A DNA stretch of 64,000 nt from an uncultured Candidatus Saccharibacteria bacterium (GTDB lineage: Bacteria > Patescibacteriota > Doudnabacteria > UBA920), in the NCBI GenBank assembly GCA_964416765.1, contig CAYQEU010000001.1:65675-129674 (forward strand), read 5' to 3'. The position numbers and the translations under genes were made by a program. How positions within the stretch are numbered: position 1 is the first letter of the stretch; each line of letters begins with the position of its first letter. The notes below the pieces were generated by a model. The model did not search any database. It was not told the origin of the DNA and saw only the letters and a list, made by a program, of their open reading frames with translations. This document shows, piece by piece, positions 1 through 64,000 of this stretch.

Positions 1-750
1 ACCCTTACTTTCGAGGAGGCAGCCAAGGGAATAGAGAAAAGCATCACCCTGGAAAAGAAAGACAAATGTAAGACTTGTGAAGGCTCTGGGGCGGAACCAG
101 GAACGAAGGTCATAACTTGTCCCGTTTGCCATGGCCAGGGCCAGATCCGCACTACCCGCCGCACAATTTTTGGCAACATGGCTGCTTCAACTACCTGTGA
201 ACGCTGTGAAGGCGATGGAAAGATTCCGGAAAAACCGTGCCATACCTGTAACGGCCGCGGCGTCCTGCGCCAGCAAAAAACACTGCAGGTAAAAATTCCC
301 GCGGGCATCGACAATGGCCAGCGTATTCGTGTTTCGGGAGAAGGTGAAGTAGGTTATCGTGCCTCAAATCCCGGAGATTTATACCTGACCATCCGGGTAT
401 TACCAAGCAAAGAATTTACCCGTAACGGCCCTAATCTGCTCAAGGATATTCCGGTTAGTTTTGCCCAGGCTGCTCTGGGCGCCAAAGTCTCCGTTGACAC
501 GCTGGAAGGCAAGATTGAAGTTAAGGTTCCTGCCGGGACGCAGTCAGGCCATGTCCTGCGCGTTGCAGGCAAGGGCATTCCCATAGTAAATAGCTCCAAA
601 AAAGGGGACTTAATGCTGACAATTCGGGTAGTTACTCCGCACAAGCTGACCAAAAAGGAAACTGAACTGCTTAAGGAGCTTGCCGAGCTAAAAGGGGAGT
701 CTGTGGAAGTAGATGAGGGCTTCTGGGACTCACTAAAGAAAAATTTCTAG
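1..750 (+). CDS. dnaJ: Chaperone DnaJ, C-terminal portion (5' end lies outside the window)
   Basis: The open frame runs from position 1. It has four CxxCxGxG zinc-finger repeats (CKTCEGSG, CPVCHGQG, CERCEGDG, CHTCNGRG) followed by DnaJ C-terminal beta domains, with a stop at 748-750. Confidence 0.85.
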   Translation, partial: TLTFEEAAKGIEKSITLEKKDKCKTCEGSGAEPGTKVITCPVCHGQGQIRTTRRTIFGNMAASTTCERCEGDGKIPEKPCHTCNGRGVLRQQKTLQVKIPAGIDNGQRIRVSGEGEVGYRASNPGDLYLTIRVLPSKEFTRNGPNLLKDIPVSFAQAALGAKVSVDTLEGKIEVKVPAGTQSGHVLRVAGKGIPIVNSSKKGDLMLTIRVVTPHKLTKKETELLKELAELKGESVEVDEGFWDSLKKNF

Positions 751-810
751 CCGGCTTCAGGAAAGTGGTATAATAAAACATATCCGTTTAGCGTAACTTT
801 CCTGAAATAA

Positions 811-1359
811 ATGTCACAATTTGAACACCTGAAGTTCCTGTTGCATACTTTCAACTGGCACGGCGCCTCTTGGGACCTGTTTATTCTTTTGTTCTGGCTC
901 GTTGCCAGCACAATGTATGCATTTGCCGCCGGTCGGGGGAGAATCCTGAGCGTGTTGGTTAGTATTTACATGGCCAAACTTTTGGTGATTGAGGCCCCTT
1001 TCTTAAGCACCGAAGTTTCCAAACACCTCAACATCAGCTTGCTGTCCATGCAGCAGCTGATTACGTTCGCCATTATCTTCATTGTTCTGTTTATTTTTTT
1101 GGCCCGTTACGCGTTTAAGACCGCGGTGGACGGCCGCCAGCTAATCGCGATCCCATTCAGCTTGGCTTTTGCCGTACTGCAGATCGGGTTGCTAATTAAC
1201 ATAGTGCTCAGCATGTTGCCGCAGCAGGTTCAGGAAAACCTTAGCCCACTAATCCAGTTTGTGTTTATACAAAACCCAGCCAGTTTTGTCTGGCTGGTGT
1301 TACCGGTTCTGTTCTTAATTTTCCTCGGCAAGTTTATTTCTGAGCGGCACGAGATGTAG
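811..1359 (+). CDS. Small integral membrane protein with 4-5 hydrophobic helices (CvpA-like size and topology; family not certain)
   Basis: The 182-aa ORF is dominated by hydrophobic segments. An extended -10 TGgTATAAT lies at 766-774. Confidence 0.5.
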   Translation: MSQFEHLKFLLHTFNWHGASWDLFILLFWLVASTMYAFAAGRGRILSVLVSIYMAKLLVIEAPFLSTEVSKHLNISLLSMQQLITFAIIFIVLFIFLARYAFKTAVDGRQLIAIPFSLAFAVLQIGLLINIVLSMLPQQVQENLSPLIQFVFIQNPASFVWLVLPVLFLIFLGKFISERHEM

Positions 1360-2215
1360 CGGGGCCATGGGACCAGCGCGCGAATATACCAGTGGAAATC
1401 ATCCGCTGGTTTTTTTGTTGCAGGCATAATTCGCCAAATTCTACCTGGCCCTTGAGTTCGGTCCGGGCGGCCATGGAATCTTCGAGGAGATTGTTGAGTG
1501 CAATAGCCGAAGAATTGGTCGCGTAACCGTTGATGAGCAGGAATTTGGCATTGGGGGAGAGCAGCGATATGCAATTAGAGAGGAGTTCGGGTAAGTCCTT
1601 GTTGAACTTCCATGTCTTTCCCGTAGGGGAGTGGCCAAAAGCCGGAGGGTCCATGAGGATGCCGTCGTAGGATTTTCCGCGTTTGATTTCCCGCTGCACG
1701 AACTTGGCCGCATCATCAAGCATCCAGCGAATGGAATCCTGGGGCAGGCGGTTGAGGGTCTGGTTTTCTTTAGCCCAGGTTATGGCCGGCCGGCTGGCGT
1801 CAACATGGGTAACGGAGTGCCCGGCTTGGGCCAAAATAACTGAAGCCGCGCCGGTGTAACCAAACAGGTTCAGGATATTTAATTTTTTGGAACCGGCGGT
1901 TTGCTGAAGCATCCATTCCCAGTTGGCGGCTTGCTCGGCAAAAATGCCCGTGTGTTTAAATGGGGTTAGGCGGGCCTTAAGTTTCGTGACATTAAAATTA
2001 ACTACCCACGATGCCGGTAGTTTCTTGCTGGTTTTCCATTCGCCTGAAAAGCTGGCGTCAGCTTTTTCCCAATCAGCGGCAGGCAGGCCGCGCTCCCAGA
2101 TAATTTGGGGATCCGGCCGCGCGAGCCTGACATCACCCCATTGTTCCAGCCGATAGCCGTTGCCGGTATCCAAGAGGGAAAAATCCCATTTCGACTTAAA
2201 AGTTGCCAGGGTCAT
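1334..2215 (-). CDS. Class I SAM-dependent RNA methyltransferase (RlmI/YccW-like)
   Basis: The 293-aa protein has the Rossmann SAM-binding motif LNLFGYTGAASV and DPPAF/G motifs characteristic of the RlmI/RlmK-type rRNA methyltransferase fold. Its start abuts the next gene. Confidence 0.7.
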   Translation of the reverse strand: MTLATFKSKWDFSLLDTGNGYRLEQWGDVRLARPDPQIIWERGLPAADWEKADASFSGEWKTSKKLPASWVVNFNVTKLKARLTPFKHTGIFAEQAANWEWMLQQTAGSKKLNILNLFGYTGAASVILAQAGHSVTHVDASRPAITWAKENQTLNRLPQDSIRWMLDDAAKFVQREIKRGKSYDGILMDPPAFGHSPTGKTWKFNKDLPELLSNCISLLSPNAKFLLINGYATNSSAIALNNLLEDSMAARTELKGQVEFGELCLQQKNQRMISTGIFARWSHGPATSRAAQK

Positions 2216-2823
2216 TAGTAAATGTTGAGGATTGTCCCAACTTGGGCCCAGTTATATAGGGGCTCCATCTCTTTGTAAGAAACGTTGATGCAGCCATGGC
2301 TCATGGGCCGGCCAAAATTGTTATGCCAGTAAGCCCCGTGGATGTAATAGTTTCCCTCAGTACCTTTTAAAAACTTCAGGTTCCATTTAGTGTTCTTGTA
2401 ATCGTATCCCGGGCCTTTGTATTCCACGACCGGAAGTTTATCAAGGATAGTATAAGTCCCTTTGGGGGTTTCCTTGCCCTTAACCCCGCTGGAGATTTTA
2501 ATCTTTTTCATTTGGTAAGGCCCAACCGAGTAGCTGAGCGTTTGGGTTTTCAGTTCAACGTCGATGTGTTTTTGCAATTGGTCCGGTGACCACGAGTTGG
2601 GGTCAGTTTGCAGTTGAACTTCCATTCCGTCGCCCACGCCGTCGCCGTCCGTGTCGGGATTATGCGCGTCAGTTTGGAACAGGACTTCGTCATAATCAGC
2701 CAAGCCGTCGCCATCCGCGTCCGGAATGGGTTGGGTTTTGGCCATGGCTAAGCCTCCCGGGACCGCAAGTGTGAGCATGATAGCAATGGCGGCAAAAAGT
2801 TGTAATCGGTGGGAAATTTTCAT
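2215..2823 (-). CDS. Secreted L,D-transpeptidase (YkuD-type) with N-terminal thrombospondin-type-3-like Asp-rich Ca-binding repeats
   Basis: There is a signal peptide (MKISHRLQLFAAIAIMLTLAVPGGLAMA), DADGDGLADYDE and DTDGDGVGD repeats, and a C-terminal catalytic HG...SHGC motif (IHGAYWHNNFGRPMSHGCINV). Confidence 0.75.
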   Translation of the reverse strand: MKISHRLQLFAAIAIMLTLAVPGGLAMAKTQPIPDADGDGLADYDEVLFQTDAHNPDTDGDGVGDGMEVQLQTDPNSWSPDQLQKHIDVELKTQTLSYSVGPYQMKKIKISSGVKGKETPKGTYTILDKLPVVEYKGPGYDYKNTKWNLKFLKGTEGNYYIHGAYWHNNFGRPMSHGCINVSYKEMEPLYNWAQVGTILNIY

Positions 2824-2867
2824 AATAGTAACGCTATTATACTATAAAACAATGGTATACTGAAACT

Positions 2868-5780
2868 ATGCCCGAGAAATACTCTCCTGAAATAAACGAT
2901 ATGCGCCGGGAGGCTTACAGTGAAGGTTCTCCCCTCCATGAAGCGCGAAAAAAAAGAGACGAAGAAAGAAAAGCCAGTACTAAAATTTCCAGCCGGTTAT
3001 TCGGCAGTGCCACCTCACATGTTGAGGCGGCCAACAGGGCGAGCGAAGAAGCACATCGATTGCATCTGGAAGCGAAGCAAAGGATTGACCTGGCCAAGGC
3101 CCGGTGGAAGGTGGACTTTGAATCTACTGGAAACGCCAAAACTGACCAGCATTTATTGCAATGGTATTTTGAACGGTTTCGGGGACGCTCCGAAGCTTAC
3201 CCGGTCGCAACCGATAGCTTTATCGGCAAGTCGCGGAATGAGTACAACGCCGCGTGGCTAAGTCGTGAGTTAGTGCAAAATTTTGTAGACCACAATCCGG
3301 ATCATCCCGGTACTTTAGACGGAGTAGAAGCAACTGAAGAAGATTTGGGTAATAATACTTCCCGCTTTACCATCCACGGTAACTGGTCATTTGAAGACCC
3401 AACCGGCATTATTAGCCCTCACTCCGACAAGCCGGAAGGCATGAATACCGCAGGTGGTAATGGCATTGGTTTAAAGCAAACGGCGATTCGGTTGATGCGC
3501 GATTTCGGCGCGAAGAAATTTGAAATACAAGGCGATGAATGGGTAGCCAACTATCAGTTGGTCAAGAAAGACCAGGTCAACAAGGAACTGCGTCAGGTTT
3601 TTGACTTAGTCGAGAAACCGCAAAACCGGCAGCTGCAGCACGATTGGCTGGTTGCCAAGCTAAAGGGATCAAAAGAAAATAATGGTAACGCTTATGTAAT
3701 TGAAACGGATAATGAAGAATTGATCCATGCTCTCCGCAAGTTTAACGAACTTGGTGTATCGGAAGGTAACCCGTACCTGAAAGATCCTGACTTTAAGAAT
3801 GAAGAAGGTTCGATAAAATGGATTCTGCCCAAAGACATTGCCGATAAGCCTGAAGGACGTTTGTTCATTAATGGGCAAGTCATGAATTATGACCATAAAG
3901 GAGACTCGTCAGACAGTTACTGGGTTGGCCCGAAGTATATGACCTTGCAGTTAAACAACGTGGATTATAAAATCAGTGTTGACCGCCCGCCGGTAAACAG
4001 TTTTGAACTTCAGCGCTACGCTGAAAAGTTGGTTAACTCCATGACTACTGAACAGCTGGTGGAACAGCTAAAGCTTTCGGAACCGATATGGACCACTACG
4101 GAGGACGAAAAGACGGGATCGCTGGGAGTTATATTGAAAATGGTAAGTACGCTGGGATATAGGAGTGACTACAAAGCGGAAGATTTTGGTTCCGTGTTCG
4201 GCAACAAGTACCTGGCCGCGGAGTACAGCATAACGGCATCACAGCGAAAGCAGCTTGAAGAGCGAGGTTTTATCTTATGCCCATCCCGATTCAGTTCCAT
4301 AGGCATGCCTAAGGCATCCAGTGAGTTGGGGGACTTTGAGGTAGCCACCAACCAGAAGCCTGATGCATGGCGGTCCAAGCGAACTTTGGAAAAAGAAGCC
4401 GAAGCAAACGGGGTGCCCGTAGCTTTTGAGCAAGTTAAAGCCAGCAGCGGAGCGCAATTATTTGGCTTAATTAAGGAGCGATTGGGACAGTTTAACCCAC
4501 AATTGCTATCCGAACCGGGAAGCAATAAAATGCGGATTCGTTTGGAAGGATCCATCCCGCCAAAACTTCTTTCCAGCATACTAGCCAACCCAACAACCGA
4601 AGAACAAAAAGCCCTATATTTCATTCGCGGGGTAGCCATGAAAGGCCTAACTGATCGTGCCCTGCAAAATATGTACATGTCCCAGGGGGAATACGTTACT
4701 ACTTTCGCGCTCGACCACGATATTGAAACCAAGGAAGATTCTTTATATGTCAGGAATACAAAGTCCGCGAGTCCTGAAGGATGGTTTATAGAATTCGAAG
4801 TGACCGAGAAGGACAGGGAAGCAGTTTTGTCAGCGTTCCAGGAAGCGCCGGAAGCTAAACCCGCAACGAACCCGCAGATCGGCATCGTACCGGCTAGGGG
4901 AGAAGTTCAGCCTACAGAAGCGCTAGCGAAACAACCAGCTACAGAGAACGAGAATACCGCTTTAGCCAAACCACGGCCGAAAGCTTACCCGACTAGAATA
5001 GTTGATATCGAGTTAACTCCCGAAGCCCGGGAAATTGCCGATAAATTGGAAAAGGAAATTCCCGAGTTGGCCGAGACCGTCGGAAAGCTAGAAAGCATTT
5101 TGCCCAAAGAGGAAGCAAACAGCGGCGTTGATTACCGCGTGGCGATGTACCAGGAGCTGCAACAATCGGGGGAAATTGACCGGGTGGCTTTGCGCAATTC
5201 CAATTACCTGGGGAGCAAAACCTTACTGGAAATTTTGGATGATTATAACAACGTAAACATATCCACGGTATCTGTTAACCGTGAAATTAGCGGCGCTGAA
5301 ACTAAGCTGACTTCCCTTAACCGCAGGATAGCGAATGTAGCCAACCGGTTCCGTCCATCGGAAGAAATGGTCAATAATGATTTTGAGATTGTCATGGATC
5401 CGGAAGAACGGCAATTAATCCAACTCGGCATGCTCCGCGCTTATGTCGCTTTCGTTACCGACGCGCAGTTCAACAACGATTTCCTGCTGTTCCGCGGGTC
5501 CGGCACCCGGGCCATTAACATCGACAAAAAGGCGATTGGCTTCCATGAAGAATTATTGAAGCAGGAATTTGGCAAAACTGTAATGTCCGCTTTGCATGAA
5601 GTGGCACACAACGAAGTTTCCAACCACGGCCCGCAGTTTATTTCCATGCTCCAAGCGTTAACGGCTCGCGCCCAGGAAAGACTGCTTGGCGTTATTGACA
5701 AGCAAAGCAGGGGAGAGCAGCTGGATGAAACAGAACAAATAATCCAGGCAATCTACCAAGAGTGGGAAAAAATGAGATAA
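2868..5780 (+). CDS. Large orphan protein (970 aa) with N-terminal GHKL/HATPase_c-like motifs and a C-terminal HExxHx5H zincin-like motif
   Basis: It is a single long ORF with an RBS-like GAAACTATG context. Candidate GHKL motifs are an N-box-like ELVQNFVDH and a G2-box-like GGNGIGLKQTAI. An HEVAHNEVSNH motif sits about 60 aa from the C-terminus. No other family is recognisable. A hairpin terminator follows at 5782-5808. Confidence 0.6.
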   Translation: MPEKYSPEINDMRREAYSEGSPLHEARKKRDEERKASTKISSRLFGSATSHVEAANRASEEAHRLHLEAKQRIDLAKARWKVDFESTGNAKTDQHLLQWYFERFRGRSEAYPVATDSFIGKSRNEYNAAWLSRELVQNFVDHNPDHPGTLDGVEATEEDLGNNTSRFTIHGNWSFEDPTGIISPHSDKPEGMNTAGGNGIGLKQTAIRLMRDFGAKKFEIQGDEWVANYQLVKKDQVNKELRQVFDLVEKPQNRQLQHDWLVAKLKGSKENNGNAYVIETDNEELIHALRKFNELGVSEGNPYLKDPDFKNEEGSIKWILPKDIADKPEGRLFINGQVMNYDHKGDSSDSYWVGPKYMTLQLNNVDYKISVDRPPVNSFELQRYAEKLVNSMTTEQLVEQLKLSEPIWTTTEDEKTGSLGVILKMVSTLGYRSDYKAEDFGSVFGNKYLAAEYSITASQRKQLEERGFILCPSRFSSIGMPKASSELGDFEVATNQKPDAWRSKRTLEKEAEANGVPVAFEQVKASSGAQLFGLIKERLGQFNPQLLSEPGSNKMRIRLEGSIPPKLLSSILANPTTEEQKALYFIRGVAMKGLTDRALQNMYMSQGEYVTTFALDHDIETKEDSLYVRNTKSASPEGWFIEFEVTEKDREAVLSAFQEAPEAKPATNPQIGIVPARGEVQPTEALAKQPATENENTALAKPRPKAYPTRIVDIELTPEAREIADKLEKEIPELAETVGKLESILPKEEANSGVDYRVAMYQELQQSGEIDRVALRNSNYLGSKTLLEILDDYNNVNISTVSVNREISGAETKLTSLNRRIANVANRFRPSEEMVNNDFEIVMDPEERQLIQLGMLRAYVAFVTDAQFNNDFLLFRGSGTRAINIDKKAIGFHEELLKQEFGKTVMSALHEVAHNEVSNHGPQFISMLQALTARAQERLLGVIDKQSRGEQLDETEQIIQAIYQEWEKMR

Positions 5781-5781
5781 C

Positions 5782-5808
5782 AAAAAAACGCCATCTGGCG
5801 TTTTTTTC
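5782..5808. terminator. Rho-independent terminator, bidirectional (A-run upstream, T-run downstream)
   Basis: The sequence caaaaaaACGCCatctGGCGTtttttttc lies 2 nt after the stop of the 970-aa ORF. Confidence 0.7.
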
Positions 5809-5871
5809 TGGTGGGTCGGCCCGCTTTCGCGCGCACTCCCACTAAAAATATCGCCAACGGCGATATTAAAA

Positions 5872-5947
5872 TGGTGGGTCGGGTGGGGTTCGAACCCACG
5901 ACAAATGGCTTAAAAGGCCACTGCTCTACCGACTGAGCTACCGACCC
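5872..5947 (-). tRNA. tRNA-Lys (anticodon UUU)
   Basis: The reverse complement is GGGTCGGTAGCTCAGTCGGTAGAGCAGTGGCCTTTTAAGCCATTTGTCGTGGGTTCGAACCCCACCCGACCCACCA. It folds as a cloverleaf with anticodon loop CUUUUAA, a T-loop GGTTCGAAC, and an encoded CCA. Confidence 0.9.
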
Positions 5948-6059
5948 AGACGAATTACCGCCCATATTTGGCGGATAACTAGCGTATTTTAACGCATTTA
6001 GCGCTTTTTTTCAAGGGGCAAGGGGCCGCACTCTGGTATAATGAAGAAAACAATCCCTT

Positions 6060-7283
6060 ATGAAACAAATAGTAATCTGCGGCGCCGGGTTCGGTGGCCT
6101 AAACTGCGCTCTTAAATTGTCCGAGCTAATGCCGGACGCGAATATAACCTTGGTTGATGAGAGCCCCTACCACGTGCTCCACGCTTTTTTGTATGAAGTG
6201 GCCACGGGTGATGAAGAAACCGCGCCCATGATGGACATGGTCCGCAGCGTAGCCGTTCCTATCATCATGGCTATAAAAGGGAAGAACATTACTTTCAAGC
6301 AGGCACGGGTGGAAGCGGTGAATGCTCAAACAAAAACGGTGAAGCTAGACCACGGTAGCCTTAATTACGATTACCTAGTCATGGCGCTCGGCTCGACTTC
6401 GAACTATTATGGTATTCCGGGCGCTGAACAATACTCCTTGCCCTTCAAGACCTTACGGGACGCCCTGGCTATTCGCAACCGGGTGGAGTTCGCGGTGGAA
6501 GCGGCGCGTCTTTCCGGCAAGCGGGACAAGCTTCGCTTTGTTGTCGCTGGCGGCGGTTTTGCCGGTGTGGAATTGGCTGCTGAACTAAAAGGCCTTCTCG
6601 ATTTCCTTTCCTGGAAAAACAACTACCCCCGTCATATGATGGACATCATGATAGTCGAAGGCGCTCCAACAGTCATGCCCGGCATGCCGGAGCGAGTGAG
6701 CCGCGACACCTTTGACCGTCTTGAATCATTGAACATAAACCTTCAGCTCAAGTCACTAATTACAAATGTCACCGACACTTTTTTGGAATTGAACACCGGC
6801 GACAAGCTGCACTATGACTTGCTCGTTTGGACAGCTGGAGTACGGGCCATAACCGTACCCATGGAGCCGGAGATGGAGCTGGAAAAGGGAGGCCGCATCG
6901 CGACCAACGAATTTTTCCAGGCCAAGGCCGACAACAACATTTTCGTCATTGGCGACCAGTGCTGTTTCATTGGCAGTGACGGACGCCCTTTGCCGGGTAC
7001 CGCGACCCAGGCCACCGACCATGGCAAGTACGTGGCCCACGCTCTTGAGTCAATCCTTAACAACCGCAAACCGGAACCTTACGAGTGCAAAGATTTTGGC
7101 TATGCCATTGCCTTGGGAGGGAAGTGGGCAATTGGCATCGCGCCGGGAATGTACTGGAAAGGCTATATTACTAGTTATGTCATGAAAGTGGAGTGGTACC
7201 GCTACCTCAAACCGATTGTGGGGCGATGGAATGCCTTCAAACTGGTGTGGTTCCAGACTAAGCTTTATTCCCGAAATGACTAA
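6060..7283 (+). CDS. ndh: Type II NADH dehydrogenase (NDH-2), FAD-dependent pyridine nucleotide-disulfide oxidoreductase
   Basis: There is an N-terminal GAGFGG dinucleotide-binding motif and a second Rossmann motif VVAGGGFAGVE. The length is 407 aa. An extended -10 TGgTATAAT lies at 6034-6042. Confidence 0.8.
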   Translation: MKQIVICGAGFGGLNCALKLSELMPDANITLVDESPYHVLHAFLYEVATGDEETAPMMDMVRSVAVPIIMAIKGKNITFKQARVEAVNAQTKTVKLDHGSLNYDYLVMALGSTSNYYGIPGAEQYSLPFKTLRDALAIRNRVEFAVEAARLSGKRDKLRFVVAGGGFAGVELAAELKGLLDFLSWKNNYPRHMMDIMIVEGAPTVMPGMPERVSRDTFDRLESLNINLQLKSLITNVTDTFLELNTGDKLHYDLLVWTAGVRAITVPMEPEMELEKGGRIATNEFFQAKADNNIFVIGDQCCFIGSDGRPLPGTATQATDHGKYVAHALESILNNRKPEPYECKDFGYAIALGGKWAIGIAPGMYWKGYITSYVMKVEWYRYLKPIVGRWNAFKLVWFQTKLYSRND

Positions 7284-7305
7284 AACAAAAAACCGCCAGG
7301 ATCAG

Positions 7306-9585
7306 TTAGGCGGTTTTCTTTTTGGTTGATTTGGCGCGGCTTGTCTTGGTTGCGCCTTTTTCACCTTTGGGTTTCGGCGGGTTTGCTTTCCAGGCTTTCC
7401 ACATTTCTTCCAATTCTTCCTGAGTTTCCGGTTTTTTATTCATGACCAGAGTACAGTCGGGGAAGCGGGTGCAGGCAAAGAATGGTTTGCCTCGTCCCCG
7501 GGACTTCTTTTCCACTATGTCACCGGGCTTGTCAGCGCGGTCTGGGGTAGCCAGGCATTCCGGGCACTTAAAGCCAGTCTTGTTCCAAATTTTTGATATG
7601 CCTTTGCACTTTGGATAATCAACACAGCCGAGGAAGAACCCGAACCGGCCGCGTTTTACTTCCATCTGCTTGCCGCAAACAGGGCAGAGCTCGCCTTTGG
7701 TTTTTTCAGTCAGTTCGGCAATCTTGGCGGCTTCTTCCGGCATCGGCAAAGTAACCTTGCTGCCTTCTTCAGGACACGCCAGGAACTTGCCCATGCGGCC
7801 AAACTTGATGAGCATCGGCTTACCGCAATGCGGGCAAGGCGTGTCGGAAATTTCCACCTGTTTTTCCACGGCGGCTTCCCGTTCAACTAAATGTTTTTTA
7901 AACGGCTTGTAAAATTCTTCAATGACCGGGACCCACTTTAGGGTACCTTCGGCGATTTGGTCGAACTCTTCTTCAATATGGGAAGTAAAGTTGATATCCA
8001 CGATTTCGGGGAAGTTTTCCACGAGCATGTCATTAACCAAAACTCCTTCCTCGCTTGGTTTGTATTTCTTCTCCTCTTTGGTAACGTAACCGCGTTCCTG
8101 GATAGTGGCCAGGGTTGGCGCGTACGTGGAAGGTCGGCCCACGCCGTGCGCTTCCAGAGCTTTAATCAAAGTTGCGTCAGAATATCGCGCCGGGGGTTCG
8201 GTAAAGTGCTGGAGGGGAGAGAGCTGGTGCAATTGCAAAACCTGCCCAACGGCCAATTCCGGCAAAGCGCCTTCCACTTCGTCCTCAGGGATTTCATCAC
8301 GGCCTTCAGTGTAAGCGCGGACAAAACCATCAAACTTAACCACTTGCCCATTGGCCCGGAAACCGTAATCGCCGGCTTCGATATCCACGGCAGTTTGGTC
8401 AAACACCGCCTGCGCCATTTGCGAGGCCACGGTGCGCTTCCAAATTAAGTCATAGACGCGGGCTTGGCTGCGCTCCAATTCTGACTTCAGGTCTTCCGGC
8501 AGCTTGGACAAGTCGCTGGGACGAATGGCTTCGTGCGCTTCCTGGGCTCCTTTGCTTTTGTTGGTGTAGTGGCGCGGTTCGCTTAACTGGTACTGCTTGC
8601 CGAACTGGCTGCCGATAACTTCCTGCGCCTGCTTCAAAGCGGATTCGGCCAGGTTCAGACTGTCGGTTCTCATGTAGGTAATGTAGCCGCGTTCATATAG
8701 CTGCTGGGCCACGACCATGGTTTGCTTGGCGCTAAACCCAAGCTTGCGCGCGGCCTCCTGCTGGAGGGTGGATGTAGTAAAAGGCGGGGATGGGTTTCGC
8801 TTGACTTCCTTGTGGGTTACATCAACTACTTTATAGCTCGCGCCTTCCATAGCGACAGTAATTTTCCTGGCAGCGGCTTCACTGTCAATGGCCATCTTGC
8901 CCACGGCCTTGCCGTGGTCTTTGTTCAACTTAGCGACAAATTTAACGGAGTCCTTTTCTTTGGAAAGTTCAGCTTCAATGGACCAGTATTCCTGGGCGAC
9001 GAACTTTTCGATTTCCCTCTCACGTTCAACAATCAAACGAACGGCCACGGACTGCACGCGGCCGGCGGACAGGCCATAACGGATCTTGCGCCATAGGAAA
9101 GGGGATAATTCATAGCCAACCAGGCGGTCGAGCACGCGGCGCGCCTGCTGGGCGTCTACCAGGCGTAAGTCGAGCCCGCGGGGGTTTTCCAGGGCTTTAT
9201 TGATCGCTGACTCGGTAATTTCATGGAAGACTATGCGCTTAACCCGGCTGTCGGCTTTGCCCTGCGCGATATCGGCTTCATCACCAAGCCCCAGGGCCTG
9301 AACCAGGTGCCACGAAATAGCCTCGCCTTCGCGGTCTTCATCAGTCGCCAATATAATAGAACCGGCCTTTTTGGCCGCTTCTTTTAATTTGGCAATCACT
9401 TCCTTGGCTTTCACGGGGATGGTGTAGTGCGGGGCAAACCCGTTGTCCACGTCAATGGACAGCTTGGATTTCGGCAAATCCCGGACATGGCCAAAAGACG
9501 CCTCTACTATATAATTGGCGCCCAGAAATTTGGAAATTGTCTTGGCCTTGGTAGGCGACTCTACTATTATTAAATCTTTAGCCAC
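7306..9585 (-). CDS. topA: DNA topoisomerase I
   Basis: The N-terminal TOPRIM motif is LIIVESPTKAKTI. There is an active-site Tyr region and multiple C-terminal C4 zinc-ribbon repeats (CPHCGKPM, CPVCGKQM, CPEC). The protein is 759 aa with a Lys-rich tail. Confidence 0.9.
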   Translation of the reverse strand: MAKDLIIVESPTKAKTISKFLGANYIVEASFGHVRDLPKSKLSIDVDNGFAPHYTIPVKAKEVIAKLKEAAKKAGSIILATDEDREGEAISWHLVQALGLGDEADIAQGKADSRVKRIVFHEITESAINKALENPRGLDLRLVDAQQARRVLDRLVGYELSPFLWRKIRYGLSAGRVQSVAVRLIVEREREIEKFVAQEYWSIEAELSKEKDSVKFVAKLNKDHGKAVGKMAIDSEAAARKITVAMEGASYKVVDVTHKEVKRNPSPPFTTSTLQQEAARKLGFSAKQTMVVAQQLYERGYITYMRTDSLNLAESALKQAQEVIGSQFGKQYQLSEPRHYTNKSKGAQEAHEAIRPSDLSKLPEDLKSELERSQARVYDLIWKRTVASQMAQAVFDQTAVDIEAGDYGFRANGQVVKFDGFVRAYTEGRDEIPEDEVEGALPELAVGQVLQLHQLSPLQHFTEPPARYSDATLIKALEAHGVGRPSTYAPTLATIQERGYVTKEEKKYKPSEEGVLVNDMLVENFPEIVDINFTSHIEEEFDQIAEGTLKWVPVIEEFYKPFKKHLVEREAAVEKQVEISDTPCPHCGKPMLIKFGRMGKFLACPEEGSKVTLPMPEEAAKIAELTEKTKGELCPVCGKQMEVKRGRFGFFLGCVDYPKCKGISKIWNKTGFKCPECLATPDRADKPGDIVEKKSRGRGKPFFACTRFPDCTLVMNKKPETQEELEEMWKAWKANPPKPKGEKGATKTSRAKSTKKKTA

Positions 9586-9652
9586 GTTAACAAATTTAAG
9601 TACAAACGGGATTTTACCCTGCCGTTCACGGTTCTGTCAAATTTAAAATTTT

Positions 9653-9793
9653 TTATGGCTGCTCCGTGCGCTGAAAATCCGGGTTGGAATACCGGCTTGG
9701 GCTGAGCGTCGGCTCATAGCGGAGTATCCCCAGCGTCACCGCGATAACGAACAGTGCGGCGAGGATGATATGCCAAATTTTAATGTCTTTCAT
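9653..9793 (-). CDS. Possible tiny membrane protein (46 aa, single TM)
   Basis: The ORF MKDIKIWHIILAALFVIAVTLGILRYEPTLSPSRYSNPDFQRTEQP lies between dprA and topA on the same strand. It has no clear RBS, so confidence is low. Confidence 0.25.
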   Translation of the reverse strand: MKDIKIWHIILAALFVIAVTLGILRYEPTLSPSRYSNPDFQRTEQP

Positions 9794-9804
9794 GGGCTTA
9801 AATT

Positions 9805-10692
9805 TTATGTCAGGTAATATTCACTCGCGGTTCCAGCTGAAATCGCTCCCGCGATTTCAAGTGTGGTGAGTGCAGCCACGGTTTGGGCCTTGCTTTGTCC
9901 GGCCTGTTCGCAAGAGGCGATAATCTCATCGGCGGCGGCCGTTCCGCCCTGGATACATTGTAACACTAGTTGTTCAGGTGCCGTAAAATTTTGCTGCATT
10001 TTTGCCGCGCGGCCACGTCCGAGCTTGCCATCAATCAAGTTTAAATCCTTTAGCACATCAACCCCGCTTTGCACGGGAACACCGCCGCGTGCCAGCAGTA
10101 AATTGGTACCCACGCTGGTTGGGCTGAAGATAGATCCGGGCACGGCGTACACTCCGCGGTTTTCATCCCGCGCATACCTGGCGGTCATGAGCGCCCCGCT
10201 CCGTGCTTCGCACTCGACCACTACTGTACCCACGCACAGGCCGGCGATAATCCGGTTGCGCGCCAGGAAACTGCTCGGGTAAATCCTGCTGCCGGTCGGC
10301 ATTTCGGAAACCACTAACCCCTGGGCGGCAATTTCCTCTGCCAACCTTTCGTGACCGCGCGGGTACACGGAATTGCCATCAACTCCGCCGGGAACCACCG
10401 CTATAGTCAGGCCGCCGCATTCCAGAGCCGCGCGGTGGGCAGCCGCATCGACGCCATAAGCCAAGCCGGATACTATTGTGGCGCCGTACTCCACCAGCTC
10501 TTTCACAATTTTTTGCGTTGCCAGAATTCCATAGCGGCTGGCTCTCCTGGTGCCGACAACGGCAACGCAGGGGCCGTCGTTCAGCAGGGGAATGTTGCCC
10601 CGGCAATACAACCAGTCCGGCGGGCTCGCAATTTCTTCCAACAAGGCCGGATACTCCACGTCGCCCTGTTCAATAACCTCTATTATCTCCAT
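9805..10692 (-). CDS. dprA: DNA-processing protein DprA (Smf)
   Basis: It has a Rossmann-like DprA domain (VVGTRRASRYG, GLAYGVDAAAHRAAL, IVSGLA) and a C-terminal winged-helix region. The dprA-topA adjacency is conserved. Confidence 0.85.
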   Translation of the reverse strand: MEIIEVIEQGDVEYPALLEEIASPPDWLYCRGNIPLLNDGPCVAVVGTRRASRYGILATQKIVKELVEYGATIVSGLAYGVDAAAHRAALECGGLTIAVVPGGVDGNSVYPRGHERLAEEIAAQGLVVSEMPTGSRIYPSSFLARNRIIAGLCVGTVVVECEARSGALMTARYARDENRGVYAVPGSIFSPTSVGTNLLLARGGVPVQSGVDVLKDLNLIDGKLGRGRAAKMQQNFTAPEQLVLQCIQGGTAAADEIIASCEQAGQSKAQTVAALTTLEIAGAISAGTASEYYLT

Positions 10693-10754
10693 AAAACCCC
10701 CATAAACCCTCCTTTTATTGATAAATGCCCTAAATAGGCCTAAATCCTACCGCC

Positions 10755-10783
10755 TTGACAAAAAGGCGATTTAGGTGTATAAT
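10755..10783 (+). promoter_or_regulatory. Consensus sigma70-type promoter (TTGACA-17-TATAAT) with no downstream CDS
   Basis: ttgaca at 10755-10760, a 17-nt spacer, and tataat at 10778-10783. It points into a roughly 200-nt ORF-free region ending at a hairpin terminator. Confidence 0.55.
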
Positions 10784-10789
10784 TATGAA

Positions 10790-10957
10790 TACAGTTTGGA
10801 CAGTATTTTAGCGGTTTGTGTCCGCTATCCTACTTACAAGTTGCGAAAGCAGGTATCATCCCTCCTATTACTTGCTAGTAGCAATCAAGTAAAGATTCAA
10901 AGGCGTCTGTCTTTAGTCTTTCACTTGTAAGTGGGGTAGCTGATACAAAATAAAAAA
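10790..10957 (+). ncRNA. Candidate small non-coding RNA (unclassified)
   Basis: The region is bounded by a consensus promoter and a terminator hairpin at 10958-10993. A 13-bp long-range helix is predicted (CCUACUUACAAGU at 10829-10841 pairing with ACUUGUAAGUGGG around 10919-10932). It encloses an internal hairpin UACUUGCUAGUAGCAAUCAAGUA. There is no ORF longer than 10 codons. Confidence 0.3.
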
Positions 10958-10993
10958 TCCCTCGTCTATATTAGTAGGCGAGGGGTTATTTTT
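10958..10993. terminator. Bidirectional rho-independent terminator (pth on the minus strand and the candidate sRNA on the plus strand)
   Basis: The sequence aaaaaaTCCCTCGtctatattagtagGCGAGGGGttattttt has a GC stem flanked by an A-run and a T-run. Confidence 0.6.
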
Positions 10994-11528
10994 CTAAAAA
11001 TAGCTCTATTTTTTCATCAACCTGGGGGAGGACATCGTCCTCGAGCTTTTTGCGTTCTTCCGGAGTGAAGTTTTCCAGCACGAACGCGTCGGTGGGCATG
11101 TGCTCGCGGCTTTCCCGTGTCTCAACTCCTATCCTCAACCGGTGGAAGTTTTGGCTGGACAGCGCTTCAATGATGCTTTTCACCCCATTGTGACCGGCGG
11201 CCGATGAGTCGCTGTTTTCCCTGATGGTGCCGAATGGCAAATCCACTTCATCGTGGATGACCAGGAGGTTTTCCGCGATGGAAACTTTGTAGAAGTTAAG
11301 CGCGGCGGTGACAGCTTTGCCTGACTCATTCATGTAAGTCTGGGGTTTGATGAAAATTATTCGTTCGTTTTCTATGGTCACGCTGGCGATGTGGGAATCA
11401 AAGTTGTTTTCCCAGCGCACTTCCGCGTGGCTGTCCCGCAGGAAATGGTCCAGAGCCAAAAACCCGACGTTATGGCGGGTGTGCTCGTACTTTTGTCCGG
11501 GATTACCGAGTCCGACAATGAGTTTCAT
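10986..11528 (-). CDS. pth: Peptidyl-tRNA hydrolase
   Basis: The N-terminus MKLIVGLGNPGQKYEHTRHNVGF is the canonical Pth signature. The protein is 180 aa. Confidence 0.9.
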   Translation of the reverse strand: MKLIVGLGNPGQKYEHTRHNVGFLALDHFLRDSHAEVRWENNFDSHIASVTIENERIIFIKPQTYMNESGKAVTAALNFYKVSIAENLLVIHDEVDLPFGTIRENSDSSAAGHNGVKSIIEALSSQNFHRLRIGVETRESREHMPTDAFVLENFTPEERKKLEDDVLPQVDEKIELFLEK

Positions 11529-11614
11529 GTCGGTAGTATAGCAGGGAAGTGGGTGCGGTCAAAACATTAACGATGGCCGCAGGTAAGTCATGATAGAATA
11601 AACATAGATACAAT

Positions 11615-13381
11615 ATGCAAGTTTTAACCAAGCAGACATTAAGAATATATTGGCAACATGTCCGGAAGTATAGAGGGCATTTTTTTGTGATACTCGGCGG
11701 CGTTATTTTAACCGCCTCGATTGAACTTTACTTCCCGTTTGTCTACAAATACATTTTCGACACCCTCGCCGGTGGCGGCAGTGAAACTTGGCCGCACCTG
11801 CGCAACGCCATCGCGCTGTTTGCGCTTTTGGGCATAATGAACTGGATGACCTGGCGCATGGTAACTTTTGTTAACAACCGGTTCCAGCCGCGGGTCATGG
11901 CCGACTTAATGAACACCTGTTTCGAATACGTGCAGGCCCATTCTTATGGGTTCTTTAGCGATAACTTCGTGGGCAGCCTGGTGGCAAAAATCCGCCGTTA
12001 CCCACGTTCATTCGAGACCATTGCCGACCAGATCTGTTTTGACCTGGGACGCAACCTGTTTTTGCGGGTGACACTGATTACCATCGCGCTTACGATTTAC
12101 TCCTGGCGGATTGGTTTGATGGTGTTTGTCTGGGCGCTGTTGTTTGTGCTGTTTAACTACTTGTTTTCGCTGTACAAACTGAAGTACGACATCCAGCGGT
12201 CGGCCATGGATACTGAAATTACCGCCCAGCTCGCCGACACTGTCACCAACAACATCAACCTAAAATTGTTCTCCTCTTCCTGGCGAGAATTCCTGACTTT
12301 TGGGCGAATAATGGAACGCTGGAACAAAATCCAGCGCTGGACCTGGGACCTGGGCGCTACCGCTGACGCGGTACAGGGCGGCTTTATGGTAATTTTGGAA
12401 GTCGCGGTTTTGTGGGTGGGCGTGTACTACTGGAGGATTGGCAAGTTTACCGTGGGTGACCTGGCCCTGCTGCAGGGTTACATGTTCCAGATTTTTGACA
12501 ACCTCTACAACGTTGGCCGCAACATTCGCAACTTGTATGAAGCCGTGGCTGACGCCAATGAGATGACTGAAATCCTCGTGCACAAGCATGAGTTGACCGA
12601 CGCGCCCGGGGCTACCAAATTAAGCGCGGTGCGCGGCGACATTGAATTCAATAACGTTACGTTCCGCTACAAGAACAACTCCAATATTTTCACCGGGTTC
12701 AATTTGAAAATCCCTGCGGGACAAAAAGTGGCTTTGGTGGGAACTTCCGGCGGCGGTAAATCAACCGTGGTAAAATTGCTGCTTCGCTTCTACGACCTGC
12801 AGTCCGGGAAGGTTTTGATTGACGGCCAAGACATTAGCCAGGTGACGCAGGACAGCTTGCGTGACCAAATTGCTTTGGTGCCTCAGGAACCAATTTTATT
12901 CCACCGGCCGATTATGGAAAACATCCGCTACGCCCGGCCTTCAGCCACTGATGAGGAAGTGGTGCGGGCCGCGAAGCTCGCGCACTGCCATGAATTCGTA
13001 TCCGGCTTTGCTGAAGGCTACGCCACCATGGTGGGGGAGCGTGGAATCAAGTTGTCCGGCGGGGAAAGACAGCGCGTGGCGATTGCCCGCGCCATCCTTA
13101 AAGGCGCGCCGATCCTGGTTTTGGATGAGGCGACATCTTCGCTCGACTCGGAATCGGAATATTACATCCAGGATGCTTTACACAATCTGATGCGCGGCAA
13201 GACCACCATTGTCATTGCCCACCGCCTCTCTACTATTATGCAAATGGACCGCATCATAGTTCTTGATGGCGGCCGGATTATTGAGGAGGGCAAACACGAA
13301 GAACTGGTTAAAGCCCAAAGCGGTACTTACCAAAAACTCTGGCATATCCAGGCTGGCGGATTCAGCGGCGCTGAAGCCTAA
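11615..13381 (+). CDS. ABC exporter, fused permease and ATP-binding subunit (MsbA/lipid-exporter-like)
   Basis: A six-TM N-terminal domain is followed by an NBD with Walker A GTSGGGKST, the signature [14 protein letters not shown] and Walker B ILVLDEATS. Confidence 0.85.
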   Translation: MQVLTKQTLRIYWQHVRKYRGHFFVILGGVILTASIELYFPFVYKYIFDTLAGGGSETWPHLRNAIALFALLGIMNWMTWRMVTFVNNRFQPRVMADLMNTCFEYVQAHSYGFFSDNFVGSLVAKIRRYPRSFETIADQICFDLGRNLFLRVTLITIALTIYSWRIGLMVFVWALLFVLFNYLFSLYKLKYDIQRSAMDTEITAQLADTVTNNINLKLFSSSWREFLTFGRIMERWNKIQRWTWDLGATADAVQGGFMVILEVAVLWVGVYYWRIGKFTVGDLALLQGYMFQIFDNLYNVGRNIRNLYEAVADANEMTEILVHKHELTDAPGATKLSAVRGDIEFNNVTFRYKNNSNIFTGFNLKIPAGQKVALVGTSGGGKSTVVKLLLRFYDLQSGKVLIDGQDISQVTQDSLRDQIALVPQEPILFHRPIMENIRYARPSATDEEVVRAAKLAHCHEFVSGFAEGYATMVGERGIKLSGGERQRVAIARAILKGAPILVLDEATSSLDSESEYYIQDALHNLMRGKTTIVIAHRLSTIMQMDRIIVLDGGRIIEEGKHEELVKAQSGTYQKLWHIQAGGFSGAEA

Positions 13382-13456
13382 GTGAAATAAGATAAATAAA
13401 ATAAGACCCTTCTCCAATCCATTCACTAGCGTCAGGGATTTCCGAAGGGCCTTATT

Positions 13457-14776
13457 TTATTTTTTATCTTTGCCTTTAAGCTTTAGTAAAACTGGGGTGC
13501 CCCAGAAGCCGAGGTCTTTGGCGATGAGGTTTCTAAGATAGCTGCGGTATTGCTGGGAGATAGTGGCGGCTAGGTTAACCTGCAATTGGAAGGTAGGGGG
13601 GTCAACGTCAATCTGGGTGAGGCCAATGACTTTTGGTTGGCGCTGGTCGCGCAGGAGTTTGGGAGGGTTATGGGTTAAGCTGTTGCGTAGAACCCGGTCT
13701 ATATCTTCCTGGTCAGCCACTTTCTTGCGGTTTTCATAAATCGGCTTGATTGCCGCAACTACCTCATTTATGTTTTCACCTTTTTCAGCAGAAATGAAAA
13801 TCAACGGGCTGTACCATAGGAACGGGAAGTGGTATGAAATATGGTCGCGCAGACGCTCTTCGCTACCGTCATAAGCGTCCATTTTGTTTACCACTATAAT
13901 ACAGCCTTTTTCCATGTTCGCGATGTCGGCGGCAATGTGCTGGTCCTGCTTGCTAATGGGCTCCAGCGCGTTGATGACCAAGATGGACACATCACTGCGG
14001 CGGATGCTTTTGAAAGTCTGGAAGCTGGAATATACATCCGGCAGTTTCTGGTTGTTGTTTTTCCGCTTCAGTCCGGCGGTGTCAATAAAGTTATAGTCCA
14101 CGCCGTTGATTTTGGTGTGGGTATCTATGGAAGTGCGCGTGGTACCGGGAATTGAGGAAACCACGACGCGCTTTTGTTTAAGGATGGCGTTGAGTAGGCT
14201 GCTTTTGCCGACGTTTGGTTTTCCGACAATGGAAACGCTGATGGAATTTTCCGGTTTTGGGGGCAAAGTTTTTTCCGGTGGCAGAGCTTCAACCGCAGCA
14301 TCGAGCATGTCCCCCAGGCCACGGCCGGTAAGGGCGGAAATACCAAAAATCTTTTTAAGGCCCATGGACTGGAAATCGGCAATCACCTGGTCTTGTTTCT
14401 TGGGGGAGTCGAGTTTGTTAATCGCCAGGATAATGGGTTTTTGAATTTTGCGGAATTTGAGTAAAGTCTTGCGGTCAATTTGTTCCGGTCGGGTTTTTCC
14501 GTCCACCACAAACACAATTACATCCGCTTCATCCACGGCAATGTTGATCTGTTCGAGGAGGGCGATTTCAAGTTCACCAGTTTCATAATCTAATCCGGCG
14601 GTATCAACCATGCTAAATTCGCGTCCATTCCAAGTGGAATCTACATATTGACGGTCGCGCGTGGTACCGGCTACCGGGGAGGTAACGGCAAAGCGGCGCC
14701 CGGCAATTTTGTTCATTAAAGTGGACTTGCCGGCATTTGGTTGCCCAACAAGCGCGATTAAGGGTAAGTCTTGCAT
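13457..14776 (-). CDS. der: Ribosome-biogenesis GTPase Der (EngA)
   Basis: Two tandem GTPase domains (GQPNAGKSTLMN and GKPNVGKSSLLN G1 motifs; DTAG G3 motifs) are followed by a C-terminal KH-like domain. Confidence 0.9.
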   Translation of the reverse strand: MQDLPLIALVGQPNAGKSTLMNKIAGRRFAVTSPVAGTTRDRQYVDSTWNGREFSMVDTAGLDYETGELEIALLEQINIAVDEADVIVFVVDGKTRPEQIDRKTLLKFRKIQKPIILAINKLDSPKKQDQVIADFQSMGLKKIFGISALTGRGLGDMLDAAVEALPPEKTLPPKPENSISVSIVGKPNVGKSSLLNAILKQKRVVVSSIPGTTRTSIDTHTKINGVDYNFIDTAGLKRKNNNQKLPDVYSSFQTFKSIRRSDVSILVINALEPISKQDQHIAADIANMEKGCIIVVNKMDAYDGSEERLRDHISYHFPFLWYSPLIFISAEKGENINEVVAAIKPIYENRKKVADQEDIDRVLRNSLTHNPPKLLRDQRQPKVIGLTQIDVDPPTFQLQVNLAATISQQYRSYLRNLIAKDLGFWGTPVLLKLKGKDKK

Positions 14777-14782
14777 AGCGGT

Positions 14783-16225
14783 TTAGTTACTGCCCGAGCC
14801 GATAATCATAATAAGGTCGGCCTTTTCTTTGCTGACTTTCACTCCTGGTGGGGGAAGGGTGACTTCGCTGGCGCTAAAAGTATCTTTGATGAATTGGAGG
14901 GTACCTGGCTTGTCGTTGATTTCGTACACCACGGTTTGGGTTAGCGGAGTGCCGCTGTAGGTGAACTGCACCACGGTTACGCCCTGGCTGGTAAGCTGTT
15001 TGGCTACCGTGGAATACTGGCGGCCGCCCTTGGTGGAATCGGCCAGCCAAATGACGCTCTTTTCCGAAGATAGTTTGGAGGTGTTGAAACTATTTTGGAA
15101 AAAGTCGCGGATATCAGAGGAGGATTTGCCATCGCAGGCCGTTAGGATATACGCGCCGCTGGCTTCGTCTTTGCCGTCGCACACGAGACCGGTGCTTGGG
15201 TCGAGGCTCAGGGAAGTAATTTGGTCCTTGGACCAGTCGTGGCCGATTTCATACAGACGAAACATTTCGGCGAGGCTTAAGTTGGTATGGAAATGGTCGC
15301 CCAAAACATCCAAAAGCTGGTTAACCTTGCCGCTGTCGCTGACCAGGTTTAACTGGACGACTTTCGTTTTGAAAGCCTGCAACATTTTTTGCTGGCGCAC
15401 GCCGCGGGCAAAGTCAGTTCCTTCCGGGCCTGCCGCGTGGCGGGAGCGCGCGTAAATCAAAGCGCGGGTTCCGTTCATGTGCTCGTCTCCTTCTTTGAAA
15501 GTGACAGCCGGAATGTACCCGTTCTTGTTGTCGGGGTAAGTGTAGTCGGTAAAAGTCCTGTCCACGTGGATGTCGACGCCTTCGACCAGGTCAATTCCTT
15601 TCTGGAATCCCTGGAAGTCCACAACCGCGAAGTAGGGGATGTCGAGACCGGTAACCTTTTCCACGGTTTCGCGGGCATAGCGTCCGGCAGTATCAAAATT
15701 TTTCCCATCGGCAAACCCATCAGCGAACGCGGAGTTTATTTTTGCCCAGCCATAACCATTTCCGATTTGGACAAAGTAATCGCGGGGGATGGAAATCATG
15801 GTGGCCTTTTTGTCACCGGGCCGGATTTGCGCCACTATAATACTGTCAGAGAGGTAAGGGCCGTCATGGCCTTCGCCGCCAATTCCAAGCAACAGGACAT
15901 TAACCTGGCCGTTGCTTTCGCCTTGGAGCTTGGTGCCACCGAGCAGTTGGCCCACCTGTCCGAGCAAGCCGGTTTTTTGCCCGACAAAAATTTTGTTGGT
16001 CAGGTTCTGGGCCCGGGCAAATATGAAGATGCCCAGCCCGACAATAACCACGCCAATAATAATTAAAAGCGCCTTCAGGATGGGGTGCTTTTTTTTCGGG
16101 ACTTGAAACCCATGGTAATTTTCCTGGCGGGTTTCTTGTGAGCTAATTTTGGGACCTTCTACCGTGGTTGAGCGATGGTTTCTGGAATCAGGATTATTCA
16201 TGATAAATGCAAAATACCCAAGCAT
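14783..16225 (-). CDS. LCP family (LytR-CpsA-Psr) cell-envelope phosphotransferase
   Basis: There is an N-terminal TM anchor, an LCP catalytic core (LLLGIGGEGHDGPYLSDSIIVAQIRPG...ISIPRD) and a C-terminal LytR_C-like region. Confidence 0.8.
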   Translation of the reverse strand: MLGYFAFIMNNPDSRNHRSTTVEGPKISSQETRQENYHGFQVPKKKHPILKALLIIIGVVIVGLGIFIFARAQNLTNKIFVGQKTGLLGQVGQLLGGTKLQGESNGQVNVLLLGIGGEGHDGPYLSDSIIVAQIRPGDKKATMISIPRDYFVQIGNGYGWAKINSAFADGFADGKNFDTAGRYARETVEKVTGLDIPYFAVVDFQGFQKGIDLVEGVDIHVDRTFTDYTYPDNKNGYIPAVTFKEGDEHMNGTRALIYARSRHAAGPEGTDFARGVRQQKMLQAFKTKVVQLNLVSDSGKVNQLLDVLGDHFHTNLSLAEMFRLYEIGHDWSKDQITSLSLDPSTGLVCDGKDEASGAYILTACDGKSSSDIRDFFQNSFNTSKLSSEKSVIWLADSTKGGRQYSTVAKQLTSQGVTVVQFTYSGTPLTQTVVYEINDKPGTLQFIKDTFSASEVTLPPPGVKVSKEKADLIMIIGSGSN

Positions 16226-16317
16226 TATACCCGAAAAACCCGTACCTTGCCAACTTTAGCGCAGCTTTGTTATAGTTTGAATGTTATATATAAATTCTTG
16301 CCCGGAGAAAGGGGATT

Positions 16318-16959
16318 ATGGACGAAAAAAACACACAAATAAAATATGAAGAAGGGCGTGACAGTGCGGCTGCGTACCTAGAAGCTGAGCAGACAGACAG
16401 CGGCGCATCATTGGGCAGTTTCGTAACTGACCTAGTCAAAGTCGTTATTGTTGCCATCATTGCCATGCTGTTGTTCCGCTATTTCGTGGCGGAACCTTTC
16501 ATTGTTTCCGGCACCTCCATGGTCCCGACATACCAGAATCACCAGTATCTCGTCATAAACAAAATGACTTACCGTTTCCATAAGCCGGAACGTGGTGATG
16601 TAATCGTGTTCCGCTACCCGCAGAATACCAAGGAATTTTTCATCAAGCGGGTGATTGGCCTGCCAGGTGAAAAAGTTAAGGTAGACAGCGGTCATGTGGT
16701 TGTATACAACAATGACCACCCGGAGGGAAAAGTACTCGATGAACCCTATTTACCGAGCCAGGACATCACTTTTGGTGACAGCAAAATAACCACTCTCGGG
16801 TCTGACGAATACTACGTGCTGGGAGACAACCGCCTGCAGTCCAGCGATTCCCGCCTATGGGGTGTTTTGCCATCAGACGACATCGTCGGCAAGGTGTTGG
16901 TTCGCGTGTTCCCCCCACAGGATTTTAAGTTCATAACTGACCCGACTTACCAGTTTTAA
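16318..16959 (+). CDS. lepB: Signal peptidase I
   Basis: The catalytic Ser box GTSMVPT, Lys box KRVIGLPGE and GDNRLQSSDSRLWG motif are present. There is an N-terminal TM segment and an RBS ggagaaagggg. Confidence 0.85.
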   Translation: MDEKNTQIKYEEGRDSAAAYLEAEQTDSGASLGSFVTDLVKVVIVAIIAMLLFRYFVAEPFIVSGTSMVPTYQNHQYLVINKMTYRFHKPERGDVIVFRYPQNTKEFFIKRVIGLPGEKVKVDSGHVVVYNNDHPEGKVLDEPYLPSQDITFGDSKITTLGSDEYYVLGDNRLQSSDSRLWGVLPSDDIVGKVLVRVFPPQDFKFITDPTYQF

Positions 16960-16989
16960 ACTGGTAGGCTCTGGGTTTAAGGCTTCGCT

Positions 16990-18261
16990 TTGAAAAAAAC
17001 TTCCCCGACCCCGAAAGTATCCGGTATCGCCGGAGCTAAAGACGTAATTACCCAAACCGACCCCATCGGAAACTTGATGCTAAAGAGTTTCCAGAAGGTC
17101 GGTCGTGTTTATGGTTTCCTCCGAGTCGAAACTCCGATCTTAGAAGACGCCCAGTTGTATAAAAATTTTGCCAAAGATACTGCCGAGAGCGGACAGGACT
17201 CGCTTGCTATCCCCGTCGGTCCGCATAATTACAGCGTCCGTTCCGCGATGCTCCCTTCGGTGCTGCGCGCTTACGCGCAAAGGAAAACTGACGAAACTGA
17301 AGTACTGGCCAAGTGGCATTATTTGGGTAACGTGGTCCGTCAGGACGAGAACAAAGGCTGGGTTTCCGATTATGAATACGGTCTGGAAACTTTGGGGGTG
17401 TTCAACCACCTCACTGAAGCGCAGACCATTGCCGCGGTTTGGCATTTTGTCCAGGAACTTGGCCTCGCCGACGCGACTTTGGAAATAAACACCATTGGCG
17501 ACAGCGCGTGCCAACAGGCTTATGAAAGTGTGCTAAAGACTTACCTCAAGGAAAATGATTTTAACCTGTGCGATAACTGCAAGGAACAGATTAAGCACCG
17601 CTCGTTAAACGTTCTGCGCTGCACGGAGGAATCCTGCCAAAACGTGGCAGCCGGCGCTCCGGCCGTGCTCGACTTTTTGGATGAGGTAACCCACAAGCAC
17701 TTTACTAATATTCTTGAAGCACTGGACGAGCTCGCTATCCCTTACCAGCTTAACCCGCTCTATGTCGGTCGGGAAGGACTTTGCAAAACCAACGTTATTA
17801 TCCGTTACAAGAGCGGCAAAGAAACGGTGACTTTAGGTGAAGCCGGTTACCACGACATGATATTGAAAAACCTGGGGGGCAAAGGCTTGTCGGGGTTTGG
17901 ATTCGTCGGGAGTTTTGCTGCCATCCGCCGGGCTTTGGAACTCGCCGCCATCGAAGCCGAAAACAGTTACCGTACCGAAGTTTACCTGGTCCCGCTAGGG
18001 GAGTTGGCCGCCAAGAAAAGCCTGCGCTTGTTCCGTGACCTGATTGCGGAAGACGTCCAGGTGTATGACCACTTCGGCGCCGCCGGGGTAAAAAATCAGC
18101 TTAAACAGGCCGAAGCATCCAAATCTCCGATTGCCCTGATCATGGGCCAGAAGGAAGCCATGGATGAAATGGTTATCTTGCGTGACGTCAAAAGCGGCAT
18201 GCAGGAAGTTTTCTCTTACGACAAAATTGTCGTTGAGGTCAAAAAGCGCCTCGGCCGCTAA
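16990..18261 (+). CDS. Histidyl-tRNA synthetase-like paralog with degenerate catalytic motifs (HisZ-like or non-catalytic; retains a class II anticodon-binding domain)
   Basis: Its architecture matches the bona fide hisS at 26916. The class II motif 2 is degenerate (HYLGNVVRQDE...EYGLETLGV instead of R..E..Q.D), and the His-binding GGRYD is replaced by GEAGYHDMIL. The C-terminal HGPT-type anticodon-binding domain is conserved (VYLVPLGE...IALIMGQKE). Confidence 0.6.
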   Translation: MKKTSPTPKVSGIAGAKDVITQTDPIGNLMLKSFQKVGRVYGFLRVETPILEDAQLYKNFAKDTAESGQDSLAIPVGPHNYSVRSAMLPSVLRAYAQRKTDETEVLAKWHYLGNVVRQDENKGWVSDYEYGLETLGVFNHLTEAQTIAAVWHFVQELGLADATLEINTIGDSACQQAYESVLKTYLKENDFNLCDNCKEQIKHRSLNVLRCTEESCQNVAAGAPAVLDFLDEVTHKHFTNILEALDELAIPYQLNPLYVGREGLCKTNVIIRYKSGKETVTLGEAGYHDMILKNLGGKGLSGFGFVGSFAAIRRALELAAIEAENSYRTEVYLVPLGELAAKKSLRLFRDLIAEDVQVYDHFGAAGVKNQLKQAEASKSPIALIMGQKEAMDEMVILRDVKSGMQEVFSYDKIVVEVKKRLGR

Positions 18262-18325
18262 AATCTCTAGATTTGACCAAACGGCCGAAATCTATTATAG
18301 TTATTTGAGAAATGAGGTGAATTTA

Positions 18326-18562
18326 ATGGTAGAAGTTAAGAAAAAAGATAACGAATCATTTGAAAATTTACTTCGCCGCTTCCAGCGTAAGATCCAGCAG
18401 AGCGGCGTTTTAGTTCGTGCCCGAAAAACCCGTTTCTTTGAGCCGACTAAGAGCCGCAACCTGCAGCGTTCCGCCGCACAGCGCCGTTCCGTGATGCGCG
18501 CCACTCGTGAAGAAATGAAGAAGCTGGGCAAACCGGTTAAAACTGGCAAGTTCCGCAGATAA
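18326..18562 (+). CDS. rpsU: 30S ribosomal protein S21
   Basis: MVEVKKKDNESFENLLRRFQRKIQQSGVLVRARKTRFFEPTKSRNLQRS... is the canonical S21 sequence. An RBS gaggtga lies at 18314-18320. The start is internal to a longer annotated ORF that overlaps the upstream gene. Confidence 0.85.
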   Translation: MVEVKKKDNESFENLLRRFQRKIQQSGVLVRARKTRFFEPTKSRNLQRSAAQRRSVMRATREEMKKLGKPVKTGKFRR

Positions 18563-18596
18563 CACCCGCTAAACTCAGGAAATTTAAAATAAAACT

Positions 18597-19040
18597 ATGG
18601 CCAAACTTTCTGACATCGAAGCAGATACTCACGCCGCACTAAAAGCGAGAGATTCTCTCACTGCTGATACCTTGCGCGGCCTTAAAACCAGAATCCAAAA
18701 TGAAACCATCGCCCAAGGCCATGAACTCTCGGAAGAAGAGATCACGGCCTTGGTTGCGTCTGAGGTAAAACGCCGAAAGGAATCGGTCGACGCTTTTGAA
18801 AAAGGCGGCCGGCCCGAGCTGGCGGAGAAGGAGCAAGCAGAAATCGCACTGCTCCAGAAATACCTGCCTGCCCAGGCCAGCGAGGATGAGATCCGCGCCG
18901 CGGCCCAGGCCTTAATCGCCGAACACGGCTGGTCCAGTAAGAAAGATTTTGGCCAGGCTATGGGTGCGTTAAAAGCGAAGTTTGGCGCTTCGGCAGACGG
19001 CAGCGTCCTTTCAAAAATCCTTCAAGAACACTTGAGCTAA
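18597..19040 (+). CDS. GatB/YqeY domain protein
   Basis: The 147-aa protein has YqeY-family conserved blocks (LKARD..T...R, KRRKESV..F..GGR.ELAEKE.AEI..L..YLP). The rpsU-yqeY adjacency is typical. Confidence 0.8.
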   Translation: MAKLSDIEADTHAALKARDSLTADTLRGLKTRIQNETIAQGHELSEEEITALVASEVKRRKESVDAFEKGGRPELAEKEQAEIALLQKYLPAQASEDEIRAAAQALIAEHGWSSKKDFGQAMGALKAKFGASADGSVLSKILQEHLS

Positions 19041-19047
19041 ATACCAA

Positions 19048-20298
19048 ATGGCAAAAGAAAATTACATCGTTGGTCTTGATATCGGAACCCAAAACATAAG
19101 AGTCGTCCAGGCAAAAGTGGAAGACGATGGTTCTTTGAATGTCATCGGCGCGGCCGCAGTCCCTGCATCAGGGATGCGCAAAGGCGTCATCGTTGACATT
19201 GAAGAAGCAGTGTCTTCCATATCCGCCGCTTTGGAAAAAGTGGAACGAATGACCGGTATCCCGGTAACCCGGGCCAACGTTTCTGTTGGCGGCAATCATG
19301 TCACCTGCATTGACTCCAAGGGTGTTATCGCGGTGTCACGCGCGGACGGTGAAATTACCGATAATGACGTAGTCCGCGTCATCGACGCTTCGCAGGCCAT
19401 CTCCATTCCGCCAAACAGGGAAGTGCTCCACGTTATCCCAAAAACCTTTACGCTCGACGGGCAGGTGGGAATCAAAGACCCAATTGGCATGACGGGTATC
19501 CGTCTGGAAGTGGAAACCATAATTATCCACGGCGCGTTGCCATTCCTGAAAAACTTAAACAAGACCATCACACAAACCGGCGTTGAAGTTGATCACCAGG
19601 TCTTGTCGCCGTTGGCCGCCGCAACCTCCAGCCTGAACAAGCGCCAAAAGGAATTGGGCGTGGCTTTGGTTGACCTAGGCGCGGGCACCACCAGTATTGC
19701 CGTCTACGAAGAAAACAATTTGATCCACACGGCGGTCTTGCCGATAGGCGCGATGCACATTACCAACGACATAGCGATTGGCCTGCGCTGTACCATTGAT
19801 ACCGCGGAAAAAGTTAAACTCGAATATGGCAGTGCTGAACTCAATGACATTGACCGCCACGAGCAAATTGACCTAAACAAGTTTGACCCGGAAGAAACCG
19901 AGCGCGTGGCCCGCACCATGATTGTCGAAATTATCGAGGCTCGTCTGGAAGAAATTTTTGAACACATAACCAAAGAACTGAAAAAGATTGAGCGGGACGG
20001 CAAACTGCCAGCCGGCATAGTATTGACCGGCGGGGGAAGCCTCTTGCCGGGGCTGGCTGACTACGCCAAAAAGCACCTGCGCTTGCCGGTGCAAATTGGC
20101 CAGCCTCAGGAACTGAAATCAATAATTGACCAGGTCCAGGAACCGTCGTTCGCGACCGTTACCGGCCTTGCTTTATGGGACACCAGTACGTACTCCGAAG
20201 GGGGAATTGCGGGTAATTTAAGCGGTAAATTGTCCGGGTTGATGGAAAACCAAAACATGGTAAAATTAAGAAAGTTATTTAAATCTTTCTTACCGTAA
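19048..20298 (+). CDS. ftsA: Cell division protein FtsA
   Basis: It has the actin-fold motifs (VGLDIGTQNIRVV, DLGAGTTSIAVYE, LTGGGSLLPGL). It is adjacent to ftsZ. Confidence 0.9.
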   Translation: MAKENYIVGLDIGTQNIRVVQAKVEDDGSLNVIGAAAVPASGMRKGVIVDIEEAVSSISAALEKVERMTGIPVTRANVSVGGNHVTCIDSKGVIAVSRADGEITDNDVVRVIDASQAISIPPNREVLHVIPKTFTLDGQVGIKDPIGMTGIRLEVETIIIHGALPFLKNLNKTITQTGVEVDHQVLSPLAAATSSLNKRQKELGVALVDLGAGTTSIAVYEENNLIHTAVLPIGAMHITNDIAIGLRCTIDTAEKVKLEYGSAELNDIDRHEQIDLNKFDPEETERVARTMIVEIIEARLEEIFEHITKELKKIERDGKLPAGIVLTGGGSLLPGLADYAKKHLRLPVQIGQPQELKSIIDQVQEPSFATVTGLALWDTSTYSEGGIAGNLSGKLSGLMENQNMVKLRKLFKSFLP

Positions 20299-20311
20299 AC
20301 AGCACTAAATC

Positions 20312-21484
20312 ATGAAGAAAACCCCCATGGAAGTTAAACCCAAAATTGAAACTTTTGCTCGAATTAAGGTACTAGGTATCGGCGGTTCCGGAACCAACGT
20401 GGTAAACCGCATGACCCAGCTCGGCATCAGAGGCGTCGAGTTTATTTCGGTTAACACGGACGCACAGGCTCTGCACAACAACGCCGCTGACAAGAAAGTC
20501 CATATCGGCAAAAGCATTACCAAGGGTTTGGGATCCGGTATGAACCCGGAACTTGGCCGTCAGGCTGCTGAAGAAAGCCAGGAAGAAATTGAAGAAGTTA
20601 TTACCAATGCCGACATGGTGTTCATTACCTGCGGGCTTGGCGGCGGCACCGGTACCGGTGCTGCACCGATTGTTGCTGAACTTGCGAAGAACCGTGGCAT
20701 CCTCACCATTGCCGTTGTCACCAAACCGTTCACTTTTGAAGGCAGTAAGCGCCGCGAAGTTGCCGATGCCGGTTACGACAACCTGAAAGACAAAGTAGAC
20801 GCTATTATTTCCATACACAACGACCGCATTTTGCAGATCATCGACAAAAAGACTTCTTTGCTCGACGCGTTTAAGACCGTCGATGAAGTAGTCCGCCAGG
20901 GTATCTCCGGCATTTCCGATTTGATTACCACCCACGGTATTGTTAACGCCGACTTTGCTGACATCCGTACCATAATGCAGGATGCCGGTACCGCTTTGAT
21001 GGGTATTGGCCGGGCCGGGGGAGAAACCCGCGCCGCCGATGCCGCGAAGGCCGCTATCAATTCTCCTTTGTTGGAGATGACCATCGATGGCGCCAAAGGC
21101 GTATTGTTCAACATTACCGGCGGTAAGGAATTGGGCATGTTTGAAATCGACGAAGCCGCCAAGGTTATTACTAAGAGTATTGACCCAGACGCCAAGGTTA
21201 AGTTTGGTGCCGTAATTGATGAAGCCCTCGGCGATGAAATCCGCATTACTGTTATTGCCACCGGGTTTGATGAGGGTAACCGCCGCGCCGCTCCAATGCA
21301 CTACGCTCCGGCTGAAGAAGTACCGTTGCCACAGGCTCCTACTCCGGTTGAACCGCCAAAAGTAGAAGTCCGCAAGCCGCTCTTTACTCCAAAGCCCATG
21401 GAAGCAGTACACGCTCAGCCCCGGGAAGAAGAAGATAACGACGAACTTGATATCCCAGCGTTTATCCGCAAGAAAATGAAATAG
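20312..21484 (+). CDS. ftsZ: Cell division protein FtsZ
   Basis: The tubulin signature GGGTGTG and the blocks [12 protein letters not shown] and NTDAQAL are present. The C-terminal tail is DIPAFIRKK. Confidence 0.95.
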
Positions 21485-21487
21485 TTT

Positions 21488-21516
21488 AAAACCGCCCATG
21501 AGTGGGCGGTTTTTAA
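21488..21516 (+). terminator. Rho-independent terminator after ftsZ
   Basis: The sequence AAACCGCCCAtgagTGGGCGGTTTttaatttt. Confidence 0.8.
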
Positions 21517-21578
21517 TTTTGACACCGGACCGTCTGGTCGTTATAATCGTATATCACAACTGCGAGGAGGGCAGGATT

Positions 21579-22082
21579 ATGTATTCTCACTATTATATAT
21601 GGGTGCTGCTGTCCATTCTGTCATTTTGGCTGGTATGCAGGGCGTTGGCGTATTGGAGTCACTGGAATTCGCTGATCAAGGCGCTGGACATTACTGTTTT
21701 GGAAAAGTACGGTTTGAGCTTCAAGGAGCAGAAGCAATTGTGCCATGACCGGTACTGGCGGGATGAGCGCCTGCTCAGGCACCGTGTGCTGGGCGCTTTA
21801 AAAACCGAACAGATGCGCGACTCGATGCGCGTGGAAGTCGAGAGGGGATTAAGCTCTGCGGGATTCAAATTTACCGCTGAGGGGCATGTCTTCATCTTCA
21901 ACTTTCGCGAAGTCCATAACATGTACGTTATAACCGACTTCGTGGTAGAGCTGTTGGCGCTCCCTCAAGACCTTTCTTTGGACCTGGCGCGCTTTAACGA
22001 CGCTCAAGCCAACCCCATAATGCGGAAAATACTGGAAGAAAAGCGGCAAGCCGCAACCCAACCCTTAAGACCGGAAGCTTAA
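21579..22082 (+). CDS. Hypothetical protein with N-terminal TM helix
   Basis: The start is taken at the internal Met, preceded by the RBS gaggagg. The annotated upstream start at 21498 lies inside the ftsZ terminator. There is no recognisable domain. Confidence 0.5.
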   Translation: MYSHYYIWVLLSILSFWLVCRALAYWSHWNSLIKALDITVLEKYGLSFKEQKQLCHDRYWRDERLLRHRVLGALKTEQMRDSMRVEVERGLSSAGFKFTAEGHVFIFNFREVHNMYVITDFVVELLALPQDLSLDLARFNDAQANPIMRKILEEKRQAATQPLRPEA

Positions 22083-22180
22083 CGCTCCCGGTCTTAAAAA
22101 TGCCCTAATGAGGGCAACGGTGTGTGGATAACCCGGACCCAAAAATAGCCAAAATCACAAACTCCTCATAAACACGCGGG

Positions 22181-22209
22181 ATTGACGTAATACTAGATAT
22201 GGTATATAA
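22181..22209 (+). promoter_or_regulatory. Consensus sigma70-type promoter for nrdR-nrdJ (TTGACG-17-TATAAT)
   Basis: ttgacg at 22181-22186, a 17-nt spacer, and tataat at 22204-22209. Confidence 0.7.
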
Positions 22210-22236
22210 TATTAGGGTGAGATACTATATATAGTA
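22189..22236 (+). promoter_or_regulatory. Pair of NrdR boxes (operator) overlapping the promoter
   Basis: Box 2 at 22221-22236 is a perfect 16-bp palindrome ATACTATATATAGTAT matching the NrdR-box core (c)TATATATA(g). Box 1 at 22189-22204 is ATACTAGATATGGTAT and matches at 12 of 16 palindromic positions. The centres are 32 bp (three helical turns) apart. Confidence 0.65.
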
Positions 22237-22339
22237 TTTTTACAGGGGTAAGCCATTTACCCAAAGAAACCAAAATAAACCCTAAGTTTTAATAGGTTTC
22301 CCCAATTTTTTCGATAAATCATAAATATCGCCTTCTTTA

Positions 22340-22786
22340 ATGCGCTGTCCAAATTGCCAAAACGCTGATACTAAAGTCCTTGATTCCCGCCCCGTTGAAG
22401 AGGGCTCCGCCATCCGCCGGCGCCGCGAATGCGATAAATGCAGTTTCCGCTTCTCGACCTACGAGGAAATCGAAATTTTGGACCTTACAGTCATCAAGCA
22501 TGACGGAACACGCCAGCCTTATTCCAGGGAAAAGCTGGAAAGGGGAATCCAGAGGGCCTTCGAAAAACGACCCCATACGGATGACACCTTCAAAAAGATC
22601 ATTTCCGCGGTTGAACAGGATATCCAGAAAAAGGCGGCCAGCGGGGAAATCCAGAGTACAGATATAGGGGAGTTTGTGATGAAAAGGATCAAGAAGATCG
22701 ACAAGGTGGCATATATCCGGTTCGCCAGTGTCTACAGGCAGTTCGAAGACGTAGACGAATTCAAAGAAGCAATCCAAAAATTATAA
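22340..22786 (+). CDS. nrdR: Transcriptional repressor NrdR
   Basis: MRCPNCQNADTKVLDSRPVEEGSAIRRRRECDKCSFRFSTYE is the NrdR zinc ribbon. It is followed by the ATP-cone. Confidence 0.9.
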   Translation: MRCPNCQNADTKVLDSRPVEEGSAIRRRRECDKCSFRFSTYEEIEILDLTVIKHDGTRQPYSREKLERGIQRAFEKRPHTDDTFKKIISAVEQDIQKKAASGEIQSTDIGEFVMKRIKKIDKVAYIRFASVYRQFEDVDEFKEAIQKL

Positions 22787-22814
22787 ACCAACCAATAATT
22801 AATTAGGAAACAAA

Positions 22815-25493
22815 ATGTCGCAAATCCACGAAAATCTGCAAACCCGGCAGAAGAACGCCCTCTCCGAATTGGGAGAAAAAATCTTTTTAGACCGTTATGC
22901 TATTAAAGACGCCAAGAAGGAAACTTTGGCGGTGGGCGATACCGTCGTGGTATGCGTTAATCTTAAAACCGGCCAGCGCGAAATCGGCACCGTTGAATCC
23001 ATGGACACCGGCAAAAAAGAAGTCCAGGTTAAACTCCGCGATGGCAGTGTTGAATCCCACAAGATTGAAAACGTGGACAAACCGGTTGAAACCGTGCCGG
23101 AGCAGATGTTCGACCGTATTGCCAAGCACATTTCCAGCGTGGAAGCGACTTCGGAAAAACAGCACGAGTGGGAAGAAAAATTCCGTGGCGTCATGGAAGA
23201 CTGGAAGTATGTCCCAGCGGGACGCATCTACACCGGTTCGGGTACCGGCCAAAATTTAACTTTTTATAACTGTTACGTAATTCCGTCTCCTAAGGATTCC
23301 CGCGGCGGCATCATCGATACGCTGCGCCAAATGGCGGAAATTATGTCCCGGGGCGGCGGCGTTGGCATCAACGTTTCCTCTTTGCGCCCGCGTTACGCTT
23401 ACGTCAAAGGCGTAAATGGCCGTTCTTCCGGATCTGTTTCCTGGGCCTCCCTTTACTCTTTTGTTACCGGTTTGATTGAACAGGGCGGTTCCCGCCGTGG
23501 CGCTTTGATGCTCATTTTGAATGTTTGGCACCCTGATGTAGTGGATTTCATCAATGCCAAAAAGGAAGCTGGTAAGATTACCAACGCCAATATTTCCGTT
23601 GGTGTCACTGACGATTTCATGGAAGCCGTAAAGGCTGACAAAGACTGGGATTTGGTATTCCCTGACACTTCCGACCCGCTTTACGCCGAAAACTGGAATG
23701 GTGACCTGAAAGCGTGGAAAGAAATGGGCGGCAACGTTATAGTCCATAAGACCGTTCCAGCCCGTGAGATTTGGGACAATATTATTTCTTCGGCCTGGTC
23801 CAGCGCCGAACCCGGCGTTTACTTTATCGACCGCGCCAACTACTACTCTAATTCCCACTACTACGCCCAGTTAATGTGCACCAACCCTTGTGGGGAACAG
23901 CCGCTTCCTGCTTGGGGTGTATGTAACCTCGGCCACGTTAACTTGTCCCGCCATTTGACCGCGGAAGGCAATGACGTTGACTGGAATGGCTTGAAGACCA
24001 CTGTCCAGTACGCTGTCCGCTTCCAGGACAATGTTATTGACGCCACTCCTTACTTCTTCGAAGAAAACAAAACCCAGCAGCTTTCTGAACGCCGCATTGG
24101 CATGGGTACTATTGGGCTCGCTGAAATGCTTATCAAACTCGGCATCCGCTACGGCAGCGAAGAGGCTGTCCAGTTTATCGACAAACTTTACCAATTCATC
24201 GCTGTTACCGCCTACGAAACATCCGTAGAACTCGCCCGTGAAAAAGGCGCTTTCCCTCGCTTCAAGGCTGATAAGTTTTTGGAATCCGGTTTCATGAAGA
24301 ATATGCCGGAATACATTCGCGGCATGGTTGCGGAACACGGTATCCGTAACGTTACCATTTTGACCCAGGCCCCGACCGGTACTGTTGGTACCATGGTTGG
24401 CACCTCTACCGGCATTGAACCGTTCTTCTCCTGGACTTACTTCCGCAAGAGTCGTTTGGGTGTTCACCAGGAAAACATCAAACTGGCGCAAGATTGGTTA
24501 GACGCGCACCCAGGCGAAGAATTGCCGGAATACTTTGCCACCGCCATGGAGCTTTCTCCGGAAGACCACGTACGTGTCCAGGCCGCGGTACAACGCTGGA
24601 TGGACAGTGCTATTTCCAAAACCTGCAACGCCCCACAAGACTACACCATTGAACAGACCAAGAAGCTTTACGAAATGATGTATGACCTGGGCTGTAAAGG
24701 CGGCACTATTTACCGTGATGGTTCCCGTGACGAACAAGTCTTGGCTACTGACTCCAGCAAGCTCGGCAAGGACGCGGCCGAACAGGTCGCCAAGAAAGAG
24801 GGTGTCCAATCTGAGGTCCAGGAAGTCATGTCTGTCACCGGCGGCAACATCCAGTTCAAGATTGCCCCTCGTGAGCGCGCCACTGTAATGGGCGGCATGA
24901 CCTATCAGATGAAAACCGCGTATGGCAACCTGTACGTAACTATCAATGAAGATGCTAGTGGCCCGTTTGAAGTGTTTGCTTCCCTTGGCAAATCCGGCGG
25001 TTTCTTTGGCGCTCAGACCGAAGCAATTACCCGGTTGATTTCCTTGGCTCTCCGCTCCAATGTCGCGATTGAAGAAATCATTGACCAGGTTAAGGGGATT
25101 CGCGGCCCTGACGTTTCATTTGCCGATGGCCAGGCGGTTTACTCCCTGCCGGACGCAATTGGAAAAATTTTGGAAAAGCACGTTAAGCGCAATGACCAGC
25201 TCCAGCTCGATTTGGGCATCCCTGAGACCGCTCAGGACACAAACCCGGTTCCGCCGGTAAGCCCGGAGCCGCACCCTAGCGAACCTACCCAGGAACCGGT
25301 TATGGAAGCAGTTAAGGAAGCCATGGTGGGACAGGCTCCGCAAGGGGAAATGGCCATGCAGAAAGCCAAAGCGGCCAAGGTTTCCATTGCCAACCTGGGC
25401 AACGCCCCGGTCTGCGGAACCTGCGGCAGCATGCTGGTTATGGCCGAGGGTTGCATGAAGTGCGAATCCTGCGGCTACAGCAAGTGTGGCTAA
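22815..25493 (+). CDS. nrdJ: Class II (adenosylcobalamin-dependent) ribonucleotide reductase
   Basis: The protein is 892 aa with the catalytic NPCGEQ motif and the CNLG thiyl-radical Cys loop. The C-terminus has a Cys-rich zinc ribbon (CGTCGSMLVMAEGCMKCESCGYSKCG). Confidence 0.9.
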   Translation: MSQIHENLQTRQKNALSELGEKIFLDRYAIKDAKKETLAVGDTVVVCVNLKTGQREIGTVESMDTGKKEVQVKLRDGSVESHKIENVDKPVETVPEQMFDRIAKHISSVEATSEKQHEWEEKFRGVMEDWKYVPAGRIYTGSGTGQNLTFYNCYVIPSPKDSRGGIIDTLRQMAEIMSRGGGVGINVSSLRPRYAYVKGVNGRSSGSVSWASLYSFVTGLIEQGGSRRGALMLILNVWHPDVVDFINAKKEAGKITNANISVGVTDDFMEAVKADKDWDLVFPDTSDPLYAENWNGDLKAWKEMGGNVIVHKTVPAREIWDNIISSAWSSAEPGVYFIDRANYYSNSHYYAQLMCTNPCGEQPLPAWGVCNLGHVNLSRHLTAEGNDVDWNGLKTTVQYAVRFQDNVIDATPYFFEENKTQQLSERRIGMGTIGLAEMLIKLGIRYGSEEAVQFIDKLYQFIAVTAYETSVELAREKGAFPRFKADKFLESGFMKNMPEYIRGMVAEHGIRNVTILTQAPTGTVGTMVGTSTGIEPFFSWTYFRKSRLGVHQENIKLAQDWLDAHPGEELPEYFATAMELSPEDHVRVQAAVQRWMDSAISKTCNAPQDYTIEQTKKLYEMMYDLGCKGGTIYRDGSRDEQVLATDSSKLGKDAAEQVAKKEGVQSEVQEVMSVTGGNIQFKIAPRERATVMGGMTYQMKTAYGNLYVTINEDASGPFEVFASLGKSGGFFGAQTEAITRLISLALRSNVAIEEIIDQVKGIRGPDVSFADGQAVYSLPDAIGKILEKHVKRNDQLQLDLGIPETAQDTNPVPPVSPEPHPSEPTQEPVMEAVKEAMVGQAPQGEMAMQKAKAAKVSIANLGNAPVCGTCGSMLVMAEGCMKCESCGYSKCG

Positions 25494-25516
25494 CAATTTG
25501 TATTTATAAATAACAA

Positions 25517-25556
25517 AGCCGCGTATAAAGGTTGGAATACGCGGCTTATGTTTTAC
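25517..25556. terminator. Bidirectional terminator (nrdJ on the plus strand; 167-aa gene on the minus strand)
   Basis: A perfect 11-bp stem AAGCCGCGTAT...ATACGCGGCTT with a 9-nt loop, followed by tgtttt. Confidence 0.75.
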
Positions 25557-25572
25557 CGAAATTGAATGAGGG

Positions 25573-26076
25573 TTAAGGGACTATGAGCCTGACTTGCTCA
25601 GTGCTCAGGACGAGAGTATTGCCACTCTCAAGGCGAATCCGTAGGCGAAGGACAACTTCCTTGCTGGTGACCACCTTGGATTGGTAGGAGTTGGTGTGGG
25701 CGGGGTGCCCGGAACCTCCCCGATAATATGAACGGGTAGATTGCCCGGCAGTCGTGGGGCCAAGAATCCCCACTACGGCTACTTCGCGACCGGCGTAAGG
25801 CTTGCCCTTCTTGTCGGCGGCGCGAGTGCGGATGATGATGACCTTGCGGTCCATGTAACGCCGGTGCGTTTCGTGGTAAATTTTAACCCGGTTAGGTTTG
25901 CACCACTGCTTGTTGGTCGGGTTAAGAAACTCCGCGAGAATTTTGCGCTCATCAGTTTTGCAAATTCCCGGATCCATCAAGTGAAAGCGTTCAAAAAAAT
26001 CGCTTTCCTCAGTGCGGCTCGTTGCCGCTCCATTTCCGGAAGCATCGGATTCAATGCTCCTTTTATCATTCAACAT
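25573..26076 (-). CDS. Hypothetical protein (167 aa)
   Basis: An RBS gaggagg lies 11 nt upstream of the ATG. The gene ends at the bidirectional terminator. There is no recognisable domain. An overlapping plus-strand ORF at 25741-26082 is judged less likely. Confidence 0.5.
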   Translation of the reverse strand: MLNDKRSIESDASGNGAATSRTEESDFFERFHLMDPGICKTDERKILAEFLNPTNKQWCKPNRVKIYHETHRRYMDRKVIIIRTRAADKKGKPYAGREVAVVGILGPTTAGQSTRSYYRGGSGHPAHTNSYQSKVVTSKEVVLRLRIRLESGNTLVLSTEQVRLIVP

Positions 26077-26122
26077 TATTAAGAAAGTCCTCCTCAGACA
26101 GTGTAGTTAGACAAATATTACC

Positions 26123-26746
26123 ATGCCATTTACCAAAAAGAAAACCACCAAAGAAGAGATTGCCCAAAAAGGCTTAGTCTTGGTTAATATTGGGGCGGGC
26201 AAAGGCAAGACTACGGCGGCCTTTGGTTCGGCCATACGCGCTTCCGGCGCCGGGCTAAATGTGTTTGTGCTGCAGTTCGTTAAGGCGGCGAAACCAAAAG
26301 AGGGGCGCGAGCTTCAGCCGGGGGAGTGGCCACTTTCCAGTGAAGTCCAGTTTTTGAATGACATAAAAATTCCGCGGGGAATGGGGCGAATTGACTGCGA
26401 ACAGGTGGGTGCCGGGTTTGTTGGCATACTTGGCGACCGCAAAGAGAAGGAGCAACACATGCGTGAAGCTCTCCGTGGCCTGGAAATGGCGCGCAAAGTC
26501 CTGGCAGGGAAGGAATATGATTTAATAATCCTTGATGAGATTCTGTCGGCGGTAGATTTGGAACTCCTAACTGAACAAGACATTATTGATTTGATACAGG
26601 CGAAACCATACGACACTCATGTCATAATGACCGGGCACGAGAAGTATCCCAAGATTTTTAAGCTTTGCGACACCGTTACGGAAATGAAGATGGTGAAGCA
26701 CGCCTACTACAATGGGGTATTAGCCCAGTTTGGGATTGACTACTAA
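26123..26746 (+). CDS. cobO: Cob(I)yrinic acid a,c-diamide / corrinoid adenosyltransferase (CobO/BtuR/CobA family)
   Basis: The P-loop-like region LVLVNIGAGKGKTTAAFG and the overall 207-aa CobA/BtuR architecture are present. It is adjacent to the B12-dependent nrdJ. Confidence 0.8.
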   Translation: MPFTKKKTTKEEIAQKGLVLVNIGAGKGKTTAAFGSAIRASGAGLNVFVLQFVKAAKPKEGRELQPGEWPLSSEVQFLNDIKIPRGMGRIDCEQVGAGFVGILGDRKEKEQHMREALRGLEMARKVLAGKEYDLIILDEILSAVDLELLTEQDIIDLIQAKPYDTHVIMTGHEKYPKIFKLCDTVTEMKMVKHAYYNGVLAQFGIDY

Positions 26747-26764
26747 CCCAAATTATGCTATAAT
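26736..26764 (+). promoter_or_regulatory. Promoter for the hisS leader (TTGACT-17-TATAAT with extended TG)
   Basis: ttgact at 26736-26741 (inside the cobO 3' end), a 17-nt spacer, and tgcTATAAT at 26756-26764. Confidence 0.55.
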
Positions 26765-26774
26765 TAAGGCAGAT

Positions 26775-26825
26775 ATGAAAAACATCAATATTTACAACCA
26801 GAACCATCATCACCCTCTTGGCTAA
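26775..26825 (+). promoter_or_regulatory. His-codon-rich leader peptide ORF (MKNINIYNQNHHHPLG), putative attenuator leader of hisS
   Basis: The 16-codon ORF has three consecutive His codons (cat cat cac at 26805-26813) just before a duplicated CCTCTTGG segment (26814-26821 and 26860-26867). The AAGAGG at 26824-26829 can pair with either copy. The second copy sits in a terminator hairpin. Confidence 0.55.
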
Positions 26826-26856
26826 GAGGTTGTTCTTGTTGTATTTATTTACACCG

Positions 26857-26880
26857 CAGCCTCTTGGGGCTGTTTTTTGT
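26857..26880 (+). terminator. Attenuator/terminator hairpin between the leader peptide and hisS
   Basis: CAGCCtcttggGGCTG followed by TTTTTTG. It lies 36 nt upstream of the hisS start. Confidence 0.6.
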
Positions 26881-26915
26881 TTGGCCGCTTAACTGATACA
26901 ATTAATTAGAAGTAT

Positions 26916-28208
26916 ATGACTGAAAAAATCGAACCGCGATTGCTTAAGGGCTTTCGCGACTACAACACTACTGAACAAGCCGCGCGGCAGGAAATGTTCC
27001 GGAAGATCCAGGACACCTTCGAGTCGTTTGGCTTTGCTCCGCTTTCCACCCCTGTGCTGGAGTACAAAGACATTCTCATGGGGAAATATGGGGAAGACGA
27101 AAAGCTGATTTATGCTTTTAAGGATAATGGCGATCGCGATGTGGCCATGCGATATGACCTGACCGTGCCTTTGGCGCGTTACGTGGCTCAGAACATCAAC
27201 CAATTAACCCTGCCGTTCAAACGTTACCAGATCGCGCCAGTCTGGCGCGCGGATAACCCGCAGCGAGGAAGACTCCGCGAGTTCTACCAGTGCGACGTGG
27301 ACAGTGTTGGGGCCGTGGGCGCGTTAAGCGACGCTGAAGTAGTTGCCTGCGTGTGCAAAGCCATTGAAGCTGTTGGCATTACCGGATATAAGATAAAGAT
27401 TAACGACCGGGGATTGTTTGAAATCATTTCCAAGTCTTACCTTAAGGGCAGCGACGAAGAAATACAGGTGATGCGCGCCATGGACAAGACTGACAAAATT
27501 GGCCGCGAGGGTGTGGTAAATCTGTTGAAAGAAAAAGGGGTGTCCGGTGAGGCCATGAAGTTTGCCGAGTTGCTGCTGGAGACAGGAACCGGAAACGGCG
27601 CGTTGGATAAATTGGAACAGGCCGTGCCCGGCGCGTCCGAGCGTATTAAGGAATTTCGTAAGCTGGTTAGCCTGATTGCCGCGCAGGGAATTGACGCTGA
27701 CAAAATTGTGTTTGACCCGTCATGCGTCAGGGGGCTCGACTATTACACCGGCATGGTTTGTGAAATCGTGTTGAAAGATAACCCGGAGTTTGGTTCCATT
27801 GCCGGAGGCGGCCGCTATGATGGGCTGCTGGAAACCTTTTCCACCACTTCCGTTCCTGCGGTTGGCGTGAGCATAGGGGTGGACCGTTTGTTCGAAGCTA
27901 TGGAAAGTTTGGGACTTATTAAACAGAGCGGCGCTGTAAAAGCTATGATTTTGAACCTGGATGAGGAATTAGTCGCAGATTACGTGGCCCTGGCCAAAAC
28001 CCTGCGTGAAAGCGGAATTTCCGCTGAAGTTTATTTCCAATCCGCCAAGCTCGACAAGCAATTTAAGTACGCGGAAACCCGCGGCGCTAAATTTGCCATT
28101 ATTATGGGTTCGGAAGAAAAAACGGCGGGGACAGTACAGGTAAAAAATCTGGAGACGCGCGAGCAGAACATGGTGAAAGTTGAAGAATTGTCAGGTACGC
28201 TAACCTAG
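26916..28208 (+). CDS. hisS: Histidyl-tRNA synthetase
   Basis: Class II motif 2 is RLREFYQCDVD. The His-binding block is AGGGRYDGL. There is a C-terminal anticodon-binding domain. The protein is 430 aa. Confidence 0.9.
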   Translation: MTEKIEPRLLKGFRDYNTTEQAARQEMFRKIQDTFESFGFAPLSTPVLEYKDILMGKYGEDEKLIYAFKDNGDRDVAMRYDLTVPLARYVAQNINQLTLPFKRYQIAPVWRADNPQRGRLREFYQCDVDSVGAVGALSDAEVVACVCKAIEAVGITGYKIKINDRGLFEIISKSYLKGSDEEIQVMRAMDKTDKIGREGVVNLLKEKGVSGEAMKFAELLLETGTGNGALDKLEQAVPGASERIKEFRKLVSLIAAQGIDADKIVFDPSCVRGLDYYTGMVCEIVLKDNPEFGSIAGGGRYDGLLETFSTTSVPAVGVSIGVDRLFEAMESLGLIKQSGAVKAMILNLDEELVADYVALAKTLRESGISAEVYFQSAKLDKQFKYAETRGAKFAIIMGSEEKTAGTVQVKNLETREQNMVKVEELSGTLT

Positions 28209-28247
28209 TTTAGGAAATATTGAACTGGCTTGTGGTAGGCTCTAGCC

Positions 28248-29690
28248 ATGCCGCCAAGCCAGTTTTTTGTTGCCTGCGTTTTAAGCTTTCTTGGCGGGGT
28301 GTTGCTTGCCGGTTTTGAACTGGGACATTTTGAATTGGCTGCTTTTATTGTCGGGGGGATTGGTTTCGCTGGTTTTCTGGCAGCGTTGGTTTTGGGCAAA
28401 AAGGAATCTCGATTCGCCGTGTTGTGCGCTGGCGTGGTGTTCTTTTGCTTAGGCATAATCCGCTACTCGCAGGCTAACCAGCCCAGCCAGTTCAGTAGCA
28501 ACCTAAACAGGAAGCTGCAGCTTGAGGGGGTAGTTGTTGCCGATGCTGATATCCGAATTAAGACGCGGCAGTTGACCGTGCGTCCGGATGGCTATTCCCA
28601 AAACATCCTGGTCGTCACTTTGCCGGACCAGGATGTTACTTATGGAGACCGAGTATGGCTAACAGGGATATTAACAGAACCGGCGCCGTTTTCGGATTTT
28701 AATTACAAAGAATACCTAAAAAGATACCAGATATACGCCATGATGCGCCGGCCAAAAATAATTGTCCTGCGCCGGCACCAGGGCAATCCGGTAATAGCCG
28801 CGCTGTATAACCTGAAAAACTACTACGTCAATAAAGCCAGTGAACTCCTGGGGGAGCCGGAAAGCTCGCTGGTAGTGGGTATTCTCATTGGCGCGCGGAA
28901 AACTTTGTCAGAAGATATTGTAAATGAGTTTAACCGGACCGGGCTTAGTCACATAGTGGCGGTATCAGGGTACAACATCAGCATAATTATTTCGTCGCTC
29001 GGGTTTCTAGCGAAGTACTTGGGGCGGCGCGCCAGTTTTTACGTGTCGCTAGGAATTATAGTGGGCTTCGTGGTGCTGACCGGCGCGAGTGCGTCAATAC
29101 TCCGCGCGGGAATAATGGGAGGGTTGGTGCTGTTTGCCAGCCATATCGGCCGGCCTTATTCAGTTACGCCAAGTTTGGTGTTTAGCGCGGTCGTCATGGC
29201 GGGCATCAATCCGCGTATTATGTACTGGGACATGGGGTTCCAATTGTCTTTTGCCGCGACCGCGGGGATTATTTATGCCTTACCCCACTTGGAAATCATT
29301 TTTTCGCACGTTCCCGAACGGTTTGAATTAAAGTCGATTTTACTGACCACACTTTCCGCCAGCCTGTCTACCTGGCCGTTGCTGGTGGGAAGTTTCGGGC
29401 GGGTGAGTGTGATCGCGCCGGTTGCGAATCTGCTGATCCTGCCCACCATTCCCTGGGTCATGTTGCTGGGGTTTTTAATCTTGCTTCCGGTCGCGGGCAC
29501 CGGCTTTGCCTGGATGACCCATTTACTGCTGGTGTATATCCTCAAAGTGCTGGCCTATTTATCCTCCCTGTCCTGGGCGTCAAAGGAAATTGATCCATCG
29601 CCAGCCAATTTTGCGATTGCACTGTCGCTGAGCCTGGCCATATACCTGACCATTCGGATTCTCTCACGCAAGCTGCAAAAGCGGCCTTGA
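28248..29690 (+). CDS. comEC: ComEC/Rec2 family DNA-uptake channel protein (competence domain only; no beta-lactamase-like domain)
   Basis: An N-terminal DUF4131-like TM region is followed by the competence domain (LSHIVAVSGYNISII, multi-TM). The protein is 480 aa. Confidence 0.8.
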   Translation: MPPSQFFVACVLSFLGGVLLAGFELGHFELAAFIVGGIGFAGFLAALVLGKKESRFAVLCAGVVFFCLGIIRYSQANQPSQFSSNLNRKLQLEGVVVADADIRIKTRQLTVRPDGYSQNILVVTLPDQDVTYGDRVWLTGILTEPAPFSDFNYKEYLKRYQIYAMMRRPKIIVLRRHQGNPVIAALYNLKNYYVNKASELLGEPESSLVVGILIGARKTLSEDIVNEFNRTGLSHIVAVSGYNISIIISSLGFLAKYLGRRASFYVSLGIIVGFVVLTGASASILRAGIMGGLVLFASHIGRPYSVTPSLVFSAVVMAGINPRIMYWDMGFQLSFAATAGIIYALPHLEIIFSHVPERFELKSILLTTLSASLSTWPLLVGSFGRVSVIAPVANLLILPTIPWVMLLGFLILLPVAGTGFAWMTHLLLVYILKVLAYLSSLSWASKEIDPSPANFAIALSLSLAIYLTIRILSRKLQKRP

Positions 29691-29741
29691 TGGCGGCCCT
29701 GATAACTGGTAAAATTAGTGCATTATTAAGAGTTTTTACCA

Positions 29742-30509
29742 ATGCCGAACAAAAATTTAATCATTATCGCGGTTATTATAGTCATTGCTGCCCTCGCTTT
29801 GTGGGGAGTATCTAAAATAGCCAAAGCACCGGAGAACATGAACAACAACACTAACAGTCAGGCTAACGCGCAAAACAACGACCAGAATAATCTTGAGGTG
29901 AATAACAATGCCCAGGCTAACGCGAATGGCGAGCAGGCTATGAATGGCTGTATCCGTAATTTCAATCCTGATGTGCTGAAAGAAAAAACAGCCCCGACCG
30001 AAACTTTTGCCACCTTCACCGTCAAAGATTTTGGAACTTTTAAGGTCCAGCTTTACCCCAAGGATGCCCCCAAAACAGTTGAAAACTTTACCCGTTTGAT
30101 TAAAGCCGGGTATTACAATTGTCTGACCTTCCACCGTGTCGCTCATGATTTTGTTATCCAGACCGGTGACCCAACCGGCACCGGCAGCGGGGGAGACAGT
30201 GCTTTCGGTGGCGCGTTTGCCGATGAGCTAAACGCGAACACCTCAAGTTACAAAACCGGTTACGTCAAAGGGATCCTCGCCATGGCAAATGCCGGCCAGG
30301 ATACCAACACCAGCCAGTTCTTCATCAACGTTACAGACAATACCGCCAAGCTTGGCCATAACTACACTATTTTTGGCAAAGTTGTTTCCGGCCAGGACGT
30401 GGTAGACAAAATCGGTAAGGTGCCGGTAACTCCAGGTACTTTTGGTTCTGAAGACGGCAAGCCGGTAACACCGGTTGTCATTGAATCAGCCGTATTGAGC
30501 GCAAAATAA
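29742..30509 (+). CDS. Cyclophilin-type peptidyl-prolyl cis-trans isomerase, membrane-anchored with an Asn/Gln-rich linker
   Basis: There is an N-terminal TM helix, an N/Q-rich low-complexity linker and a cyclophilin core (FHRVAHDFVIQTGDPTGTGSGG, SQFFIN). Confidence 0.85.
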   Translation: MPNKNLIIIAVIIVIAALALWGVSKIAKAPENMNNNTNSQANAQNNDQNNLEVNNNAQANANGEQAMNGCIRNFNPDVLKEKTAPTETFATFTVKDFGTFKVQLYPKDAPKTVENFTRLIKAGYYNCLTFHRVAHDFVIQTGDPTGTGSGGDSAFGGAFADELNANTSSYKTGYVKGILAMANAGQDTNTSQFFINVTDNTAKLGHNYTIFGKVVSGQDVVDKIGKVPVTPGTFGSEDGKPVTPVVIESAVLSAK

Positions 30510-30531
30510 TAATTAATTAAACAAGCAAAGA

Positions 30532-31128
30532 ATGTCCATTAAGCACGTAAAAGAACAGCGCACCTTAGTATTAGTAAAGCCCGACGGCGTAAAGCGCGGT
30601 TTGGTAGGCGAAGTGTTAAAACGCATGGAACGCCGCGGTTTGAAAGTAGTTGCCTTAAAAATGGTTGCCGTTGACCGCAGCCACTTGGAACGCCATTTCC
30701 CGACTGAAGACGAATGGGTCGGCCGTTTGGGTGACAAGGGTTTAAAAACCTTTGCCGAATATGAGCTGGATGTAAAAGAACACATGGGTACCGACGACCG
30801 GATGGAAATCGGGAAGATGGTTAAGGAAAGCCTGTTTGACTACATGACTTCCGGCCCAATTGTGGCCATCGTTATCGAAGGTTTGCACGCCATCGACATG
30901 GTTCGCAAGCTGGCCGGCCACACTTTGCCGGTATTCGCGGAAATGGGCACGATACGCGGTGACTTCTCCGTGGACAGCCCGGCGATTGCCAACGTGGAAA
31001 AGCGCGCCATCCACAACATCATGCACGCCTCGGAAACGGCAGCTGAAGCTGAAAACGAAATTGATCTTTGGTTCCGCCCTGAGGAAATCCATTCCTACAA
31101 GCGCGCCGAAGAAGATATAATGTTCTAG
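30532..31128 (+). CDS. ndk: Nucleoside diphosphate kinase with an approximately 40-aa insertion
   Basis: RTLVLVKPDGVKRGLVGEV, the NIMHASE (NIIHGSD-like) active-site region and SGPIVA are present. At 198 aa it is longer than the canonical ~140 aa because of an insert between the HY and kpFF regions. Confidence 0.75.
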   Translation: MSIKHVKEQRTLVLVKPDGVKRGLVGEVLKRMERRGLKVVALKMVAVDRSHLERHFPTEDEWVGRLGDKGLKTFAEYELDVKEHMGTDDRMEIGKMVKESLFDYMTSGPIVAIVIEGLHAIDMVRKLAGHTLPVFAEMGTIRGDFSVDSPAIANVEKRAIHNIMHASETAAEAENEIDLWFRPEEIHSYKRAEEDIMF

Positions 31129-31145
31129 GCATTAAATAAAACATT

Positions 31146-31403
31146 ATGGCAGGCATAAAAATCATCAAGAAAAAGGATTTGCAGTACAAGGAAGATGATC
31201 ATAACGAGCAGGAAATTCTGAAAGACGCGGAAGCTCGGGTGAACTCCTCATCCCGCGGTACCGCAGAGTTTAGGGCTCCAAAAGCGGAGGAACCGGATGA
31301 AGTCCAGAAAATGAAAGATTGGGTTAACGAAAGCCTGCTAGAAATTGAAGCCAAAAAGAAAGCCGAACGAGAAAATTTATTTGGCGGCGGCCTAAGAAGG
31401 TAA
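31146..31403 (+). CDS. Hypothetical small charged protein (85 aa)
   Basis: The ORF is followed by a strong terminator. The RBS is weak and there is no recognisable domain. Confidence 0.4.
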   Translation: MAGIKIIKKKDLQYKEDDHNEQEILKDAEARVNSSSRGTAEFRAPKAEEPDEVQKMKDWVNESLLEIEAKKKAERENLFGGGLRR

Positions 31404-31438
31404 TAAAAAACTCCCCGAAAGGGGAGTTATTTTTTTCT
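31404..31438. terminator. Bidirectional rho-independent terminator
   Basis: aaaaaACTCCCCgaaaGGGGAGTtattttttt. The rel stop codon lies in the 3' arm on the minus strand. Confidence 0.8.
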
Positions 31439-32965
31439 AAAGAAAGTGGGAAGTTTGATGTCTTTTAACTCGTATATGCGCTGGACTAAGCCACGGTTGT
31501 TTTCATTCAGGTAATGCCGGATTTTACTGCGGGCCCCGCTGGTCTTGGCGGCCTTTAGCCAGTCAGTTGAAATTACCGCCGGTTTCTTGCTCTTCAGAAT
31601 TTCTACTACATCGCCCTGCTTCAGCTCGTCCGTGATCTTGCGCATTTTGCCGTTTATTTTGGCTCCCATCATGTGGTAGCCCAGATCGGTATGAACGGAG
31701 AATGCAAAGTCAATTACACTGGCTCCAAAGGGCAAATCCTTAACATCACCCTTGGGAGTCAGAACAAAAATCCGGTCTTTAAAGAAGTCGATCTGCAAGC
31801 TTTCTAGAAATTCTTCCGGGTTGCCCGCGGTTTCTTCCTGCCAGGAACGAAGTTCCTTTATCCAGCCTGTGCGGTGGCCGTCGCTCGCGCCGTTGCCCTT
31901 GAGTTCTGAATAGAACCAGTGGGCTGCAATACCACGCTCCGCTTCCTCGTGCATTAAGTCAGTTCGAATTTGGATTTCGAAAATTTTCCCTTTGTGGTCA
32001 AACACGGTGGTGTGCAGGCTTTGGTAGCCGTTCGGTTTTGGATTGGCGATATAGTCCTTCACGCGCCCCGGCACCGAACGAAAATGCTGGTGCAGTGCCC
32101 CCATAATGGCGTAACAGTCAGTAACTGATTTAGTGACGATTCGCACCGCCACAATGTCGTAGATTTTTGCCGGATCGTTTTCGTATTTTTGGAGTTTCAA
32201 GAAAAGGGAGTAGATATGCTTCACGCGCCCTTCAATATCCAGGTATTTGATGCCCGCCCGTTTTAGCACCGAGCTAATTTCTTTCTTGATGTCGCGCAGG
32301 TTTTGCTCACGCTCCTTTAACTCCTGTTCCAACAGTTCCTTGGTGTGCTTGTAACCTTCGGGATTTACGATGGCGAAAGACAAATCCTGCAGGTCGCCCT
32401 TCCAGGAACCAATACCCAGGCGCCCCGCCAAAGGCCCGTACATTTCCAGGGTCTCCGTGGCGACTTTAAGCTGTTTTTCCGGCGGCAGGTACTTAATGGT
32501 TTCCATGTTGTGGAGACGGTCGGCCAGTTTGATAAGGATAACGCGGATGTCCTTGCTGGTGGCGATGAACATTTTCCGGAGGTTTTCCAGGTAGAACTCA
32601 TCCTTGCTGTTGCGCAGGCGGACATGGCCGAGTTTGGTAACGCCGTCCACCAGCTCAGCGATGTTGGGGCCGAACTCCTTTTCCAATTCTTCAGAAGTAA
32701 CCGATGTATCTTCCGTAATGTCATGAAGGATAGTGGCGGCAATAGTTTCGGCATCCGGAAAGATTTTTCCCAGGGTAACGGCCGCGGCGCGTGGGTGTAC
32801 AATAAAATCCTCGCCACTGTTGCGCTTTTGTCCGGCATGGGCCCGCGTGGCAAACTCGAGCGCTTTGGTAATCAACGCTTCTTCGGCTGGCTTGAATTTG
32901 TGGGGGATTTGCTTGAGCAGGTCTTTCATATATCTATTATATAAGATACGGGCCGCGGTTACCAT
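31427..32965 (-). CDS. rel: Bifunctional (p)ppGpp synthetase/hydrolase (RelA/SpoT homolog, short form with TGS domain)
   Basis: The HD hydrolase motifs (HD...DITED), the RelA_SpoT synthetase domain (DIVAVRIVT, YQSLHTTV) and a C-terminal TGS domain are present. The protein is 512 aa. An alternative start lies at the Met 12 codons downstream. Confidence 0.85.
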   Translation of the reverse strand: MVTAARILYNRYMKDLLKQIPHKFKPAEEALITKALEFATRAHAGQKRNSGEDFIVHPRAAAVTLGKIFPDAETIAATILHDITEDTSVTSEELEKEFGPNIAELVDGVTKLGHVRLRNSKDEFYLENLRKMFIATSKDIRVILIKLADRLHNMETIKYLPPEKQLKVATETLEMYGPLAGRLGIGSWKGDLQDLSFAIVNPEGYKHTKELLEQELKEREQNLRDIKKEISSVLKRAGIKYLDIEGRVKHIYSLFLKLQKYENDPAKIYDIVAVRIVTKSVTDCYAIMGALHQHFRSVPGRVKDYIANPKPNGYQSLHTTVFDHKGKIFEIQIRTDLMHEEAERGIAAHWFYSELKGNGASDGHRTGWIKELRSWQEETAGNPEEFLESLQIDFFKDRIFVLTPKGDVKDLPFGASVIDFAFSVHTDLGYHMMGAKINGKMRKITDELKQGDVVEILKSKKPAVISTDWLKAAKTSGARSKIRHYLNENNRGLVQRIYELKDIKLPTFFRKK

Positions 32966-32983
32966 TTATGGTATGCTAAAACC

Positions 32984-33910
32984 ATGCCAGAACTACCAGA
33001 AGTCGAAACCGTGGTAAGGGAACTAAACCGCAAGCTTAAGGGGCGGACCATTACCTCAGTGGAAGTGCGCAAGCCAAAGCTTGTGGCGGTGGGGCCTAAA
33101 ACCGTCTCCAATATCCGGGCTTCTTCCGCCGCCGCGGCAAAAAAGTTTTCTTTGATGATGGCCGGACACAAGTTTGTTTCGGTAAAGCGCCGCGCCAAAT
33201 TGCTAATTTTTGACCTGGACGGGCCGCTTTCAATGCTGGCACATTTAAAAATGACTGGCCAGTTTATTTTTGAAGACAAAGCTCTGCAAAAAAAGACGGG
33301 GAGCAAGTATAGGATTTTAAATAGATTAACCGCACCGCTCGTGCAGCTGCCGAGCAAGTATACCCATGTAATTTTCCGTTTTAAGGACGGGTCAACTTTG
33401 TATTTCAACGACCTTCGCCAGTTTGGCTATTTAAAAATTGTTAAGGATAATGAAGTTGCCGCGGTGCCCGAACTGCAAAATTATGGCCCCGAACCATTGG
33501 AAAAAAGTTTTACGGAGCAGGTGTTTGTAAAAGTAGTGGAACGGCGCGAGCGCACCACTATAAAGCAGGTGCTCATGGACCCCACGGTTGTGGCGGGGAT
33601 TGGCAATATTTATTCCGATGAAATTTTGTACCATGCCAAAATTTTGCCGACGCGCTTGGTGGGGACGCTAGACAAAAAGGAACTCCACGCGGTCTATAAA
33701 CAGATCAGGCCGGTGTTAACGACCGCCATTAAATATAAAGGTTCCAGCGTGGGGGATTTCGTGCGGACCGACGGAAAATGGGGGAGTATGGGCAAGCATC
33801 ACTATGTATATGGACGCAAGGGGCAGCCTTGCAAGCGCTGTGGTACAATAATTAAAAGCGTAAAGCTTGGCGGTAGGACTTCCTGCTACTGCCCTAAAGA
33901 GCAAAAATAG
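32984..33910 (+). CDS. mutM: Formamidopyrimidine-DNA glycosylase (Fpg/MutM)
   Basis: The N-terminal MPELPEVET catalytic Pro-Glu, the H2TH region and a C-terminal zinc finger CKRCGTIIK...CYCPKEQ are present. It has insertions relative to E. coli Fpg. Confidence 0.85.
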   Translation: MPELPEVETVVRELNRKLKGRTITSVEVRKPKLVAVGPKTVSNIRASSAAAAKKFSLMMAGHKFVSVKRRAKLLIFDLDGPLSMLAHLKMTGQFIFEDKALQKKTGSKYRILNRLTAPLVQLPSKYTHVIFRFKDGSTLYFNDLRQFGYLKIVKDNEVAAVPELQNYGPEPLEKSFTEQVFVKVVERRERTTIKQVLMDPTVVAGIGNIYSDEILYHAKILPTRLVGTLDKKELHAVYKQIRPVLTTAIKYKGSSVGDFVRTDGKWGSMGKHHYVYGRKGQPCKRCGTIIKSVKLGGRTSCYCPKEQK

Positions 33911-33923
33911 GAAAAGAAATAAC

Positions 33924-34124
33924 ATGGAAGATTTAACCCAAAAAACTGACCGGCAGCTTCTGGAGGAAATCCACGAGAATTCCCGGAAGACCAAAAATTA
34001 CTTGATGTGGCAACTCATCATAACGGTGGCCTTGGTGGTGCTTCCGCTCTTGGCCATGGGCATAATTTTGCCACAAGTGCTATCAAGCTTAAGTGCCGCT
34101 TACGGCGGAGGACTAATCCAATGA
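33924..34124 (+). CDS. Small membrane protein (66 aa, C-terminal TM helix)
   Basis: The start is taken at MEDLTQK. It has a charged N-terminus followed by a hydrophobic helix. Its stop overlaps the next ORF's start (ATGA). Confidence 0.4.
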   Translation: MEDLTQKTDRQLLEEIHENSRKTKNYLMWQLIITVALVVLPLLAMGIILPQVLSSLSAAYGGGLIQ

Positions 34125-34450
34125 CAGACGAACGCTGGGAAGAATTGATGGAAACGTTGGGTGTGTCTTCAACCAACGAGCCGTTGTACCAGGAGACGGG
34201 CGAAGGGCAGAAAGAATCGGGCAATCAGGATATTGCCATCTTTAAGCGCGGCGCCGACACTTACAAAATAGTCCGGGAGAACCGCCCCGTAGTTCTGGAA
34301 AAGAAGATGACATATTCCCACCGCCAGGGAGACACGGCCCGTACTGAATACAAGCTTTCAGACACTGAGATGAGCCATAAAATCCGCGTATTCAAAGAAG
34401 TGGACATAGACGAATGGGATGAAATGAGCGCGGGTAACTTGGGACTATGA
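34121..34450 (+). CDS. Hypothetical protein (109 aa)
   Basis: The RBS ggagga is 9 nt upstream. Its start overlaps the upstream stop and its stop overlaps the downstream start, indicating translational coupling. Confidence 0.45.
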   Translation: MTDERWEELMETLGVSSTNEPLYQETGEGQKESGNQDIAIFKRGADTYKIVRENRPVVLEKKMTYSHRQGDTARTEYKLSDTEMSHKIRVFKEVDIDEWDEMSAGNLGL

Positions 34451-35376
34451 GTGAAAGTTTAAACAATCGCATCCTGGCCAGCTTGCGATTTTTTGATTTG
34501 CAAGACCTGCCCCTGACCCACTTTGAACTGCACAAGTTTTTATTGGGCGACACCGAGGCCATCCAGCTTTCCCTGGATGGGCATTTTGAATTGACAGGAC
34601 GGCCTGCCGCCGGAGATGAAGAAACTTTGGCAGAGGTGCTTTCCTCGTTAGCTAGCTTAAAGGCAGAGGGCAAGATAGGGGAATATAACGGGTATTATTT
34701 TTTGCCAGGACGTGAAAGTTTGGTTGCATTACGGCTAGGTAATAACGCATACGGGATTAAGCGCGAACAGCGGATCCGGCGCTATATGGGGGGAGTGAAA
34801 TATCTGCCTTTTATCCGCGGCATTGCTTTGGCCGGCTCCCAGGCTTTAGGACAGCAGCGCGCCGAAAGTGACATTGACCTGTTCATTATGACCGACTCGA
34901 ACTTCATGTGGACGGCCCGCACTTTCCTGACTGCTTATTTCCAGGTTTTGGGAAAACGGCGCTACGGAAAAAAGATTGCCAACCGGTTTTGCCTGAACCA
35001 CTACCTGGCGCGCCCCCGCGAAGTCGACGCCGAGAAAAACCTATATAAAGCGATGGAATATTTGAAACTGCGCCCCGTGGTTTACCCGGCCGGCATAGCG
35101 GCATTCCAGCAGGCTAACGCAGCTTGGATAAAAGTGTTTTTTCCGAACGCGGAATTTCCTGAAGCAACCGGCGCGAGACAATCACGTTTGCAAAGAACTT
35201 TGGAAAAAATTTACGCTGCCGTGGGTGGCAGCGCGTTAGAACGATGGCTAGGCAAGTGGCAGCTGCGCCGTATCACCCAGGACAAGTTTATTTTCGTTCG
35301 GGAGGATGAACTATCGTTCCACCCGGAAAGCAAGCACGAAGCTTTACTCTCCGGATTTTTCAAACTCCATAAATAG
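34447..35376 (+). CDS. Nucleotidyltransferase-domain protein (Pol-beta superfamily)
   Basis: The motif GIALAGSQALGQQRAESDIDLFI matches the GS-x(9-13)-DxD minimal nucleotidyltransferase signature. The protein is 309 aa with N- and C-terminal helical extensions. Its 3' end overlaps a convergent methyltransferase gene by 33 nt. Confidence 0.6.
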   Translation: MSESLNNRILASLRFFDLQDLPLTHFELHKFLLGDTEAIQLSLDGHFELTGRPAAGDEETLAEVLSSLASLKAEGKIGEYNGYYFLPGRESLVALRLGNNAYGIKREQRIRRYMGGVKYLPFIRGIALAGSQALGQQRAESDIDLFIMTDSNFMWTARTFLTAYFQVLGKRRYGKKIANRFCLNHYLARPREVDAEKNLYKAMEYLKLRPVVYPAGIAAFQQANAAWIKVFFPNAEFPEATGARQSRLQRTLEKIYAAVGGSALERWLGKWQLRRITQDKFIFVREDELSFHPESKHEALLSGFFKLHK

Positions 35377-36093
35377 GAGGTAAGGATACCGGTGGAGTTT
35401 GTACTGGCCGGTAAAATTGGGACTGTCTTCAGGGCTTTCCAGATCCTCAAAACGGCGCAGGTTAAATCCGCTCTCCGTAATATTATTTAAGTGTTCCGAC
35501 AGTTTGTAGAAATAACCGGTCAGGTATTTTTTAAAAGAGTAGTGCCGGCTGGTTTTGCTGAACCAATGGTAAGGCCGTAGTTTTAGCTTCGGCTTTCGCA
35601 TGAGCAGGCGGCCAATTATACCGCGTTTCCAAACCCCAACTGGGTAAGCGTAATATGGGTTGGCTATGCTAATAAGAAGCTTCCCCCGGGGCTTTAATAT
35701 TCTCTTCATCTCGGCAAAAGTTTTTTTCTGGTCTTCTACGTCATGAGCGGCCATGCTGAAAATGATGGTGTCGAACTCGCCATCGGAATAGGGGAGGGGT
35801 TCGGCCAAGTCTACCAAACGCGCGGCCAGGCCTGGGTAGGTTTTGTTGATATAATCAATGAAGAATTTGGACCCGTCACAGCATTCAACATTAGGGAACT
35901 CATTGCGCAGCTTGGCGGCCAGCCAGCCTGGTCCGGAAGCCGCGTCCAGTATTTTCTGATTACTACTATTGCCTAAAGCGTTTCGAAAAGCAGAGTACAG
36001 CACGGACTGGTGCACCTGCCCGGCTTCGGTATCCAGATATTTCAAAAATGCTTCGGCCCCCGCGGCATTGTCATAGGAATCTTTGGCTCTCAT
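35344..36093 (-). CDS. Class I SAM-dependent methyltransferase (Methyltransf_11/25-like), probably leaderless
   Basis: The SAM motif is LDAASGPGWLAA and motif II is DTIIFSM. The start is taken at MRAKDSYD, which is immediately preceded on the minus strand by an extended -10 TTGCTATAAT and 7 nt. A longer ORF runs to 36213. Confidence 0.65.
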   Translation of the reverse strand: MRAKDSYDNAAGAEAFLKYLDTEAGQVHQSVLYSAFRNALGNSSNQKILDAASGPGWLAAKLRNEFPNVECCDGSKFFIDYINKTYPGLAARLVDLAEPLPYSDGEFDTIIFSMAAHDVEDQKKTFAEMKRILKPRGKLLISIANPYYAYPVGVWKRGIIGRLLMRKPKLKLRPYHWFSKTSRHYSFKKYLTGYFYKLSEHLNNITESGFNLRRFEDLESPEDSPNFTGQYKLHRYPYLLFMEFEKSGE

Positions 36094-36139
36094 GCCCAAA
36101 TTATAGCAATTTAGCGGCCTTTCAGCTAAAATAGTAATC

Positions 36140-36168
36140 TTGACGGGAACCCCGCCATTCGTTATATT
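36140..36168 (+). promoter_or_regulatory. groESL promoter (TTGACG-17-TATATT)
   Basis: ttgacg at 36140-36145, a 17-nt spacer, and tatatt at 36163-36168. It lies immediately upstream of CIRCE. Confidence 0.65.
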
Positions 36169-36173
36169 ATGAA

Positions 36174-36200
36174 TTAGCACTCCCGACGAAGGAGTGCTAA
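36174..36200 (+). promoter_or_regulatory. CIRCE element (HrcA operator), perfect consensus
   Basis: TTAGCACTC-ccgacgaag-GAGTGCTAA: 9-bp inverted repeats with a 9-nt spacer, 37 nt upstream of groES. Confidence 0.9.
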
Positions 36201-36236
36201 AAAGACAAATCATTAATTAAGCTAACAGCAGAAGAT

Positions 36237-36545
36237 ATGAAAGTACGACCATTAGGAAATCGAATTTTAGTAAAACAGCTGTCCACGGAAGAAGTTACCA
36301 AGAGCGGCATTATTTTGCCGGAAACAGCTGACAAAGAAAAGAAAGCCCAGGGCAAAATTGTGGCCGTGGGAAACGGGGAAGATATTTCCAAGCTCGGTTT
36401 GAAAATCGGCGATACCGTGGTATTCGGCAAATACGCCGGCGAAGAAGTTGAAATTGACGAGGACGGCACCAAGGCTGAATACAAAATCTTGTATGTCGGT
36501 GAAGACAAAGACGAAAGCGAAGTCGCCGCTATTATAGAAGACTAA
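36237..36545 (+). CDS. groES: Co-chaperonin GroES
   Basis: [13 protein letters not shown]...IILPETA is the canonical 10-kDa chaperonin sequence. Confidence 0.95.
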
Positions 36546-36566
36546 GATAATATAGAAAGGAACAGA

Positions 36567-38231
36567 ATGCCAAAATTGATTAAATCCAAGAACGAAGCAA
36601 AGCAGGCCATTAAAGATGGCGTGGATAAAGTCGCTAACGTAGTTAAGGTAACCTTAGGTCCCACCGGCAAAGCCGTCATTTTAGACCGCGGCTTTGGCAG
36701 CCCAACTATTTCCGATGACGGTGTTACGGTAGCTAAAGAAATAGAGCTCGAAGACAAATTTGAAAACGTCGGTGCTTCCTTGATTCAGGAAGTTGCCAAC
36801 CGAACCAACGAAGAAGCCGGCGACGGCACCACAACCGCGACTGTATTGGCCCAGAAAATGATTGAAGAAGCTTTTGAAGCGGCCGCTTTGGCATCCAGCC
36901 AGGCTAATGAAATTAAGCGCGGCATGGACAAGGCTGTGGCTTTCGTCGTTGAAGAATTGAATAAAGTAAAAAAGACTGTCGGCGAAAACGACATTGAACG
37001 TGTTGCTACTATTGCCTCCCTGGACGAAAATGTAGGAAAAGAAATTGCAGAGGCTATGAAGGAAATTGGCCCCGACGGTGTCATTACCGTTGAAGAAGGC
37101 CAGACCATTGGCATTGAGCGCGAAGTTGTAAAAGGCATGCGCTTCGACAAGGGTTTCGTTTCCCCATACATGGTGACCAATGCCGAACGCATGGAAGCCG
37201 TGTCCGAAGATCCTTTCATTTTGATTACTGACAAGAAGATTTCTTCCGTCCAGGAAGTTCTGCCTTTGCTCGAAAAAGTTGCCCAGTCCGGCAAGAAAGA
37301 CCTGGTGATTATCGCGGATGACATTGAAGGCGAAGCTTTGACCACCTTCATTTTAAACAAGCTCCGCGGCACCTTTAACGTGCTCGCCATCAAAGCCCCT
37401 GGCTTTGGCGACCGCCGCAAGGAAATGCTGCAGGATATTGCCGTTTTGACCGGCGGCCAGGTTATTACCGAGGATTTGGGCTTAAAGCTTGATAAGGCTG
37501 AAGTGGAACAGTTGGGACGTGCCCGCAAGGTAATTGCCACCAAGGAACACTCTACTATTGTGGACGGCCAGGGCGACAAGAGCGCGCTAGAAGCCCGGGT
37601 TAACCAGATCAAGGTGGAAATTAAAGAATCTACTTCTGAATTTGATAAGGAAAAGCTCCAGGAACGCATGGCCCGTTTGTCCGGTGGTGTTGGCGTAATT
37701 AAAGTGGGCGCGTTCACTGAAACAGAAATGAAAGCCAAGAAGTTTAAGATTGAAGACGCATTGAACGCCACCCGCGCCGCCGTGGAAGAAGGAATTATTG
37801 CCGGTGGGGGAGCGGCGTTGGTAAAAGTTTCCTCACGCATGGCCGGATTCGGCAAGGAATTGCCACGGGGCCAACAGCTCGGTGTGGAAATTGTGCGCAA
37901 GTCTTTGGAAGCTCCATTGCGCCAGATCGCCGAAAACACCGGGGTAGAATCCAACGACATCCTTACTTACATCAAGTCCAATGGCGATTACGCTGGCTAC
38001 GACTTTAACAAGTACGACCATTCTGATTGGCAAACCGGCACCGTGGAAGATATGATGGCCGCCGGTATCGTTGATCCGCTTAAGGTTTCCCGCCTGGCTT
38101 TGGAAAATGCCGTATCAATTGCTTCCACTTTGGTTACCACCGAAGGAATTGTTGTAGACAAGCCGGAACCGAAAGACAACAGCGCTGCCGCTGCCGCCAT
38201 GGGGGGCATGGGTGGAATGGGCGGCTTCTAA
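36567..38231 (+). CDS. groEL: Chaperonin GroEL
   Basis: The protein is 554 aa with canonical Cpn60 blocks and a C-terminal GGMGGMGGF tail. Confidence 0.95.
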
Positions 38232-38258
38232 TATTCGCCAAGAATTTTACGCGAACGA

Positions 38259-38296
38259 AAAACAACCGACGGTGCAGACCATCGGTTGTTTTGCTT
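38259..38296. terminator. Terminator after groEL, shared with the convergent minus-strand gene
   Basis: CAACCGACGGtgcagaCCATCGGTTG followed by ttttgcttg. Confidence 0.7.
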
Positions 38297-38317
38297 GTGG
38301 CGGGCTTTGCGTGAAAA

Positions 38318-38794
38318 CTACATTATGGGTTCTTCAGGAAGAATCATGAACTTTAGGTAGTCCAGTATGACTTCCGATTCGCTCGGAAACCACACCATCG
38401 GAGTTAGCGGTTCCTCTTCCGATGTGACTATAAACCTTCCTTCTTCAACCCACTCTGAGGCGTATAGCATCAGACTCCTGACGGTCTCGTAGTCCTCGGG
38501 CAGGACGACGTTTAGGATAATGTAGTGCGGGCGGAATTCGACAATGTTTTGCCGGACCGCCTCTTCGTGCAGGGTGCCCTCGAAAGAAAATCCGCTGAGG
38601 AAGCAGGCGGACTTGCTCGTGGGGTGGGCCATCATTTCATAGTGCAGCTGACCGAAGTAGTGTTCGAGAACACTGTAGTGGGAATCGTCGTAATCGAATA
38701 CAAGTAGTCTAACCACGTTAACGCCCACGGCACTAGGGGGATGGTAGAACAGGCGGGTAAGAAGCTGGGTTTCTGGAACTTCCATCAAAGCCAT
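38318..38794 (-). CDS. Hypothetical protein (158 aa)
   Basis: A strong RBS aggagg lies 9 nt upstream. The gene ends at the groEL terminator. There is no recognisable domain. Confidence 0.55.
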   Translation of the reverse strand: MALMEVPETQLLTRLFYHPPSAVGVNVVRLLVFDYDDSHYSVLEHYFGQLHYEMMAHPTSKSACFLSGFSFEGTLHEEAVRQNIVEFRPHYIILNVVLPEDYETVRSLMLYASEWVEEGRFIVTSEEEPLTPMVWFPSESEVILDYLKFMILPEEPIM

Positions 38795-38886
38795 ATCTTT
38801 GTCCTCCTGGACGGGTATTTGCCTGAAGTATGCTCCTGACGGGTATTTTAGTCAAAAATAAGCCCAAAATCCTCTAGATACTCCCC

Positions 38887-38915
38887 TTGACAAAACCCTT
38901 CAAATGGCGTACAAT
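38887..38915 (+). promoter_or_regulatory. Consensus promoter TTGACA-17-TACAAT with roughly 200 nt of non-coding transcript downstream
   Basis: ttgaca at 38887-38892, a 17-nt spacer, and tacaat at 38910-38915. No ORF longer than 20 codons occurs before the rpmF promoter. Confidence 0.55.
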
Positions 38916-39121
38916 GCGCAGTTACGTCTTTTTGGGCGTAATTTAACAACTTATTTGCCGCACCGGAAATTACTTATAATTTAGCCGGGTTGCCGCAAAT
39001 CATATGCTCCTAATCTCGGTAATTCGGTTTGGGGGCGCTTAAAAGGCCATGCCACAGGAATAATATTTACTATGATTCTCATGTCGCGTGGCTTTTTATT
39101 ATGCCCAAAAAGCCCTTCTCA

Positions 39122-39150
39122 TTGACATTTTCGGTAAAATCCAGTAAAAT
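39122..39150 (+). promoter_or_regulatory. rpmF-proximal promoter TTGACA-17-TAAAAT
   Basis: ttgaca at 39122-39127, a 17-nt spacer, and taaaat at 39145-39150. It lies 32 nt upstream of the rpmF ATG. Confidence 0.6.
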
Positions 39151-39181
39151 AGCGATATTGTCTTTAATAATACTTTAAGAA

Positions 39182-39349
39182 ATGGGAGTTCCGAAAAAGC
39201 ATAAGACCCGGTCCGGCCGAAACCAGCGGCGCAGCCATCATGCCTTAAAGCCAAAATCTTTGGCCACCTGCAAGAACTGCGGTAACGCAACCATGCCGCA
39301 CTTACCTTGTCCGAACTGTGGTTACTACAAAGGACGCAAAGTCACCTAA
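39182..39349 (+). CDS. rpmF: 50S ribosomal protein L32
   Basis: [55 protein letters not shown] (55 aa). It is absent from the ORF track because it is under 60 aa. Confidence 0.85.
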
Positions 39350-39366
39350 ACGCTTTGCGTTTTTTA
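39333..39366 (+). terminator. Terminator overlapping the rpmF 3' end
   Basis: ACGCAAAGtcacctaaacgCTTTGCGT followed by tttttatttg. Confidence 0.6.
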
Positions 39367-39399
39367 TTTGTGTTATGATATAGCTAATTCATATCAACT

Positions 39400-39876
39400 A
39401 TGGCCAACCGACATTTGCTCCGGACAGTCGCCATGCAGGCGCTGTTCGAATGGGATTTCAACAAAAAACAGGAAGACCTCACCGAAGTAGTCCATAAACT
39501 TTTGGGTGAGTTTGCGGGCGGGGTAGAGGACCCAGAGTTCGCGCTTTCATTGGCGACCGGTGTGCGAGACAACATTAAGGAAATAGATAAGATTATTGCC
39601 GAGACCGCTCCCGAATGGCCGGTAGAGCAAATCACCGTGGTGGACCGCAATGTCCTGCGCGTGGGAATTTACGAATTGATGTTTTTGAAAGATGTGCCGC
39701 CAAAAGTGGCCATAAACGAAGCCGTGGAAATGGGGAAGATATTCGCTGGCGGCAACTCAGGAAAGTTTGTTAACGGTGTGTTGGGAACTTTGTACAAGAA
39801 AATGACTGGGGAAGAAGCAGAGCCGGACACGGGTGAGCAAAGTGAAGAAAGTGATAAAAAAGAAACCGCCGAATAG
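39400..39876 (+). CDS. nusB: Transcription antitermination factor NusB (with an acidic C-terminal extension)
   Basis: [17 protein letters not shown]...[14 protein letters not shown] are NusB family blocks. A terminator at 39861-39890 encloses the stop codon. Confidence 0.8.
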
Positions 39877-40212
39877 GCGGTTTTATAAAACCCTAGGAAG
39901 GCATAAATATCATAATAGCAAAAACCCAAATTGTAAATCTCCTGTAACTATAGGAAAAACTTCGCGTTTAATAATATGAATTGAGCTCTTATACTAATTA
40001 TATTTTGATCACTCAACTTTAAGTAGTATACTTGTTTTATGAGTTCTGATTCACACCACAAAAAGCGCCGCTACACCCCTTGGCAATGGGTGGAAGTAAT
40101 AATTGGCGGAATTATCCATTATATAGGACGTACTTTCTTGGATTAATTTCCCTTTATTTGTGCTATACTTGGTAATACCAACTTATAATTAACTAACTTC
40201 CACAAGCACTTT

Positions 40213-40497
40213 ATGAACAAGTCCGATTTGATAGAACAACTTGCCGCGAAGCTGTCCGTGACTTACTCGGAAGCCGAACGCATGTTGAATACATTTATAA
40301 ACTTGGTATACGAAACCCTGAAAAATGGCGATAAGGTAAACATCAGCGGGTTTGGTCAATTTAGCGTTTCCCACCGCGCGCCGCGTATTGGCGTTAACCC
40401 CCGCAACCCGAGCCAGAAGATCCAAATTCCAGAGTTGAACACGCCGAAATTCCGGGCCGGAGAAGCTTTTAAGGACGCCATCAAGCTCCGTTCCTAA
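40213..40497 (+). CDS. hup: DNA-binding protein HU
   Basis: MNKSDLIEQLA...GFGQFSVSHRAPRIGVNPRNPSQKIQIPELNTPKFRAGEAFKDAI is the HU/IHF fold. A bidirectional terminator lies at 40517-40555. Confidence 0.9.
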   Translation: MNKSDLIEQLAAKLSVTYSEAERMLNTFINLVYETLKNGDKVNISGFGQFSVSHRAPRIGVNPRNPSQKIQIPELNTPKFRAGEAFKDAIKLRS

Positions 40498-41042
40498 CCT
40501 GTTTTTGTAAACATATTTAAAGGCCCTTGCTGTGAAGCGTGGGCCTTTATTTCGTTTAGCGCCGCCGGGAGGAGCAGGTTGCCCTTAAAGTCCTCTAAAA
40601 CCTTTTTCAGGTCGGGGTGCTGTTTTCTAAAGTGCATCTCAATTTCCATGTCTACCGCGCCGAAAGCTTCCTGAAGGGTAAGCTTTTTTTCGAGCTTAAC
40701 ATCTTTCGGGTCGCTAAACTCCATGGTGGCGGGAGAAAAATCTTTCAGTCTGAGGGCGGTCAGCGGGGCGTCATCCCACTGGGCGATTACGGGGCAGGGT
40801 AGCGGGGCAGGAATCGCCGTCTTGGCGGGTTTCTGGTTCGGGAGTTGGACGGTGAGCTTGTGGGCGCCCCCGAATATGTATTCCCAGACTTCCAGCTTTT
40901 GGCAGGCACCGCCGGTAAAGCGGTACTTTTTATGGACGTGGGAATCGGGCGGGTCAGTTAGGATAACCCAGGTGCGGGTTTGGGCAGTGGCGCTGAAATG
41001 GAAACAGATGCAAAAAAAGAACGCCGTTATTGTGGCTTTCAT
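40494..41042 (-). CDS. Secreted hypothetical protein (signal peptide)
   Basis: A strong RBS aggagg lies 7 nt upstream. The N-terminal signal peptide is MKATITAFFFCICFHFSATAQT. There is no recognisable domain. Confidence 0.55.
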   Translation of the reverse strand: MKATITAFFFCICFHFSATAQTRTWVILTDPPDSHVHKKYRFTGGACQKLEVWEYIFGGAHKLTVQLPNQKPAKTAIPAPLPCPVIAQWDDAPLTALRLKDFSPATMEFSDPKDVKLEKKLTLQEAFGAVDMEIEMHFRKQHPDLKKVLEDFKGNLLLPAALNEIKAHASQQGPLNMFTKTG

Positions 41043-41082
41043 ACATGACCTCCTGTGGGGATGGTCTAATTGTAGTGAAAAG

Positions 41083-41718
41083 CTAAGCTGCCTGTAAAAT
41101 TTCCAGAATTTCTTCCGGCTTGCTGACTACGGCAGTAGGGCGGTTTTGCTCAAGAATGTGCCTGGTATTGTAACCCCAGTCCACGCAGATTATGTCCATG
41201 CCGGCCTTTTTGGCCGCTTCTATGTCCCGAGCTTCATCCCCAACGTAAACCGCTTCCCGCGCGTCGTAGCCAGCGTCTTTGATTAACCTTTTCAAAAATT
41301 TATCTTTGCCAAAAGGGCTACTCCCGCAGTAGAGGTAATCAAAAATATCGATATCATTTTTTAGTAAAAACGCCTTTACGTTTTCTTCCAGGTTGGTGGT
41401 TAAGATGGCCTGCTTAAAACCCGCTTCTCGCGCCTGGTACAGGAGGTCTTTCATCCCGGGCTGGGTGTTGAGGCTGGCCACAATATGCTTAACTTCTTTT
41501 AAGACGCGATGGAGAAGCCGGGGCGCTTGGTACAGGTTTACGCCCAACTCTTTGAGGACAGCGCGCGGAGTTTGGCCACGCAGAGCTTCCAGTTTGGCTT
41601 CGGTGACGTATTTAAAGCCTTTCTCTTTGGCTATCTCATTGTATGTTTGAATAGCCATGGCCAGGCTATCGGCAATGGTCCCGTCGAAATCATAAATTAT
41701 GATTTTTGTTTGGGTCAT
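41083..41718 (-). CDS. HAD-IA family hydrolase (phosphatase)
   Basis: Motif I is IIYDFDGTIADS, motif III is the conserved Lys, and motif IV is VGDEARDIEAAKKAGM. Confidence 0.8.
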   Translation of the reverse strand: MTQTKIIIYDFDGTIADSLAMAIQTYNEIAKEKGFKYVTEAKLEALRGQTPRAVLKELGVNLYQAPRLLHRVLKEVKHIVASLNTQPGMKDLLYQAREAGFKQAILTTNLEENVKAFLLKNDIDIFDYLYCGSSPFGKDKFLKRLIKDAGYDAREAVYVGDEARDIEAAKKAGMDIICVDWGYNTRHILEQNRPTAVVSKPEEILEILQAA

Positions 41719-41764
41719 TTATAAAAATTGGCCAGATACAATCTGGCCGAGAAATTCTATCTAT

Positions 41765-41839
41765 TGGAGCGGGTAGGGGGAGTCGAACCCCCATCATCAG
41801 TTTGGAAAACTGAGATAATAACCGCTATACGATACCCGC
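41765..41839 (-). tRNA. tRNA-Trp (anticodon CCA)
   Basis: The reverse complement is GCGGGTATCGTATAGCGGTTATTATCTCAGTTTTCCAAACTGATGATGGGGGTTCGACTCCCCCTACCCGCTCCA. The anticodon loop is UUCCAAA. Confidence 0.9.
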
Positions 41840-41850
41840 GGAAATTGTAG

Positions 41851-41927
41851 TGGTCGGGAACCCGGGACTCGAACCCGGAACCTCTCGCTCCCAAAGCGAG
41901 CACTCTAGCCAATTGAGCCAGTTCCCG
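41851..41927 (-). tRNA. tRNA-Pro (anticodon UGG)
   Basis: The reverse complement is CGGGAACTGGCTCAATTGGCTAGAGTGCTCGCTTTGGGAGCGAGAGGTTCCGGGTTCGAGTCCCGGGTTCCCGACCA. The anticodon loop is UUUGGGA with G37. Confidence 0.9.
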
Positions 41928-42001
41928 TTAATTGAATAGCCTGCGTATTATAGGCTATTTCACGGCTTTTTTCAAGCGTGACTAGCTGATATAATGAATA
42001 T

Positions 42002-42433
42002 ATGACAGATAACCTGGATCCAAAAACTCCGTTTCAGAAGATTGTCCCTAAACCATGGGGGCATGAAGTGATTTTCGCGCCGGAAAACCTGAGCTATACC
42101 GGGAAGATTGAAGTGATAAATGCCGGAAAAAGGACTTCACTACATTACCACGAAGCGAAGCTGGAAACTATGGTTTTGGTTTCAGGGAAAGCCGTTTTAT
42201 GGCTGGCGGATGACCAAGGACAGATTGAGAAGATCCAAATGGAACCGCAAAAAGGCTATACCATACCTCTGAAGCAAGTACACCGCTTTGAGGCCATCGA
42301 AGACTCCATGATCATAGAAGCATCGGAACCAGAGAAGGGGACAACGGTCCGGGTGGAGGACGATTATACTCGATCCAACGAGGATGACGAGACCCGAAAA
42401 GACCCCATGCGGGGGTGGAGCGGAGAGGCCTAA
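42002..42433 (+). CDS. Cupin-fold protein (cupin_2/mannose-6-phosphate-isomerase-like small barrel)
   Basis: The protein is 143 aa with the two-His cupin motifs G.R.SLHYHEAKLE and a second conserved block. It has an acidic C-terminal tail. Confidence 0.65.
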   Translation: MTDNLDPKTPFQKIVPKPWGHEVIFAPENLSYTGKIEVINAGKRTSLHYHEAKLETMVLVSGKAVLWLADDQGQIEKIQMEPQKGYTIPLKQVHRFEAIEDSMIIEASEPEKGTTVRVEDDYTRSNEDDETRKDPMRGWSGEA

Positions 42434-42533
42434 TTTTTGACATCTAGCCCACATTTGCTATAATTCATATATCAGTTTTCTAAACCCCCCCTAGTTCTGT
42501 AATAGGACCTAGGGGTTTATATTTACAACCAAA

Positions 42534-43070
42534 ATGAGGGAAAATTTGGTAATTTATGATGGGAGCAATTTCTACCATAGGGCCAAAAAGCTTGCACCTT
42601 ACTTACATTTAACTAATTTCAACTATCGTAAGCTTGCTGAGCTGCTTACAAGGAGTTTGCAAAATGACATTGAATATTGCGTTGGCGAAATAAAGCCCCA
42701 AGCGTTCGCTGATCCAAAGGCTTCAAGATTATATTCAAGCCAGCAAAAACTTTTTTATAACCTGCATAAGCAGGGGATTGTTGTTAAAAAAGGTTTTATG
42801 ATGAAACAAGGGAATTTTTATCATGAAAAGGGTGTTGATGTGCGCATAGCCAGCGACATAATTAGGGGCGCTTTAAAGGATGAATATAATACATGTTTTG
42901 TAATATCGTCAGATAGTGACGTACTTCCTGCCATCCAGGAGGCAATTGCATCTGGTAAAGAAGTGGTTTATGTTTGCTTCGATCGCAGTGTGGTTAGTAG
43001 GGCGCTATTTAGTAACTGTTCCAGAACCATTCAAATCACCGAAAACCTCCTAAAAATTTGTTCAGGCTAG
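42534..43070 (+). CDS. NYN/LabA-like nuclease-domain protein
   Basis: The NYN (PIN-like) motifs are IYDGSNFY, KGVDVRIASD and VISSDSDVLPAIQEA...GKEV. The gene is about 38% GC against roughly 50% for its surroundings. Confidence 0.7.
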   Translation: MRENLVIYDGSNFYHRAKKLAPYLHLTNFNYRKLAELLTRSLQNDIEYCVGEIKPQAFADPKASRLYSSQQKLFYNLHKQGIVVKKGFMMKQGNFYHEKGVDVRIASDIIRGALKDEYNTCFVISSDSDVLPAIQEAIASGKEVVYVCFDRSVVSRALFSNCSRTIQITENLLKICSG

Positions 43071-43072
43071 GT

Positions 43073-43101
43073 TTGACAAAATAGGCCATAGTTATCATAA
43101 T
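43073..43101 (+). promoter_or_regulatory. Consensus promoter TTGACA-17-CATAAT in an AT-rich intergenic region
   Basis: ttgaca at 43073-43078, a 17-nt spacer, and cataat at 43096-43101. It sits directly after the NYN stop. Confidence 0.5.
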
Positions 43102-43107
43102 ACATGT

Positions 43108-43253
43108 ATCAGTGACCTGAGTGTCATAATATCTCATATCCGACCGAGAAATCACTAACTTGAAGCACAACCTTATATAGCACAATAAAAGCCGAAGCTT
43201 GAATACAAACTAACCTTATATATGGGTCTTTTGTAGGCAATCTTCGGTTTTTT
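43108..43253 (+). ncRNA. Candidate small RNA (promoter to hairpin-plus-T-tract)
   Basis: The transcript would end at AAAGCCGAAG(43188-43197)...CTTCGGTTTTTT(43242-43253), with a nested inner helix TACAAA/TTTGTA. The region contains no ORF. Confidence 0.25.
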
Positions 43254-43591
43254 ATGGCCCGTGGGTTCAATAGTCTGAACGCCCACGACGCTTTTAAAAA
43301 GCCGCAAAAAATGGTGTAACGAACAGGTTTCCTGGCCGTCACATTATTTGCTTCGGGCTTTTTAGCCGTTAACTAAAAGGTGCTCAAACTAAGATTTAGG
43401 TAGTATTGATTTTCATCTATTGCCCAAATTCTAGTGGCTCCTTGGTCGAACTTTTAGTGCTTACGCGACTAAAAACATAAACCCGACAGCCGCACTATAT
43501 TTATGCCCAACCTCTGGGATAACTCTAGAGATCCCGGAAAGTAACATAAGATGGGGCGTTATAACCAAATCAATTAATATTTTCTAGAGTC

Positions 43592-43620
43592 TATTGATTA
43601 TATCAATTGAATAATCAATA
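43592..43620. promoter_or_regulatory. Nested inverted repeats (candidate operator) upstream of the giant surface-protein gene
   Basis: TATTGATTAT-atcaattga-ATAATCAATA forms 10-bp perfect inverted arms. An inner palindrome TTGATtatATCAA lies within it. The site is 30 nt upstream of the ATG at 43650. Confidence 0.5.
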
Positions 43621-43649
43621 CCACAGATTCTCTGAAAATGGAGTTACAA

Positions 43650-46600
43650 ATGAGTTCTTTAAGAAAACTCTTTGCTGTAGGCTCTACCGTTGCTATGTTG
43701 GCAGCTGGTCTAGTTATGCCGGGCTCTGCTTTGGCAGCCGCTCACGGCGCTGGATCCGTTGTTAAAACTACCGATGGAACCATCTGGTTCATCGATAACA
43801 ATGGCATGCGTAGTGCTTTCACTTCCGCAGGCGCCTTCCAGAGCTATGGCTTCTTGTCATTCTCTCAGGTAGTCGACGCTAACAGCGACGACTTAGCCTT
43901 GCCAACCGGTCCTTTCATTGCCCCTCGCGATGGTAGCATTTTCTGCGCCACCGCTACTAAGGGTACTGATGTAGCCGGCGAATGTTCCTTAATGACCGGT
44001 GGTATGAAAGCTGCTTTCACCAGCGCTTCCGTATTTTCTGGCCTTGGATTCTCATTCTCTCGCGCCAAATATGGTGACTCTTCCTTCGTTGCGAAGACCA
44101 GCAATATTGGCAACACTTCTGATGCCCACCGCCCAGGTGTCTTGGTAAACAACCACGGCACTGTACAGTTGGTTGGTACCTCCTCCTTGTTGGGTATTCC
44201 GTCAATCGACGTATTCAACAGCTGGGGTTACTCCTTCTCTGATGTAGTACCTGCAAACGGTGCTGATCAGGTTATCCCTCAGTCCGGCGTAATGGTAGCT
44301 CGTGTTCCTGGCCAGCTGAACCCATCTTTCACTAGCACCCCTCAGAACGGCCAGATGTCCGTAGCTTTGGCTGGTGACAACCCGGCTTCCGGTACTGTTG
44401 TTACCACTCAGGCTGCTGCTGACTTGGCTCACTTCAGCTTCACTGGTAGCGGCACCGTTACCGGTTTGACTTTGCAAAGAATCGGCGTATCCGCTGATGC
44501 TTCTTTGAGCCGTGTTTACTTGTTCGATGGTTCTACCCGCATTACTGATGCTGCATCTGTTTCCTCTGGAAGCATGATCAACTTCAGCAACGCATCCGGT
44601 TTGTTCACCGTTAACGGTTCCAAAACCATTTCTGTTCGCGCTGACCTCAACGCACAGTCCGGGGAAACCTTGGGCGTAACCTTGAACAGCGTTACTTTGA
44701 TGGGCGGCGGCTCTGTTACCGGCGCTCCGGTTGCCGGTAACCTTATGACTGTAGCTTCCGCTAACTTGGCGGCTGTTACTTTCGGTACTGTTACCCCTTC
44801 CAACACTAACCTTGACCCTGCAAACGACCAAGTTGTATGGCAGAGCACTGCTACCGTTGCTACCCGCGACGTATGGCTGACCCGCTTCGCTCTCCGCGAA
44901 ATCGGCTCTGTTAACTACAGCGATATCCGTAACTTCCGTTTGTACGTAGACGGTACCCAGGTTGCCACTCAGAGCAGCTTGGATTCCAACGGTTATGTAA
45001 CCTTCGCTTTGAACAGCCCTTACAAATTGATGACCGGTTCCCGTGTTATCAAGGTTATGGCTGACATTGTTGGCGGTTCTTCCCGCACTGCTACCTTCTC
45101 GGTACGCAATGCAGCTGACATCGGTTTGGTTGATTCCCAGTACAATGTTGGTATTGCTACCGGTACTGCTACTCCAATTGCAGCTGGTACTATTTCCATC
45201 AACCAGGGATCTATCACTACCCAGAAAGCCCCCGATTCTCCGTCCAGCACCGTTACCTTTAACGGTTCTGACCAGACTTTGGCTAAGTACACCCTGACTG
45301 CTTACGGCGAACCTATCCGCATCGACACCCTCGGCGTACAGGTTCTTTACACCGCAGTCAATGGTTCTGCTGTTGGTTCTGTCCGTAATGGCCGCATCTT
45401 GATTAATGGTGCACAGTATGGTTCTACCACCAACATTTCTACCTCCGGTACCACTACCTTCACTGTTAACTACACTGTAACCCCGGGTTCTCCGGTAACT
45501 GTTGAAGTTCGCGGCGATGCGTATGATGCTGATGGTACTCCTACCTTAGCGGCTGGTGACCAGTTCCAGGTTCGCATGATTGCTGGTTCTTCCAACGGCC
45601 AAGGTACTGTTTCCGGTAACGTTGTAAACGTTCCTACTACAAACACTGATGCTAATGTAGTTACCGTAGCTTCTGGTTCTCTTTCTATCGCCAAGACTTC
45701 TAACTACACTAACCAGTCCACTGTAGTTCCTCAGACCGCTTACAAAATCGGTTCCTTCCAGGTAACCGGTTCTAGCACTGAGGATGTAAACATCAACACC
45801 ATTCAGGTTGATTTCTCAACCGTAACCGGTACTACCTTCGCTGCAAGCAAATTGAGCAATGTATACATTGTTTATGGTGGTACCCGTGAATCCAACACCA
45901 AGTCTTCCGTTACTGCTACTGGTAACACTTGGTCTGTATCTCACACCTTGGCTAAGAGCACCTCTGTTCAAGTTGATGTATACGCTGATATCGCTTCCGG
46001 CATCACTGCAAATGATTCCATCAAGAGCAGAATGTTGGTTAGCGGTACTACCGCTCAGTCCGGTCAGTCTGTAAGCACCAACACCGGTTCAGTATTTGAT
46101 GGTCAGACCATCACTTACGCTGCTGGTAGCTTGGCTTCCGCTTTGGATGCCTCTACCCCTGTCTCCAAGATTTTGGATGACAATAGCACCACTACCGTAG
46201 CTGCGTTCCGCTTCACTCCGACCAACGACTCCTACACCATGACCGACTTGACTCTGACCTTGGCTGGTTCTACTACTGTTCAGTCTGTTGACTTGATCAA
46301 CAACGGTACTGTAGTTCAAAATCGCCCGGTTGGATCTGGTAATGCTGTAGTATTTAGCGGTATGGGTATCCAGTTGCCTGCCAACCAAGCTACCGTGTTG
46401 AGCTTTGCTCTCCACCTTGGTGCCGTTGGGCAGAACGCCGGTACTTCCGGTGAAGCTGTAACCGCAACTTTGACTTCATACAAGACAACCAGCTCAACTG
46501 GTACAACTGCTACTGTCACTCCTGGCACTGCAGCTAATGCTATGTATGTATACAAGTCAATCCCGACTGTAACTAACTCCACCTTGCCTTCCAGCCTCTT

Positions 46601-47135
46601 GGCTGCTGGTACTCAGACCTTGGCTAAGACTACTGTCTCCACCAACGGTACTGGTACTGTAAGCGTTGCCCAGATTACCTGGACTGTAAGCAAGACCAGT
46701 GCACCTACCTTGGCCAGCTTCGCTGTCTACGATGGTGACACTAACACTGCTATCGCTGGTACAATCACCAGCACAGGTGCAGCTGATGTTACTGGCAGCA
46801 CTCCGCTTGCTGGTACCTTCAACGCTACCTCTTCCGGCGGTAAGGTTGTATTCACTCCTACCTCCGAACAGGAAATCAGCGGCGCTAAGACTTTTGTCTT
46901 GAAGGCTACCGTTGGTGGTACTTTGGTTACTGGCGATAATGTAGTTACTACTATCGCTCAGCCGTCTAGCTACCACACTCCTGCTGCTGCTACTACCATT
47001 GAAGGTTTGGGCACCGCTCCTTCCTTCGTATGGTCTGACGAGTCTGCTGTACCACACAGCTTGGCCAGTCTTGACTGGAACAATGACTTCTTGGTAAAGA
47101 ACTTGCCACTTGATGGCCAGACTCTGACTAAGTAA
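43650..47135 (+). CDS. Giant secreted Thr/Ser/Gly/Val/Ala-rich beta-repeat protein (S-layer or adhesin candidate)
   Basis: The start is taken at MSSLRK, with ggag 6 nt upstream; an ATG at 43638 lacks an RBS. The signal peptide is ...GSALAAAHG. The protein is about 1160 aa with almost no charged or aromatic-poor stretches. The N-terminus has tandem duplicated approximately 45-aa modules (RSAFTSAGAFQSYGFLSFSQ / KAAFTSASVFSGLGFSFSR). Ig-like repeats occur throughout. Confidence 0.75.
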   Translation: MSSLRKLFAVGSTVAMLAAGLVMPGSALAAAHGAGSVVKTTDGTIWFIDNNGMRSAFTSAGAFQSYGFLSFSQVVDANSDDLALPTGPFIAPRDGSIFCATATKGTDVAGECSLMTGGMKAAFTSASVFSGLGFSFSRAKYGDSSFVAKTSNIGNTSDAHRPGVLVNNHGTVQLVGTSSLLGIPSIDVFNSWGYSFSDVVPANGADQVIPQSGVMVARVPGQLNPSFTSTPQNGQMSVALAGDNPASGTVVTTQAAADLAHFSFTGSGTVTGLTLQRIGVSADASLSRVYLFDGSTRITDAASVSSGSMINFSNASGLFTVNGSKTISVRADLNAQSGETLGVTLNSVTLMGGGSVTGAPVAGNLMTVASANLAAVTFGTVTPSNTNLDPANDQVVWQSTATVATRDVWLTRFALREIGSVNYSDIRNFRLYVDGTQVATQSSLDSNGYVTFALNSPYKLMTGSRVIKVMADIVGGSSRTATFSVRNAADIGLVDSQYNVGIATGTATPIAAGTISINQGSITTQKAPDSPSSTVTFNGSDQTLAKYTLTAYGEPIRIDTLGVQVLYTAVNGSAVGSVRNGRILINGAQYGSTTNISTSGTTTFTVNYTVTPGSPVTVEVRGDAYDADGTPTLAAGDQFQVRMIAGSSNGQGTVSGNVVNVPTTNTDANVVTVASGSLSIAKTSNYTNQSTVVPQTAYKIGSFQVTGSSTEDVNINTIQVDFSTVTGTTFAASKLSNVYIVYGGTRESNTKSSVTATGNTWSVSHTLAKSTSVQVDVYADIASGITANDSIKSRMLVSGTTAQSGQSVSTNTGSVFDGQTITYAAGSLASALDASTPVSKILDDNSTTTVAAFRFTPTNDSYTMTDLTLTLAGSTTVQSVDLINNGTVVQNRPVGSGNAVVFSGMGIQLPANQATVLSFALHLGAVGQNAGTSGEAVTATLTSYKTTSSTGTTATVTPGTAANAMYVYKSIPTVTNSTLPSSLLAAGTQTLAKTTVSTNGTGTVSVAQITWTVSKTSAPTLASFAVYDGDTNTAIAGTITSTGAADVTGSTPLAGTFNATSSGGKVVFTPTSEQEISGAKTFVLKATVGGTLVTGDNVVTTIAQPSSYHTPAAATTIEGLGTAPSFVWSDESAVPHSLASLDWNNDFLVKNLPLDGQTLTK

Positions 47136-47279
47136 TCTAACTTCCAAGTCAGGCAGCTTCTAATAGCAATATTAGACTTAAACCGCCCCGAGCAATCGGG
47201 GCGGTTTTTGAATATCCAGCAACACTTTTTCTTAAATTAGCGTTTTGATATAATAGGAGAACGTTATTAACCTTTTTTA

Positions 47280-47969
47280 ATGAATATAGACAACAGAAAC
47301 CGAAAAATTTTCCTGGTAAGCCTTGCGGCAATAGCCGTCATAAGCATTGGCTTTAACCAATTCAAAGACCGGACACCTAAAAACTTGATTACTTACAAGG
47401 ACCCCCAGTTAACTGAACAGGAAAAACAGGCTATACAGAAGCAGCTGGATGACGCTGAAAATGCCTTAAAAAACTTACCAGCCAACGCTTCCGGGGAACA
47501 GCGCTACCGCGGTTACATGCAGGTTGGACTCATAAACTATGAGCTGGGCCAATATAGCAAGGCCGAGGAAGTATACAAGGAAGCGGTAAAGCTGGATGAC
47601 AAAAACTCGATTGCTTATCACGAATTGTTTGTGGTGCAAAACGCCATGCATGATTACGACTCGGCCAAAACCAATATTGAAAAAGCAGTCCAGCTGGCGG
47701 GTAACAACCCACAATATTGGCGAGACCGGTTGGAATTGTTGAAGGGGCATTTCAACCCCACTAATCAGGAAATCGAAAAGATGTATCAGGATGCATTGAA
47801 TGCCACTAACAATGGAACTGACATAATTACGTCCTATGCCCAGTATTTGGAGGTGAAAGGGGACTTGGAAGGGGCTGTAAAGCAGTGGAAAGCCGCCATG
47901 GTCCAAAACCCATCCGCTACTGCCGCTTACCAACAGGAGATTGAGAGGATTCAAGCTAAACTTAAGTAG
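47280..47969 (+). CDS. Membrane-anchored tetratricopeptide-repeat (TPR) protein
   Basis: An N-terminal TM helix is followed by TPR-like repeats (YRGYMQVGLINYELGQYSKAEEVYKEAVKLD...). Confidence 0.7.
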   Translation: MNIDNRNRKIFLVSLAAIAVISIGFNQFKDRTPKNLITYKDPQLTEQEKQAIQKQLDDAENALKNLPANASGEQRYRGYMQVGLINYELGQYSKAEEVYKEAVKLDDKNSIAYHELFVVQNAMHDYDSAKTNIEKAVQLAGNNPQYWRDRLELLKGHFNPTNQEIEKMYQDALNATNNGTDIITSYAQYLEVKGDLEGAVKQWKAAMVQNPSATAAYQQEIERIQAKLK

Positions 47970-48041
47970 CAAAATCATAATTTCTAAGCCTGAAACTTCA
48001 CGTTTCAGGCTTTTAAAATACTTGATTAAGCCAAGAATTTA

Positions 48042-48365
48042 ATGTATGATAAGTATGAAATATCATACATAAAACATATGCCTAAAAAAACCATAAACCA
48101 CGAATTCCAGGAAAAGATGTATGGGACTACCGCGGTGGGGGCACGGGGACAAATTGTCATCCCGGCCGAAGCCCGCAAGGACCTGAACATCAAGCCGGGA
48201 GACCGTCTGCTAGTCATGAGCAAGTTCAACAAAGCCCTGGGGCTAGTTAAGGCCGAAGACCTAGAGGGGCTAATTAAAATGGCGATGAAGGAAATTACGG
48301 ACCCGGCGCTAAAAGCCAAGATCAGGAAAGATTCAAAAAATTTATTTAACCTAATTAACAAGTAG
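48042..48365 (+). CDS. AbrB/MazE/SpoVT-family DNA-binding protein
   Basis: ARGQIVIPAEARKDLNIKPGDRLLV is the swapped-hairpin AbrB fold. The true start may be the internal Met (MPKK or MYGTT). Confidence 0.65.
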   Translation: MYDKYEISYIKHMPKKTINHEFQEKMYGTTAVGARGQIVIPAEARKDLNIKPGDRLLVMSKFNKALGLVKAEDLEGLIKMAMKEITDPALKAKIRKDSKNLFNLINK

Positions 48366-48366
48366 T

Positions 48367-49938
48367 ATGAGACGATTTTTGACAAAGAAATGGATTATCG
48401 GAGGTGTAGTAGTTTTGGTAATTCTGGCAGTAGTAGGAGTAAGCATTGCCCGCCGCAACAGCGGTACTGGCAATGTCCTGACCGATAACGTTAAAGCCCA
48501 GACCATAAAGCAAACCGTATTGGCAACCGGACAGGTTACCAGCAGTACCGATCTTAACCTGAGTTTTAAGGGCGCAGGCGTGGTTTCCAATGTAAATGTT
48601 TCTGTGGGCCAGCAAGTGAAAAACGGGGATGTCCTGGCTTCTTTAAGCATGCGTGACCAAGCCGCCAGCCTAACCACGGCTCGTGGCAGTTTGGCCCAAG
48701 CCCAGGCTAACTACAACAAAGTAATTGCCGGTGCTTCCGGTCCTGATATTGATATTGCAAAAGCAGCCGTTGCTGCCGCTCAAACTTCTTTGGACAATGC
48801 CAAGCGCGCGTATGACGCTACCAAGACCCAGCAGGGCGTATTGGTTAAAAATGCTCTATCAGCCCTATTAAATACTGGTATTAGCGCAACTCCCGTAGGA
48901 ACAACCGGGACCACTGCCAGCGTTGCTGCAAGTGGCACTTACACAGGCACTCAAATGGGCACGTATAATGTGAAAATTTATTATTCTGGTAATGGGGTCC
49001 AATACCAAGTTTCCGGCTTGGAAAGTGGAAACGGCCTGGTAAACCGTGGCATACCCCAACCTGTAGGTACTCGTGGCATTTATATAACCTTCGGTAACAC
49101 AGGAGATATTGCTGAAGGAAGCCAATGGAACGTGGAAATCCCAAATACCCAATCGGCCTCCTACACCGCTAATAACAACGCCTATCAGGCAGCCCTCCAG
49201 GGACGGGACCAGGCTCTGTTAAACGCTCAAAATGCCATCAATACGGCTCAATCCGGCTTAGACCAGGCCAATGCCTCTCTCGCGTTAAAACAGGCTGCCG
49301 CGCGGCCTGAGGACGTTGCCGCAGCTAGGGCTCAAATCCTGTCTGCCTCTGGCCAGGTCCAGGCCGCCTCCGCCGCCATTGAGAATGGTTTGGTACGGGC
49401 ACCGGCTGACGGAACCATAACCTCTATTGATGTAAAAGTAGGGGAACAGGCTACTCCGGGTAAATCAGCCATAGTGCTCCAGGACGTAAACAACCTGCAC
49501 GTTGAAGCCAACATCAGTGAAGCCAACATTGCCAATGTTAAGCCTGGTCAGGAAGTGGGATTTACTTTTGACGCTTTGGGCAGTGACCGGAAGTTTAAGG
49601 GAACCGTGGCTACCATAGACCCGGCTTCCACCGTTGTTTCCGGTGTTGTGAACTACAAGGTAACTGCTTCTTTGGAAAAACTGGAAGAGATTAAACCGGG
49701 CATGACCGCTAACATGACAGTCTTGGTTGCCACCAAGGAAAACGTTCTGGCGGTGCCAACTCGGGCTGTGCTTTCCCATGACAATAAGAAATTTGTGAGG
49801 GTAGTTGATGACCAAAAAAAGAAAACCTACCACGAAGTTGAAGTTGAAACCGGCATGGAAGCTGATGGGGGTATCGTGGAAATTACTTCCGGCCTCAGCG
49901 ACGGTCAGCAAATCGTGACCTTCATTAACAAGAAGTAG
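48367..49938 (+). CDS. Efflux periplasmic adaptor (membrane-fusion protein, HlyD/MacA family)
   Basis: An N-terminal TM anchor is followed by biotin-lipoyl-like hairpins (VKNGDVLASL; GTITSIDVKVGEQAT), a long coiled coil and a beta-barrel. Confidence 0.8.
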   Translation: MRRFLTKKWIIGGVVVLVILAVVGVSIARRNSGTGNVLTDNVKAQTIKQTVLATGQVTSSTDLNLSFKGAGVVSNVNVSVGQQVKNGDVLASLSMRDQAASLTTARGSLAQAQANYNKVIAGASGPDIDIAKAAVAAAQTSLDNAKRAYDATKTQQGVLVKNALSALLNTGISATPVGTTGTTASVAASGTYTGTQMGTYNVKIYYSGNGVQYQVSGLESGNGLVNRGIPQPVGTRGIYITFGNTGDIAEGSQWNVEIPNTQSASYTANNNAYQAALQGRDQALLNAQNAINTAQSGLDQANASLALKQAAARPEDVAAARAQILSASGQVQAASAAIENGLVRAPADGTITSIDVKVGEQATPGKSAIVLQDVNNLHVEANISEANIANVKPGQEVGFTFDALGSDRKFKGTVATIDPASTVVSGVVNYKVTASLEKLEEIKPGMTANMTVLVATKENVLAVPTRAVLSHDNKKFVRVVDDQKKKTYHEVEVETGMEADGGIVEITSGLSDGQQIVTFINKK

Positions 49939-49941
49939 GTC

Positions 49942-50658
49942 ATGCCCCTCATTAAAGTTGAAGACTTAAAAAAAGACTACCTCAACGACGACGTAGTCAC
50001 TCCCGTGCTAAAAGGGGTCAGCTTTACTATTGATCCGGGGGAGTTTGTGGCTATTATGGGACCTTCCGGTTCGGGGAAATCGACCTTGATGCACATCCTG
50101 GGGTTTTTGGACCGGCCGACTTCCGGCAAGTTTGAGTTTGAGGGAAAAGACACTACCACTTTTGATGATGACCAGCTGGCGGAAATCCGTAATGAGCGCA
50201 TTGGGTTCGTGTTCCAGGCCTTTAATTTACTGCCCCGCACCAGCGTTTTGGAAAACGTTAAACTGCCCTTAATTTACGGCACCAAAAAGAACCAGGTGGA
50301 ACTGGCTAAGAAAGCTCTGGAATCGGTAGGATTGGCTGACCGCATGAGCTACATGAGCAACCAGATTTCCGGTGGGCAGAAACAGCGCGTGGCCATTGCG
50401 CGGGCGCTTGTGTGCGACCCGGCTGTTATCTTTGCGGATGAGCCTACCGGGAACCTTGATTCCAAGTCCGGCAACACAGTCATGAAAATTTTGCAGGACC
50501 TCAACGCCGCGGGCAGGACCATAATTTTGGTTACGCACGAACAAGAAACGGCTGAGCACGCCAAGCGCATCATGCGCATCCGCGACGGCTTGGTTACATC
50601 TGATGAAAAAGTCGTGAACCGCAAGTTTGCCAGCGAAGAAGGTGATTTAGTTAAATAA
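49942..50658 (+). CDS. ABC transporter ATP-binding protein (MacB/LolD-type)
   Basis: Walker A is GPSGSGKST, the signature is [14 protein letters not shown], and Walker B is [11 protein letters not shown]. Confidence 0.9.
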
Positions 50659-51896
50659 TGAGATTTTACACCGATTTTAAAATGGTTTTGGCGGGGCTGC
50701 GCGCCCGGGCGGGACGTTCTTTTTTGACCATCCTCGGCATCGTCATTGGCGTTGCCGGTGTGGTTATTATCATTGCCTTGGGAGCTGGCGCACAAAGCCT
50801 GGTGCTAGGGCAGATCAACAAAATCGGGACCAATTTAATCGCGGTACTGCCGGGAAAGAGCAACGAGAAGGGTCCGCCCGCCTCCGTGTTCGGTATTTCC
50901 ATAAAAACTTTGACTACTGATGATGCGGAGGCCATGCGCGACCCATCCCGGTTCCCGCATATTGTGGGGGTGGCCAGCGTGGTGCGCGGAGGAGCAACCG
51001 TGGTGTGGCGCAACGAAAGCGTGGACACCCAGTTTACCGGTACTGATGACGGGTGGACTAAAATCCAAAACGTGGAGCTGGAAGAAGGACGGTTTTTTGA
51101 TGACCGGGAAGCGTTAACGGGCAACGTAATTGTTTTGGGGTATGACGTGGCCCAGCAACTGTTTGGAGACACTGACCCTGTGGGTCAAGTAGTGAAGATC
51201 AAGAACGTCCCGTTTCAGGTCATTGGGGTACAAGTAAAGCGGGGGACTGTGGCGTTCCAGAACCAGGATGACCAGGTGTATATCCCTCTCAAACTTGCCC
51301 AGGAGCAGATCCTGGGAATCCGCTATTTACAGGGCATAAACGCCAAAATAGACGATAAAGCCAACGTGGAATCTACCATTGCGGACGTCAGACAGATGCT
51401 CAAAGAGCGCCATCACATTGGGGCCAATGAAGACGAAGATTTTTCGGTGCGGGATTTGGCCGGTGCCATCGCTCTGCTTACCACCATAACTGACGCGTTG
51501 CGTTTATTCCTGGTGGCCATGGCGAGTCTGTCTTTGATTGTCGGCGGCATTGGTATTATGAACATCATGCTGGTAACCGTGGCCGAACGAACCCGGGAGA
51601 TTGGCTTGCGGAAAGCCGTGGGAGCCACCAATCGCGCGGTGCGCAATCAGTTCCTGTTGGAGTCCAGCATCACCACATTGATCGGTGGCATAATGGGTAT
51701 TTTGGTTGGTTCGTTGATTGCATACCTCATTGCCTTAGGAGCCCGCTACGCCGGATACGACTGGGCCTTTGTGATTTCACCGGTGTCCATTGTCCTGGCT
51801 TTGGGAGTATCAGCGCTGACGGGAATACTGTTTGGGCTGTATCCGGCTTTTAAGGCGGCCAAGCTTAACCCAATTGAAGCTTTAAGGTACGAATAA
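50658..51896 (+). CDS. ABC transporter permease (MacB/FtsX-type, 4 TM with large periplasmic domain)
   Basis: The architecture is MacB_PCD followed by the FtsX domain. Its start overlaps the upstream stop. Confidence 0.85.
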
Positions 51897-53143
51897 TGTT
51901 TTCATCTTTCCAACAAGCTATCCGGGGATTGACCTCCAACCTGACTCGAACTGCTCTAACCACTTTGGGTATCGTCATTGGTATTGCCACTGTGATCGTG
52001 GTGCTTTCCGCCGGTGCCGGATTCAACAGTTTCATTAATAACCAGCTTCAGACTTTGGGTACCAACAGCATTACCGTGGAAACCCATGTGCCGCCAACCA
52101 CCAAAGCCCGCAGTCAGGGTAGTACCGGAGGAGACGCGGCCAGTTTCGCGACCCAGGTGACTACGCTAAAGAACAAAGACACGGAAGACCTGAAGCGTTT
52201 GCCGAATATTGAAGACGCGTACGGCGCTGTTATTGGACAGCAGGTAACTTCGTACAAAGATGTTTCCAAGAACACTAATGTGTTCGGCGCGGACGCCTCG
52301 CGTTTCACCATCGACCAGACGGTCATTGCCAGCGGCCGGCCGTACACAGAGCAGGAAGATGCCGCCGCCGCTCAGGTAGCAGTGCTGGGTGCTGATATTG
52401 CCACTGACCTGTTCGGGGATGAAGACCCCATTGGCAAAACTATCCGCCTCGGTACCTACAATTTCCAGGTTATCGGGGTGTACGAAAAGAAGTCCCTCAG
52501 CCTTAACGGGGAAGGGGAATTTGTCTATATTCCGCTTAATACAGCGCAAAAAAAGCTTTTGGGGATAGATTATTTGTTCTATATATTAGCCCAGGCCAAG
52601 GATAACAGCATTTCGGAAGGTACGGCCGAGGACATGCGGGCGGTGCTGCGTTCAAACCATGGGATACAGGATCCTGCCAAGGATGACTTCATGGTAAACA
52701 CCCAGGCGGGCAACCTGGAAACTTTCAATACTATTTTGACCGGCGTCACGTTTTTGCTCATCGCGGTTGCCGCCATTTCTTTGCTCGTGGGCGGAGTCGG
52801 GATTATGAACATTATGTATGTTGTTGTAACCGAACGCATCGCCGAGATTGGTTTGAAGAAAGCTTTGGGCGCCCGCAACTTCGACATCTTGGCTGAGTTC
52901 CTGATTGAAGCAATCTTGCTCACCGTGGCCGGGGGAGTACTGGGAATTTTACTGGGAGCGGGACTGTCTTACCTGGTGGCGCTTGCTGCCAACGCCTTTG
53001 GTTTTGCCTGGACGTTTACCGTTCCGATTTCCGGGATCTTGCTCGGGGTAGGTGTGTCGAGTACTATAGGACTAATCTTCGGGGTGTTTCCGGCCCGAAG
53101 GGCATCAAAAATGAACCCGATAGAAGCGTTGGGACATGAATAA
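51896..53143 (+). CDS. Second ABC transporter permease (MacB/FtsX-type)
   Basis: It is a paralog of the upstream permease with the same domain order. Its start overlaps the upstream stop. A terminator lies at 53143-53168. Confidence 0.85.
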   Translation: MFSSFQQAIRGLTSNLTRTALTTLGIVIGIATVIVVLSAGAGFNSFINNQLQTLGTNSITVETHVPPTTKARSQGSTGGDAASFATQVTTLKNKDTEDLKRLPNIEDAYGAVIGQQVTSYKDVSKNTNVFGADASRFTIDQTVIASGRPYTEQEDAAAAQVAVLGADIATDLFGDEDPIGKTIRLGTYNFQVIGVYEKKSLSLNGEGEFVYIPLNTAQKKLLGIDYLFYILAQAKDNSISEGTAEDMRAVLRSNHGIQDPAKDDFMVNTQAGNLETFNTILTGVTFLLIAVAAISLLVGGVGIMNIMYVVVTERIAEIGLKKALGARNFDILAEFLIEAILLTVAGGVLGILLGAGLSYLVALAANAFGFAWTFTVPISGILLGVGVSSTIGLIFGVFPARRASKMNPIEALGHE

Positions 53144-53232
53144 AGACCGCCGCGGCGGTCTTTTTTTGGCTTTGACAAAAGGGTTTTTGTGGCATACCAT
53201 TAGTTATCATAAGCTTCTAACCCCTAAACAAC

Positions 53233-56200
53233 ATGCGCAAAATCTACATAGCAGCCGTGTTTGTGCTCACGCTTGGTTTATTTCCAAGCGCAGCCTTAGC
53301 TGCAAACCACACCTTGGATTTGAATATTAGCGGCAGTGGTACGGTCACCAGCAGTCCGGCCGGAATCAATTGTACGGATGACTGTAATCACGCTTTCAAC
53401 AGCGGCACGGTAGTCACACTGAACGCAGTGGCAGCTTCGGGGTATATGTTTTCCGGTTGGTCCGGTGATTGCTCAGGTACAGGCTCGTGCGTGGTTACTT
53501 TAAGTTCCACCAAGCATGTTACGGCTACTTTTACTAAAGTTTATTCTTTAAATATTGCCAAAGCTGGTACTGGCTCCGGAACTGTGGCCACCCTTGATTC
53601 ACATATCAATTGCGGTTCTACCTGTACTTACCCAAACTATACTTTTGGAACCTGGGTCACTCTATTCGCGACCCCCTCTAGCGGCTCAACTTTTACCGGC
53701 TGGTCGGGAGGAACTTGTAGTGGTACCAGTTTCTGTTTATTTTTCCTGACCGCAAACACTACAGTCACCGCAAATTTTTCCGCCATTACTAGGACTCTTT
53801 CCGTTACCTCCGGCACCGGAGGCACTGTTACCAGCAGCCCTGCAGGCATCAATTGTGGAGCCACCTGTTCAGCCGGCTTTAATGACAGCACTACCGTAAC
53901 CCTGACCGCCACCCCAAATACTGGCTACTTGTTTACTGGCTGGTCGGGCGCTTGCAGTAACGCTAACGGTAACTGTGTGGTGACAATGAATAGCAATAAA
54001 AGTGTCACAGCTTCTTTCGCGATAGCAACGTATGCCATGAATGTGGGAACCGATGGACACGGCACAGTTACCAGCAGTCCTGCGGGCATAAATTGTGGAG
54101 TGGCCTGTACCGCGACATATAACTATGGCACTTCTGTAACCCTTACAGCCAACCCAGACAGCGGTTATACCTTTGCTGGTTGGTCGGGTGATTGTTCCGG
54201 CACCGGCACCTGTAACGTGTCCATGACAGCGACAAAGAACGTTACCGCCAACTTTAATTTGATCATAGTTATAAATCACCGCACTCTGACAGTAAGTAAA
54301 ACCGGCACAGGTGCCGGATTAGTTACTAGTGATGATGGCAATATTAACTGTGGGGCAACCTGCAGTAAGGACGGCTACAACGGCAGTGATCACATTGCTT
54401 TAACCGCGCTAGCAGATTCGGGCTCTACATTTACCGGCTGGTCCGGCGACTGTACCGGTATGACGTGCTCGGTTCATATGAGCCAGAATCGTAACGTTAC
54501 CGCCAACTTTGATGTTAGCGGCGAGCCTCTTTCTCCGACCCCTATCACCAAGGATGCGACTAGTGTTACCACCTCAGACGCGGTACTGAACGCCACCAAC
54601 GGACAATTGGATGCTACCGGCCACTCGTTCTGGGTTTCCACTTCACCCTTTAGCACCGCTTCGCCATCTATCCCTTCCGGGGTATACTCCAGCCCCGACC
54701 TGGGCGCGATTTCCGCCAACGCTAATTTCTCTTACAACCTTTCTGATATAACCCTTCATGGTGTGCCGGGTAACCTTCCCGCCATCACCCCAAACACCCA
54801 CTACTATTTTGTGGCTTGGTCATTGGTTGGCGGCACTTGGTATCCGGGACAGCAGCTCGACTTTACCACGGCTGCCGCTGGCCCAACCTACGTAACGGTT
54901 ACTATTGCTAAATATGTTAACGGTTCTCATGCGACCGCTGAAAATACCAACAGCGCTACTTTCCCAATGCAGTCTACCTGGTCTGCGGACAACATTGGTT
55001 CTGGAACAGGGAACTACTCTTTAAGCACTTCCGGTTTCAACAATCCGAACGCTTACGAAGCGACCACCTCACTCATGACCTCAGGTGCCAGCTATACTAC
55101 CCATGAGACAGCTACCGAGTCCTGTACCGCTGCGTATCCGTTTGCTCTGATGGGTTATTCCACCGGTGCCAGTTTGGCCGGTGCTGAAGCAGCTGGAATG
55201 TCTACCGACGCTCCAAGCCTTACCAATATTACCGGCGACCAGTACATTATTGTTTGGAACAAAACTTGTCCGCCTGCGCCAACTCATCTTAGCCCGGCCG
55301 ACAACAGCACCATGACCAGCGCCGCTCTAACTGAAATTGATTGGACTGACGTAACTGACCCCGCCGCCCCGATAGTTTATTACTACGAATCATCCAATTC
55401 TTCCAGTGTTAAACCTGACGGTTCCTTTACTTCACCTGTTTACTCTTCGGGTGCTTTGTCTGAATCCCGTATTTCGACATTGGGTACCCCTAACGGTGTT
55501 TACTACTGGCATGTCCGGGCAAAGGATTCCGCTGGCAACTACAGCAGCTGGACTTCACCTTGGAAAGTAACAGTTGCCGACGCTCCCGCTCCGGTGACAG
55601 GATCTATTTCCGGCAGCAAGTTCCTGGACGCTAACGCTAACGGCGTTTGGGATGAGGGCGAACAAGCCCTTTCCGACTGGAGCATCACCCTTTGGCAGCC
55701 TTCTGATTCAGACAGCGAAGAGTCATCCGGCCCAGCCGGCATGATCATGGTTGATTCCACTACTACTAATGAGGATGGAAACTACTCTTTCACAGGATTA
55801 GCAAACGGCGAATATGTTGTTTGTGAAGACCTGTCCGGTCCATCCCAAATAACCTTATTGCTCGCTGAAATACAGACTCCAAGCTGGTTCCAAAGCTTCC
55901 CTGGAGAAGGCGTTGACTGTGGTGATAACGGCTTTGGCTACGGCATTACTATTAATACTTCCGACGAAGAAGGCACATCTTTCACCGGTATCGACTTTGG
56001 CAACTACCAACTCGGTTCTATTTCAGGGCTAAAGTTTAATGATTCTGACCAGGACGGAGTTTACGATTCTGAAAATGGTGAATTCGGTTTGTCCGGATGG
56101 TTCATCCAGCTATATGACTCAACCGGCACTACTTTACTCGATACCGCGACCACAGATGAAGGTGGGTTCTATTCCTTCGACCAGCTCACTCCGGGCACTT

Positions 56201-56829
56201 ACATGCTCAAGGAAGTTAACCAGAGCGGATGGGTTGCGACTGTCCCGGTTGACCCGGCAAGCTTTACCGTAAACGTAACCTCGGGCACTGATTCAACCGA
56301 ATACAACTTTGGTAACCACTTCAACGGCAATGGCGGCGGAGGTGGCGGCGGAGGAGGACTTCCCCCAGCGCCTCCAGGTGGAACTGGCGGTAATGGTGGC
56401 AATGGAGGAAATGGAAATCCTGGCAACCCAGGTAACGGCGGTACTAATCCTCCAGGGTTAGTACTGGGCGATAATACCGGCAATGGCGGTAACGGTGGAA
56501 CTGGCGGTAATGGCGGAACCGGTAACATTGGTACCGGCGGTGCTTTCTCTAATAACGGCGGCACAGGCAACGGTGGAACTGGCGGTAATGGTGGACAAGG
56601 CCAGGTATTGGGTGCCAGCACGGACCAGCCTCAGGTAGCACAGGCCGACCAAGGCCAGGTTGAAGGCGATTCTACCAGCAACGATTCAAATGGAAACCAG
56701 AACTCCAATAATAGCAACACAAACCACAACGCTTGGTGGTGGTGGCTGCTCCTGCTCCTGATCCTGATTGCCCTCTACCTCTGGTGGAGAAATCGCAACA
56801 AGGGTAACGGCAACGGCCCGACTGCATAA
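53233..56829 (+). CDS. Giant secreted protein with six InlB-B-like repeats, two Cna-B/SdrD-B-like domains, a (Gly-Gly-Asn)n linker and a C-terminal Trp-rich TM anchor
   Basis: The signal peptide ends ...PSAALAAN. The repeated module is VTSSPAGINCG..C....N.GT.VTLTA.P..GY.F.GWSG.C......C.V.M...K.VTA.F (six copies). Two copies of a module beginning ISG.KF.D.N..G..D..E...S.W.I.L occur. The C-terminus is NAWWWWLLLLLILIALYLWWRNRNKGNGNGPTA. Confidence 0.8.
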   Translation: MRKIYIAAVFVLTLGLFPSAALAANHTLDLNISGSGTVTSSPAGINCTDDCNHAFNSGTVVTLNAVAASGYMFSGWSGDCSGTGSCVVTLSSTKHVTATFTKVYSLNIAKAGTGSGTVATLDSHINCGSTCTYPNYTFGTWVTLFATPSSGSTFTGWSGGTCSGTSFCLFFLTANTTVTANFSAITRTLSVTSGTGGTVTSSPAGINCGATCSAGFNDSTTVTLTATPNTGYLFTGWSGACSNANGNCVVTMNSNKSVTASFAIATYAMNVGTDGHGTVTSSPAGINCGVACTATYNYGTSVTLTANPDSGYTFAGWSGDCSGTGTCNVSMTATKNVTANFNLIIVINHRTLTVSKTGTGAGLVTSDDGNINCGATCSKDGYNGSDHIALTALADSGSTFTGWSGDCTGMTCSVHMSQNRNVTANFDVSGEPLSPTPITKDATSVTTSDAVLNATNGQLDATGHSFWVSTSPFSTASPSIPSGVYSSPDLGAISANANFSYNLSDITLHGVPGNLPAITPNTHYYFVAWSLVGGTWYPGQQLDFTTAAAGPTYVTVTIAKYVNGSHATAENTNSATFPMQSTWSADNIGSGTGNYSLSTSGFNNPNAYEATTSLMTSGASYTTHETATESCTAAYPFALMGYSTGASLAGAEAAGMSTDAPSLTNITGDQYIIVWNKTCPPAPTHLSPADNSTMTSAALTEIDWTDVTDPAAPIVYYYESSNSSSVKPDGSFTSPVYSSGALSESRISTLGTPNGVYYWHVRAKDSAGNYSSWTSPWKVTVADAPAPVTGSISGSKFLDANANGVWDEGEQALSDWSITLWQPSDSDSEESSGPAGMIMVDSTTTNEDGNYSFTGLANGEYVVCEDLSGPSQITLLLAEIQTPSWFQSFPGEGVDCGDNGFGYGITINTSDEEGTSFTGIDFGNYQLGSISGLKFNDSDQDGVYDSENGEFGLSGWFIQLYDSTGTTLLDTATTDEGGFYSFDQLTPGTYMLKEVNQSGWVATVPVDPASFTVNVTSGTDSTEYNFGNHFNGNGGGGGGGGGLPPAPPGGTGGNGGNGGNGNPGNPGNGGTNPPGLVLGDNTGNGGNGGTGGNGGTGNIGTGGAFSNNGGTGNGGTGGNGGQGQVLGASTDQPQVAQADQGQVEGDSTSNDSNGNQNSNNSNTNHNAWWWWLLLLLILIALYLWWRNRNKGNGNGPTA
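56330..56610 (+). repeat. Imperfect (GGN)n simple-sequence tract inside the giant ORF, encoding a Gly/Asn-rich linker
   Basis: ggcggcggaggtggcggcggaggagga...ggtaatggtggcaatggaggaaatgga...ggcaatggcggtaacggtggaactggcggtaatggcggaacc. The antisense Pro-rich ORF at 56199-56621 is an artefact of this repeat. Confidence 0.8.
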
Positions 56830-56846
56830 TCCGTTTAGATAAAACT

Positions 56847-56872
56847 AAAGCCCCGCGAATGCGGGGCTTTTA
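56847..56872. terminator. Bidirectional terminator between convergent giant-protein genes
   Basis: aaAGCCCCGCgaatGCGGGGCTttt. Confidence 0.8.
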
Positions 56873-56893
56873 AATTAACTGATTATTCCTAAC

Positions 56894-58708
56894 CTAGTTG
56901 GTTATGGCATAAGACCCGGGAACAAACTCCCACGATCCGCCGGGGCCGCTATAGAAGTTTTCACTGACAAGGCCGCTGTCATAAGTTAGGGTAGCGCCGC
57001 CGTCCATGGTAATTTGTTTTGCGGTGATCGCTTTCAAAACCGCGCCGCCGCTTATATGGACGTTACCATTTTGTGCTACCAAAGCCACTGTACCGGAACC
57101 GCCCGAAAGGGAAATGGCGTCGTTGCCGTTGCAGCCCGGCGCCACGGGGCAAGCGCTGGTGGTGATGACAAATGGGTAACTTCCAGCTGTACCGGAACCC
57201 TGAAAATCTGAGCCCCCACTAAGTACTACATATCCGTCTGTTACCAGCACCCCGCTATTGCTGCCATATGAAGAAGCTAATTTAACTTTGCCTCCACTGG
57301 TGATGGTTACACTGCCTTGCACCCAAAGGCTGCCGGTCAGGGTTAATGTGCCGCCACCATTCACGAGCAGGTTGCCGGTGATTTTTTTCGGACCAATGGT
57401 GGCTCCGGCAAAACCAACAGTGTAGTCTCCAGTAATAGTGCCGCCTGCTTCAGCGTCATCTTTCCAGTCCTGGATGTTGTTGTCGGAGAGAGGTAAAGGG
57501 GTGGACGGGGGAGAAGAACGGCTGGTGTCGCAGGATTTGCTTGTAAAGCTGGAAGTTTGGCAGTACAACGGGCCGGTGATAGTTGCTCCCATAACGTTAT
57601 ATGCCCAAGCGACATCGGTCGAAGTCGTTCCGACATATACGCCCGTATTGTAGCTGTTGCCACCAATCATGGAGCTGCCGCCGCCCAAGTAAACCCGGAA
57701 ATAACCATCTAATCCGCTGGGACTCGTTGCCGACCAACTTCCGCCGTAGCTACCGAGCTTTCCTTGTCCATTAGCGTAGCCGTTTGAGTTGGCTCCAATG
57801 ATGTAGTATTTGGTGGAGCTGGTGCTCCCGTCTAATACCACCCAGTATGTTTGGGAGGGGTCGAGTACCGGAGTGGTAGGGAAAGTAGCGCTGACCCAAC
57901 CAAAATTGGTTGTTACCGCAGAAGCGGAGATGGTTCCACTCATGAGCTGGGTATTGCTCGGGCTTCCGGAGTTGTCGGTAACAATGCGAACCGTTAGATT
58001 GCCCGGAGTGCTGACCTTTTTGAGATAAAACGCGATATTATTTAAAGGAGTGGCCGCGGATATCTTAAAACTCTGTGAGAAATCCTGGGTGGCCGCGGCG
58101 TCACCAAAAGTAATGCAGGTGGAACTTGTGCAGGAAGATATAGTTGATGGCACATCATTGGTTTGGTCCGCGACCAGTGCCGGGGGATCGGCGGCAACAG
58201 CACTTCCCGTAATATGGACACCGGTAGTGGCGCTAATGGTGCCATTGGAGTACACATTTCCGTTAATGGTAGAACCGCCGGTTAAGGAGAAACCGCCCGT
58301 TCCGGCCTGAACCCCGTAGCGGAAGGAGATTACTGAAGAGTTTATGCCCACATTGGCACGCACGGTCTTAGAGGTGGTTTTGCCTTTGAACGTTGATGTC
58401 CCTGTTGCCACAATGGCGCGTGTTTGGGAATCGATAGTGGACACGGCAATGGTAACCGTACCGCCTCCAACAGCTGTGTTGGTTTCGCCGGTATAACTAA
58501 GGTTCTGGTTAAGCTTAGACACAGCGATGTCCAGCCCGGCGTCGGCTAGTTGCAACGCTTGTGCGCTGGAAACAGTAGTTCTAGCGCTTTTTACGCTGGT
58601 TGAGACGTACTGCAGTAGTACCGCTGAAAGCGACAAGATGATGGCAAAAAATACAATTACGACGATTGCCACGTAACCATTTTTTTTGAAGGGTAGTTTG
58701 AGCTTCAT
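56894..58708 (-). CDS. Large pilus-associated protein with PilX-N-like N-terminus (putative type IV pilus tip/adhesin component)
   Basis: There is an N-terminal TM segment. LLQYVSTSVKSARTTVSSAQALQLADAGLDIAV resembles the PilX N-terminal domain. The remaining roughly 550 aa are Gly/Ser/Thr-rich beta repeats. Its start abuts the upstream pilin gene, consistent with an operon. Confidence 0.55.
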   Translation of the reverse strand: MKLKLPFKKNGYVAIVVIVFFAIILSLSAVLLQYVSTSVKSARTTVSSAQALQLADAGLDIAVSKLNQNLSYTGETNTAVGGGTVTIAVSTIDSQTRAIVATGTSTFKGKTTSKTVRANVGINSSVISFRYGVQAGTGGFSLTGGSTINGNVYSNGTISATTGVHITGSAVAADPPALVADQTNDVPSTISSCTSSTCITFGDAAATQDFSQSFKISAATPLNNIAFYLKKVSTPGNLTVRIVTDNSGSPSNTQLMSGTISASAVTTNFGWVSATFPTTPVLDPSQTYWVVLDGSTSSTKYYIIGANSNGYANGQGKLGSYGGSWSATSPSGLDGYFRVYLGGGSSMIGGNSYNTGVYVGTTSTDVAWAYNVMGATITGPLYCQTSSFTSKSCDTSRSSPPSTPLPLSDNNIQDWKDDAEAGGTITGDYTVGFAGATIGPKKITGNLLVNGGGTLTLTGSLWVQGSVTITSGGKVKLASSYGSNSGVLVTDGYVVLSGGSDFQGSGTAGSYPFVITTSACPVAPGCNGNDAISLSGGSGTVALVAQNGNVHISGGAVLKAITAKQITMDGGATLTYDSGLVSENFYSGPGGSWEFVPGSYAITN

Positions 58709-58709
58709 G

Positions 58710-59279
58710 TTATTGATTTTGTAAATAGAGGGTTTGCTTTAATTCGTGGCTGGCGGTGGCGTGGCCTTCGGTTGCGCTCATGATGATGTCAACATCAACC
58801 CGGGTGGCGGAGGAAGGGGTGCCATTATCGTAAGTAAATGTTACGGACGAGGCGGTGTCGCTCAATTGTTTGGTAACAGTTTTTCGCGTGCTGGAAGCGT
58901 AAGCGGAAACCTTTTCATAAAGCTTGCCGCTGCTAATATAAAAGACTACATAGTCATATTCACCGCTTATCAGGCTTCCAGAGCTGTCCACCGCCGGCAT
59001 TTTCATAACCAAGTTAGTGGAGTTGCTGGTATAGGTAGTACCTGAGAAAACATAACTGGAAACTACGGCGCTTGCCTGTCGGGCGTAGCTTTGCAGTTCA
59101 TTGCCCGCCTGTGACGCCGATACAAGGACCCGGGCGCTGGTTTGTTGGGCTTGAAATACCTTATTGTAATTATCAAACAGCAGGAACAGCACGCCTACTA
59201 GCAGGGATGCAATCCCGATAGCGACAATCGTTTCGATGAGGGTAAACCCTTTTTGGGCTGGGGGAGTATGGCTCGTCAT
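58710..59279 (-). CDS. Type IV pilin-like protein (minor pilin/pseudopilin)
   Basis: The class III signal is KGFTLIETIVAIGIASLL. The start is taken at MTSHTPPAQ. The longer ORF to 59348 overlaps the upstream gene. Confidence 0.7.
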   Translation of the reverse strand: MTSHTPPAQKGFTLIETIVAIGIASLLVGVLFLLFDNYNKVFQAQQTSARVLVSASQAGNELQSYARQASAVVSSYVFSGTTYTSNSTNLVMKMPAVDSSGSLISGEYDYVVFYISSGKLYEKVSAYASSTRKTVTKQLSDTASSVTFTYDNGTPSSATRVDVDIIMSATEGHATASHELKQTLYLQNQ

Positions 59280-59665
59280 AACCCTCCATTGTTGGCAATC
59301 GCCGTGGTTAAGGTTACAGTTTGGTTTCCTGAGCGGGGACTGTTCCACTGTACCGTTACGACAACCTGTTTAACGGTGGCGGAAAAATCGGTAACGGTGA
59401 GTGACCCGGAACCCGAAGGCAGCTGGTTCAGCTCGGTGGAACTAAAACTTCCGGTTGAGGGGAGGGAGGCATAACCACCCTGTCTCAGTGAATCAATCTC
59501 ATTCTGGGCTATGCGCAGCGCCAGTTCTTCATTGTCGGACTCCCGGGTGAGTGTCAGGTTGTTGGCGGTGCCCTGGTAAAGCAGCGCGATTACCAAGAGC
59601 AAAGCCACGGCTATGATTATCTCCACTATTGAGATTCCGGATTGTGAATTTTGTGTTAGTTTCAT
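59276..59665 (-). CDS. Type IV pilin-like protein (minor pilin/pseudopilin)
   Basis: MKLTQNSQSGISIVEIIIAVALLLVIALL has a prepilin peptidase site G|ISIVE with Glu at +5. Confidence 0.75.
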   Translation of the reverse strand: MKLTQNSQSGISIVEIIIAVALLLVIALLYQGTANNLTLTRESDNEELALRIAQNEIDSLRQGGYASLPSTGSFSSTELNQLPSGSGSLTVTDFSATVKQVVVTVQWNSPRSGNQTVTLTTAIANNGGL

Positions 59666-59796
59666 AAATCTTAAAGCTGCCTAAATTATAACACCTTTTG
59701 CCGGTTTAGTCGGTGGCCAAATATGCGATTTTGTGCTATAATTAATGTAGAAAACTGCCCTGAACGCGAGCAGTAATTCTGTTTTTTGAAACAAAA

Positions 59797-61533
59797 ATGT
59801 CCAACATCGAACTTAACAAACTACTGAAGAAGAAAAAGATCGTAACAGACGATAGTTTGGCCACTCTACAAAGCAATTGGCACGCCGTTAAAGTCCCTAC
59901 TCCCTGGGAAGATTTTTTGGTCGACCAAAAAGTGGTAACCGAAAAGCAACTCCTCGAGCTAAAAGCGGAAGACTTAAAGGTCCCGGTAGTGGATTTGTTC
60001 AATGAGGACATTAAACCTGATGTGTTAAGCCTGGTTCCTGAGCCCATTGCCCACCGGCATAAGATTATTGCTTTTGCCAAAACCAAGGACCAGCTTTCCT
60101 TGGCCATGGTTGACCCAACTGACCTCCAAACCAAGGAATTCATCCAAAAGAAAACCGGTTTGGAAATTGCCGTGTTCCTCATTGGCAAATCTTCTCTGGA
60201 ATACGGCCTGTCCAAGTACCACACCAACCTGGAAGGGGAAATAGACAACCTTGTCACTGAGGGCAAAGACAGCAGTGCCGCGCCGGGAACCCCGGATGAC
60301 TTGTCCAAGATGGCTTCGGAAATTCCGGTAATCCGTGTCGTAGACACTCTTTTGGAATACGCGGTAATTGAAAAAGCTTCCGACATCCACATTGAGCCAC
60401 AGGAAAACTCCGTTGCCGTTCGTTACCGTATTGACGGCGTTTTGCATGACGTGATGACCCTGCCTAAACTGATCCAGCCAGCACTGGTGGCTCGCATCAA
60501 AGTTTTGTCCAACCTTAAAATCGACGAACACCGCTTGCCGCAAGACGGCCGCTTCAAGATTGAGAAAGAAGGGTATAAGTTTTCGTTGCGTGTTTCCACT
60601 ATCCCCATTTTTGACGGTGAAAAAGTCGTTATTCGTCTTTTGGATGAGTCCAGCAAAGCCATGAGCCTGGAACAGCTGGGCTTCCTCGAGAGCCAGCTGG
60701 AAATAGTGACGCGTAACATCAAAAAGCCGCATGGGATGCTTCTGGTAACCGGACCTACCGGCAGTGGTAAGTCAACGTCCCTGTACGCTATCCTCAGTAT
60801 CCTCAACACCAAGAGCGTAAACATTTCGACTATTGAAGATCCGGTTGAATACCGCATCGTGGGTGCTAACCAAATGCAGGTTAACCCGAAAATCGGCTTG
60901 ACGTTCGCCCTGGGGCTGCGCGCTTTGCTCCGCCAGGATCCTAACATCATTATGATTGGGGAAATCCGTGACCGCGAAACCGCGGAGGAAGCCATGCACG
61001 CGGCCATGACCGGTCACATTGTTTTGTCTACTTTGCACACTAACTCAGCTGCCGGGGCGTTGCCGCGTTTGGAAGACATTGGTTTGGAAAGTTATTTGAT
61101 CGCGTCCACCGTTAACGCGGTTATGGCCCAGCGACTGGTCCGGGTCATATGCCCGGATTGTAAAAGCCCGGATAAGCCGACGGCCGACGTGGTGGCAACA
61201 CTGCGAAAGCAATTCGACCTGGAAAAACTGCTGGGAGTAATTACCCGGGAAAACCCTGACATCAAAGCCAAAAAGTTCGAAGATTTGCCCTTCTTCCGGG
61301 GTCACGGCTGTGAAAAATGCAACAACACCGGCTACAAAGGGCGTATTGGCATCCATGAATTGCTGGAGGTTACTCCGGAAATTTCGGAGATGATTGTTAA
61401 GCATTCTACTACTCAGCAAATCCAGGAAGCCGCTGAAGAAAAGGGTATGGTACTGATGTGGGAAGACGGATTTATCAAATGTGTTACCGGAGTAACTACC
61501 ATTGAAGAAGTGCTGCGCGTCAGCAAAGAATAG
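59797..61533 (+). CDS. pilB: Type IV pilus assembly ATPase PilB (GspE family)
   Basis: An N-terminal GSPII_E_N domain is followed by Walker A GPTGSGKST, an Asp box, a His box and the tetracysteine CPDC...CEKC. Confidence 0.9.
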   Translation: MSNIELNKLLKKKKIVTDDSLATLQSNWHAVKVPTPWEDFLVDQKVVTEKQLLELKAEDLKVPVVDLFNEDIKPDVLSLVPEPIAHRHKIIAFAKTKDQLSLAMVDPTDLQTKEFIQKKTGLEIAVFLIGKSSLEYGLSKYHTNLEGEIDNLVTEGKDSSAAPGTPDDLSKMASEIPVIRVVDTLLEYAVIEKASDIHIEPQENSVAVRYRIDGVLHDVMTLPKLIQPALVARIKVLSNLKIDEHRLPQDGRFKIEKEGYKFSLRVSTIPIFDGEKVVIRLLDESSKAMSLEQLGFLESQLEIVTRNIKKPHGMLLVTGPTGSGKSTSLYAILSILNTKSVNISTIEDPVEYRIVGANQMQVNPKIGLTFALGLRALLRQDPNIIMIGEIRDRETAEEAMHAAMTGHIVLSTLHTNSAAGALPRLEDIGLESYLIASTVNAVMAQRLVRVICPDCKSPDKPTADVVATLRKQFDLEKLLGVITRENPDIKAKKFEDLPFFRGHGCEKCNNTGYKGRIGIHELLEVTPEISEMIVKHSTTQQIQEAAEEKGMVLMWEDGFIKCVTGVTTIEEVLRVSKE

Positions 61534-61535
61534 CC

Positions 61536-62747
61536 ATGGCTACATTTACTTACACCGCCGTTAGTAAAGAGGGGACCAGGGAAACTGCCACGATTGAAGC
61601 GAGCAGTTACTTAGCGGCGGGCCACTTGCTCAAGGAGCGCGGATTGCTCCCGGTGGAGCTCGAAGAAAAACACGAGAAGAGCATGATGACGTGGCTGCGG
61701 AATTCCAGCACCGTCCCGTTAAAAGAAAAAATTGCTTTTATTGATGACATGCACCTCATGCTTAAGGCCGGCATTCCAGCACCACGCGCCCTGCGCATCA
61801 TTACCAAACAAAGCAAGAACAAAAAATTCAAAGGGATTCTGGACAATATGGCCAGCATGGTGGAACAGGGAAAAAGTTTGCACGAAGCCCTGGCGGAATA
61901 CCCGAAAGTTTTTTCTAATATTTTTATCGCGATGGTCAGGGTGGGGGAAATGTCCGGTGAACTGGAAGAAAGCCTGAAATACTTGGGCATTCAGCTGGAA
62001 CGTGAGCACGATTTAAAATCCAAAACGCGCGGCGCCATGATTTACCCGTCGGTTATCATCAGCGCCATGGTGCTGGTTGGTATCTTTCTCGCTATTTTTG
62101 TTTTGCCCAGCCTGACCGCGACTTTTAAGGACACCAATACCGAACTCCCGTTGGCTACCCGGATTGTTGTCCATATATCCGATTTTGCCTCCGGCCACCC
62201 GGTTATGATATTCGTAATTTTGGGCGGCTTGATCGTGGGATCCATTGCGGCTTTGAAAACGAAGAAAGGGAAGCGCGGGTTTCACTGGTTCCTGCTCCAC
62301 ATGCCGGTCATAAACCCGATTGTGAAGAAGATTAACCTCGCCAGGTTTTCCCGGATTTTAAGCTCCATGCTGAAGTCCGGAATTTCCATCGTTGAGGGAT
62401 TGCAGGTCACTTCGGACGCGATGGATAATGTATACTATAGGGAAGTTCTGGCCATGACCGCTAATAATGTAAAACTGGGCAAACCGTTGACCGCGGCGTT
62501 GAGCGAAAACCCAAAATTATTTCCGATTATTATCACCCAAATGCTCGAAGTAGGGGAGGAAACCGGCAATATTGAAGAAATTTTGATGCAACTGGCGGAA
62601 AATTTTGAAATGGAAGTCGATGACACCATGAAAAACTTATCTTCCATTATCGAGCCTCTTTTACTGCTGGTAATTGGTGTTGTGGTCGGTTTCCTCGCGC
62701 TCGCGCTCATCAGCCCAATCTATAATATTGGACAAAATATCCAATGA
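61536..62747 (+). CDS. pilC: Type IV pilus platform protein PilC (GspF family)
   Basis: Two T2SSF repeats each have 3 TM. The protein is 403 aa. Confidence 0.9.
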   Translation: MATFTYTAVSKEGTRETATIEASSYLAAGHLLKERGLLPVELEEKHEKSMMTWLRNSSTVPLKEKIAFIDDMHLMLKAGIPAPRALRIITKQSKNKKFKGILDNMASMVEQGKSLHEALAEYPKVFSNIFIAMVRVGEMSGELEESLKYLGIQLEREHDLKSKTRGAMIYPSVIISAMVLVGIFLAIFVLPSLTATFKDTNTELPLATRIVVHISDFASGHPVMIFVILGGLIVGSIAALKTKKGKRGFHWFLLHMPVINPIVKKINLARFSRILSSMLKSGISIVEGLQVTSDAMDNVYYREVLAMTANNVKLGKPLTAALSENPKLFPIIITQMLEVGEETGNIEEILMQLAENFEMEVDDTMKNLSSIIEPLLLLVIGVVVGFLALALISPIYNIGQNIQ

Positions 62748-63808
62748 AGCTGCTCCACTTATTTGAAAAGAAAAAATCTACTTTTGGCCTCCATTTGAAT
62801 GGGACGGCTTTGAAGTTTATCCAACTGGAACCGGAAGGCAACAAAGAAAAGATTGTGGCCTATTCCAACGTTCCGCTACCTCCCAACCTTATTTCCAACG
62901 AAGACATTCTAAACCACGACGGTCTGGTCCGTTTGGTGGAACAAAGTTTGCTGCACCCGCAGTTTGGCAGGCTGACGACTAACCGCGTTGTGTTTAGCAT
63001 CCCGGAATCGAAGTCATTTGTCCGGGTAATTCGCATGACTGCCATGTCGGACACGGAATTGGCCAATGCCGTGTTATTCGAGGCGGAAGCTTACATCCCA
63101 ATGCCCATGGACCAGGTTTATTTTGATTACCAGGTTTTGCGCCAAGACGCGAATGGTATGGACGTGCTGCTGATTGCTTCACCGAAAGAATTCGTGAACA
63201 AGTACATTGATGTACTGGAAGCGGCGCACCTCACAATTGAGGCAATCGAAGTCGAGTCACAAAGCGTGGTGCGCACTCTCGTTCCCAGGGCTGACACAAC
63301 CAACGTCCTTATTGCCGACCTCGACGCTTACAAAACAGCGCTGGTCATGGTGATCAAGGGGAATTTGCAATTCACTTCTTCTATCCCGATCGCGGGGAAT
63401 ATTTTTACTGACCGAATCGCACAGGGTCTGGGCGTTTCAAAAGAACAGGCTGAAGAAATAAAACGGGAACAGGGTGTGATGAACACGGAAGCCTACCCCA
63501 ACATGGAAACTTACTTGCTTCCAGTTGTAAACGACCTTGGCGCGGAAATCAAAAACATCCTGAAGTTCCATTACGAGCACTCAAAGGAGCAGGTAACCGA
63601 GCTGCTGCTTTGCGGCGGCACGGCCAAACTGAAACACATGAACACTTTCCTTGCCAAAGGCATGAATGACATTCCTAATTTCCGGGTCAAGATCGCCGAT
63701 CCATGGCAGCATATTGTTCCCACTGACTTATCGGTTTTAAACTCTTATGAAGCGCTGAGCTTCACCACGGCCATCGGGCTTGCTTTGCGGGGAAGGAGCG
63801 ACAAATAG
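62744..63808 (+). CDS. pilM: Type IV pilus assembly protein PilM (actin-like ATPase)
   Basis: PilM family blocks (FGLHLNGTALKFIQLE, VLLIASPKE, LLLCGGTAKL) are present. Its start overlaps the pilC stop. Confidence 0.85.
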   Translation: MKLLHLFEKKKSTFGLHLNGTALKFIQLEPEGNKEKIVAYSNVPLPPNLISNEDILNHDGLVRLVEQSLLHPQFGRLTTNRVVFSIPESKSFVRVIRMTAMSDTELANAVLFEAEAYIPMPMDQVYFDYQVLRQDANGMDVLLIASPKEFVNKYIDVLEAAHLTIEAIEVESQSVVRTLVPRADTTNVLIADLDAYKTALVMVIKGNLQFTSSIPIAGNIFTDRIAQGLGVSKEQAEEIKREQGVMNTEAYPNMETYLLPVVNDLGAEIKNILKFHYEHSKEQVTELLLCGGTAKLKHMNTFLAKGMNDIPNFRVKIADPWQHIVPTDLSVLNSYEALSFTTAIGLALRGRSDK

Positions 63809-64000
63809 ATGCGGATCATCAACCTTCTACCCAAGCAAAAACAGGAAGAATTGCACTACGAAGCGCTCTACCACAGCCTGCTGACCGCCGCCGTTTTTGG
63901 CGTCGTTACCATGATGGCAGTAGTACTATTGGATGTCGGCCTTGGGGTGTATTTGCAGAACCAGGAGAAAGCGGTATCCGTCCAAATTGAGCAGGTAAAG
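63808..64000 (+). CDS. pilN: PilN, N-terminal fragment (3' end outside the window)
   Basis: MRIINLLPKQKQEE... is followed by a TM helix, the typical PilN N-terminus. Its start overlaps the pilM stop. Confidence 0.7.

Follow-up and report, generated by a model that had tools for sequence, protein, structure and literature searches.

The region between cobO and hisS

In the 64,000-nt stretch of DNA analyzed here (the window), which comes from an uncultured bacterium of the Patescibacteria (CPR), cobO is followed by hisS, whose product scores 411 bits against TIGR00442 (cutoff, 287 bits) and has histidyl-tRNA synthetases (HisRS) as its closest solved structures. A near-consensus promoter, a 16-codon ORF, alternative hairpins and a terminator with a U-tract lie within positions 26736-26882 (Table 1). 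The original prediction had placed a His-codon leader-peptide attenuator in this region, and the features that it named were found where it had located them or within a base or two.

Table 1 Features of the cobO-hisS region, in window coordinates
Feature	Position	Strand	Description
cobO	26123-26746		matches PF02572
Promoter P1	26736-26764	+	-35 TTGACT at 26736-26741, 17-nt spacer, extended -10 TGC-TATAAT at 26756-26764
Leader ORF	26775-26825	+	16 codons and TAA (26823-26825); product MKNINIYNQNHHHPLG
Putative sensor codons CAT CAT CAC	26805-26813	+	His at -6, -5 and -4 from the stop
Region 1, CCUCUUGG	26814-26821	+	last leader codons; pairs with region 2
Region 2, C-UAA-GAGGUUGU	26822-26833	+	holds the leader stop (26823-26825); pairs with region 1 or region 3
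G/U-rich tract and variable spacer	26834-26855	+	between regions 2 and 3
Regions 3 and 4, predicted intrinsic terminator	26856-26882	+	GCAGCCU-CUUG-GGGCUGU (26856-26873), then U6-G-U3
Extended -10-like element TGATACAAT (candidate P2)	26894-26902	+	13 nt upstream of the hisS ATG
hisS (presumed regulated gene)	26916-28208	+	histidine--tRNA ligase, 430 aa; PF13393, PF03129, TIGR00442

The promoter predicted between the two genes (TTGACT-17-TGcTATAAT, here P1) was indeed present. It matches 11 of the 12 consensus positions, carries the TG extension and is the top-scoring site in the 3 kb scanned; its -35 box overlaps the codons at the 3' end of cobO. Close relatives keep TTGACT and a -10-like hexamer (TATAAT, TAAAAT or TAAAGT). 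The leader ATG lies 10 nt downstream of the -10 box of P1, and 13 of the 14 scanned members of the family (described below) show a distance of 6-10 nt here. No Shine-Dalgarno sequence is conserved before the leader ORF among the members. Because the ORF starts 10 nt after the -10 box, the 5' UTR would comprise only about 2-4 nt, placing the probable transcription start at or near the leader AUG and making translation leaderless or nearly so. The claim of an almost leaderless leader is thus supported by the spacing of -10 box and ATG. In relatives without a leader, hisS is itself leaderless, and this, together with the short spacing, makes leaderless initiation plausible in the lineage.

The 16-codon leader ORF with its three consecutive His codons was present as predicted, and so was the duplicated 8-mer: CCTCTTGG occurs at 26814-26821 and again at 26860-26867, the 5' arm and loop of the terminator repeating CCUCUUGG. 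A first hairpin (1:2) pairs CCUCUU with AAGAGG (26824-26829), which overlaps the leader stop codon, and is lengthened by an outer stem formed by 26793-26804 and 26832-26843. The terminator stem has 7 bp and a predicted energy of about -7.6 kcal/mol. Its 5' arm and loop (26856-26867) also make up the 3' strand of a 12-bp antiterminator with 26822-26833, as obtained by constrained folding. Termination at this site is predicted to yield a leader transcript of about 105 nt.

The 8-mer was counted 5 times in the window versus 2.3 expected, the folding z-score of the element was -2.5, and a His triplet has an expectation of about 7e-5 in a random 16-codon ORF, given that His accounts for 1.7% of the codons in the genes of the window. 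Taken by itself, the evidence from the window is only moderately beyond chance. It is the recurrence of the module upstream of hisS in other genomes that we regard as decisive.

Recurrence of the module in Patescibacteria

The module was found upstream of hisS in 14 other Patescibacteria loci (15 in total), whose HisRS sequences are 52-94% identical. The upstream neighbors vary and include cobO, a DUF6580 gene, hypothetical genes and genes on the opposite strand. A scan for at least two adjacent His codons missed the members with H-x-H or a single His; these were identified with a less strict scan and by visual inspection. The covariance model R1, run against 94 sequence sources, returned no members beyond those known at that point. 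One locus recovered later, L121, was left out of model building and then retrieved at E = 3e-12. The locus P0016 must lack a leader, since only 23 nt separate the genes in its gene table. Among the window and the compared loci, a second HisRS-like gene has no leader, and there is no other synthetase there.

The conservation of a short ORF with His codons, by which the original prediction could be checked in relatives, was observed in all 15 loci, three of them with a single His. The ORF comprises 16-17 codons with an invariant ATG in 15 of 15. His at position -6 from the stop is equally universal and always encoded by CAT (CAU). His is found at -4 in 11 of the 15 members, with synonymous CAC/CAT changes, and at -5 in seven; there is a further enrichment at -2, and the 154 residues on the N-terminal side of -6 in the 15 loci include no His. 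His makes up 14.8% of leader residues versus 1.7% of codons in the genes of the window. Positions -7 and -5 each show six to seven different residues, the peptide varying freely apart from His. The CCUC motif is read in different frames among members (as P-L, L-H or T-S), and this shift alters the C-terminal residues without loss of the His codons or of the RNA motif. We take this pattern to reflect selection on the codons and not on the peptide.

The leader stop codon overlaps the (A)AGAGG of region 2 in 15 of 15 members, and region 1 begins 0-9 nt past the His codons. In three loci (L013, L017 and L025), the only His codon is the CAU at -6, so that a ribosome stalled there would extend no further than the first bases of region 1, and the stalling geometry of these members appears marginal. 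The spacer between regions 2 and 3 measures 27-45 nt in the relatives and often contains a small additional hairpin.

A terminator is present in all members, and its stem variants (CAGCC/GGCUG, CAACC/GGUUG, CCUCU/AGAGG and GCCCCUC/GAGGGGC) covary. In the terminator and 1:2 stems, 92% of the alignment cells are paired, versus 41-54% when the partners are slid, and six pairs change on both sides; in L121, for instance, a G to A change in region 3 is found together with a C to U change in region 4. The CCUC and GAGG cores are invariant among the members, and the central pairs therefore give no covariation evidence. In the MAFFT alignment A2, members with a TAG stop were one column out of register. 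Antiterminator pairs were for this reason not counted from A2, and constrained folds of the individual sequences were used instead.

All leader-bearing loci whose sequence covers the stretch just before hisS have a TGnTAnnAT element 13-18 nt upstream of the hisS ATG, and it stays beside hisS whether the T-run of the attenuator ends 37 or 188 nt upstream. This constancy suggests a second, constitutive and unattenuated hisS promoter (P2), whose basal activity could account for a large share of hisS expression irrespective of the attenuator. The original prediction made no mention of this element.

Alternative folds and proposed mechanism

Fourteen members were folded with part of the RNA masked as a ribosome footprint, the A site being placed at His -6 or His -4, or the ribosome at the stop codon. 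With the mask for His -6, the antiterminator was the best fold in 14 of 14 (-18 to -25 kcal/mol) and no terminator pairs were left. With the mask for His -4, this was the case in 13 of 14 (-10.5 to -20.3 kcal/mol), the terminator persisting in L025. Masking at the stop codon restored the terminator in the members folded. When the spacer was shuffled, the terminator was lost in only 0-35% of trials. For the leader of the window, the best constrained fold had an energy of -19.1 kcal/mol versus -7.6 for the terminator; the alternative pairings are thus energetically competitive in the masked folds, as the original prediction required.

The exclusive pairing of regions 1:2, 2:3 and 3:4 proposed earlier therefore holds in the window and in its relatives, the folds switching with ribosome position in 14 of 14 members. 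The contribution of region 1 to this logic stands only in part. Region 1 is present, though weak in about half of the members: in seven of 14, the best unconstrained fold, with no ribosome on the RNA, is already the antiterminator. In these seven members, region 1 would add little and the default of an untranslated leader may be read-through. The terminator stems are short throughout, with 5-7 bp and -4 to -8 kcal/mol.

These features very probably constitute a ribosome-mediated transcription attenuator, in which a leader peptide makes hisS transcription depend on how much charged tRNA-His is available. From the elements, their conservation and the energies of the alternative pairings, we infer the following sequence of stalling and termination. 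The P1 transcript would have its 5' end at the leader AUG or no more than about 4 nt from it, so that ribosomes would load with no need for a Shine-Dalgarno sequence. With abundant His-tRNA, the ribosome would reach the stop codon and, as this sits inside region 2 (UAAGAGG), would cover that region; regions 3 and 4 would then pair and transcription would end at the U-tract, at about 26873-26882. If His-tRNA runs short, the ribosome would stall with a His codon (-6 to -4) in its A site, covering region 1 and leaving region 2 free to pair over 12 bp with the terminator's 5' arm and loop, which would allow read-through into hisS. Since HisRS makes His-tRNA, this would amount to feedback on the enzyme's own activity, and the most likely effect is that a low level of charged His-tRNA raises HisRS synthesis.

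Other readings and known systems

We considered the possibility that the module is an independent small gene, encoding a structured RNA or the mRNA of a micropeptide, with hisS uncoupled from it and driven by P2. The conserved TGnTAnnAT and its fixed place near hisS at T-run distances of 37 to 188 nt would fit such an arrangement, as would the discrete RNA of about 105 nt that termination would produce. Yet the module was never found apart from hisS, despite the rearrangements upstream of it. A metagenome scan with the pattern AGAGG, 20-50 nt, CAGCCTC, 1-6 nt, GGGCTGTTTT, which is blind to other terminator stems, was made for the element before other genes and gave 27 hits, of which two were real, both of them already-known hisS leaders; the remainder were ordinary terminators or coding sequence. 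Furthermore, the peptide is not conserved save for its His codons, and a small gene would offer no reason why His codons, a stop codon lying in region 2 and a region 3 shared with the terminator should coincide next to the His-specific synthetase. We consider this reading improbable. We think it quite improbable that the attenuator, though coupled to translation, responds to how fast ribosomes translate in general, or to how many are available, and not to His-tRNA in particular. The three members with one His codon could be understood in this way, and in half of the members the antiterminator forms whenever region 2 lacks a ribosome, so that any slowdown of translation would give read-through. 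A general sensor does not, however, account for a His at -6 that is invariant in 15 of 15 members while -7 and -5 take six to seven residues, nor for additional His codons that are restricted, within the leader, to -5, -4 and -2, nor for the fact that the gene downstream encodes the His-specific synthetase.

The C-terminal H..P-L and the constant six-codon spacing to the stop that most members show recall a nascent arrest peptide (...H-x-H-P-L-x-stop) that, like TnaC, would sense free histidine or another ligand in the exit tunnel. But P-L follows from the RNA motif CCUCUU, other frames giving L-H-T or T-S-S, and no arrest motif is conserved among the members; moreover, arrest at the stop would place the ribosome over region 2 and favor termination, an outcome that the simple attenuator already gives. 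Such a peptide is therefore very unlikely. Last, the modest window statistics (8-mer, 5 versus 2.3; z-score, -2.5) could be reconciled with a chance ORF between a cobO terminator and a hisS promoter. This reading, to which we would give next to no credence, is ruled out by the comparative data: the strong promoter lies upstream, not downstream, of the terminator, the module is kept where the neighbor is not cobO or is on the other strand, and the length, start, stop and His codons of the ORF are conserved.

The preferred reading, a His-tRNA-responsive attenuator, was compared with known systems. At the Rfam gathering score, only three tRNAs were found in the whole window; with E-values of up to 10, the region 26600-27000 gave chance-level matches to unrelated families and neither His_leader (RF00514) nor a T-box. 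As there is no Rfam match, the element is not a known leader, T-box or riboswitch. The classical leader-peptide attenuators are those of Proteobacteria (trpL, hisL and pheM-pheST in E. coli), pheST encoding a tRNA synthetase, and the enterobacterial his leader has seven His codons. The Patescibacteria element resembles them by its short ORF with cognate codons, its mutually exclusive 1:2, 2:3 and 3:4 hairpins, its predicted intrinsic terminator, and a stop codon placed such that a terminating ribosome would mask region 2. As with E. coli pheST, the output would be the synthetase itself, which implies feedback on tRNA charging. Unlike these leaders, it has 1-3 His codons, no Shine-Dalgarno sequence and no similarity to the Rfam leader families. 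A T-box leader is structured, usually well over 200 nt in length, and recognizes uncharged tRNA directly, without need for translation. A Firmicutes hisS T-box shares with the present element the regulated gene, the tRNA-His charging signal and the choice between terminator and antiterminator. In contrast, the Patescibacteria leader would sense through a translated ORF and has no T-box match, and its predicted transcript of about 105 nt would be too short for a T-box of that usual length.

Another parallel is a His leader predicted upstream of a Bacillus hisS paralogue and of hisZ (Naville and Gautheret 2010, PMC2965389), the main hisS of Bacillus carrying a T-box (PMC2965389). Both elements are purely computational predictions, and in both a short ORF containing a His-codon run and a premature terminator precede a member of the hisS family. 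The Bacillus leader, which we compared by its description, belongs to Firmicutes and precedes a paralogue, whereas the Patescibacteria leader precedes a gene passing the hisS equivalog cutoff. Leader-peptide attenuation of synthetase genes is thus not unprecedented: the original prediction had held that such genes are usually controlled by T-boxes in Gram-positives or not attenuated at all, but pheM-pheST and the Bacillus leader came before. Leaderless sensor ORFs have been described as well, namely the polycysteine short ORFs of mycobacteria (Canestrari et al., bioRxiv 10.1101/834739) and the ilvBNC leader peptide of Corynebacterium glutamicum (PMC11857589). In these, too, the ORF is first on the transcript and stalling at cognate codons remodels the downstream RNA, though the phylum, the amino acid sensed and the class of target gene differ. 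The conserved hairpin and U-tract 37-188 nt before hisS point to transcriptional control, unlike the mycobacterial Cys type.

In the literature searched, we found nothing relevant on leader-peptide attenuators in Patescibacteria/CPR. The proposed mechanism is classical; the conserved family itself was not found described in that literature and appears nonhomologous to known leaders. Tentatively, it may be the first amino-acid-sensing cis-regulator recognized in Patescibacteria, using a leaderless sensor ORF that in some lineages may operate with a single CAU exactly six codons before the stop. To our knowledge, very few regulatory elements have been reported in this group, and we know of no work on its intrinsic termination or transcription-translation coupling. 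The genomes of Patescibacteria are small, and these bacteria are generally unable to synthesize amino acids for themselves. An attenuator on an essential synthetase gene would indicate how these cells may match tRNA charging capacity to scavenged histidine. If the mechanism is correct, it implies tight transcription-translation coupling, together with leaderless translation, in these reduced cells, and the element could be part of a larger group of leaderless, codon-specific attenuators acting on synthetase or transporter genes in the lineage. It would also represent an independent instance in which a synthetase gene has switched among T-box, leader-peptide and plain leaderless-promoter control. 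ORFs of 16 codons are never called in metagenome-assembled genomes, for which the alignment, the covariance model and a simple signature of such leaders are now available to annotators.

An intergenic scan of the window for other 5' terminators or attenuators revealed nothing comparable, and a candidate attenuator at 39360 was rejected as the terminator of rpmF. The segment 26814-26829 followed by TTGTTCTTGT was also classed as terminator-like; with its G/U-rich tract, hairpin 1:2 looks like a pause or weak-terminator signal.

Elements of the hisS leader and their conservation

To check the elements of the original prediction, a His-codon attenuator upstream of hisS, we read positions 26400-27300 of the window and listed the ORFs. 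The promoter (P1), leader ORF, His codons, repeated 8-mer, AAGAGG and terminator were each present in the sequence. P1 was the top promoter-like site of the 3 kb scanned, matching 11 of 12 consensus positions and carrying the TG extension. Judged by its TIGR00442 score, which lies above the cutoff, the downstream gene product is a true histidine--tRNA ligase.

Features of the window
Feature	Position	Strand	Remark
Large ORF	2868-5780	+	970 aa
Second HisRS-like gene	16990-18261	+	423 aa, TTG start; 33 nt past signal peptidase I
P1 -35 hexamer TTGACT	26736-26741	+	overlaps last codons of cobO
cobO	ends 26746	+	PF02572
P1 extended -10 TGC-TATAAT	26756-26764	+	17 nt after -35
Leader ORF	ATG 26775, TAA 26823-26825	+	16 codons, MKNINIYNQNHHHPLG; ATG 10 nt past -10
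Three leader His codons	26805-26813	+
8-mer CCTCTTGG, copy 1	26814-26821	+	directly 3' of His codons
AAGAGG	26824-26829	+	overlaps leader stop codon
Terminator hairpin GCAGCCT-CTTG-GGGCTGT	26856-26873	+	followed by T6-G-T3
8-mer CCTCTTGG, copy 2	26860-26867	+	in 5' arm and loop of terminator hairpin
TGnTAnnAT, extended -10-like	26894-26902		followed by GAAAGGA
hisS	starts 26916	+	TIGR00442, 411 bits (cutoff 287)
Consensus promoter TTGACA-17-TACAAT	38888-38916	+	5' of structured region
Highly structured region	38922-39100	+	about 180 nt; -60.4 kcal/mol, z = -5.55
rpmF (L32)	39182-39349
Large ORF	56894-58708	-	604 aa

The closest HisRS proteins and loci came from uncultured Patescibacteria, with records labelled Patescibacteria group, Candidatus Doudnabacteria or "uncultured Candidatus Saccharibacteria". 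We compared 80 species-representative loci, chosen by HisRS similarity, and the contigs encoding the closest database proteins. The short His-codon ORF and its RNA module proved to be conserved 5' of hisS in 14 further distinct loci, with HisRS 52-94% identical to that of the window; one more sequence, L092, is truncated within the element and retains only the terminator. The genes 5' of the module vary (cobO, DUF6580, hypothetical genes, opposite-strand genes), and the module therefore travels with hisS. A covariance model of the leader recovered L121, a locus absent from its alignment, at E=3e-12. A neighbour-joining tree of HisRS placed the leader-bearing loci in essentially one clade, with a single loss at L093, whose hisS is abutted by other genes, and L025 as the one outlier; the leader is absent from most other Patescibacteria relatives at 45-59% HisRS identity. 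Separately, comparison of window positions 22815-31128 with L081-L093 revealed a clade-conserved gene order: class II ribonucleotide reductase, a small reverse-strand gene, cobO, hisS, comEC, peptidyl-prolyl isomerase, ndk. Insertions within it are variable and confined to the interval between cobO and the hisS leader.

Leader peptides upstream of hisS in related loci
Locus	HisRS identity to window	Leader peptide
L081	94%	MKKVTNYNQTHHHPLG
L082	74%	MNKLSFISFNSHRHLHT
L083	74%	MKFARFYNQIHRHTSS
L085	71%	MKMPSLISPFIHNHPLA
L088	71%	MKKSIFFNTNHHHPLF
L001	70%	MKKVIFFSEKHHHPLC
L090	71%	MKNLIAKTISHHGLHT
L091	71%	MKKMNFIVFNRHSHSLA
L021	70%	MKFVLFSTKNHHHPLG
L121	61%	MKYFRFYITNSHHHPLP
L006	58%	MNIILIQLNTHNHPHA
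L013	56%	MKNQFAQILVHTQPLS
L017	57%	MKNLLSQIFVHTQPLV
L025	52%	MSFRPVQVVSHMQPLV

The 15 leaders (window and 14 loci) were aligned from the stop codon. His occupied position -6 in all of them, every time as CAT, which is the minor His codon in the window's genes (126 versus 207 CAC). It also occurred at -4 in 11 leaders (CAC as well as CAT), at -5 in 7 and at -2 in 3, and was absent from the 154 residues further N-terminal than -6; it made up 14.8% of leader residues compared with 1.7% of codons in the window's genes. Sensor codons are few overall, three lineages having a single one. Positions -7 and -5 each accommodated 6-7 different residues. The CCUC motif of region 1 changed frame between members while the His codons stayed unchanged, the residues after His reading P-L, L-H-T or T-S-S accordingly. 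In every member the ORF was 16 or 17 codons long and its stop (TAA or TAG) overlapped (A)AGAGG. This pattern is as expected if selection acts on the His codons and the RNA pairing, not on the peptide product.

Predicted folding of the leader with a stalled ribosome

Unconstrained folding of 26770-26890 gave the 1:2 hairpin (anti-antiterminator) and the 3:4 terminator (-30.2 kcal/mol, z-score -2.5), with an outer stem 26793-26804/26832-26843. By themselves, these statistics are suggestive, not compelling. In masked folds of the window and 13 relatives, RNA from the leader ATG through the end of the terminator stem was folded with its nucleotides forced single-stranded up to 12 nt past the first position of the codon in the A site. 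Placing that site at His -6 gave, in 14/14, a best fold in which region 2 forms a long helix with the terminator's 5' arm and loop, leaving zero terminator pairs; in the window this 2:3 antiterminator comprised 12 bp (26822-26833 with 26856-26867; fold, -19.1 kcal/mol). An A site at His -4 had the same outcome in 13/14, the terminator persisting in L025. Moving the A site to the stop codon restored the terminator in 14/14.

As a control, the segment between masked region and terminator was shuffled 200 times per member with dinucleotides preserved. The terminator was fully lost in only 0-35% of shuffles, and the real constrained energies were equalled by 0-2 shuffles in 12/14 members. In a MAFFT alignment the 1:2 and 3:4 stems were 92% paired, versus 41-54% with partners slid, and six pairs showed changes on both sides. 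The terminator stems are short and differ by lineage (CAGCC/GGCUG, CAACC/GGUUG, CCUCU/AGAGG, GCCCCUC/GAGGGGC), and region 2 is complementary to every variant. The CCUC and GAGG cores are invariant and thus give no covariation evidence. In 7/14 members the unconstrained best fold was already the antiterminator, and region 1 may therefore matter little there.

Within 26826-26845 and the corresponding stretch of the relatives, region 2 (GAGG) also resembles a Shine-Dalgarno sequence, with TTG, GTG or ATG 6-7 nt downstream in most members, and this start-like codon sits in a conserved G/U-rich tract, GUUGUUUGUGUUG. The frames downstream of GAGG keep neither length nor sequence among members, and a pause signal and antiterminator part is a likelier role for the tract than a second ORF.

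Predicted leaderless initiation and a probable second promoter

Near-leaderless translation of the leader, also proposed originally, is made plausible by the promoter spacing: the P1 -10 hexamer ends 6-10 nt before the ATG in 13/14 members scanned, and no conserved Shine-Dalgarno sequence precedes the leader ATG in the members compared. Were transcription to start at the usual distance, the 5' UTR would be 0-4 nt long. Leaderless leader ORFs have precedents in mycobacteria (bioRxiv 10.1101/834739) and in the ilvBNC attenuator of C. glutamicum (PMC11857589). In several relatives lacking the leader (L002, L004, L007, L009, L011, L014 and L016, around locus position 2975-3000), the hisS ATG lies 6-7 nt past a TGnTATAAT box preceded by the upstream gene's terminator; the hisS mRNA itself therefore appears leaderless there, and leaderless initiation seems common in this group.

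All leader-bearing members (L001, L006, L013, L017, L021, L025, L081-L092, L121 and the window) share the TGnTAnnAT element, with GAAAGGA after it, 13-18 nt ahead of the hisS start codon, and it keeps this place next to hisS whether the attenuator is 37 or 188 nt away. Probably this element acts as a second, unattenuated promoter for basal hisS expression, over which the attenuator would add inducible transcription.

Relation to known systems and other features

The conserved His codons, the stop in region 2 and the switching masked folds support the attenuator interpretation, and we consider it very probable that the element is a His-sensing transcription attenuator of hisS. It is real and conserved, and its proposed mechanism is classical, not surprising. 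In its logic it follows trpL, hisL and pheM, whereas the Patescibacteria leader ORF is predicted to be leaderless. E. coli pheST is a synthetase gene under leader-peptide control. The claim that synthetase genes are otherwise never so attenuated was too strong in view of pheST and of a Bacillus hisS paralogue, which, like hisZ, has a predicted upstream His leader (PMC2965389). At gathering score Rfam gave no match in the region, and relaxing the limit to E up to 10 added no meaningful one, neither His_leader nor T-box nor riboswitch matching at the leader, and no leader-peptide attenuator in Patescibacteria was found in the literature searched. Lacking detectable homology to curated leaders, predicted to be leaderless and occurring in a phylum for which the literature searched gave no case, the family is therefore counted as a new representative of a known class. 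It is a solid addition to the few regulatory elements recognised in Patescibacteria and offers a useful annotation model.

The second HisRS-like protein aligns over its full length with bacterial-type HisRS structures (1qe0, E=5.6e-34) and scores 168 bits against TIGR00442, under the 287-bit cutoff. It is 23% identical to the attenuated hisS product, which is closest to eukaryote/archaeal-type HisRS, and its GGRYD and motif-2 arginine contexts look degenerate (GEAGYHD; WVSDYEY). The gene is without a leader and may be relevant to the proposed inducibility of the canonical hisS.

Elsewhere in the window, the two large ORFs matched nothing in Pfam at E up to 0.001. The structured region 5' of rpmF matched no Rfam family even with the limit relaxed to E = 1; 0/200 shuffles were equally stable, and it ends in a hairpin and T-run just before the gene. 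Candidate identities are an unannotated non-coding RNA and a ribosomal-protein leader.

Follow-up and report, generated by a model that had tools for sequence, protein, structure and literature searches.

Among described nucleotidyltransferases (NTases), the MNT proteins (MntA) of type VII HEPN-MNT systems combine a Pol-beta fold with a G-S-x9-11-[S]DxD motif in a single domain of 100-150 aa; they are paired with HEPN and occur in mobile or variable contexts. In AadA, ANT(9) and Lnu, the products of accessory resistance genes, an NTase core is followed by a helical C-terminal domain. GlnD and GlnE, which carry an SDIDL-type NTase motif, provide with PII or glutamine synthetase a conceptual analogy only, namely an NTase with a partner of ~110 aa that has a conserved exposed loop. 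AbiEii and MenT, which are basic and ~300 aa long, act on tRNA, and their system includes a winged helix-turn-helix (wHTH) protein, the AbiEi antitoxin. Positional analogies come from HrcA/CIRCE-groESL and tsaEBD/rimI-groESL, where wHTH-containing or housekeeping genes lie beside groESL; the t6A genes tsaEBD/rimI adjoin groESL in many bacteria (Firmicutes, Actinobacteria).

The window analysed here (the whole 64-kb stretch of DNA, to which all coordinates refer) contains three forward-strand ORFs encoding proteins of 66 aa (ORF1, 33924-34124), 109 aa (ORF2, 34121-34450) and 309 aa (ORF3, 34447-35376), with ATGA stop/start overlaps that can be read directly in the sequence at 34121-34124 (ORF1/ORF2) and 34447-34450 (ORF2/ORF3). 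The initial annotation regarded them as a coupled cassette and a candidate novel small system of the toxin-antitoxin, CBASS-like or antibiotic-modifying kind. The ORFs themselves are as it described, genuine, co-oriented and tightly packed, at coordinates that we confirmed; they are also conserved.

ORF3 contains the NTase motif AGSQALGQQRAESDIDLFI, extending from G130-S131 to D142-x-D144 (34834-34878, + strand) and placed by conservation and by a Pfam match over residues 123-159. The Pol-beta GS...SDIDLF signature reported at the outset is real, although its spacing is strictly GS-x9-SDIDLF rather than x10. The Pfam scores are weak but real (NTP_transf_2 21.1 bits, cut-off 21; Polbeta 23, cut-off 26.9), and the AF2 model is confident (pLDDT 89.2, pTM 0.88). 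The protein comprises a winged-helix domain (~residues 1-88, 34447-34710), a Pol-beta NTase core with a strand at 123-128, a helix at 130-134 and a strand at 143-149 in the model, and a basic alpha/beta C-terminal domain. Across 152 distinct family sequences the glycine and both aspartates of the motif are invariant (152/152) and the serine is present in 144. Motif, Pfam match, modelled core and invariance together place ORF3 in the Pol-beta NTase superfamily fold. Strand beta3 reads RFCLNHY, in which C182 is invariant, N184 is near-invariant and no residue is acidic; E253 and E265 are near-invariant in the alignment, but they lie within C-terminal helices. The winged-helix domain carries a charge of about -5.5 (subfamily median) and full-length ORF3 about +10, so that the protein without its wHTH would be near +15.

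Foldseek searches of ORF3 against the PDB returned no match at E<1e-3, and Pol X, CCA-adding enzymes and MenT were absent from the top matches. Among solved structures, significant sequence matches were confined to MNT antitoxins (7ae2, E=1.4e-4; 1wot, 0.01), which were also the best matches in NCBIfam. Identity with MntA was rejected, since for NF047752 no more than 29 residues align and the 18.5 bits fall far short of the cut-off of 60. What sets ORF3 apart from the MNTs is a further wHTH, a sizeable basic C-terminal domain, a beta-rich partner (ORF2) and a core locus. Identity with AbiEii/MenT (DUF1814) was likewise rejected, with no PF08843 match at E<=1 and no such structure in the top 50 Foldseek PDB matches; ORF3, moreover, carries wHTH and NTase in one polypeptide, sits in a core locus and was not found on mobile elements. 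In Pfam, none of the domains PolyA_pol/tRNA_NucTransf2, GlnD_UR_UTase and GlnE was detected at E<=1, GlnE structures appeared only as weak Foldseek matches (E 0.2-0.3), and ORF3 fits no characterised housekeeping family. The three tRNA genes in the window all encode their own CCA and are thus uninformative on whether a CCA-adding enzyme is missing. ORF3 and ORF2 also differ from the GlnD/GlnE systems in size and domain set, and ORF2 is not PII by Pfam or predicted fold.

The NTase core did align partially with AadA and ANT(9), over ~85 residues (rmsd 4.2-4.4 A, probability 0.7-0.85). This superposition is what an ANT/Lnu- or LicD-like NTase or phosphotransferase, acting on metabolites, antibiotics or glycopolymers and perhaps working with ORF1 at the membrane, would be expected to give; ORF1 is indeed a membrane protein, binding to membranes or anionic polymers could account for the basic charge, one family member (P0270) is fused to a GT2 glycosyltransferase, and GT4 genes neighbour the NTase in a few loci. 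However, the Foldseek E-values exceed 0.1 and the ANT(9) model NF012212 gives 11.3 bits where its cut-off is 340, on which grounds ANT/Lnu identity was rejected, there being no significant sequence or whole-fold match. ORF3 further differs from these enzymes in its extra wHTH and in being basic, not acidic. Glycosyltransferase association is rare, and the NTase gene is a single-copy core gene passed on vertically, in a context that resembles neither a resistance locus nor an island. We consider a small-molecule or envelope function improbable.

The family of which ORF3 is the local orthologue is Patescibacteria-wide, uncharacterised and very large: at E<=1e-3 it numbers 5452 cluster representatives, at E<=1e-10 still 4314, matched over their full length and measuring ~300-345 aa. 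The literature on NTases with groES/groEL in Patescibacteria/CPR and on Doudnabacteria was not found to describe this family.

To place the cassette among its relatives, 89 Doudnabacteria-type loci were compared (9 from context look-ups and 80 from species-level genomes). A block of ndk, relA/spoT, fpg, ORF1, ORF2, the NTase, a methyltransferase and CIRCE-groES-groEL is found in ~80 species-level genomes, and among the 89 loci, which are phylogenetically non-independent and whose counts should be read as such, Fpg is present in 80, ORF2 in 76, the methyltransferase in 75, GroES/EL in 80 and ORF1 in 66. The block recurs at NTase identities of 70, 66, 57, 55 and 54%, and on down to about 40%, and is present in the complete 943-kb genome CP064996.1. 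No homologues were found in plasmids, phages or viral contigs. The core synteny is a direct observation, as are the reality and conservation of the genes, the intact G-S/DxD site and the absence from mobile elements. That the three ORFs belong to a vertically inherited core operon of Doudnabacteria-type Patescibacteria, and not to a mobile toxin-antitoxin, defence or resistance cassette, is, taken together with the enzyme chemistry and partner roles proposed below, a reading to which we give about half of our confidence.

The interpretation of the cassette as a toxin-antitoxin (MNT/HEPN-like or AbiE-like), CBASS-like or other defence module was largely overturned by this comparison. It fails because the core block is fixed in ~80 species-level genomes, and the trio sits in that block, the context shared by the relatives, rather than in defence islands. 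What remains for it is a superficial resemblance to a toxin-antitoxin pair, in that a small acidic upstream ORF overlaps a basic NTase by ATGA, together with the likeness of the motif to MntA. No Pfam match to SMODS, CD-NTase, Mab-21 or AbiEii was found in the cassette at E<=1. A PADLOC scan gave nothing significant, the NTase showing only PDC-S09 matches confined to the motif (E>=1e-3, the best ~1e-3). The HEPN toxin partner that such a module calls for (all-alpha, Rx4-6H) was sought in ORF2 and rejected on its predicted fold and the lack of any family or PDB match, and the variable or mobile context and strict co-occurrence typical of type VII systems do not apply either, with core synteny fixed and ORF2 missing in 9/76 loci. 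The NTase is intact without ORF2, also across thousands of family members that lack it. A defence role is thus very hard to sustain.

The two small ORFs match no family in Pfam, NCBIfam or PADLOC, as had been suspected, and both are conserved (ORF2 in 76/89 loci, ORF1 in 66/89). ORF1 (+ strand) is a single-pass membrane protein whose one strongly hydrophobic stretch spans residues 31-49 (Kyte-Doolittle mean 2.96) and is preceded by the conserved N-terminal motif ML.EIL.N[ST]RKTKNYMKWQL; the ORF1 HMM matches 66/89 Doudnabacteria-type loci and 0/83 other loci, and a PADLOC 4TM effector model matched it at E=0.022. ORF2 (+ strand) is acidic, with a net charge of about -8, and is modelled by AF2 (pLDDT 77.8) as one helix and a long antiparallel beta-meander, with neither a fold nor a sequence match in the PDB. 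On this model it is a beta-rich orphan and not a HEPN protein. In the alignment its loop S66-R74 (SHRQGDTAR) is almost invariant. Both small ORFs are present in 54 of 76 loci scored for their content, ORF2 only in 13, ORF1 only in 6 and neither in 3, the NTase catalytic motif being intact in all 76, including lineages without ORF1 or without ORF2. ORF1, as a membrane anchor, and ORF2, with its invariant exposed loop, would each be lineage-specific and individually dispensable partners that localise or modulate the NTase.

The pairing of ORF2 with the NTase is tight. The median gap between them is 13 nt, 48/76 gaps are below 50 nt, and adjacency is kept down to ~37% NTase identity. Together with the complementary charges of a basic enzyme and an acidic ORF2, this coupling would suit a protein nucleotidylylation switch like MNT, GlnD or GlnE, in which the NTase AMPylates or UMPylates a protein. 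ORF2 would then be a PII-like small target or adaptor in Doudnabacteria, engaged through its invariant SHRQGDTARTEY loop, which is the most conserved part of the protein, is rich in S/T/Y/H and has a lower pLDDT; across the family as a whole, GroEL, GroES or some other universal protein might be modified, and the family does adjoin groESL. The MNT antitoxins matched in the PDB are themselves protein AMPylases, and the NCBIfam MntA model gives E=1.4e-3. However, that similarity covers only a 40-aa motif common to all Pol-beta NTases, and beyond the Doudnabacteria-type loci ORF2 was found in only 1 of 83 loci, where it is not adjacent to the NTase. We regard such a switch as a minority reading, unlikely on balance.

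Upstream, the cassette is preceded by fpg/mutM (308 aa, 32984-33910, + strand), identified by Pfam Fapy_DNA_glyco, H2TH and zf-FPG matches on an identical gene. At 32969-32977 the sequence TGGTATGCT is followed by a 6-nt spacer and the fpg ATG, a leaderless-type geometry, and fpg is likely, from this arrangement, to be the first gene of the transcription unit. Because fpg ends 13 nt upstream of ORF1 and no promoter- or terminator-like site was found on the + strand between fpg and the end of ORF3 (35376), the cassette probably does not stand as a unit of its own. The three ORFs are more likely the distal part of an operon that would begin with a leaderless fpg and run through ORF1 and ORF2 to the NTase.

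Overlaps of 1 and 4 nt are ordinary in this compact genome and common throughout the window (e.g. 61536-62747/62744-63808 and 49942-50658/50658-51896/51896-53143), and fpg, ORF1, ORF2, the NTase and the methyltransferase could be core genes with no bearing on one another that genome compaction and slow rearrangement in CPR genomes have left side by side, an 'operon of convenience'. Consistent with this, ORF1 and ORF2 are lost independently of one another, gaps above 300 nt or inserted genes separate 10/76 ORF2-NTase pairs and 10/59 ORF1-ORF2 pairs (one example being a NUDIX gene in L005), and ORF2 lies away from the NTase in L091. Against it stand the persistence and tightness of the ORF2-NTase pairing described above and a linkage of the NTase to groES that outlasts many rearrangements of all other neighbours. 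A complete lack of joint function seems to us unlikely, though still a reading of some weight.

The groES-groEL operon downstream (groES 36237-36545, groEL 36567-38231, + strand) is the deepest conserved neighbour of the NTase family. Both deep sequence clusters of the family are linked to groES. In Paceibacteria-type members (~29% identity) the NTase lies directly upstream of groES and the other neighbours all differ, and in the Doudnabacteria-type loci L070, L073 and L089, where the methyltransferase is absent, the NTase is again directly upstream of groES. Among 60 evaluable metagenome loci, groES follows on the same strand within 600 nt in 29 and within 2.1 kb in 6 more. uvrA is directly upstream of the NTase in 7/39 loci, 5 of which have a gap of 14-39 nt. 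Across clades sharing less than ~35% identity the family keeps groES-groEL as its immediate downstream neighbour and a DNA-repair gene on the upstream side, which is fpg in this genome and uvrA in other lineages. Within the window, a 970-aa ORF at 2868-5780 was considered as a UvrA candidate and rejected on testing. Packing and co-regulation, not shared function, may lie behind the synteny with groESL or repair genes; given the tsa-groESL precedent, a place beside groESL need not mean a chaperonin-related role.

In the window, groES is preceded by a promoter (TTGACG, 17 nt, TATATT; 36140-36168, + strand) and, between promoter and gene, by a perfect CIRCE operator, TTAGCACTC-N9-GAGTGCTAA, at 36174-36200. 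This is a CIRCE-type groESL operon, and CIRCE is found upstream of groES in nearly all Doudnabacteria-type loci. Elsewhere the operators vary, with CIRCE in some lineages and GAACAAT-N4-5-ATTGTTC in others. A winged-helix protein encoded directly upstream of the groES promoter or operator in many lineages invites the idea of a transcription factor that governs groESL or the heat-shock response and uses its NTase domain as sensor or effector; in Foldseek the N-terminal fold weakly matches HrcA (1stz) and regulators of the IclR and PadR types, and the recognition-helix region varies, as do the operators. Yet in this subfamily the wHTH bears a net negative charge, the helix that would serve for recognition is poorly conserved, and a canonical CIRCE implies standard HrcA. 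ORF3 is not HrcA itself, having no PF01628 match in Pfam and finding 1stz only at Foldseek rank 24 (E=0.21); no hrcA was found among 10 window ORFs scanned. The invariance of its catalytic residues argues for an enzyme, and a regulatory role appears quite improbable.

As an enzyme, the NTase would use two-metal catalysis at D142/D144 to pass the NMP of an NTP on to a hydroxyl of a polyanionic cellular macromolecule, gripped by the basic catalytic and C-terminal half. We favour a polyanionic macromolecule as acceptor. Our first choice, held tentatively, is a nucleic-acid end, either a DNA-repair intermediate or an RNA 3′ end; a protein comes second and is a little less probable. Some observations weigh on the other side: the wHTH is acidic in the ORF3 subfamily, which is unusual for a nucleic-acid-binding domain; the Foldseek searches did not bring up Pol X, CCA-adding enzymes or MenT among top matches, nor any PDB match at E<1e-3; and beta3 offers no obvious third catalytic carboxylate. 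More speculatively, and with little probability as a whole, the wHTH-NTase family may be a Patescibacteria-specific stress or maintenance enzyme tied functionally, and not just positionally, to groESL and DNA repair. It might then be a minimal Pol-X-like gap-filling or end-tailing enzyme for Fpg- or UvrA-initiated repair in genomes with reduced repair sets, or a chaperonin-modifying nucleotidylyltransferase; in Doudnabacteria the family would have gained ORF2 as a small PII-like regulator or substrate and ORF1 as a membrane tether.

The ultra-small CPR/Patescibacteria account for much of bacterial diversity, and no function is known for the majority of the genes they conserve. The NTase family is an uncharacterised core CPR enzyme family and not a new defence system; its thousands of clusters, invariant active site, three-domain architecture and deep-clade neighbourhood make it a concrete candidate for the biochemistry of CPR-specific core biology. 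The locus also carries a caution, in that an NTase motif with upstream mini-ORFs joined by ATGA overlaps mimics a toxin-antitoxin system in a single window, while comparative context identifies it as core and vertically inherited.

Finally, ORF3 converges on a class I SAM-dependent methyltransferase of 249 aa (35344-36093, - strand), whose Rossmann-type SAM-binding domain scores above the Pfam threshold (Methyltransf_11 53.8 bits, cut-off 21.2, E=3e-14; Methyltransf_25 46, cut-off 27). Its best PDB match, LahSB (E=1e-7), is generic. The 33-nt overlap between the two 3′ ends noted initially was confirmed at 35344-35376; among the relatives the gene is present and convergent in 75/89 loci and overlaps the NTase in 31 of these 75. 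On the minus strand the extended -10 element TGCTATAAT (36108-36100) is separated by a 6-nt spacer from the ATG at 36093, an arrangement that predicts a leaderless mRNA, in agreement with the original description. This geometry is kept in 60/65 distinct upstream regions of relatives, 49 of them TG-extended.

The three coupled ORFs lie on the same strand: ORF1 (33924-34124, 66 aa), ORF2 (34121-34450, 109 aa) and ORF3, the Pol-beta-type nucleotidyltransferase (NTase; 34447-35376, 309 aa), joined by ATGA stop/start overlaps at 34121-34124 and 34447-34450. The 3′ end of ORF3 shares 33 nt with that of a convergent class I SAM methyltransferase (ATG at 36093, ending at 35344; Methyltransf_11, E=3e-14). 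All of these features were found where the initial annotation had placed them, as were the NTase motif and the -10 element before the methyltransferase ATG. The GS...SDIDLF signature is indeed present in ORF3 (AGSQALGQQRAESDIDLFI), with a spacing of GS-x9-SDIDLF, one residue less than the x10 that had been claimed.

The cluster had been proposed as a candidate novel small system of the toxin-antitoxin (TA), CBASS-like or antibiotic-modifying kind. A search with ORF3 returned 520 relatives, the best 120 of which were all ~304-317 aa long and ≥49% identical. Contigs carrying relatives at 100, 70, 66, 57, 55 and 54% identity were inspected, including the complete 943-kb genome CP064996.1, and the gene order was identical on all of them: comEC, PPIase, ndk, relA/spoT (opposite strand), fpg, ORF1, ORF2, NTase, methyltransferase (convergent), groES and groEL. 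Scanning a single genome for each species gave 110 matches, of which 80 were kept, all from Doudnabacteria or Patescibacteria MAGs. Using tblastn over these 80 genomes plus nine loci from context look-ups, Fpg, GroES and GroEL were each located beside the NTase in 80 of the 89 loci, ORF2 in 76, the methyltransferase in 75 and ORF1 in 66. The remainder of the window is likewise core (ftsA, ftsZ, dprA and type IV pilus genes). This core context, shared by the inspected contigs and the 89 loci, is the outcome that the initial annotation had itself named as refuting its reading, and shows ORF1-ORF2-NTase to belong to a vertically inherited core gene block. Many of the MAGs with the block (loci L010-L088) bear the public title 'uncultured Candidatus Saccharibacteria bacterium', which looks generic or wrong, since by gene order and protein identity they fall among records named Doudnabacteria.

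Relatives of ORF3 were absent from 72,556 plasmids, 50,697 phage records and IMG/VR viral contigs, and PADLOC defence models matched the cluster only as motif-level noise. At the level of sequence comparison, these searches show no tie between the locus and either defence or mobile elements. Given the core context, the lack of plasmid, phage or viral relatives and the lack of a PADLOC match, the candidate defence or TA system fails, and a module of this type is highly improbable.

ORF1 contains a single strongly hydrophobic 19-residue segment (residues 31-49), and its relatives have in common ML.EIL.N[ST]RKTKNYMKWQL followed by a TM helix. A search with ORF2 found 122 relatives of ~114 aa lacking a Pfam domain, the few source-named ones being Doudnabacteria or Patescibacteria, and their alignment has a near-invariant core, VRENRPVVLEKK..YSHRQGDTARTEYKLSDTEFSHK. 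In the AlphaFold2 model of ORF2 (pLDDT 78) a single helix precedes a set of long antiparallel strands, the two longest joined by a loop that the near-invariant SHRQGDTAR forms; ORF2 is not a HEPN domain. No structure or sequence match to ORF2 was found in the PDB. The trio is modular: in the 76 loci whose upstream sequence was long enough, both small ORFs occur in 54, ORF2 alone in 13, ORF1 alone in six and neither in three. Outside Doudnabacteria ORF1 was detected in 0/83 loci and ORF2 in 1/83, there not adjoining the NTase. Taken together, these distributions show ORF1 and ORF2 to be lineage-specific and each dispensable on its own. The sole ORF2 homolog outside Doudnabacteria-type loci, the host's own group (L091, 1757-2089; HMM E=3e-18), is flanked by a Band_7 gene and a GTPase gene and sits ~5 kb upstream of the NTase.

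A 13-nt gap separates the fpg stop codon from ORF1, and TGGTATGCT lies 6 nt ahead of the fpg ATG. On the plus strand from the fpg start to the end of ORF3, no terminator-like site was detected and the sole signal was one weak promoter-like match (9/12) within the fpg coding region. The short gap, the TGGTATGCT element and the lack of an internal terminator-like site indicate that the transcription unit is probably a leaderless four-gene operon, fpg-ORF1-ORF2-NTase. In relatives the ORF2-NTase gap has a median of 13 nt (<50 nt in 48/76, touching or overlapping in 15/76), compared with medians of 90 nt for ORF1-ORF2 and 111 nt for fpg-ORF1, while the NTase and methyltransferase 3′ ends are a median of 14 nt apart and overlap in 31/75. 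Because short gene overlaps are frequent elsewhere in the window, translational coupling appears to be a genome-wide habit and no mark of a special module. The best terminator-like hairpins of the two convergent genes (35213-35234, minus; 35550-35577, plus) each fall within the other gene's coding region; if used, the antisense transcript overlap would be ~350 nt, not 33 nt.

Across the loci compared, the deepest conserved neighbour of the NTase family is groESL, not ORF1 or ORF2. On three contigs of the Paceibacteria type, a distant group of the same family, a member ~29% identical to ORF3 lies directly upstream of groES-groEL on the same strand, and all other neighbours differ. Scanning metagenomes with a broad alignment added 80 loci (31-50% identity to the alignment's first sequence); of the 60 with ≥700 nt downstream, 29 have groES ≤600 nt downstream on the same strand and in six others it lies within 2.1 kb. 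Clustering of the family gave two large groups with mutual identity below 32-38%, both linked to groES (Doudnabacteria-type, within 6 kb in 74/80; Paceibacteria-type, n=42, adjacent in 31 and near in 5), and two small unlinked clusters that are probably paralogous subfamilies. In some Doudnabacteria-type loci without the methyltransferase (L070, L073, L089) the NTase directly abuts groES, and hence the methyltransferase appears to have been inserted into an NTase-groES arrangement that predates it. Elsewhere the packing is so tight that the groES promoter sits embedded in the NTase 3′ end: its -35 TTGACA overlaps the last NTase codons or sits a few nt past the stop (L090 8026-8040, L104 ~2585-2600, L111, L124), and in L090, L104 and L111 it directly overlaps the conserved C-terminal ...DSGL tail. 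That the genes share an operon without sharing a function is a reading of rather low probability; the t6A genes that adjoin groESL in other phyla provide a precedent for synteny of this kind.

Upstream neighbours of the NTase are variable. In 7/39 loci (L122, L132, L134, L146, L160, L164, L168) uvrA lies directly upstream, co-oriented in five with gaps of 14-39 nt, which hints at a DNA-repair connection. This adjacency spans at least two family sequence clusters and parallels the fpg linkage in Doudnabacteria; UvrC and RmuC were each observed twice downstream of the NTase.

Pfam matches of ORF3 to NTP_transf_2 and Polbeta were marginal and confined to residues 123-159. An AlphaFold2 model built with 36 homologs (pLDDT 89, pTM 0.88) predicts an N-terminal winged-helix domain (wHTH; ~residues 1-88), an NTase beta-alpha-beta core with G130-S131 and D142/D144, and a C-terminal alpha/beta region ending in a conserved hairpin (DELSFHP.SKH). 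Foldseek found no PDB match to this model at E<1e-3; weak matches were to the wHTH regulators IclR, PadR and HrcA (1stz) for the N-terminus and to MntA, AadA, ANT(9), GlnE and DrrA for the core. When 1.84 billion cluster representatives were searched exhaustively with the family HMM, 5452 matched at E≤1e-3, and 4314 of these still did so at E≤1e-10; nearly all of those listed were full-length, at 290-345 aa, and members with a named source belonged to Parcubacteria, Portnoybacteria, Paceibacterota and 'Patescibacteria group'. P121, D142, D144, R158, G169, R172, C182 and W227 are invariant in 34 family sequences (26-50% identity). None of 152 distinct sequences departs from the motif's G, D and D, indicating that the enzyme is almost certainly active. 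Public annotation calls the proteins 'hypothetical protein' or 'nucleotidyltransferase domain-containing protein', and no published description of the family or its groESL linkage was found in the literature searched. Judged from sequence, these data show that ORF3 has its catalytic site intact and belongs to a huge Patescibacteria family, so far undescribed, of Pol-beta-fold NTases with a distinct architecture and neighbourhood, that is, an uncharacterised and very widespread CPR core enzyme.

The enzyme would transfer NMP onto a cellular target. The wHTH is acidic in this subfamily (median net charge -5.5) and the full-length protein carries ~+10, hence ~+15 for the remainder. This strongly basic catalytic half, together with the NTase's repeated position behind a co-oriented fpg or uvrA, makes a nucleic-acid end our tentative first choice of target. 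Direct regulation of groESL by a DNA-binding NTase is very unlikely, as the recognition region is acidic and poorly conserved. Profile searches of PDB sequences with ORF3 matched nothing but MNT antitoxins, and these across the 40-residue motif (best 7ae2, E=1.4e-4); this motif-level kinship with MNT protein AMPylases and the acidic (net charge ~-8), tightly coupled ORF2 with its conserved loop favour protein modification, a possible but less probable second choice after the nucleic-acid end. One 702-aa member (P0270) has a membrane GT2 glycosyltransferase fused at its C-terminus, weakly favouring a small-molecule or envelope role, which is unlikely. P0270 and the similar, unfused P0211 look derived from GC-rich organisms, possibly non-CPR.

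The 143-nt methyltransferase-groES spacer contains a sigma-70-type groES promoter (36140-36168; TTGACG, 17 nt, TATATT) and, downstream, a perfect CIRCE (36174-36200; TTAGCACTC-N9-GAGTGCTAA), an element that nearly all Doudnabacteria-type loci keep ahead of groES. The operator's 9-nt spacer holds CTTGACA in many of these loci, placing a -35-like hexamer inside the operator loop. Several Paceibacteria-type loci lack CIRCE at groES and instead carry a different, conserved inverted repeat, GAACAAT-N4-5-ATTGTTC, between a TTGACA/TAAGAT-type promoter and groES (L090 8087-8104; L092 8184-8201; L113 6184; L115 3623; L117 2159; L127 1689). This repeat may be an alternative heat-shock operator; we know of no described element with its sequence.

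On the minus strand the methyltransferase start reads TGCTATAAT (36108-36100), 6 nt, then ATG. The leaderless geometry proposed for this gene holds up in relatives: a TANNNT whose end lies 4-9 nt ahead of the ATG is present in 60 of the 65 distinct sequences upstream of it, and in 49 of those it is TG-extended. Some public gene calls lengthen the protein to 278-289 aa; these are probably over-extensions, since the 289-aa form, starting at 36213 (36094-36213, minus), crosses the groES promoter and CIRCE, and the conserved geometry favours the 249-aa start at 36093. The same geometry precedes fpg and a number of further first genes in the window, with TGnTAnnnT 6 nt before the ATG at 32969-32986 (fpg), 2853-2870, 11529-11544 (minus) and 41986-42004. 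The NTase gene is itself leaderless in other lineages, with TGATATAAT or TGCTATAAT 6 nt before its ATG (L103 ~4975-5003, L109 ~4197-4225, L111 ~4966-4994). The geometry is thus a habit of these genomes and no peculiarity of the methyltransferase, and points to leaderless mRNAs as something regular in the host genome. In 61 crude gene calls, TANNNT lies 5-8 nt before the ATG in 12, six of them TG-extended, a count in which at least one gene (the methyltransferase) was scored at a wrong upstream ATG. The three tRNA genes of the window, Lys-TTT (5872-5947), Gly-TCC (41765-41839) and Pro-TGG (41851-41927), all have an encoded 3′ CCA.
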